From an uncultured Gammaproteobacteria bacterium (GTDB taxonomy: Bacteria > Pseudomonadota > Gammaproteobacteria > JAURND01), in NCBI GenBank assembly GCA_963714975.1, contig CAVQQD010000003.1:160001-224000 (forward strand): DNA of 64,000 nt, written 5' to 3'. Below, one piece after another: positions 1 through 64,000 of this stretch (positions are counted from its first letter, which is position 1; every line of letters starts with the position of its first letter). The translations under genes were made by a program, and so were the position numbers. Under the pieces are notes generated by a model. It made no database searches, had not been told where the DNA came from, and saw only the letters and a list, made by a program, of their open reading frames with translations.

Positions 1-2750
1 CCTATAATCCCCAACATATTGAAGCCCATTGGTATGCGCAGTGGGAAAGCTCCGGTTATTTTGTGCCGCAAGGTTCAGGGCGGCCATATTGCATCATGCT
101 GCCACCACCGAATGTCACCGGGACTTTACATATGGGTCATGGCTTTCAAGTCAGCTTAATGGATGCGCTAATTCGTTACCATCGCATGTGTGGTGACAAC
201 ACCTTTTGGCAAGCCGGTACTGATCATGCGGGTATCGCTACCCAAATGGTAGTGGAGCGGGAATTAACTAGGCGGGGCACGAACCGGCTCGCATTAGGCC
301 GCGATGCGTTTGTCGAAGCAGTTTGGCAATGGAAAGACCAGTCCGATAGCACCATTAAAACCCAACTACGGCGGATGGGCGCTTCGCTGGATTGGAGTCG
401 TGAGCGATTTAGTTTAGACCACGGGATCAGTCGGGCGGTGCAAAAGGTTTTTTTAGACCTGTACCAACAAGGTTTGATCTATCGAGGCAAGCGCCTAGTC
501 AATTGGGATCCAGCATTATTGACCGCTATTTCCGATCTCGAAGTGATTTCACAAGAAGAATCAGGATTTCTTTGGTATATGCGTTATCCGCTAAGTCAGA
601 GTACTGAATTTATCATTGTCGCAACCACTCGTCCCGAAACCCTGCTGGGAGATACAGCAGTAGCGGTGCATCCTGAAGATGAGCGCTTATCAACATCTCA
701 TCGGCAAGTTTATTCAACACCCGCTTACCGGCCGGCAAATCCCTATTATTGCCGATGATTATGTCGATCCTAGTTTTGGTACCGGCTGCGTCAAAATCAC
801 GCCTGCTCATGATTTTAATGATTATGCCATCGGCCAACGCCACGGTTTGGAACTCATTAATATTTTTACTCCTGATGCGCATCTGAATGAACATGTCCCC
901 AAAGCCTATCAGGGTCTAGATCGTGATACAGCCCGAGAGCGCGTGATTGAGGATCTCAAAGCACAAGGCTTGCTCGAAAAAGTGATGCCTCACAGTTTGC
1001 AAAGTCCACGCGGTGATCGCTCTGGCGTGGTGATTGAGCCGTACTTAACCAATCAGTGGTATATCAAAGCCAAACCGCTGGCAGAAGCAGCTATCGCCGC
1101 CGTGCAACGAGGTGAAATTCAATTTGTGCCTGAAAATTGGCGTAAAACCTATTTTCAGTGGCTCGAAAATATTGAAGATTGGTGTATTAGTCGCCAATTA
1201 TGGTGGGGCCATCGCATTCCCGCCTGGTACGACGAACAAGGCAATCCTTATGTCGGTGACAGTGAACCCAGTATTCGGCAACACTATTCATTTAGGTGCC
1301 GAAGTACACTCTGATTCAAGATCACGATGTCTTGGATACCTGGTTTTCAGCCAGTTTATGGCCTTTTGCTACTTTAGGTTGGCCAGAACAAACTGCGGAA
1401 TTGCCAACTTTTTATCCGACCCAAGTGTTAGTCACGGGGTTCGATATTTTATTTTTCTGGGTAGCGCGGATGGTGATGATGGGCCTTAAATTTACTGGCC
1501 AAGTGCCCTTTCAAACGGTCTATGTCACCGGTTTAATTCGCGACAGTGAAGGCCAAAAAATGTCGAAATCCAAGGGCAATATTTTGGATCCTATCGATCT
1601 TATTGATGGCATTGACCTAGATTCTCTCGTGACCAAACGCACTTCTGGGTTGATGCAACCTGAGCAAGCACAAAAAATTGAAAAATTAACCCGACGGGAA
1701 TTTCCCCACGGCATTCCTGCTTTTGGTACCGATGCGCTGCGTTTTACTTATTGTGCACTGGCCAACACCGGTCGCGATATTCGTTTTGATTTAGGTCGCA
1801 TCGAAGGCTATCGAAATTTTTGTAATAAATTATGGAATGCTGCTCGTTATGTGTTGATGAACACAGAACAACAGGCACAGGATGGGTTGAATGGCGACCG
1901 GGAATTTACTTTAGCCGATCGTTGGATTCAAACCCGGTTACAAACTACCATTCAGCAAGCACGGCATTATTTTCAAGAATTTCGCATGGATTTATTAGCA
2001 CAAACTTTATATGAATTTACTTGGAATGAATATTGTGATTGGTATCTTGAATTTTCAAAACCGGTATTAGTGGGCGCCAGTTCTCCTGCAATACAACGCG
2101 GCACTCGTTACACCTTAGTCCACGTATTGGAAACTTTATTGCGCTTATTACATCCCTTAATGCCGTTTATTACCGAAGAAATCTGGCAGCGCGTAGCGCC
2201 ACTGCTGAACAACAATGCCCCGACTATTATGTTGCAACCTTATCCTGAAGTTGCTACGGATAAAATAGATCAAGCTGCCGAAGAAGAAATCACCTGGATT
2301 AAAAAAATCGTGTTTAGTTTGCGGCAAATTCGCGGTGAAATGAATATTGCACCAAGTAAAGCATTAGATTTACTGTTACGCCATGACCAGCCCAGCGATC
2401 GCGAACGCTTTCAAAGCAATGAAGCTTGGTTAAAAACTTTAGCAAAATTAGCGAGTATTACTTGGTTAGCCGATGATGCGCCTGTGCCGCCTGCCGCTGC
2501 GGCGTTAGTAGAGCATTTAGAATTATTTATTCCTCTAGCAGGGAGCATTGACAAAGAGGCGGAAGTTACGCGTTGGCAAAAAGAAGCCACAAAATTCACA
2601 ACCGAATTAACTCGAATCCAAGATCGACTTAACAACCCCCGGTATTTAGAAAAAGCTCCCGGCGCAGTAGTGCAAAAAGAACGTTTGCGCGCCCAGGAAC
2701 TAGAAACAGCTTTGCTCAAATTAAAGCAGCAGCTTGAAAAATTGGCTTGA
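1..2750 (+). CDS. valS: Valine--tRNA ligase; 5' end lies just outside the window; split by three apparent 1-bp insertions (~688, ~1292, ~1307)
   Basis: [13 protein letters not shown] (HIGH), [20 protein letters not shown] and KMSKS motifs are spread over ORFs 63-758, 679-1314 and 1296-2750, with the frame advancing +1 three times. Confidence 0.95.
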
Positions 2751-2772
2751 TAGCTATACACCCTAATTAGGC

Positions 2773-2803
2773 AGCTAGCCGATGCACATAATTCGGTTAG
2801 CAA
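2773..2803. repeat. Degenerate terminal repeat of the AGCTATCCGATGCAC MITE family
   Basis: agctagccgatgcacataattcggttagcaa resembles the reverse complement of 16448-16477 and 17849-17878. Confidence 0.6.
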
Positions 2804-2988
2804 TTCCCGCTGAAACCCTGTTCCCCCGGGGGGGGGCGGGTCCTGCCGCTGCGGCACCCCACCAAAATCCCCCTATCCCCTTTTACAAAGGTGGGCACTT
2901 TCTTCCCCTCCCTTTGTAAAAGGGGATAGGGGGATTTCTGTTGGGGTCCCCGCCCGCCGGTCAAATGACGGAGCAGCGAGAATCACTG
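2798..2988. mobile_element. MITE-like element (CAGCAATTCYCGCTG-end family) with internal CCCCTTT/AAAGGGG hairpin; may also terminate valS
   Basis: Ends tagcaattcccgctgaa / cagcgagaatcactg; internal IR aatccccctatccccttttacaaagg...cctttgtaaaaggggatagggggatt; left half recurs at 18801-18900. Confidence 0.7.
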
Positions 2989-3042
2989 CTTTTTGTGTTG
3001 ATCCAATACCCTCATTTATGCTGCCAATGCTGATGAACGTCA

Positions 3043-3372
3043 TCATTTCCTGATACTATCCAAGGATTCTTTTAAGTGATGTTGAAACATCAGATTAATA
3101 AATTCTTCATCTTTAGAGTAATCCAAATCCTCATTCTCAATAGAGTAAAGATTCTGAAAAATTTTTTGATTATCAAACATAGAGCCAATCCAAGCACAAA
3201 CCAACACGCAAGGCGCGCATATCAACATAACACAAAAAATATTAACCTCTAGGTTGGGAATATTTATCCCATATTTAACTGCAATACCACTTCCCGCAGT
3301 ACCAATTGATCCCCCGATTAAGACTTCCTTATTATTTTTTAAATGATGATTGAAAAAATTTGAACCTGACAT
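3043..3372 (-). CDS. Small membrane hypothetical protein (copy 1)
   Basis: 109 aa with two hydrophobic segments; frame conserved in the paralog at 8981-9310. Confidence 0.6.
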   Translation of the reverse strand: MSGSNFFNHHLKNNKEVLIGGSIGTAGSGIAVKYGINIPNLEVNIFCVMLICAPCVLVCAWIGSMFDNQKIFQNLYSIENEDLDYSKDEEFINLMFQHHLKESLDSIRK

Positions 3373-3387
3373 CTGAATGTTCTCTTA

Positions 3388-3627
3388 TTAAAATTGTGAC
3401 TTGGTCATCGTTTTTGGAAGATCATTGTTTCGATATTCCAATATATCTCCTGGCTGACATTCTAAATAAGCACAAATTGCATCTAAAGTGCTCAACCGGA
3501 TGGCTTTAGCCTTTCCAGTTTTTAAAATAGATAAATTTTGCTCCGTGATGCCAATTGATTCCGCTAATTCTTTGGAACGAATTTTACGTTTAGCCATCAT
3601 TACATCGATGTTAATGATAATTGTCAT
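3388..3627 (-). CDS. Cro/C1-type HTH regulator (YozG-like)
   Basis: ELAESIGITEQNLSILKTGKAKAIRLSTLDAIC...CQPGDIL; usual partner of DUF2975. Confidence 0.9.
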   Translation of the reverse strand: MTIIINIDVMMAKRKIRSKELAESIGITEQNLSILKTGKAKAIRLSTLDAICAYLECQPGDILEYRNNDLPKTMTKSQF

Positions 3628-3634
3628 AGTTGTC

Positions 3635-4189
3635 CTATATCGTCAGTTTTTGTTCTTCCCGTAATCGGCATCCTTCGGCCATAATCCAGGAAATGAGGAT
3701 GATCAAAAACGCTGTGCATATCATTGCAAAATCTGCAGCTGTAAATGATATTACCGATACTCTTAAGCCTAGCCCGGGTGGGTTATGCCACGTTACCACT
3801 GCGGTCATAACCCCTTCCATAATGGGCTTTAATATTTGAGCGATTAGAAGTGCATAACCTGATTTTTTTAAATAGGTAACATTTTGCAAAGAAAAAATTT
3901 CACCCTGACTATAAAGCCGAAATAAACGAATTAAAAAATAGAAGAGAAATTCAATGGCAATAAAGGGAATGGCGCTTATGAGAAAGCCCCCAAGGCAAGT
4001 GATTAAATCTAGATGCAAGACTTGAACATTGGCTGGAATAGCTCGGATAATAAATCCGAAATCTGCGAGCAAAGGGATGGGCGCTGGGGCATGTAACCAA
4101 GCGAGGATATGTAAGATTGGCACACTAATAAATGCCAATATAAATAACCAGTAAAAACAAAGACTAACTTTTTTTATTTTAGGTGACAT
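3635..4189 (-). CDS. DUF2975 family membrane protein
   Basis: Four TM segments, GEIFS..NV..L motif, C-terminal EG..LREEQKLTI; upstream of a YozG-like HTH gene. Confidence 0.85.
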   Translation of the reverse strand: MSPKIKKVSLCFYWLFILAFISVPILHILAWLHAPAPIPLLADFGFIIRAIPANVQVLHLDLITCLGGFLISAIPFIAIEFLFYFLIRLFRLYSQGEIFSLQNVTYLKKSGYALLIAQILKPIMEGVMTAVVTWHNPPGLGLRVSVISFTAADFAMICTAFLIILISWIMAEGCRLREEQKLTI

Positions 4190-4363
4190 AGTGGCTCCAT
4201 GAGTGAAAGATTAATTGAAAGGCTAAAATATAATATAAATTATCGTTAGTCAATAATTATTTAATCTATTATAGCCAATTATTTTCGTTGGTCATTAGCC
4301 GGGTATGCAAATCTTTGATCAATCTTGCATGGATCAATAGTGACAAGCTTGTTCTTCTTAAGC

Positions 4364-4399
4364 TTGACAAGTTGTTCGAGCATTAATAAAATACTCGAA
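4364..4399 (+). promoter_or_regulatory. Sigma70 promoter for the gntR–monooxygenase operon with an overlapping putative operator
   Basis: TTGACA (4364) – 17 bp – TAAAAT (4387); inverted repeat ttcgag...ctcgaa spans the -10. Confidence 0.65.
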
Positions 4400-4428
4400 T
4401 ATTTTTATATTGTTCGATTATACTGAAT

Positions 4429-5109
4429 ATGACAGACGACAATACTTTAGCCACACAATGTTTTATAAAAATCAGGGAGCTAATTCTGAATGGCCAGCTA
4501 TTGCCTGGCGAAAAACTAAAAGGAGATCATTTAAAGCAGCAGTTAAACGTTGGTTTAAGCCCAATACGGGAAGCATTATCTAGGTTAGCAACTACAAATT
4601 TAGTTAAATTTGAAGATAAAAAAGGTTTTACTGTAGCAATTCTTACAGAATATGGGGTAAACGATGTTGTTAAAACATACGGCAAAATTGAGTGTTTGGC
4701 GCTGGAAAATGCTATAGAAACTGGTGATGACCAGTGGGAGGCGGGTATCGTTGCTGCCCTGTATGGATTATCAAAAGTTGAAACTAAGAATAAGGTTCCT
4801 TATGAAGAATGGGCGCCAAAAAATTCCGCTTTTCATAATAGTCTGGTATCCGCCTGTAATTCATTATGCCTACTGCGAATACGCAATGATTTACAACAGA
4901 TGAGTGAATGGTTCACTAAACTAAGTTATAGATTTGCGGATAGCCGCACAATATTAGCAAATCACCAAGAGCATAAAATAATTGCAGATGAAGTTATTGG
5001 GAAAAAACTACGTAGTGCCAGCAATAATTTGTATAACCATATTACTGGCGGAGTAAATGATTTGATTGCTCAACTTAAAAAGCATGGTTTAATACGAGAT
5101 GAAAAATGA
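4429..5109 (+). CDS. GntR (FadR/FCD) family transcriptional regulator
   Basis: N-terminal wHTH (ILNGQLLPGEKL...SPIREALSRL) and FCD-type FH..L...C / EH..I motifs. Confidence 0.9.
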   Translation: MTDDNTLATQCFIKIRELILNGQLLPGEKLKGDHLKQQLNVGLSPIREALSRLATTNLVKFEDKKGFTVAILTEYGVNDVVKTYGKIECLALENAIETGDDQWEAGIVAALYGLSKVETKNKVPYEEWAPKNSAFHNSLVSACNSLCLLRIRNDLQQMSEWFTKLSYRFADSRTILANHQEHKIIADEVIGKKLRSASNNLYNHITGGVNDLIAQLKKHGLIRDEK

Positions 5110-6317
5110 ATTCTGCTAGAAAAACTAAACCTGTTCTTATTTCTGGTGCTGGAGTAGCTGGGCTTGCACTGGCTTATTGGTTGCGTAGGTATGGTTTTTC
5201 CCCAACCCTAATCGAACGTTCTCCCAATTTGCGCACAGGGGGGTTTAAAATTGATGTACGAGGTGCAGCGGTTGAAGTTTTAAAGCGCATGGATATCTAT
5301 TCTGATGTTATTGCTTTGAAAACTGATATAAAAGAAGCGTTAATTGTAGATAGTGCTGGAAAATTAATTACTGACATGAATAGTGATATTTATGACATTC
5401 GTACCGGGGAAGATTTAGAAATTTTACGCGGTGATCTTTGTCATATTATCAGGAAACAAATTAATGATGTGGAATTTATTTTCGACGATGCAGTCAAAAC
5501 TATAGCACAAAAATCTGAGAATATTTATGTTGAGTTTCAACAAGCCAAACCGCGGATTTTTGATTTTGTTATTGGGGCGGATGGGTTACACTCCAATGTT
5601 CGGAAGCTGATATTTGGTGATGAATCGAATTTTTCCAGTGAGCTTGGTTTGTATATATCTATATTCAGTGTTCCAAATTATCTGAATCTTGATCGGAAAA
5701 TAATAGAATGTACTGAACCTGGAAAGCTCGCAATTCTTTATTGCTCAAAGGGCGATACAGCTGCAAAAGCTGCCTTTCTTTTTTCTTCAGAATGTTTGCA
5801 AATGGATTATGATGACACAATACGGCAAAAAGAATTGTTACGTTCGGTTTATGCAAATTTTGGTTGGGAAATTCCAAACATTTTAAAATCAATGGATGAG
5901 GCAAATGATTTTTACTTTGATTCTGTAACCCAAATTCATATGAATTCCTGGTCGAAGGATCGAGTTGCATTAATCGGTGATGCAGGATATTGCGCTTCAC
6001 CCGTATCAGGTCAGGGAACCAGTTTAGCATTGGTAGGGTCATATGTGCTTGCTGGAGAACTTGGATCTTCCAGTGATTATGAGCAAGCCTTCACTCAGTA
6101 TGAAAGAGAAATGCGACATTATGTCAAAAAAAATCAAAAATTTGGACGCATCTTTGCCAACGGTATGACAGGAAAAGACCAGAATCAAATCATGACTTCG
6201 TTGCAGGATAAGCTCATGCAAATTCTTCCGGGAGGCTGGGTGAATTTCATAACCGAACGACGAGTGAAACAAATCACGCGAGCAGCTAATGCTATTAAGC
6301 TTAAAAATTATGGTTGA
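5106..6317 (+). CDS. FAD-dependent monooxygenase resembling tetracycline destructases Tet(47)-Tet(56)
   Basis: GAGVAG, EILRGDL, GADGLHS, DFYFD, RVALIGDAGYCASPVSGQG motifs; ATGA overlap with gntR. Confidence 0.85.
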   Translation: MNSARKTKPVLISGAGVAGLALAYWLRRYGFSPTLIERSPNLRTGGFKIDVRGAAVEVLKRMDIYSDVIALKTDIKEALIVDSAGKLITDMNSDIYDIRTGEDLEILRGDLCHIIRKQINDVEFIFDDAVKTIAQKSENIYVEFQQAKPRIFDFVIGADGLHSNVRKLIFGDESNFSSELGLYISIFSVPNYLNLDRKIIECTEPGKLAILYCSKGDTAAKAAFLFSSECLQMDYDDTIRQKELLRSVYANFGWEIPNILKSMDEANDFYFDSVTQIHMNSWSKDRVALIGDAGYCASPVSGQGTSLALVGSYVLAGELGSSSDYEQAFTQYEREMRHYVKKNQKFGRIFANGMTGKDQNQIMTSLQDKLMQILPGGWVNFITERRVKQITRAANAIKLKNYG

Positions 6318-6436
6318 GTTTTTGCGGCATGGGTTCTTTTATTTTGTAGTTTGACCACTGTTTTAGATAAGTTTTGTTGTTGACCTTGGTCAACCCAAAG
6401 GCTAAACTTATAGCATCTGTATTCAGGATTTAAAAA

Positions 6437-6667
6437 ATGCGGCGAAAAAAACATCCTAATAAAGAAATTGAAGATGCTATTCAATATGCTGAACAACAAG
6501 GATGGAGATATAAAAAAGCAGGGGATTCAGCTCATGCTTGGGGAAGATTATTATGTCCTTTGCAAGACAGAAATGGTTGCAGCATGTCTATATGGTCAAC
6601 TCCACGAAATACAGATACTCATGCTAAACAAATTTACCGGCGTATTGATGTATGTCCACATACATAG
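6437..6667 (+). CDS. Putative HicA-like toxin
   Basis: 76-aa basic protein with GW..K....H.WG...CP and STP motifs, upstream of an HTH partner. Confidence 0.55.
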   Translation: MRRKKHPNKEIEDAIQYAEQQGWRYKKAGDSAHAWGRLLCPLQDRNGCSMSIWSTPRNTDTHAKQIYRRIDVCPHT

Positions 6668-6676
6668 GAGGAGGCA

Positions 6677-7243
6677 ATGAACCAGAGTCTTAAAGCTTAC
6701 CAATTTACTTTAGTCTTAAAAGATGTCGATGCGAACACTCCTAATCTTGAAGATAGTCTGTATGAAGCAGGTTGCGATGATGCCCTAATTAACTCAAGGG
6801 AAGGCGTGGTTTACCTGGATTTTAACAGGGAAGCTATTTCTTTAGAGGAAGCCGTTATGAGCGCCATTAAAGATGTTGAAACTTCTACTATTAAAGCTGT
6901 TGTTGCAAATCTTGCACCCGAAAATTTAGTAACAGAAACTGAAGTAGCGAAACGCCTTCATATAAAGCGCCAAGCTGTATCTTTGTGGATTAAAGGCCAA
7001 AGAAGAAATTCTATCCCATTTCCTAAACCTATTATGTGGTTATCTAATAAATCACCATTTTGGAAGTGGAGTGAAGTGACGAATTGGCTGTACCGTAATC
7101 AGTTAATCTCGGAAAAGGAAATTGTGACTAACGCCCTTTTTGTAGAGCATATGAACGCAGCACTAGAGGAACGTGACATAATCACTAGAAAATATCGACA
7201 TTCTTTGTTAAAAAAAATTGAGAATCTTGCTCGGCCTGGTTGA
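6677..7243 (+). CDS. Putative HicB-like antitoxin / HTH DNA-binding protein
   Basis: LYEAGCDDAL...F.REA.SLEEAV.SA domain plus HTH (EVAKRLHIKRQAVSLW); strong RBS ggaggagg. Confidence 0.65.
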   Translation: MNQSLKAYQFTLVLKDVDANTPNLEDSLYEAGCDDALINSREGVVYLDFNREAISLEEAVMSAIKDVETSTIKAVVANLAPENLVTETEVAKRLHIKRQAVSLWIKGQRRNSIPFPKPIMWLSNKSPFWKWSEVTNWLYRNQLISEKEIVTNALFVEHMNAALEERDIITRKYRHSLLKKIENLARPG

Positions 7244-7407
7244 GAAGTATAGCATGTGGATAGTAAAAGACTGCCAGTTGCTTAATGGAAGCCGTAAAAA
7301 TAGTCTTAAAAGAATTTGCTTTGCTGCTTGTTGCAAATGTTAAAAATTCAAGATATCAGAAATTCTGTGCATTTGCCTAGCATGGGTTCCACACCTCATG
7401 CCGATTT

Positions 7408-8175
7408 TCAAAAATCTTCTGGCATCTGATGGCTATAATCTCCGTTATCCTTTGCAACTGCTTTGGGATTTGACTTTAGTTTTTTAACAAAGTCATCCGC
7501 AAAACTATCTGTGGTGATATCTTCAAGGCCTTGTTCAATTCCATCGAAAATGCGGGCTGCTGCATTAGCGGGAGTCTCTTTCGTAAAATCCACATCATCA
7601 GCCATATCAGTATCAATCGGTCCAGGATAAATACCAAACACTGAAACGCCATGCTGCATTAATTCTGCTCTTACTGATTGAGTTAGGGAGTGAACCGCGG
7701 CTTTCGACGCTGAATAGGTGGCATACAAAGGAAAAGCAGCCAATCCCCCAATAGATATGATATTTGCTATGGCGGCATTTTGATTTTTAATGAGAGTTTT
7801 GCAAAAAGCGCGAGTGAGATTAAGTGGCCCAAAATAATTAACTTCGAGTTCTTGCCTTGCTGTTTGTTCATCATAGTTAAAGCAAACGCCGGAACATCCT
7901 GCAAATCCAGCATTGTTGATTAAAATTTGGGTATCACTGGCTGCTTGTACAACTTTGTATATTTCATCTTGATTAGTTACATCCAATTTTACCGGTACAA
8001 CAAGTCCTGGGTATTGAGAAGCTAGACTACCGAGTTGAGCAATATTTCTTGCTGTTGCGTAAACCTTTTTGGCGCCTCTTTTAATTGCTTCTTTTACTAA
8101 GGCGTGTCCTATACCTCTCTTACGATTAGCTCCTGTTATGAAAATAATTGAGTTTTTCACTACAATGTTTGACAT
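7408..8175 (-). CDS. Short-chain dehydrogenase/reductase
   Basis: TGANRKRGIG, LINNAG and YSASK motifs. Confidence 0.92.
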   Translation of the reverse strand: MSNIVVKNSIIFITGANRKRGIGHALVKEAIKRGAKKVYATARNIAQLGSLASQYPGLVVPVKLDVTNQDEIYKVVQAASDTQILINNAGFAGCSGVCFNYDEQTARQELEVNYFGPLNLTRAFCKTLIKNQNAAIANIISIGGLAAFPLYATYSASKAAVHSLTQSVRAELMQHGVSVFGIYPGPIDTDMADDVDFTKETPANAAARIFDGIEQGLEDITTDSFADDFVKKLKSNPKAVAKDNGDYSHQMPEDF

Positions 8176-8440
8176 TTTGTTTTCCTTTATGGATCAAGTA
8201 GGGTGATTCTTTTGATGAAGTGTCACCGTATTATATATCTAGAACGGGATACATAGTAAAGGCAACTTTTTTTAGTATTGTGAGTTAAACTCTCGTTGGG
8301 TATTGGATATTAAAGCAGTTCTGGTTATTATCCACCCGTCTCCTGTTTGACAAAAAATGTAAGATGTCATACAAATAGGAGAGTTTAATCCTAAATTTTA
8401 TCGTACGTTTAAATTGGTTTTAAAGAATGGAGATATATGT

Positions 8441-8692
8441 ATGCTGCTGCAACAAGTAAGACTTCGTGAAGCAAGTCAACACCTTTCTCATTATATTGAT
8501 GAAGTAGAGCAAGGAACCGAAATTATTATTACTAGGCGTGGTCAACCTGTGGCTCGGTTATTAACTATTGCCAAAAAACGTAAATTAACACACACGCAAC
8601 AGAAAACATGGGATAACTTGCTAAACAAATTGCGTAAGGGCTACTTCTTGGGTGAGGAAAAACTTAATCTAGAGCGCGCACATGAGCGTTGA
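8441..8692 (+). CDS. Phd/YefM antitoxin (copy 1)
   Basis: LREA..HLS.YIDEVEQG.EIIITRRGQPVARL. Confidence 0.85.
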   Translation: MLLQQVRLREASQHLSHYIDEVEQGTEIIITRRGQPVARLLTIAKKRKLTHTQQKTWDNLLNKLRKGYFLGEEKLNLERAHER

Positions 8693-8802
8693 GCGTATTA
8701 CATCGATACCAATATCCTCATTTACGCTGCCAATGCTACTGCGCATGATGCCGGTATTGCTCTCTTGCTCAGTGAAGATTTTCAGCATGGACAACTCATC
8801 AA
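8682..8802 (+). pseudogene. Internally deleted PIN/VapC toxin remnant
   Basis: 5' and 3' pieces of the intact gene at 13628-14068 are fused, then cut by the element starting at 8803. Confidence 0.8.
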
Positions 8803-8949
8803 CAGCAATTCTCGGCGAATCACCGCAGTCCCCGTCGTCCCTGCATGGATGCATGGATGCATGGAACAGGAAAGTTAAGGTTTCGTGCTTCTCATCAGCA
8901 TGGATCCCGCGGACAAGCCGCGGGACGACGTATTCGCCGAGAATTGCTG
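8803..8949. mobile_element. Composite MITE: 18-bp perfect TIRs enclosing a CGTC-type palindromic element (8833-8930)
   Basis: cagcaattctcggcgaat (8803-8820) / attcgccgagaattgctg (8932-8949); inner cgtcgtccc...tggatcccgcggacaagccgcgggacgacg. Confidence 0.8.
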
Positions 8950-8980
8950 GCATTTACGCTGCCAATGCTGATGAACGTCA

Positions 8981-9310
8981 TCATTTCCTGATACTATCTA
9001 AGGATTTTTTTAAATGGTGTTGAAACATCAGATTAATAAATTCTTCATCTTTTGAGTAATCCAAATCCTCATTCTCTATAGAGTAAAAATTCTGAGAAAT
9101 TTTCTGATTATCAAACATAGAACCAATCCAAGCACAAAACAGCACACAAGGCACGCATATCAACATAACACAAAAAATATTAACCTCTAGATTAGGAATA
9201 TTTATCCCATATTTAACTGCAATACCACTTCCCGCAGTACCAATGGTTCCCCCGATTAAGACTCCCTTATTATTTTTTAAATGATGATTGAAAAAATTTG
9301 AACCTGACAT
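8981..9310 (-). CDS. Small membrane hypothetical protein (copy 2)
   Basis: Paralog of 3043-3372. Confidence 0.6.
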   Translation of the reverse strand: MSGSNFFNHHLKNNKGVLIGGTIGTAGSGIAVKYGINIPNLEVNIFCVMLICVPCVLFCAWIGSMFDNQKISQNFYSIENEDLDYSKDEEFINLMFQHHLKKSLDSIRK

Positions 9311-9325
9311 TTAAATGCTCTCTTA

Positions 9326-9565
9326 TTAAAATTGTGACTTGGTCATCGTTTTTGGAAGATCATCATATCGATGTTCCAATATATCTCCTGGCTGACATTC
9401 TAAATAAGCACAAATTGCATCTAAAGTGCTCAACCGGATGGCTTTAGCCTTTCCGGTCTTTAAAATGGATAAATTTTGTTCTGTGATGCCAATTGATTCT
9501 GCCAATTCTTTGGAGCGAATTTTACGTTTAGCCATCATTACATCGATGTTAATGATAATTGTCAT
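9326..9565 (-). CDS. Cro/C1-type HTH regulator (copy 2)
   Basis: Paralog of 3388-3627. Confidence 0.9.
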   Translation of the reverse strand: MTIIINIDVMMAKRKIRSKELAESIGITEQNLSILKTGKAKAIRLSTLDAICAYLECQPGDILEHRYDDLPKTMTKSQF

Positions 9566-9572
9566 AGTTGTC

Positions 9573-10127
9573 CTATATTGTCAGTTTTTGTTCTTCCCGC
9601 AATCGGCACCCTTCGGCCATAATCCAGGAAATGAGGATGATCAAAAACGCTGTGCATATCATTGCAATATCTGCAGCTGTAAATGATATTACCGATACTC
9701 TTAAGCCTAGCCCGGGTGGGTTATGCCACGTTACCACTGTGGTCATAACCCCTTCCATAATGGGCTTTACTATTTGAGCGATTAGAAGTGCATAACCTGA
9801 TTTTTTTAAATAGGTAACATTTTGCAAAGAAAAAATTTCACCCTGACTATAAAGCCGAAATAAACGAATTAAAAAATAGAAGAGAAATTCAATGGCAATA
9901 AAGGGAATGGCGCTTATGAGAAAGCCCCAAAAGCGAGTGATTAAATCTAGGTGCAGCACTTGGACGTTGGCTGGGATAGCTCGGACAATAAACCCAAAAT
10001 CTGCAAGCAAAGGGACTGGCGCCGGAGTGTGTAACCAAGCGATGATATGTAAGATTGGCACGCTAATAAATGCCAATATAAATAACCAGTAAAAACAAAG
10101 ACTAACTTTTTTTATTTTAGGTGACAT
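9573..10127 (-). CDS. DUF2975 family membrane protein (copy 2)
   Basis: Paralog of 3635-4189. Confidence 0.85.
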   Translation of the reverse strand: MSPKIKKVSLCFYWLFILAFISVPILHIIAWLHTPAPVPLLADFGFIVRAIPANVQVLHLDLITRFWGFLISAIPFIAIEFLFYFLIRLFRLYSQGEIFSLQNVTYLKKSGYALLIAQIVKPIMEGVMTTVVTWHNPPGLGLRVSVISFTAADIAMICTAFLIILISWIMAEGCRLREEQKLTI

Positions 10128-10266
10128 AATGGCTCCATGGGTGAAAGATAAGTTGAAGGACTAAAATATAATATAAATTATCGTTAGTCAATAATTATTT
10201 AATCCATTATAACCAATTATTTTTGTGGTGAGCTATTTGATTGAGTTAACCGGCGAGGAATGGAAG

Positions 10267-10297
10267 TCATTGAAGTCGAAATTTTCGACTTCAATGA
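10267..10297. repeat. 31-bp perfect palindrome
   Basis: tcattgaagtcgaaa-t-tttcgacttcaatga. Confidence 0.85.
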
Positions 10298-10332
10298 AGA
10301 GGGAAAGATAAAGCTTCTGAAGGACGCTTACA

Positions 10333-12036
10333 TCAAGCAAGCATCGCAAGTTTTTGCATCAAGTGATTTTGTAACCACAACCAACGACGGTAAATTTCGC
10401 CAGATAAAGTAGTGGCGATTTGTCGGGCTATATCACCAGAATATTTAAGCATTCGTGCATTATTTTCCGTCATTAACAGCGTTAAATATTGTTCACTCAG
10501 TCCGGCGCCACCAAGCAAAGGATCTAAATCATTGGCCACAAAATTTTCCCAGGTGAGGCTAGCATCATAGCCAAAACGAGCAAATGCCAAATAATTTATT
10601 TCATTGACAGTATTAAATGCACTGGCCTCACCGAAAATGCTCGCACCTTTCATTCCAGTGTCATAAGAAAGACGCATCATTGCAGCATAACGTTGTGCAA
10701 TTAGCTCATAGCGTTCCCCTTGCCATTGCGAGCCCATATGGGTGCGTAAAATATTCTTAGAATGTGGTAGTTTTTTAATGTATTCATTTGTAAGAGCAGC
10801 TTGCAACTTAGGCCAGTAAGAGCGATTAATACAAAATTGATAAACGGCTTCGTCTGGTAGATCAGCCAAAGCAGAAAGCTGATCTAAATCTAGTAGATTA
10901 TCCCAGTAAGACTCACAAACCAGCCACAAATTTTCGCTATTATTACCTTGTCGCGCTGCTGCGAATAAACGAGGGTACAGCAAAGCCATATCGGCTAGAG
11001 ACCACTGCAGATTTACTGCGCGCCTTTTTGTGCAGTCAGTGCATTGACATGCCCCATAATCACCGGTTTCAAAATTAATACCCCCAATAGCAAAGGTCTC
11101 AGTCAGCCATTGTATGGCTTCAATATGATACTCATGGTTTGCAGTTTTAGAAGGGCAGGCAGCGTCTAAATAATGGGTTTCCGGTATATACAGTTTAACA
11201 AAATCAGGTAATTCAAATACTTTTAGCGGATCGAACTGTGCGCGCAGACTAGGATTCTGACGTAGCCACTGCGATAAATTATAATGATGTTTGCCTTCCC
11301 AATAAATCCCACCATAAGAATTGATGCCAACACCAGGCAAAATACGGACCCCACGCTCATTGGCGTAGCGGCATATTTCCTGTGCAGCAGCAATGCCCCC
11401 ATGACTATCACGTAAAAAACCGTAGATAGTGACGCCATTAATCCGATTTAGGCTCATAAAATCAATGAGCCGCTGATAATCCTGTAAGAAACCCTCTTCT
11501 GGTTTTAAATAGGGATTAGCAAATCCAATATCTTGCTGCCCATTCTGAGTTAAAAACCAATTAGTGCTGTGATCCCAGGTCCAGAATAATCGATAAGGTA
11601 GAGCGGGTGATTGCTGCAAATCTAAAAGCGGTATAGTGATCTCATTAGCAGACATTTTCAGATGCTTAAGCCCTAATTCATTGATTGCATAAATCGCACC
11701 CGCGAGACCGCAACCATTAATAAGCAATGCAGGAGCATGATGAAGCTTCCCAGTCTGGATGGAAAAACTACCTTCGCTTTGAGCGGTGTTGAGGTGTGTA
11801 GGATTGGTAACGGTTAACCATAGGGTTAGGTGAGGATGATTTTTTATTTCAGCATACTCGGAATGCTTAGCTACCTGTATGGATGAGTTTGGAAAATACT
11901 GCTTTAATAAGCGGATTATGTGCGTATAACTATACTGTTGATCAACCAAGAGGTTAATCACTGAGCCGCTTGTGGGTAAATGCACAGGTCCAATTTCTTT
12001 GGAGTAATGCTCAATTGTGGGCATTGTGATATCCAT
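10333..12036 (-). CDS. Hypothetical glycoside-hydrolase-like protein (GH20-like N-domain plus TIM barrel)
   Basis: EGSFSI...LLING...GAIYA, P.LPYR and Y.RLIDFM...RIN motifs; ATG at 12036 directly follows the SDR stop. Confidence 0.5.
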   Translation of the reverse strand: MDITMPTIEHYSKEIGPVHLPTSGSVINLLVDQQYSYTHIIRLLKQYFPNSSIQVAKHSEYAEIKNHPHLTLWLTVTNPTHLNTAQSEGSFSIQTGKLHHAPALLINGCGLAGAIYAINELGLKHLKMSANEITIPLLDLQQSPALPYRLFWTWDHSTNWFLTQNGQQDIGFANPYLKPEEGFLQDYQRLIDFMSLNRINGVTIYGFLRDSHGGIAAAQEICRYANERGVRILPGVGINSYGGIYWEGKHHYNLSQWLRQNPSLRAQFDPLKVFELPDFVKLYIPETHYLDAACPSKTANHEYHIEAIQWLTETFAIGGINFETGDYGACQCTDCTKRRAVNLQWSLADMALLYPRLFAAARQGNNSENLWLVCESYWDNLLDLDQLSALADLPDEAVYQFCINRSYWPKLQAALTNEYIKKLPHSKNILRTHMGSQWQGERYELIAQRYAAMMRLSYDTGMKGASIFGEASAFNTVNEINYLAFARFGYDASLTWENFVANDLDPLLGGAGLSEQYLTLLMTENNARMLKYSGDIARQIATTLSGEIYRRWLWLQNHLMQKLAMLA

Positions 12037-12037
12037 T

Positions 12038-12807
12038 TCAAAATCCTTCTGGCATCTGATGGATATAATCCCCGTTATCCTTTTCAACTGCTTTGGGATC
12101 TAACCTAAGTTTTTTAACAAAGTTATCCGCAAAACTCATCTGTAGTGATATCTTCAATTCCTTGTTCGATTCCGTCAAAGATGCGAACTGCTGCATTAGC
12201 AGGAGTTTCTTTCGAAGCTCCACCCCATCAGCCATATCTGTATCGATTGGCCCGGGATAAATACCAAAAACTGAAACGCCATGACGTGCATCAATTCTGC
12301 TCTTACCGATTGTGTTAGGGAGTGAGCTGCAGCTTTCGAGGCTGAGTATGTGGCACACAAAGGAAAAGAAGACAATCCCCCAATAGAGATAATATTTGCT
12401 ATGGCGGCATTTTGATTTTTGATAAGAGTTTTGCAAAAAGCACGAATGAGATTAAGTCGGCCCAAAATAATTAACTTCGAGTTCTTGCCTTGCTATTTGT
12501 TCACTATAGTTAAAGCAAATGCCCGAATATCCCGCAAATCCTGCATTGTTGATTAAAATCTGGGTATCGCTGGCTGCTTGTGCAACTTGGTCAGTTTCAT
12601 CTTATTTGTTACATCCAAACTTAGCGGAACAACGATTCCTGGGTACTGGGAAGCTAGACTATCGAGTTGAGAAATATTTCTTGCTGTTGCGTAAACCTTT
12701 TTGGCGCCTCTTTTAACTGCTTCTTCCACTAGGGCGCGTCCTATACCTCTCTTACGATTAGCTCCTGTTATGAAAATAATTGAGTTTTTCACTACAATGT
12801 TTGACAT
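12038..12807 (-). pseudogene. Frameshifted second copy of the SDR
   Basis: Three ORF pieces match 7408-8175; upstream region is near-identical to 8176-8330. Confidence 0.8.
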
Positions 12808-13031
12808 TTTGTTTTCCTTTATGGATCAAGTAGGGTGATTCTTTTGATGAAGTGTCACCGTATTATATATCTAGAACGGGATACATAGTAAAGGCAACTT
12901 TTTTTAGTATTGTGAGTTAAACTCTCGTTGAGTATTGGATATTAAGTTCTGGTTGTTATCCATGTACAGATAATCTTGCTCAACAGATTTACCGGCGTAT
13001 TAGCCTATGTCCACATAATTAGGAGGAGGTA

Positions 13032-13256
13032 ATGAACCAAAGCCTTAAAACTTATCAATTTACTTTAATCTTAAAGGACGTCAATGCGAACGCTCCTAAT
13101 CTTGAAGATAGCCTATATGAAGCAGGTTGCGATGATGCACTAATTAATTCAAGGAATGGTGTAGTTTCCCTGGATTTTAACAGGGCAGCCGCTTCTTTAG
13201 AGGAAGCTGTTATGGGCGCTATTAAAGATGTTGTTGCAAATCTGCTGTTTCTATAG
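13032..13256 (+). pseudogene. Truncated copy of the HicB-like antitoxin
   Basis: Matches the N-terminal part of 6677-7243; lacks the HTH. Confidence 0.8.
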
Positions 13257-13288
13257 TTCACGATTTTGTTGTAAATCCCGTCTCTTGT

Positions 13289-13317
13289 TTGACAGAAAAT
13301 GTAAGATGTCATACAAT
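13289..13317 (+). promoter_or_regulatory. Sigma70 promoter of the phd–vapC module (second copy at 8347-8375)
   Basis: TTGACA – 17 bp – TACAAT, with a tgaca...tgtca inverted repeat. Confidence 0.65.
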
Positions 13318-13386
13318 TGCATAAGTTTAATGCTAAATTGTAAGTTAAAGTTGGTTTTAAAGAATGGAGATATAGGAGATATATGT

Positions 13387-13638
13387 ATGCTGCTGCAACA
13401 AGTAAGCCTTCGTGAGGCAAATCAACACCTTTCTCATTATATTGATGAAGTAGAGCAAGGAGCCGAAATTATTATTACTAGGCGTGGTCAACCTGTGGCT
13501 CGGTTATTACCTATTGCCAAAAAACGTAAATTAACACACACGCAACAGAAAACATGGGATAACTTGCTAAAAAAATTGCGTAAGGGCTATTCTTTGGGTG
13601 GGGGAAAATTTAATCGAGATCGCGCGCATGAGCGTTGA
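13387..13638 (+). CDS. Phd/YefM antitoxin (copy 2)
   Basis: Phd motif; overlaps the PIN gene start. Confidence 0.88.
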   Translation: MLLQQVSLREANQHLSHYIDEVEQGAEIIITRRGQPVARLLPIAKKRKLTHTQQKTWDNLLKKLRKGYSLGGGKFNRDRAHER

Positions 13639-14068
13639 ACGTATTACATTAGATACCAATATCCTCGTTTACGCTGCCAATGCTGATGCTGGTGAACGTC
13701 ATCATTTAGCGATAAAAGTTTTGGAGCGCGCTATCCAATGTGATTGCATGTTAACTCTTCAATCATTGAGCGAATTTTTTGCTGTTGTGACCCGCAAGGG
13801 TATGTTATCGAGCACTCTAGCAACCGATCACGTTAACGAATTAGCAGAAGTTTTCCCAGTTATTACAGCAAAACAGCGTAGTTTAAAATTAGCTATGGAC
13901 GTAGTAACCGAACAAAAAATCTCTTTTTGGGATGCTATGTTATGGGCTACTGCGCATGATGCCGGTATTACTCTCTTGCTCAGTGAAGATTTTCAGCATG
14001 GACAGCTCATCAAACGCGTTAGAATAATTAATCCGTTTATACCCAATGATTTTTGGTGTGTTGTGTAA
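13628..14068 (+). CDS. vapC: PIN-domain VapC toxin
   Basis: LDTNILVYA, Q.L.EF, SFWDAMLWA, LLSEDFQHG, INPF. Confidence 0.9.
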   Translation: MSVERITLDTNILVYAANADAGERHHLAIKVLERAIQCDCMLTLQSLSEFFAVVTRKGMLSSTLATDHVNELAEVFPVITAKQRSLKLAMDVVTEQKISFWDAMLWATAHDAGITLLLSEDFQHGQLIKRVRIINPFIPNDFWCVV

Positions 14069-14085
14069 GGAAGTCTTGACATTTG

Positions 14086-14616
14086 TTATGAAATTTTTTC
14101 CATAATAAATCGTATTCGTTCATCCGGGGGCACGCAGGGAACTTCTATTAATTCATAGCCATAGTCCTTATAAATAATACAAACCTCGTCACCAAAAGCT
14201 TTGGCTGCTGCAAAAGACATAAGGCGCTCCTCATCCGTGGTGTAGATTTCTTGCCAAGCTGGGAAAACAAAAACATGAGGATTATAACGATATAAATTAG
14301 CTGCATTTTGTGCTGGCAGATAGTTTAGTCCAAATAATTTTGCATAAGCAATGTTGTCGGGCACTCCTCTGTCATAAATAACTGTGCCGTTCATATCCTG
14401 CATTTGCTTATATTGATACATGGCCCGCGATAGCATTAACTGAGTAAAAAGTTTTGGATTTCGTTCGGGCACGCCCTCATCAGCAATACTGCGTTGTTCA
14501 GCTAGAATTTGTCTCGCAGGTTCCTCTACTACTGTAATACCTCGTGCTTTTAACAATTTGAGTACTGTAGATTTTCCACTGCCCATTGCTCCTGTAATAA
14601 TGATATTGTTAGTCAT
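14086..14616 (-). CDS. AAA_28-type P-loop ATPase / nucleotide kinase-like protein
   Basis: ITGAMGSGKST, EPAR, YDRGVPD, IY.TD.ER. Confidence 0.8.
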   Translation of the reverse strand: MTNNIIITGAMGSGKSTVLKLLKARGITVVEEPARQILAEQRSIADEGVPERNPKLFTQLMLSRAMYQYKQMQDMNGTVIYDRGVPDNIAYAKLFGLNYLPAQNAANLYRYNPHVFVFPAWQEIYTTDEERLMSFAAAKAFGDEVCIIYKDYGYELIEVPCVPPDERIRFIMEKIS

Positions 14617-14676
14617 AATTATGCACCCCCCGTAGATTCAGTAAGAATTCTAGTGTCTGTTATTAAAGCCTCAAGT

Positions 14677-14714
14677 TCCCCCTGCCCCTTTTTTTGAAAA
14701 ACAGGGGGGGGGGG
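14677..14714. terminator. C-rich/G-rich hairpin (CCCCTTT...AAA..GGGG family)
   Basis: tccccctgcccctttttttgaaaaacaggggggggggg; same style as 2867-2937 and 18862-18900. Confidence 0.45.
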
Positions 14715-14765
14715 TTAAAGAGGTTGGCAACTACACGGCCAACGAACGGCGGCATTTTTTAATTC

Positions 14766-15257
14766 TCAAAAAAAATAACCTGCCGGTGGCTGCGAGAACA
14801 CTAATCTATTTAGCACTTTCTGACACAGTTCATATAAAACAGGCTTGTGGAGAAATCCCGTTAATCCTATTTCTCGCGCTTGAGTTTTTAGTTTTTCATC
14901 GCCATGCGCGGTGGCAATGAGAATTGGCGTCTGGCTATTAAAGCCAGGGCTGTGACGAAATTGGCGCGCAACTTCCATGCCATTTATATCCGGTAGACCA
15001 AGATCACAGACGATTAACTGATAGGGATTATGCAGCTTCTCCAAAGCAACTAGCCCACAATTGGCTATATCCACCTGACAACCAAGCTGTTTAAAGGAGC
15101 CACTGATTGCGCGGGTTGCCATCGGTTCGTCTTCAACGAGTAAAATATTGATAGTCATACCAAAGTTTTTTATTTTGGTAGTGGAATCAACCAGGGGAGG
15201 ACGCTGACTTGGTTGACTAAAGCATTTAAAAGCGGGTTTGGTGTTATTATCATTCAT
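14766..15257 (-). CDS. Single-domain response regulator receiver
   Basis: LLVEDE, CDLGLPD, TAH, KP motifs. Confidence 0.88.
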   Translation of the reverse strand: MNDNNTKPAFKCFSQPSQRPPLVDSTTKIKNFGMTINILLVEDEPMATRAISGSFKQLGCQVDIANCGLVALEKLHNPYQLIVCDLGLPDINGMEVARQFRHSPGFNSQTPILIATAHGDEKLKTQAREIGLTGFLHKPVLYELCQKVLNRLVFSQPPAGYFF

Positions 15258-15346
15258 GAGTATGCTCCTGGATTTATAGAAGAAACGAACAACGAATCAA
15301 GGAAGCGGCAGCAGAGGGTTTTATAGGTGAGGGCAAAGACCTCTTT

Positions 15347-15416
15347 CGTCATCCCTGCAGGATGCGAAACTTTCACATCCCTATGCCCTGGATCCCGGCT
15401 CCATGCCGGGACGACG
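15347..15416. repeat. CGTC-type palindromic element, internally shortened, intergenic
   Basis: cgtcatccctgcaggatgcgaaactttcacatccctatgccctggatcccggctccatgccgggacgacg. Confidence 0.85.
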
Positions 15417-15814
15417 GGAGCGCCTAAGCCCTACCTATTTCCTCTGCTACCAGCTTACCTCCTCATGCCCTGAATGCCAGTCACTAAAAAACCCACGGCA
15501 AATCCCTACCTGATGCCAGCAACACCGCTGAGGCATTCGAGGAAAATCATTTAGTAGGGATTCGTTGCTCCAGGCGCGAAACATCCGCCCAACGCAATGC
15601 AGGTGAAAAAAAGTGACAAGCGCACAGAAAAGAGTTTTACGCGAAAGCGTAATCGAGTAAGCTTCTAGAGTCACTGCGGACCTCCTTATGCAAGGTTCGT
15701 TGCTGGAAGTGCCTCAAGAATGTTTCAGCATTCTTTTGGCGCGGCCGTGGGCACTGCCCACGGTTATCGCTATTATTCACCGGCTTTTTATCAAAAGCAA
15801 ACTTTTTATTAAGG

Positions 15815-16441
15815 ATGGCTTATATTTCGATGACTATCATTATTGAAACTGAACGACTTTATTTACGTACCTGGTCATTGGGTGATGCAGAGCCCTATTG
15901 GGCAATCAACCAAGATCCAAAAGTGATTGAATTTTTAGGTGGTCCGTTAACGATGGAGCAGGTCAATCAAACTATCACTGCTGTGAACCTCCAGCAAGAA
16001 AAGCTGGGATTTAGCTTATGGGCTGCAGAATTGAAATCAACAGCAGAATTAATCGGATATATTGGATTGAATAGTACCGATTTTTTAGAGCCTTACGGGG
16101 CTCCGTTTACCCCAGCCGTTGAGGTGGGTTGGCGCTTAGGTTCACAGTATTGGGGAAATGGTTATGCGACAGAGGGCGCCAGAGCTGCATTGGGCTTTGG
16201 GTTTAATACGATTGGATTGGCTGAAATTGTATCGTTTACCGTGCCAATGAATTATCGCTCCATTCGCGTCATGGAAAAAATTGGTTTACAACGAGATTGG
16301 AATGGCGATTTTCGTCATCCTAAGTTGGCTTTAGAACATCCTTTGTCGCAGCATATTTTATATCGACTGAAGAAAGTTGATTGTCTGGATAAATCTTTAA
16401 GAGCCTGTTCAAATAAATCGGGTATCCGCGGAGTTGAGTAG
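15815..16441 (+). CDS. GNAT (RimJ/RimL) N-acetyltransferase; start may be 15830
   Basis: IETERLYLR, VEVGWRL...YWGNGYATEGA, N.RSIRVMEKIG. Confidence 0.9.
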   Translation: MAYISMTIIIETERLYLRTWSLGDAEPYWAINQDPKVIEFLGGPLTMEQVNQTITAVNLQQEKLGFSLWAAELKSTAELIGYIGLNSTDFLEPYGAPFTPAVEVGWRLGSQYWGNGYATEGARAALGFGFNTIGLAEIVSFTVPMNYRSIRVMEKIGLQRDWNGDFRHPKLALEHPLSQHILYRLKKVDCLDKSLRACSNKSGIRGVE

Positions 16442-16447
16442 TCACAT

Positions 16448-16477
16448 TTGCTGGCCGAATGTGTGCATCGGATAGCT
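16448..16477. repeat. 30-bp MITE end identical to 17849-17878
   Basis: ttgctggccgaatgtgtgcatcggatagct. Confidence 0.9.
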
Positions 16478-16480
16478 TCC

Positions 16481-17428
16481 TTAATCAGTAAATACATCAT
16501 CTAAAGCTCTAGCATCAAGTACACGCTCCCCCCACAATAGGAGAGTGTCAGCATCTGCTTGCTGAACGCGATTCAAATAATTAGAAGGTACCTGATGAAA
16601 GCGACGCTGCAGTTGCCGAATTAATAAGATAGATTCCCCTTGTTGAATCCCAATGCGTTGGGCAGTATTTATATAATTCATATGTTTTTCCTCTTCGATA
16701 AGTGTTACGGCCTGATTGTATATTGGTTCCAATTCTTTGGGAAGGGTAATCAGCCAATCAATCAGATTATATAATTGAATAATATCTGTTTTATTATAGC
16801 CTTTCTCATATAGTTGACTGGTAAGGTCGATCTTAGCCTTTAAGCGCGCTTCACTATCTCTCTGTGTTTCTAATACAATTAATTGTGCCAGCATTATCAT
16901 TGCGAAATGATTGTTGATAGATTCAAGCTCTTGTCGACGGTTTCGATAGTCCCATAATTTTATTACCAGATAACGAATTTCAAGATAGGTATCAAAACAT
17001 TGCTCGCGATGATAATCGATTCGCCAATTGTGATCATCATCAATCAAGATTGCAATGCTGAGGATAGGCAATTGATATAAATCATAAGTACGGCAGCGAT
17101 ACACCATCATCCGTTTTGGTAATTTTCTTCTTTTAGGGCTTCTCTCGACTTCAATGTGGCACACAATCAACGTTGGGTCGCCATTTTTCATCCACACTTT
17201 AATTAATTTATCAGCATTGCGATTACCAATTTTTGCGCCACGCGAGATAGTGGTGAAATCTTTATCCCGCGATTCATAGTCTTTAGTCCAATCAATTTGT
17301 TCTGCGATATGAGGAAAACAAAATTCCATAAAATCACGAAAATAAAGGCCCAAGCCTTGTTTCCAGGGGCTGTCATAATCGGGGCGAGTAATTTGTTTTT
17401 TAGTAGGTGCTATTGTCTCGATATTCAT
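16481..17428 (-). CDS. Rpn/YhgA-like PD-(D/E)XK nuclease with DUF4351-type C-terminus
   Basis: DYDSPWK, ADKLIKVW, HIEVE, RM..Y..R.YD, IDWLITLP, LIRQLQRRF...W..R.L.A..L.DVF. Confidence 0.85.
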   Translation of the reverse strand: MNIETIAPTKKQITRPDYDSPWKQGLGLYFRDFMEFCFPHIAEQIDWTKDYESRDKDFTTISRGAKIGNRNADKLIKVWMKNGDPTLIVCHIEVERSPKRRKLPKRMMVYRCRTYDLYQLPILSIAILIDDDHNWRIDYHREQCFDTYLEIRYLVIKLWDYRNRRQELESINNHFAMIMLAQLIVLETQRDSEARLKAKIDLTSQLYEKGYNKTDIIQLYNLIDWLITLPKELEPIYNQAVTLIEEEKHMNYINTAQRIGIQQGESILLIRQLQRRFHQVPSNYLNRVQQADADTLLLWGERVLDARALDDVFTD

Positions 17429-17571
17429 CTGCTCATCTTAGAATAGAATCAAGCTTCCACAATACCGTAGTGGTGCTACTCTGTGCATAGCGACTGAAGA
17501 GTGGCTTATATTATTTTGAACTTCGCAGTATGCTTTCTGCACTAGACAAACATAATTTCCCCCTTTGAAAA

Positions 17572-17878
17572 AGCTATCCGATGCACATATTTCCCCATGC
17601 TTTTGTGGGGTGGCCACTAGACTTTTTGGTTAAACCTAGATTCGGCAGTAGAAACCGTAGCGAGAGGGATTAAGACGTTGAAGATCTTGATTATTTTTAA
17701 ATTTTTTTCTTGAAGGCGTACTCACCCGTACGGTGAAAGAAAAAAATATAAAAATAAGCGGGAGATTCAATGTATTAAGTCCTCGCAGTAGGTTTCTACT
17801 GCCGAATCTAGGTTAAATCTGTGGTATCCGCTGAATAGTCCTATTTTCTTGCTGGCCGAATGTGTGCATCGGATAGCT
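17572..17878. mobile_element. MITE with 20-bp TIRs containing a nested second MITE
   Basis: agctatccgatgcacatatt vs the reverse complement of the right end, agctatccgatgcacacatt (19/20). Confidence 0.75.
17633..17814. mobile_element. 182-bp palindromic MITE (RPE-like) with 24-bp perfect TIRs
   Basis: aacctagattcggcagtagaaacc / ggtttctactgccgaatctaggtt; interior also symmetric around gtac-tcacccgtac. Confidence 0.85.
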
Positions 17879-18017
17879 CCTTGCGGAAGAGAGATCAATA
17901 ACGCTTAGGTGTGCATTTTTCTTTTGATTATTTTGCAGGTAAGAGTATACTCTGGTTTTACCAGAACCCAAAAAGTAGTTCAAGTCAATAACAATAAATT
18001 AAAACAGGGGGAAACTT

Positions 18018-18794
18018 ATGGAGGATAAAAAAAGCACTTTGCCGCAGCAAAGCACGACGAGTTTGTTAGAAAAGGCATTGGCAAATAGAAACAATCCAGA
18101 TAATGCAATTATCAAAGAATTATTCAATAGAAAATTTGAAACTGAAGAACAAGCACAACAAATAATCAACCTAGGTAAAGAACTTGCCGGCGAGGGCAAT
18201 GCCGAGGCCCAATTTCAATTGGGGCGCTGCATTGAAACCAACAAAGTAGTTTTTGCGGATGACCCCGCGGATGACTCCAATGAAATGATGAGATTGTATA
18301 AATTAGCTGCTGATCAAGGTTTAGCAGACGCCCAATACAGTTGGGGCCTCAATCAATGCTGCTGGGGTAGTCAAGAAAACCGAGAAGAAGGGTTGAGGAT
18401 GTGTCTGCTAGCTGCCCTACAAGGTCATATAGAAGCATGGCAGGCACTATCTGATTTAGGTCGGTCTCGCAAAGGTCTTGCCGAGGTAGCTTATAAGTTA
18501 GCAGAAAAAATTGTTTTTGAAAAACGACTTACCAAGTGTGAACAAGACAAGCAATTACTAGGAGAACAATTAAAGATTTTACAGGAAAATTTTGATCGCT
18601 ATCTTCCAAAAGAAAGTAAAAAAATCGCAGCTGTGGAAGAAGATATAAACCAGATGTGGTTCACAACAAAGGATACTTTTTTTAATAGTCAACAACCTAC
18701 AGACCAAAAGCTCGTTATTCAGTCTACGGAAGAGAGCGTTCAAAAAAAGGAATCGATGGTCTCAAGCCTTTCGAAGCTCAACTTAACCGAATAA
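18018..18794 (+). CDS. Sel1-repeat protein with coiled-coil tail; candidate secreted effector
   Basis: GNAEAQFQLG, AADQGLADAQYSWG, AALQGHIEA. Confidence 0.75.
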   Translation: MEDKKSTLPQQSTTSLLEKALANRNNPDNAIIKELFNRKFETEEQAQQIINLGKELAGEGNAEAQFQLGRCIETNKVVFADDPADDSNEMMRLYKLAADQGLADAQYSWGLNQCCWGSQENREEGLRMCLLAALQGHIEAWQALSDLGRSRKGLAEVAYKLAEKIVFEKRLTKCEQDKQLLGEQLKILQENFDRYLPKESKKIAAVEEDINQMWFTTKDTFFNSQQPTDQKLVIQSTEESVQKKESMVSSLSKLNLTE

Positions 18795-18800
18795 ATCGGT

Positions 18801-18900
18801 CACCAATTCTCGCTGAAACCCTATTCCTCCGACGGGTCCTGCCGCTGCGGCACCCCACCACAATCCCCCTACCCCTTTGAAAAAGGGGGTAGGGGGATTT
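18801..18900. mobile_element. Left half of the MITE seen at 2798-2988; its hairpin lies between convergent genes
   Basis: aattctcgctgaaaccct...gggtcctgccgctgcggcaccccacca...aatccccctacccc...ggggtagggggattt. Confidence 0.75.
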
Positions 18901-18929
18901 AAAAAGAATACTAACATTATTTTCAGAAG

Positions 18930-19286
18930 TTACCTTCTTCCTTTTGTTAAGGATAGTTTAAATAGTTTTTTCGCTCGAGCACTTTCTTGCGTGTGATTGA
19001 CCATTGGGTTGGGGTAATCTTTAATTGCAACGCCTTGATGGATTTGTGTAGGATTTAATTGTGCCAATTCTGGCAACCAGCGTTTGATATAAACACAGTC
19101 TGGGTCAAATTTAGCTTGTTGTAGCCAAGGATTAAAGGCACGAAAGTAGGGTTGTGGATCGCAGCCGGTTGAGGCGCACCATTGCCAATTGCATAGCTGG
19201 GTTGCCTTAAAAAATAAAGGTCGATGAAAAAGAGCCTTGGCATTATTTGCCTCTAGGGTTGATCTTGCAACCCACAGAGTTGGCAA
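18930..19286 (-). pseudogene. C-terminal fragment of a DNA photolyase
   Basis: NWQWCASTGCD.QPYFR.FNP..Q..KFDP...YIKRW.PEL; N-terminal domains absent. Confidence 0.8.
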
Positions 19287-19393
19287 AACAAAACAATGGG
19301 GCTGTTGCTGGCTTGAAATAATTTGTTTTCTTTACTAAAATCTTACCTCAGTCTATGAATATTCAATTAATGACCATCAAGAGAAAGTAAAAA

Positions 19394-49529: not shown

Positions 49530-49869
49530 CTGGCGCCAATAAAACATATTCTTGTACTGGCTTGCCGCCAATTAAATGCTGTTGGATAATTTTTTCTAGC
49601 ACATCTGGAGAGCAGGAGTGGTACCAGACAGCATCCGGATAAACGACAGCAATAGGTCCTTGGGTGCAAATACGCAAGCAATCAGCTTTGGTGCGTAACA
49701 CCTGGGTGAGATTTAGCTCCTTTAAACGGTGTTTTAAATACTTCCAAGAGGCTAATCCTTCAGCATAACTACAGCATTTAGGTTTACTTTGGTCACAGCA
49801 CAGGAAAATGTGATGGGTCGCTTGTGACAGCTGAAGTTTGTTGACAATTTTATCTAAGGCAGTATCCAT
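49516..49869 (-). CDS. Thioredoxin-like [2Fe-2S] ferredoxin
   Basis: HIFLC, KCC, CLRIC..GP..VVYPD.VWY, HL.GG.PV. Confidence 0.88.
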
Positions 49870-49885
49870 ACGCTTTATCCATAGG

Positions 49886-50518
49886 TTACCCTGTCCAACC
49901 AGGGAAAATGTCTTTAAGTCCTCTCGTGATCATGCTCATGGCAATTGAAGCTAGCACGAGCCCCATGATTCGAGTAATGATGTTTATGCCAGTGACACCA
50001 ATTATTTTGCCGATGCGGGTTGAGAAAATCAGGACCACTCCTAAGATGAATGCAATTAATAATACACCGAGAGAAATGTAAATTTTATTAATTATGTCAG
50101 GGAATTCATTGCTAAAGATAATAATGTTGGTCATTGCGCCAGGACCCGCTATAATCGGGATTCCTAATGGGACAATGGCAATAGAATCTTTTACTGGAGT
50201 TTGGTGCAGCTCCTGGGCAGTCTGGGATGTCGGTGTTTGTTTATCATGGAGCATTTGTAAGCCGCGTAATAAGATAATTAGGCCGCCGGTGATTTGAAAC
50301 GCAGGTAAAGAAATACCAAATACTTCCAGAATAGGAATGCCAGTCCAGGTGATGACGAAAAGTACGGTGAAGATGGTCAAGGTCGCAACCAGGGCAATGT
50401 GTCTTCGTTCCACTTCTGTTTTAGTTGCCGTCATCCCTAAGAATACCGCTAGGCTACCGGGCGGATTGGTGATGGCTAACATGGAAATTAAAAAGCTTAA
50501 AAATTGGCTCCAATGCAT
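49886..50518 (-). CDS. MarC family membrane protein
   Basis: [31 protein letters not shown]. Confidence 0.92.
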
Positions 50519-50587
50519 AGAAGTATCACAAAGTAGTAGGGAAGAGCTATATAATGGCTTAAAAATTCAAATTTAGCTATAGTTTTT

Positions 50588-51172
50588 ATGAAAATTTATC
50601 TAGTTAGGCATGGTGATGCAGTGTCCAGTAATCTTAGTCCCCTCCGCCCTTTGAGCGCGATTGGGCAGCAACAGGTACTGGCATTGGCAGAACACTTACG
50701 GCAAAAACAAGCAGCAATTGCGACGATATTTCACAGTGGCATTTTGCGAGCGCAACAAACAGCCGAGCTATTGGCACGGACTTTGGATGTTGCTGCTGTG
50801 GAAAAATTACCGGGTTTAGAGCCAGAGGATGCGGTGGAAATCCTGCTAGCCTTCCTCGATACTTGGTCAGAGCCGGTCTTGCTGGTGGGCCACTTACCCT
50901 ATTTGCCCCAACTAATTGCTACTTTGACTGGCGATTTGATCCAGTTAGAGACTGCGGGCTGTGCTTGTCTGCACAAAAAGGCAGCAATTCCCGCTGAAGA
51001 CTTGCGGGAATTGCTTTCTGATAATAATGCTGCGCAAAAACCAAGTTTTTGCTTGCAGTCAGGGGGAAGAATCCCGATTCTCCCCCCTGACAACCCCTCA
51101 TCGGGTTGTTCAGAGGGAACCGCTGACAAAAAGGTAAATACTCAATGGCAACTTGCTTGGATCTATCCTTAA
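50588..51172 (+). CDS. sixA: Phosphohistidine phosphatase SixA with a 51-codon in-frame insertion
   Basis: YLVRHGDA, RPLS..G, S...RAQQTA, LVGHLP, C-terminal W.L.W..P. Confidence 0.9.
   Translation: MKIYLVRHGDAVSSNLSPLRPLSAIGQQQVLALAEHLRQKQAAIATIFHSGILRAQQTAELLARTLDVAAVEKLPGLEPEDAVEILLAFLDTWSEPVLLVGHLPYLPQLIATLTGDLIQLETAGCACLHKKAAIPAEDLRELLSDNNAAQKPSFCLQSGGRIPILPPDNPSSGCSEGTADKKVNTQWQLAWIYP
50982..51125. mobile_element. 144-bp MITE inside sixA with 17-bp imperfect TIRs and a 9-bp target duplication
   Basis: cagcaattcccgctgaa / ttcagagggaaccgctg (14/17); acaaaaagg at 50973-50981 and 51126-51134. Confidence 0.85.
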
Positions 51173-51591
51173 ATAGCCTATCTGCCGTTTTAATTGGGCC
51201 ATCGCGTGCTTTTGCCGTGTTATTGTGGGGAATGTATTTGGGTGCAAGTCTTTGCCTAGGCTTATCGCAAATTGCTGTAGCATGGCAAGTGGTAGGATGG
51301 ATTGTTCTCAGTTTGGCTTTTTATCGTTATTTGTGTCGATACGCCTTATGTAGAAGTCCTTATTCTGTTGTGGGGATTCGTGCTGATGAGCATAAGCAAT
51401 GGTGGCTGCACACCACGCTAGGCCAGTGCGTTGCAGCGCGCTTGTTGGGAGATAGTTTTCTTTGTCGCTATTTTCTGGTACTGAATTTCAAATGTCATCG
51501 AAAATGGGGTATTGTTTCGGTAGTGCTATTTAAAGATGCCGTTGCTCCTCAGGCATTCCGACGATTGAAAGGCTATTTATCAACACTCTGA
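51145..51591 (+). CDS. YgfX/CptA-like membrane protein
   Basis: PSR + two TM segments + L.F......D......FRRL. Confidence 0.65.
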
Positions 51592-51598
51592 ATTAGCG

Positions 51599-53401
51599 AT
51601 GAACACACTGATCCGAAACTTTTCTATTATTGCCCACATCGACCATGGCAAGTCGACTTTAGCTGATCGGTTTATTCAGCGTTGTGGTGGTCTTTCAGAA
51701 CGTGAAATGAGTGAGCAAGTGCTAGATTCAATGGAAATTGAGCGCGAGCGCGGCATTACCATTAAGGCCCAAAGCGTCACCTTGCATTATTCCGCTCAAG
51801 ATGGTCATACTTACCAATTAAACTTTATTGACACCCCAGGTCACGTTGATTTCTCCTATGAAGTTTCTCGTTCACTGGCAGCCTGTGAAGGGGCTTTGCT
51901 AGTAGTCGATGCGGCGCAAGGAGTGGAAGCGCAGACGGTAGCCGTTTGCTATACCGCCATTGAGCAAGGCTTAGAAGTTCTGCCCGTGCTGAATAAAATT
52001 GATTTACCCCAGGCAGAGCCAGAGAAAGTCATCCAAGAAATTGAGGATATTATTGGCATTGAGGCGCATCATGCGGTGCGGATTAGCGCGAAAACAGGTT
52101 TCGGTATTGATACCCTGTTAGAACAGCTGATTGCCATAATTCCTCCTCCCGCCGGGGAAGAAAACGCACCTTTACAAGCTTTGATTATCGATTCTTGGTT
52201 TGATAGCTACTTAGGGGTAGTTTCCTTAGTGCGAGTCAAGCAGGGGGTGCTCAAGGCTGGGGAAAAAATGCTGGTCATGTCCACGGGTAAAAGTTACATT
52301 GTTGACCAAGTCGGCATTTTTACCCCGAAGCGACAAAGTACTGGGGTTTTGCAGGCAGGTGAAGTAGGCTACGTGGTGGCGGGCATCAAAGAAATTAATG
52401 GTGCTCCGGTGGGTGACACCTTAACTCATGCCGTGCAGGTGGCGCCAGACGCGTTGCCTGGGTTCCAAAAAGTTAAGCCCCAGGTCTATGCGGGGCTGTT
52501 TCCGATTAATGCCGATGATTACGAAGCGTTCCGCGAGGCATTATCTAAGTTGCGTCTCAATGATGCGGCGTTATTTTATGAACCAGAAACCTCAGAAGCC
52601 CTAGGTTTTGGATTCCGGTGCGGGTTTTTAGGCATGTTGCACATGGAAATTGTGCAAGAACGCTTGGAACGTGAGTATAATCTAGGCCTCATTACTACGG
52701 CCCCGACCGTGGTCTATGAGATCCTGACCCGTAGCGAAGAAGTTTTATATATTGACAATCCCGCGAAGCTACCTGCGCCGGCAGCGATTGAGGAAATGCG
52801 CGAGCCGATTGCAACGGCCAGTATTTTGATGCCGCAGGAATATCTGGGAAATGTGATTACTTTATGTGTTGAACGCCGAGGAGTGCAGCAAAATATGTTG
52901 TATGTAGGTCGTCAAGTTTCGTTGACCTATGAATTACCGATGAGTGAAATTGTATTAGATTTTTTCGATCGGTTAAAATCAGTGAGTCGTGGCTATGCTT
53001 CATTGGACTATTCATTTAAATGTTTTCGGTTTGCGCCCTTAGTCAAGTTGGACATCTTAATTAATGGCGAGAAAGTGGATGCCTTAGCCAGCATTGTGCA
53101 CCGTGATAAAGCGATGAGCCGGGGGCGCAGTCTGGTGGAGAAAATGCATGAGCTAATACCGCGGCAGATGTTTGATGTCGCCATCCAAGCAGCTTTAGGC
53201 GCACAGATTATTGCCAGGCAAACCGTGAAGGCGTTGCGGAAGAATGTGACGGCAAAATGCTATGGGGGCGATGTGAGTCGTAAACGTAAGCTATTAGAAA
53301 AACAAAAGGCAGGAAAAAAACGCATGAAACAAGTAGGAAAAGTAGAAATACCTCAAGAAGCTTTTCTTGCGGTCTTAAAAATAGATCAAAAGGATAACTA
53401 A
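51599..53401 (+). CDS. lepA: Elongation factor 4
   Basis: [26 protein letters not shown]. Confidence 0.98.
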
Positions 53402-53402
53402 C

Positions 53403-54362
53403 ATGATTATTACCAGTGACTATCTATGGATATTGGCTTTGGCAGTTTTTTTGACACTGTTTGCTTGGGCCTTGGACTTACCAGGCATCGTTAATCGTGT
53501 GGGGCCGAGTGGTTTTAAGCGCATCCGAAACTTGGCCATTGGGCTCTTGGTCATCTTAATTATTTGGCTTTGCATCTTAAATTTCCCAGTGACCTTAACT
53601 GCTTTAGTGGTGGGTACGGGATTAATTATTTTGTTGGACTTGGCTTTTTTTCGGCGCAAGCGTTTGCTAGTTGCCCAGGCGCAACCATTCATTGTGGAAA
53701 ATGCCCGATCATTTTTTGGAGTGTTGTTATTGGTGTGGGTAATCCGTTCTTTTGTGATTCAACCCTATCGCGTTCCTACTGGGTCGCTGCAGCCGACCGT
53801 ACAGCCTGGTGATTTTTTAGTGGTCAATCAATATGCTTATGGTCTGCGTTTTCCGGTGGGTAATATATCGATCATTCCCATAGGCAAACCAAAACGCGGA
53901 GATATTGCCTTATTTTATGCACCCCCGGATCCTTCCTTAGTCTTTGTGAAGCGCGTGATTGGGTTACCTGGAGATCATGTGGTTTCACGTGACAAAGTAC
54001 TTTATATCAATGACAAGGAAATGACGCAGATTAGCTTGGATTCTTCGGTTGACGATGAGCCAGCGGTAGGAGGGATGCTGGAACAACATATTCCCGTAGA
54101 AGTAAAAGAAGAAGATTTAGAGGGAGTGAAACATCGCATTTTTATTAATCTGGGGGCCCGTTCGAGTGATGATTTTGATGTGGTAGTTCCACCAGGAAAT
54201 TATTTTATGATGGGGGATAATCGCGATAATAGCGATGACAGTCGAGTCTGGGGTTTTGTTCCAGAACATAATCTGATTGGTAAAGCTTTTGGGATTTGGA
54301 TGAGCTGGGATGCTATCCATCATCATGTTCGTTGGGATCGCATTGGTATGGCGGTAAATTGA
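53403..54362 (+). CDS. lepB: Signal peptidase I with an extended N-terminal membrane region
   Basis: RSF..QPY.VP.GS..P, VKRVIGLPGD, MGDNRDNS.DSR.WG. Confidence 0.95.
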   Translation: MIITSDYLWILALAVFLTLFAWALDLPGIVNRVGPSGFKRIRNLAIGLLVILIIWLCILNFPVTLTALVVGTGLIILLDLAFFRRKRLLVAQAQPFIVENARSFFGVLLLVWVIRSFVIQPYRVPTGSLQPTVQPGDFLVVNQYAYGLRFPVGNISIIPIGKPKRGDIALFYAPPDPSLVFVKRVIGLPGDHVVSRDKVLYINDKEMTQISLDSSVDDEPAVGGMLEQHIPVEVKEEDLEGVKHRIFINLGARSSDDFDVVVPPGNYFMMGDNRDNSDDSRVWGFVPEHNLIGKAFGIWMSWDAIHHHVRWDRIGMAVN

Positions 54363-54409
54363 TTGTTTAGACTCAATCCCCATTGCTAAGGTAAGTTATA
54401 AAGTACATT

Positions 54410-55090
54410 ATGAGAAAATCATTAGATGACTTAAGTGAAAAATTAGGTTATAGGTTTAAAGATAAATCGTTATTAGAAATAGCGCTTACTCATCGTAGCC
54501 GAGCTGCTCTCAACAATGAGCGGTTCGAGTTTTTAGGCGATGCGATTTTAAATTTTTTTATTGCGGACCACTTATTTCAGCAATATCCTCAGTTGACGGA
54601 AGGAGGCTTGAGTCGCTCACGTGCTAATTTGGTAAACGGTGATATGTTGGCGGAATTGGCAAAGGAATTGGGTATTAGTGATTATTTGCGCTTAGGAGTG
54701 GGTGAGCTTAAGAGCGGGGGTGTGGAGCGCAAATCTATTTTAGCGAATGTGATGGAAGCCATTATTGGGGCTATTTATTTAGATGGCGGTGGCCAAGTAT
54801 GTCAAGAATGCATTCTCACTTGGTTTATTAGCCGTCTAGAAATGCTAGATTCACAAGGAGTGAAAAAAGACCCCAAAACTCGGTTGCAAGAATATCTACA
54901 AGCACGAAAAATGTCTTTGCCACAGTATATTGTGTTAGCAGTCAAAGGCAGCGAGCATGATCAAAAATTTTGTATAGAATGTCGGATTTCTGGAATTACT
55001 GAGATTGCACAAGGCTATGGAACCAGCCGGCGTCGTGCTGAGCAAGATGCGGCCGACAATTTTTTAAAATTGCTAGGCACTGATTTATGA
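54410..55090 (+). CDS. rnc: Ribonuclease III
   Basis: ALTHRS, NERFEFLGDA, dsRBD DPKTRLQE. Confidence 0.97.
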   Translation: MRKSLDDLSEKLGYRFKDKSLLEIALTHRSRAALNNERFEFLGDAILNFFIADHLFQQYPQLTEGGLSRSRANLVNGDMLAELAKELGISDYLRLGVGELKSGGVERKSILANVMEAIIGAIYLDGGGQVCQECILTWFISRLEMLDSQGVKKDPKTRLQEYLQARKMSLPQYIVLAVKGSEHDQKFCIECRISGITEIAQGYGTSRRRAEQDAADNFLKLLGTDL

Positions 55091-56055
55091 ACCATTCACC
55101 CGTTGACCCCCCCATCATCCCGGCAGATCCCCCCGTCGTCCCGGCAGGAAGCCGGGATCGCAGGGATGCAAAGTTTCATTGTGGCTTCATCTCAATCTTA
55201 GGGCGACCCAACGTGGGTAAATCGACTTTGCTGAATCAGTTACTCGGTCAGAAATTGAGCATTACCTCCCGAAAACCCCAAACCACTCGGCATCGTCTTT
55301 TCGGCATTAAAACCACTGATAAAGCACAAATTATTTATGTGGATACTCCTGGACTACACAAGGAAACCAAACATGCATTAAACCGCTACATGATGCGCTC
55401 AGCAGTTAGTGCAATTGCCGATGTGGATCTTATTTTGTTTGTGGTCGAAGCCTTACGTTGGAATGAAGATGACCAGTGGGCGTTGAAAAAAATCACGCGG
55501 GTTGAGTGTCCGGTGGTTTTGGTCATCAACAAAGTAGATAAGGTAGCGGATAAACAGAAATTATTACCTTGGATGGATTTGTTGAATCAGAAAAGGACTT
55601 TTGCCGCGATTGTCCCGCTATCAGCAAAAAAGCCTGATGAGGTAGCCGCACTGGAAACAATGTTAGTCCAATATTTACCCAAAGGCCCGCTGTTATTTCC
55701 TGCCGATCAAATTTCTGATCGCAGTGAACGGTTTTTTGCTGCAGAAATTATTCGTGAAAAATTAACCCGTTGTTTAGGTCAGGAATTGCCCTATGCTTTA
55801 ACCGTAGAGATTGAGGAATATAAGCTAGAGAAGGAGTTGCTGCGCATTTCGGCCACTATTTATGTGGAAAAATCCAGTCAAAAACGCATTGTAGTGGGCA
55901 CGGGTGGTGAGGTATTAAAGCGTGTGGGGCGAGCAGCGCGTTTAGATATGCAGAAAATGTTTGCTCATAAAGTTTTTCTGCAATTATGGGTTAAGGTCAA
56001 GGACGGCTGGTCAGATGATGAAAAAAGCCTACAAAACTTAGGATATTCTCAGTAA
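55087..56055 (+). CDS. era: GTPase Era with a repeat-derived N-terminal extension
   Basis: GRPNVGKS, DTPG, NKVD and KH domain; rnc-era-recO order with ATGA overlap. Confidence 0.97.
   Translation: MNHSPVDPPIIPADPPVVPAGSRDRRDAKFHCGFISILGRPNVGKSTLLNQLLGQKLSITSRKPQTTRHRLFGIKTTDKAQIIYVDTPGLHKETKHALNRYMMRSAVSAIADVDLILFVVEALRWNEDDQWALKKITRVECPVVLVINKVDKVADKQKLLPWMDLLNQKRTFAAIVPLSAKKPDEVAALETMLVQYLPKGPLLFPADQISDRSERFFAAEIIREKLTRCLGQELPYALTVEIEEYKLEKELLRISATIYVEKSSQKRIVVGTGGEVLKRVGRAARLDMQKMFAHKVFLQLWVKVKDGWSDDEKSLQNLGYSQ
55105..55178 (+). repeat. CGTC-type element plus 21-bp tandem duplication inside the era 5' end
   Basis: gacccccccatcatcccggca / gatccccccgtcgtcccggca followed by ggaagccgggatcgcagggatgcaaagtttca. 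Confidence 0.85.
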
Positions 56056-56723
56056 TGAGAGTGGCGTTACAACCCGCTTTTGTTTTACATAGCCGAGCAT
56101 TTCGTGAGACAAGTTTTCTTTTGGAATTATTCACTGAATCACATGGCCGCATCGGTGTTTTAGCCCGAGGAGCACGTTCACGCTTTCGCGGATTATCCCG
56201 GCCCTTTGTCCCGTTGTTAGCCAGTTGGTCTGGTAAAACGGAATTAATGAATTTACAGACCTTAGAAGCTACCGCACCGCCTTTTTATTTGATGGGAATG
56301 GGATTGCTCAGTGGTTTGTATCTTAACGAATTGTTGGTGCGGTTGCTGCCTCAATTAGATGCGGTGGCGAATTTATTTGCTCTTTATCAACAAACCCTGC
56401 AAGCCATGCAACAAGAGTTTAAGCAGCGCTATTTACGCTTGTTTGAAAAAGCCTTGTTAGCAGAATTAGGCTATGGATTAAGCTTTGCGGCGATAGAGGA
56501 GCATGAGCAGTATTGTTTTCTTCCCCAACAGGGCTTTATTAAAAATGCTGCCTCCGCTGACGCATTAACCTTCAGTGGCCGCAGCTTACTGGCTTTTCAT
56601 CACGATACCTTGACTACTGCCGAAGACTTGCGCACTGCAAAACAAATAACGCGCCTTGCCTTAGCCCCGTTGCTAGGAAATAAGCCGCTGATGAGTCGAG
56701 AAATCTTGAAGCCCCTCTCCTAA
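56055..56723 (+). CDS. recO: DNA repair protein RecO
   Basis: AFVLHSR.FRETS, GLYLNELL, LR.FE..LL.ELGYG, PL.SR. Confidence 0.95.
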   Translation: MRVALQPAFVLHSRAFRETSFLLELFTESHGRIGVLARGARSRFRGLSRPFVPLLASWSGKTELMNLQTLEATAPPFYLMGMGLLSGLYLNELLVRLLPQLDAVANLFALYQQTLQAMQQEFKQRYLRLFEKALLAELGYGLSFAAIEEHEQYCFLPQQGFIKNAASADALTFSGRSLLAFHHDTLTTAEDLRTAKQITRLALAPLLGNKPLMSREILKPLS

Positions 56724-56727
56724 GGCT

Positions 56728-56798
56728 CGTTGTCCCGGCATGGATGCCGGGATCCACGGTGCAGGAAGCGAATCTTTCACATCCTTGTGAACTGGATC
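56728..56798. repeat. CGTC-type element, right arm truncated, just after the recO stop
   Basis: cgttgtcccggcatggatgccgggatccac...tttcacatccttgtgaactggatc. Confidence 0.85.
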
Positions 56799-56975
56799 GC
56801 CGTGAAACTAAGCCCCAATAGGCCAAGAGTATACTGTGCGAATGAAAATAAAAAAAGCCTATCGCCTCCATTTATGGAGGCGAGGATGTCAAGACACAAT
56901 CATATATACCTGGTTTTTAATCAAGGGGGTAGTTTACAACGCCCTCAAAAGCAGGGCCGGCTGGAGAGAATTGAG

Positions 56976-57086
56976 ATTATTATTGATCGTGAACACCGAT
57001 TATTATCCACGGGGTAAAAGTGTTCACGATGGATAATAATTGATGTCCACGATCAATAATTTTGGGTGTTCACGATGGGTAATAAT
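56976..57086. repeat. Three 23-bp-period direct repeats plus one inverted copy
   Basis: (g/a)tgt(t/c)cacgat...aataat at 57020, 57043 and 57066; inverted attattgatcgtgaacac ending at 56996. Confidence 0.75.
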
Positions 57087-57136
57087 ACGCATCGTTCGAG
57101 AACTTGATGAAAATTTGATAACAGTGTGTTAGGTTA

Positions 57137-57280
57137 GAGCCTGTTTAAAAGCCGCTAGGCTGCGGCAGAAATCGTTGATTTTTGAGCACTGTAGCGCAGT
57201 TTACGTGGTTTGTAAATGAGCAGCGGAGCATAGGAAATCAACGGGGTATGCCTAGCATCGGTAGGATTTTAAACAGACTC
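57137..57280. mobile_element. 144-bp palindromic MITE with IS5-like ends and TTA duplication
   Basis: tta|gagcctgtttaaaa ... ttttaaacagactc|tta; symmetric interior. Confidence 0.8.
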
Positions 57281-57351
57281 TTAGATCTATGTCATGGACA
57301 GATGCTGGTTAGGGTTGAGGAAGTGAAGGTTAGTTAATAAAAAAGAGGAGT

Positions 57352-60300
57352 TTGCCTATGTTAGAACCAATAAAAGAAAAAAAGAATGAGTCAAGCGAAG
57401 CCCCCGAATTACCAAATCCAAATAATCTCTCCTTTGCATCTGAGGAAGGAGTGCAAGTACTAAGAAAAATTCTGCTAGACCTCGAGCTTTTAAAAACAGC
57501 AAGCGAGGGAGAAAATCCAAAGGCCCGCGAGGTACATGCTTTATACAAGCGCGCGATGGGGATTGGTGACCCAGAGGCGCAAAATATAATAGCCAGCTAT
57601 TATTTAGACTATAAAAACTGGAAGGATATCGCAGGTATAGAGACGATAGTAAAAGATGAAAAAATAGCGCTCTTCTTCTATCAGAGTGCAGCTGAGCAAG
57701 GATTGCCTGCTGCTGCCAGGTTAGGTAGTTGTTATCTCAATGGTCTTTCAAAAAATTTAAAAGAAGCAATAAAATGGTTCTCTCTGGCAGCTGAAGCGGG
57801 AGATCCCTCTTCCCTCTGGGAGTTAGCTACGTTAGCGAAGGATGGTCAGAAAGCCGCCCAAGATAGTTTGGACCGTATGGTATTAAAAATAGGAAAAGAT
57901 CCCAAGTTTCAAAAGGCTCAATATAATTTAGGCTGTTGTTACTTGGATGGCTGTGGCTCTATTCAAAAAGATTTAGACAAAGCAATACAATACTTTTTTC
58001 AAGCAATTCAAAATAGCCATAAGCTCGACTCCGCTAGCTTAAAGAAGTTGCTTGACTTAGAGAAATTAGATGACCCCAAAAACACGTTTAAATCTGCGGT
58101 ATTACCTCTATTAGAGTTAGCTCAAAACAAAGGGGCACTCCCAGATTCTCAAAACGCTGAGATCCAAAAGACTGTTAATTCTGCCCTAGAAAAACTGCGA
58201 GCATCACAAAAAGAACGAAAGGAGTCGAAAGGATTACTAGATTCAAAGGATTCCCCTCTTGCTGAGGTAAAAGCGCAAGCAACAGAGCAAGAAAAACACG
58301 TAATGGCGAAAATTCTCAAAGACCGTGAGACTTTAAAACTCGACAGTCATCCAGATGCTGGCGACTTATGTAGCTTATACCAGATCGCATTAACAGGTAA
58401 TAACCCAGAGGCACAAAATAAACTGGCCGACTGTTATTACCTTGGAGATCATTGGTATTTCTCTAGACAATCATCCATGGATAAATTTATAAGTCCAGAA
58501 GCAGATAAAGCGTTCTGCCTCTATAAGAAGGCGGCTGAGCAATTATCCGCGCCTTCTACGTCTGCCATGGAGATGTTAGCTATTTGTTATCTCAAAGGCT
58601 CTGGGGTTGCAAAAAATATAAAAGAAGCAATAAAATGGTTCCGTCAAGCAGCTATAGGTGGAAAACTCATTTCCCTCGAGGAGTTGGCTAGGTTAGCAGC
58701 GAATAAGGAGGATCTGTCAGTTGCAGATTGGGCAGCCCATGGTTTGAGGGATATGGAATCAAAGGTAGAAAGGGATCCACAGAATTTTCCAGAGGCTCAA
58801 TATAATTTAGCCCGTTGTTACTTGGATGGCTGTGGCTCTATTCAAAAAGATTTAGGCAAAGCAATACAATACTTCTCTCAAGCAATTAAACATGGCCATA
58901 AGCTCGACTCCGCTAGCTTAGAGAAGTTGGTTAACTCCCAAAACAAGCTTTACCAGCCTGCCCTATTATCTCTATTCAGGTTAGCTAATGAGAAGCAGGC
59001 TCTCCCAGATTCTTTCAACCAGGTTGTGAAGTCAGCCCAAAAGAAAATAGGCCTACAAGCAAAATTAGGTCCAGAGCAAAAAAAGAACCCCACTCTCACT
59101 CTAGGCGGGAGCACTGCAAGTATCAAGGAGACTCTAGCCACAAGCAAACCGTTTGGCACATCAGCGCAAGCACCAGGACAAGAAAAAGTAATGGAGGGAA
59201 TTCTCAAAGACGTCAATGCTTTAAAAATAAAAAAGCTCAGCCAAGATCCAGATCAAGATATCAGCCACTTATATATCTTATACCATCGTGCATTAGAAAT
59301 TAAGAACCCAGAAGCACAAAATAACATGGCTGACTGTTATTTCTATGGAGATAAGTGGTATTTCGGTAGACAATCAGGCACGGATAAATTCATAAGCAAA
59401 GATGCAGGTAAAGCGTTCTGCTTCTATAAGATGGCGGCTTTGCAAAAATACGTGCCTGCCATGGATAGTTTAGCTACTTGTTATCTCAATGGTCTTGGGG
59501 TTCCACCAGATTTAGACGAAGCAAGAGAATGGTACTATCAAGCAGCTGAAGGGGGAAACCTCCGTTCCCTCATGGAGTTGGCTAGGTTAGCGAGGACGTC
59601 GCTAGACGCCCAAGCTAATTTAGAGCAAATCGTCTCGGAAGTAGGAAAGGATCCACAGAAGCTTTATAATTTAGGCTATTGTTACTTGGAAGGCTGTGGC
59701 TCTATTCCAAGAAAATTAGACAAGGCAATAGTATACCTTTCTCAAGCAATTCAGAATGGACATAAGCTTGGTCCCGAGTGTTTTAAGAGGTTAATTTCAG
59801 TTAACCCTGACAACACGTCTGACTCATTTGCGCTATCATCTCTATTAGATTTAGCTTATAAGAAGGGTGCTTTACTATTTTCTTCCCGGGGTGCAGCCCT
59901 AAAGAAAATATCAGAACTAAAAGCAAAATTAGCAGATCAAAAAAAGAACCCCTCCCTTTCTGACGGGAGCACTGCTTCTTCTTCCTCTTCTTCTGTTTCC
60001 TCACTTGCGCCTTTTTTGCCCCGACCACCTTCCAGTAGTAGTCCATCATTGAGCAGTTCCCCATCTGATTCTACTAGCATGACACTTCAGATGCTTTCTA
60101 GAAAGCACAAGGATGTAAAAACAGATAAACTAAAAAAAATGATCGCTGTTAAAGACATGCTGACCGGCCTGCCTTTGAATACGGAAAATGTGATGCAGGC
60201 TAAATTAGAATACGCTCATCGTTGCTTAGAAGGCGAAAAAGCCAGTAAAAAAGGGGCTCCCAAAAATGAAACAGTGGCAATGAGCTTATACCGCGAGGTA

Positions 60301-64000: not shown

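What the first reader, a model, noticed from the sequence alone, without database searches (positions are those of the whole stretch)
50973..51134. Complete MITE with a 9-bp target duplication inserted in frame in sixA
Seen: 144 bp with TIRs cagcaattcccgctgaa / ttcagagggaaccgctg (14/17) are flanked by direct repeats of acaaaaagg. Element plus duplication is 153 bp, or 51 codons, with no stop. Precise removal gives ...[18 protein letters not shown], a normal 143-aa SixA. The interior is a row of hairpins. The same end sequence occurs at 2798, 8803 and 18801. Inference: this is a second protein-invading family, mobilised by a DDE transposase that makes 9-bp duplications. No such transposase was identified in the window.
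Basis: partly seen in the sequence, partly recalled or inferred. Interest (0 to 1): 0.8.

Follow-up and report, generated by a model that had tools for sequence, protein, structure and literature searches.

The report
Small transposon translated inside sixA
A 144-base non-coding jumping element has landed in frame inside the gene for the SixA phosphatase and is read as a 51-residue extra loop, a tidy new case of a phenomenon already known from Rickettsia and other bacteria.

Summary
Window 50982-51125 is a 144-bp element with 14/17 terminal inverted repeats. It is flanked by a perfect 9-bp duplication (ACAAAAAGG) and reads in frame, without a stop, inside sixA.

- None of 11 SixA orthologs has the segment. 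Precise removal restores a 7-residue turn like theirs.
- The element is a shortened copy of a MITE family. Relatives 217-245 bp long in a sister genus show a perfect 9-bp duplication in 6 of 10 copies.
- The left end occurs exactly 19 times in this genome, mostly on a separate ~135-bp family. That family is also translated inside TilS, RsmB, LptD and others.
- I found the likely mobiliser: a 1617-bp IS with the same ends, a perfect 9-bp duplication and a 433-aa DDE transposase, in a related MAG. This genome holds only a decayed copy, 45 kb (44,964 bases) before the window's first base.
- An ISAs1 partner was tested and rejected.
- The interior is a three-hairpin core kept by compensatory changes across many Legionellales-like MAGs. 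A second MITE family with other ends and 8-bp duplications shares it.

Earlier notes of this scan reported in-frame palindromic repeats elsewhere in this genome. Verdict: a real MITE, a new member of a known kind, of moderate interest.

The parts
50588..51172 (+). sixA ORF, 194 aa including the translated insert (phosphohistidine phosphatase SixA)
   Evidence: ORF. TIGR00249 sixA scores 82.8 bits against a cut-off of 74.5. E. coli SixA 1UJB aligns at E 2.6e-9. All 18 invariant columns of the 12-sequence alignment are kept, including W187 after the insert.
50973..50981 (+). left copy of the 9-bp target-site duplication, ACAAAAAGG
   Evidence: family D4, 100% identical copies 153 bp apart
50982..51125 (+). 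144-bp MITE copy, a tail-less derivative, translated as residues 132-182 together with the second duplication copy
   Evidence: It aligns over positions 1-122 to elements in G006 (77%) and over 1-120 in G007 (72-74%). It is absent from 11 of 11 orthologs.
50982..50998 (+). left terminal inverted repeat, CAGCAATTCCCGCTGAA
   Evidence: The exact 15-mer occurs 19 times in G000, 34 times in G007, 4 times in G005 and 2 times in G009; the reversed control gives 0.
50983..51015 (+). hairpin 1: the left end folded back on an adjacent complementary copy (12-bp stem, 9-nt loop)
   Evidence: I2. The same arrangement is seen in the G006, G005 and G011 copies and in many MAG copies.
51034..51052 (+). hairpin 2, whose stem is kept by compensatory changes across genomes
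   Evidence: I5. In one search, helix 2 has changes on both sides in 8 of 8 pairs and 90.3% of cells paired.
51058..51091 (+). hairpin 3, a near-invariant purine/pyrimidine palindrome (GGGGGAAGAATC.CGATTCTCCCCCC)
   Evidence: I1. The pattern is found in at least 123 loci of genome contigs. In one search, helix 3 is 95.5% paired.
51101..51105 (+). tail motif TCGGG, complementary to the loop of hairpin 3 (51073-51077); the centre base co-varies
   Evidence: helix 4: pair 88-120 shows GC 37, CG 3, AU 2 and other 4. Coordinates were worked out from alignment A2.
51109..51125 (+). right terminal inverted repeat (degenerate), TTCAGAGGGAACCGCTG
   Evidence: 14 of 17 complementary to the left end. The variant CAGCGGTTCCC.. 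also ends the IS copy on a Legionella israelensis plasmid and the second G000 copy at C3:302367.
51126..51134 (+). right copy of the 9-bp target-site duplication, ACAAAAAGG
   Evidence: family D4
2798..2988 (+). another element of this genome with the same ends (191 bp, main-family type), intergenic
   Evidence: C3:162798-162988.
8803..8949 (+). 147-bp pair of ends with 3 mismatches each to the 15-mer
   Evidence: C3:168803-168949; its body was not studied further.

Best explanation
The segment is a non-autonomous DNA transposon (a MITE) of a family whose ends read CAGC(A/G)(A/G)TTCCC(G/T)CTG.

Shown:
- It sits in the codons for the turn between the last two beta-strands of SixA and is flanked by a 9-bp target duplication.
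- Element plus duplication make 51 codons, and this copy has no stop in 4 of 6 frames, so the frame runs on and the element reads as a 51-residue loop.
- The fold prediction gives that loop low confidence and leaves the SixA core confident.

Inferred:
- The family is moved in trans by a DDE transposase of a large, unnamed branch of the IS4/IS5 superfamily. That enzyme is carried on IS elements of about 1.6 kb with the same ends and 9-bp duplications.
- This genome holds only a broken copy of that transposase, so the sixA copy is probably frozen in place.
- The copy survives because it is in frame, free of stops and lies in a surface turn.

Open:
- Whether SixA still works, and whether the insert is kept in the mRNA and the protein, was not tested.
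- The interior is not random filler. It is a three-hairpin core kept by compensatory substitutions across many related genomes, so it is under selection as a folded single strand (RNA or DNA). Its role is unknown.
For: Anatomy:
- 144 bp, ends 14/17 complementary, perfect 9-bp duplication, 153 bp in frame.

It is an insertion:
- 0 of 11 orthologs have the segment. 10 of 11 have 6-7 residues between the conserved CL and W, and precise removal gives 7 here.
- A DNA search of 41 genomes finds no match in G003, the one ortholog with a longer loop.

It belongs to a family:
- Positions 1-120/122 align to elements in G006, G007 and G005.
- Of 10 full-length G007 copies, 6 have 9/9 flanking repeats and 1 has 8/9.
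- The G006 copy has 7/9 (read).
- In G000, 4 of 18 end-pairs have 7/9 or better, against 1 of 306 controls.

Partner transposase:
- L451 (G041) is 1617 bp with ends CAGCAATTCCCGCT / CAGCGATTCCCGCT, a perfect duplication TAAAATTAT and a 433-aa ORF.
- PF01609 scores 21.8 bits in hmmscan and 23.3 bits in the genome search.
- In G000, C3:113380-115037 matches it at 34% over 289 aa (E 4e-39), is broken into pieces, and has flanks matching 8/9.
- A copy on a Legionella israelensis plasmid is 48.7% identical and has CAGCGGTTCCCGGCG-type ends.
- 14 of 34 metagenome relatives show CAGC.ATTCCCG inverted repeats at both ends in an unbiased repeat search.

Tolerance by the protein:
- pLDDT is above 90 over most of residues 1-130 (block means 83-98) and over 186-194. 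It is low for 132-182, which lies between strands 125-130 and 187-193.

Core structure:
- 91.6% of cells are paired against 41-49% when partners are slid.
- 140 cells show changes on both sides, against 46 in shuffles.
Against: - The right end is only 14/17, and the body has just one other copy plus a truncated paralog copy in this genome. The copy is old or derived, yet its duplication is perfect.
- No same-species genome or read set with an empty site was available.
- The transposase is sub-threshold for PF01609 in hmmscan (21.8 against 23) and matches no NCBIfam model.
- Duplications are missing at the L. israelensis copy (3/9) and at 3 of 3 metagenome copies checked by eye. Those contigs may join flanks of different copies.
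- The partner IS does not carry the hairpin core (0 of 36), so the MITE is not a simple internal deletion of it.
- An open frame is weak evidence for a working protein, because 4 of 6 frames of this copy are open.
Confidence: 0.82

Rival explanations
1. The ends belong to an ISAs1-family insertion sequence. ISAs1 ends begin with CAG and make 8-10-bp duplications (a family trait recalled, not taken from a call), so ISAs1 would be the mobiliser.
For: In G007, contig C53, the end CAGCAATTCCCGCTGAAAAACAC runs directly into a decayed ISAs1-type transposase gene (PF13808, 27.9 bits).
Against: - ISAs1 copies in 4 MITE-rich MAGs have other ends (CATGGCAA.CGCATTGAA) and 10-bp duplications.
- None of 12 ISAs1 loci there has the MITE end next to it.
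- G002 and G001 ISAs1 copies also lack it.
- G000 has no ISAs1 homolog.
- The C53 junction is better read as a MITE fragment lying in a dead ISAs1 copy.
Confidence: 0.04
2. It is a REP/REPIN-like or IS200/IS605-type hairpin element moved as single-stranded DNA by a tyrosine (Y1) transposase, not by a DDE enzyme.
For: - The element is a row of hairpins whose structure is conserved.
- The genome is rich in TnpB genes.
- Earlier notes of this scan describe REP-like families in this genome.
Against: - Flanking 9-bp duplications and true terminal inverted repeats are found repeatedly. That such elements make neither is a recalled family trait.
- A DDE-type gene bounded by the same ends exists.
- RAYT genes were not searched for.
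Confidence: 0.04
3. The insertion has killed sixA. The open frame is a by-product of a stop-poor element, and the gene is a young pseudogene rather than a SixA with an extra loop.
For: - 4 of 6 frames of the element are open, which 0 of 300 shuffles reach, so openness in the sixA frame needs no selection.
- SixA is dispensable in E. coli (recalled).
- The perfect duplication fits a recent event.
Against: - All 18 invariant alignment columns are intact, including W187 downstream of the insert.
- The model keeps the core fold and the last strand.
- Same-end elements sit in frame in genes such as TilS, RsmB and LptD; that some of these are essential is recalled. Translation through such inserts is therefore tolerated in this organism.
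Confidence: 0.25
4. It is a lineage-specific loop of SixA that arose by ordinary sequence evolution, with chance repeats at its borders.
For: One ortholog (G003) has a loop about 10 residues longer than the others.
Against: - The DNA aligns over 120 bases to intergenic repeats in other genera.
- The left end is an exact 15-mer present 19 times here against 0 in the reversed control.
- The 9-bp repeat is perfect.
Confidence: 0.01

Closest known systems
Rickettsia palindromic elements (RPEs; Ogata et al. 2000, 2002, as summarised in the review PMC10969869, passages read)
   Same: - Short (~150 bp) hairpin-forming repeats inserted in frame into unrelated housekeeping genes and read as extra peptide segments.
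- They are thought to be tolerated because they land in surface loops.
- Several families occur in one genome.
   Different: - Different phylum-level lineage: a Legionellales/Coxiellales-like gammaproteobacterium.
- Clear terminal inverted repeats, a 9-bp target duplication and an identifiable DDE transposase partner.
- Sequence relatedness to RPEs could not be tested, because no RPE sequence was on hand.
QMITE2 of Coxiella burnetii (Wachter et al. 2018, PMC5896051; abstract and sections 8 and 10 read)
   Same: - 150-190 bp, terminal inverted repeats, variable direct repeats of 7-11 nt and a strongly folded core.
- QMITE2 is a hot spot for an IS110-family element (IS1111). Here too, an IS110-family element sits inside the MITE end in 3 copies.
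   Different: - QMITE2 is reported mainly in intergenic and 3' regions, overlapping gene ends by 1-10 bp, not in frame inside proteins.
- No partner transposase is named in the parts I read.
- Homology was not testable here, because no QMITE2 sequence is printed in those parts.
Intragenic ERIC, BOX and QMITE1 elements, and cyanobacterial MITEs such as Nezha (listed in PMC10969869; Nezha abstract recalled)
   Same: - Bacterial MITEs that fold stably, insert into or overlap ORFs, and are moved in trans by an IS-encoded transposase.
- Distant plasmid relatives of the partner transposase lie in Nostoc, Anabaena and Calothrix, and some are annotated 'ISNCY family transposase'.
   Different: - Different ends and duplication lengths.
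- None is reported with the hairpin core described here.
- A link to the Nezha partner was not tested.
IS10/IS50 (IS4 family) and IS903 (IS5 family), classical DDE elements with 9-bp duplications (recalled)
   Same: - A DDE transposase of the PF01609 kind.
- 9-bp staggered cuts.
- Short terminal inverted repeats.
   Different: - The partner is only borderline for PF01609 (21.8-23.3 bits) and matches no NCBIfam model.
- Its ends begin with CAGC, unlike those of these classical elements.

Membership tests
MITE (miniature inverted-repeat transposable element) | Small and non-coding, with no transposase gene | tested here: met
   144 bp; relatives are 181-245 bp.
MITE | Terminal inverted repeats | tested here: met
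   14/17 in this copy. The G007 copies have near-perfect ends, CAGCAATTCCCGC...GCGGGAATTGCTG.
MITE | Target-site duplication of fixed length | tested here: met
   9/9 here; 6 of 10 perfect in G007; 4 of 18 at 7/9 or better in G000 against 1 of 306 controls.
MITE | Repeated copies dispersed in genomes | tested here: met
   This body type has 1 further copy plus 1 truncated copy in G000, at least 21 matches in G007, and 199 end motifs in G041.
MITE | An autonomous element with the same ends that can supply the transposase | tested here: met
   L451 in G041 is 1617 bp with the same ends, a perfect 9-bp duplication and a 433-aa DDE-type ORF. There is a decayed copy in G000. Activity itself was not tested.
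Rickettsia palindromic elements (RPE) | In-frame insertion of a palindromic repeat in protein-coding genes | tested here: met
   sixA, and same-end elements inside TilS, RsmB, an amylase-family protein and a LysM-M23 peptidase with Pfam domains on both sides.
Rickettsia palindromic elements (RPE) | Sequence homology to one of the described RPE families | not testable with these tools
   No RPE sequence was available from a tool. I therefore say it works like an RPE and do not file it as one.
REP/REPIN with RAYT | Insertion without target duplication, and mobilisation by a Y1 transposase | tested here: not met
   9-bp duplications are the rule. RAYT genes were not searched for.
ISAs1-derived element | Same ends as an ISAs1-family IS | tested here: not met
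   ISAs1 copies in G041-G044 end in CATGGCAA.CGCATTGAA and make 10-bp duplications.
IS4/IS5 superfamily (Pfam DDE_Tnp_1, PF01609), for the partner transposase | Score at or above the curated cut-off of 23 bits | tested here: inconclusive
   21.8 bits in hmmscan and 23.3 bits in the six-frame genome search. PF01609 is precomputed for 21 of the 120 listed relatives. No NCBIfam model matches.
SixA phosphohistidine phosphatase (TIGR00249), for the host gene | Equivalog model above its cut-off, with the conserved RHG histidine | tested here: met
   82.8 bits against 74.5. H8 and the other 17 invariant columns are kept. The fold model is confident outside the insert.
Rfam RNA families, for the hairpin core | Match at the gathering score | tested here: not met
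   No family reaches its gathering score on the sixA copy or over the hairpin core of six other copies; the only match above gathering there is an SRP RNA gene beside the element in L315.

The most novel reading that the evidence does not exclude
The roughly 75-nt interior consists of hairpin 2, the near-invariant palindromic hairpin 3 and a tail that co-varies with the hairpin-3 loop. On this reading it is a functional folded module in its own right, not transposon filler.

- It is absent from the transposase-bearing IS (0 of 36).
- At least two transposon systems carry it, with unrelated ends and different duplication lengths: CAGC-type with 9 bp, and GTA(A/T)CTATTCAGCA-type with 8 bp.
- It is kept by compensatory changes in MAGs labelled Berkiellales, Coxiellaceae and Legionellaceae.

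It could be an undescribed structured RNA or a folded-DNA or protein-binding site that spreads by hitch-hiking on MITEs. In sixA such a module would be embedded in a coding sequence.
Probability: 0.3. Interest if true: 0.6.

Novelty: new member of a known kind. Interest (0 to 1): 0.4.

Why it matters
The case has every transposon hallmark in one place: ends, a perfect duplication, a reconstructible empty site and a candidate transposase. That makes it one of the cleaner examples of selfish DNA becoming part of a protein, outside the Rickettsia cases where this was first described.

It also names a previously unlabelled, very large transposase clade (at least 8000 relatives) as the likely mobiliser. 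It further shows that the element's interior is a conserved folded module shared between transposon families, which is a testable lead.

None of this changes the general picture. In-frame MITEs are described as 'not unusual' in the 2024 review (PMC10969869), and this scan had already noted in-frame repeats elsewhere in this genome.

Tried and rejected
- ISAs1 as partner: rejected.
- Pairs of ends 1.4-5 kb apart were each two separate MITEs or fragments around ordinary genes (LolB-like/DedA, MsrB/methyltransferase/ComF-like, MTHFR, glycosyltransferase). These were in G007 (L238), G043 (L412) and G042 (L413, L414).
- A 412-aa DDE IS in G041 lies between MITE ends (L419, L423). It has its own ends (TCACTAGTGTCCGGTT) and 7-bp duplications, and occurs alone elsewhere (L427, L431). 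It is nested in a MITE and is not the partner.
- A 365-aa DDE element abutting a MITE end in G043 (L445/L446) was left unresolved.
- Rfam: nothing at gathering score over the element itself; the one match above gathering is an unrelated SRP RNA gene in L315.
- The exact 20-mer of the main-family end in genome contigs gave 4 single hits in unrelated MAGs, taken as chance.
- Public runs: no RNA holder is listed. Two soil-metagenome contig sets cover only 50400-50615 and 51390-51536, nothing over the insert, so they say nothing about an empty site.
- Close relatives: the search for related loci with SixA gave only relatives at 47% identity or less. The window's genus has no other genome among those searched.
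- Paper searches for three motif strings found only unrelated primers. The search 'miniature inverted-repeat' + Legionella + in-frame found only the QMITE paper as relevant.
- Duplications at 3 metagenome IS copies (L485, L481, L468): none.
- My repeat-finding script picked a chance repeat for the two known positives (L451, L457), so its count of 14 of 34 is a lower bound. 20 of the 54 metagenome loci were left out beforehand as truncated.
- Supplements of the QMITE paper were not opened. They may hold QMITE sequences that would allow a homology test.

Full report
**What is there**

The + strand ORF 50588..51172 encodes 194 aa. It is SixA:
- TIGR00249 scores 82.8 bits against a cut-off of 74.5.
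- E. coli SixA (1UJB) aligns over residues 1-114.

Inside it, the 9-mer ACAAAAAGG occurs at 50973-50981 and again at 51126-51134, 153 bp apart. The 144 bp between the two copies (50982-51125) begin with CAGCAATTCCCGCTGAA and end with TTCAGAGGGAACCGCTG, which are complementary at 14 of 17 positions. They hold three local hairpins (I2, I5, I1). Element plus one repeat copy make 51 codons with no stop in the sixA frame.

**It is an insertion**

The window lies in a 2.56-Mb, 3-contig genome (G000) with 42-45% G+C per contig. It is the only member of its genus among the genomes held. Its LepA is at best 80% identical to MAGs labelled Coxiellaceae. I did not establish the organism's name.

SixA orthologs were recovered from 11 related genomes and aligned.
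- None has the 51-residue segment.
- 10 of 11 have 6-7 residues between the conserved Cys-Leu and the conserved Trp of the last strand. One (G003) has about 10 more.
- Removing the element and one repeat copy leaves 7 residues here.
- A DNA search with the element found nothing in G003.
- All 18 invariant columns of the alignment are intact in the window's protein, including W187 beyond the insert.

An AlphaFold model built on that alignment behaves as follows.
- Residues 1-130 and 186-194 are mostly above pLDDT 90 (block means 83-98 for 1-130).
- Strands fall at 125-130 and 187-193.
- The insert (132-182) has low confidence: one weak helix at 136-147 and the rest below 50.

The element thus replaces the turn of the C-terminal beta-hairpin.

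**It is a mobile element of a family that makes 9-bp duplications**

Within G000 the body of the element has only one more copy and one truncated copy.
- C3:302261-302367 is 86% identical over positions 41-144. It lies in frame in a PF09820 ATPase-like ORF.
- C3:550650-550701 is a truncated copy in a paralog of that gene.

The first 15 bases occur exactly 19 times in G000, 34 times in G007, 4 times in G005 and 2 times in G009. They are absent from the other 37 genomes searched, and the reversed control gives 0 everywhere.

Positions 1-120/122 of the element align to repeats in three genomes of the same family:
- G006 at 77%;
- G007 at 72-74%, with at least 21 matches;
- G005.

Ten full-length G007 copies (217-245 bp) end in CAGCAATTCCCGC...GCGGGAATTGCTG. 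Six have a perfect 9-bp flanking repeat, one has 8/9 and three have 5/9 or fewer. The G006 copy has 7/9 (read).

In G000 most ends belong to a different, G+C-rich family of about 135 bp, with some 59 merged copies and fragments. Of 18 end-pairs 100-260 bp apart, 4 have flanks matching at 7/9 or better (the sixA copy 9/9, then 8/9, 7/9 and 7/9). Only 1 of 306 mismatched left-right flank pairs reaches that level.

**The mobiliser**

G000 carries many IS elements, none with these ends:
- two PF01609-type families;
- three TnpB families;
- two IS110-type families.

A first lead was ISAs1. In G007 an end runs straight into a decayed ISAs1 gene. It failed: ISAs1 copies in four MITE-rich MAGs end in CATGGCAA.CGCATTGAA and make 10-bp duplications.

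Scanning PF01609 hits in those MAGs for nearby ends gave L451 in G041, a genome with 199 end motifs. L451 has these features:
- a 1617-bp element;
- ends CAGCAATTCCCGCT and CAGCGATTCCCGCT;
- a perfect duplication, TAAAATTAT;
- one 433-aa ORF.

The protein is borderline for PF01609 (21.8 bits, 23.3 bits) and matches no NCBIfam model. It has at least 8000 relatives of about 430 aa, named at most 'transposase'.

Three further lines tie this protein clade to these ends.
- A 48.7%-identical copy on a Legionella israelensis plasmid is bounded by CAGCGGTTCCCGGCG-type ends, close to the sixA copy's right end. It has no duplication (3/9).
- 14 of 34 metagenome relatives show CAGC.ATTCCCG inverted repeats on both sides in a search that did not assume the motif. 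20 of the 54 loci were left out as truncated, and the script missed both known positives.
- G000 itself has a homolog at C3:113821-114624 (34% over 289 aa, E 4e-39). It is broken into at least four ORF pieces. It lies inside a unit, C3:113380-115037, that starts with CAGCAATTCCCGGTG, ends with a main-family element, and has flanks CTCTTTGCT / CTTTTTGCT (8/9).

Against this, 3 of 3 metagenome copies checked by eye show no duplication. That the enzyme actually moves the MITE is inferred, not shown.

**Translated copies elsewhere in the genome**

12 of 59 merged copies with these ends are spanned by an open frame of 150 aa or more.

Pfam places domains on both sides of the element in four proteins:
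- TilS, element at residues 246-290;
- RsmB, 207-252;
- an alpha-amylase-family protein, 128-170;
- a LysM-M23 peptidase, 118-139.

It places domains on one side only in two:
- a TsaB-like protein;
- LptD.

Two more copies lie upstream of the first domain and may be outside the true coding sequence.

The sixA copy is open in 4 of 6 frames, which 0 of 300 shuffles reach. Its intergenic relatives in G006 and G007 are open in 0 and 1 frames, because they keep an A+T-rich tail that the sixA copy lacks. I read this as a filter, which is an inference: only short, stop-free, in-frame derivatives persist inside genes. The same figure means that the open frame is weak evidence that SixA still works.

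Earlier notes of this scan on other parts of this genome had reported in-frame palindromic repeats in about ten housekeeping genes, likening them to RPEs. My census agrees and adds ends, duplications and a partner.

**The interior**

The MAGs that hold it are labelled Berkiellales, Coxiellaceae, Coxiella sp., Legionellaceae, Legionellales and 'uncultured proteobacterium'. 74 of the 80 listed loci also have the downstream CCCCCATCGCG-like tail.

On 46 copies differing by at least 10%, a structure that I wrote by eye gave the following:
- 91.6% of cells are paired, against 41-49% with partners slid by 1-3 columns;
- 140 cells show changes on both sides, against 46 in shuffles;
- all 8 pairs of hairpin 2 vary on both sides; one pair reads GC 15, CG 12, AU 10 and UA 4;
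- the centre base of hairpin 3 co-varies with a base in the tail (GC 37, CG 3, AU 2, other 4).

The structure was derived from these same sequences and the copies are related, so these figures overstate the case. The direction is still clear.

The core is absent from all 36 transposase-bearing elements examined. In G011, a genome of another family, and in two other MAGs it is carried between unrelated ends, GTA(A/T)CTATTCAGCA. There the duplications are 8 bp: of 16 copies, 3 match at 8/8 and 4 at 7/8. No Rfam family matches it. The core therefore looks like a module under selection of its own that rides on at least two transposon systems. What it does is unknown.

**Comparison and verdict**

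The closest known things are RPEs (same outcome in proteins) and QMITE2 of Coxiella burnetii. QMITE2 has a similar size, 7-11-nt repeats, a folded core and an IS110-family element that targets it (PMC5896051, abstract and sections 8 and 10). Here an IS110-type element sits inside the MITE end at three places.

The 2024 review says in-frame fusions by intragenic MITEs are 'not unusual' (PMC10969869, passages). I found no paper with these motifs.

This is a real feature, correctly read by the first stage. It is a new member of a known kind, and its two added points of interest are the identified partner clade and the conserved core.

Noticed in passing
G000 C3:459650-461008, C3:520414-521778, C2:68575-69895 (outside the window): A 1.3-kb IS110-family element (PF01548 + PF02371) is inserted inside the MITE end, between CAGCAATT and CCCGCTG, at three places. 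This recalls IS1111 targeting QMITE2 in Coxiella.
   Followed up: partly
G011 loci L247-L276; also L292, L295, L302, L308 and others: A second MITE family has ends GTA(A/T)CTATTCAGCA and 8-bp duplications. It has at least 61 matches in G011 and carries the same hairpin-2/hairpin-3 core as the sixA element.
   Followed up: partly
G041 loci L419 (763-2362) and L423 (1137-2741): A MITE with a 1.4-kb IS nested in its tail occurs at two sites. The nested IS sits at the same internal site in opposite orientations. Each composite is flanked by a different perfect 9-bp duplication, so the 1.6-kb composite seems to have moved as a unit.
   Followed up: partly
G000 C3:685098-685229 and C3:685535-685672: Two main-family copies whose 25-bp flanks are exact reverse complements of each other, so each sits at the centre of a larger palindrome.
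   Followed up: no
window 3013-4292 and 8951-10229: A 1280-bp repeat (two copies) lies directly beside two elements with the MITE ends (C3:163013-164292 and 168951-170229). Its content was not examined.
   Followed up: no
G000 C2:1006774-1006807 and about 30 other places: A separate 34-bp repeat with many near-identical copies flanks one main-family MITE. It is another short repeat family in a very repeat-rich genome.
   Followed up: no
window 51145-51591: A 148-aa ORF that looks hydrophobic (by eye) starts 28 bp before the sixA stop and runs up to lepA. It was not characterised.
   Followed up: no
window 51058-51091 and all core copies: The invariant centre of hairpin 3, GAGAATCGCGATTCTC, is a perfect palindrome containing two GANTC motifs. 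It may be a site for a dimeric protein or a methylase. This is an idea only.
   Followed up: no
L315 402-498: An SRP RNA gene (RF00169, 59.9 bits) lies about 100 bases from a MITE copy in one MAG. It is incidental.
   Followed up: no
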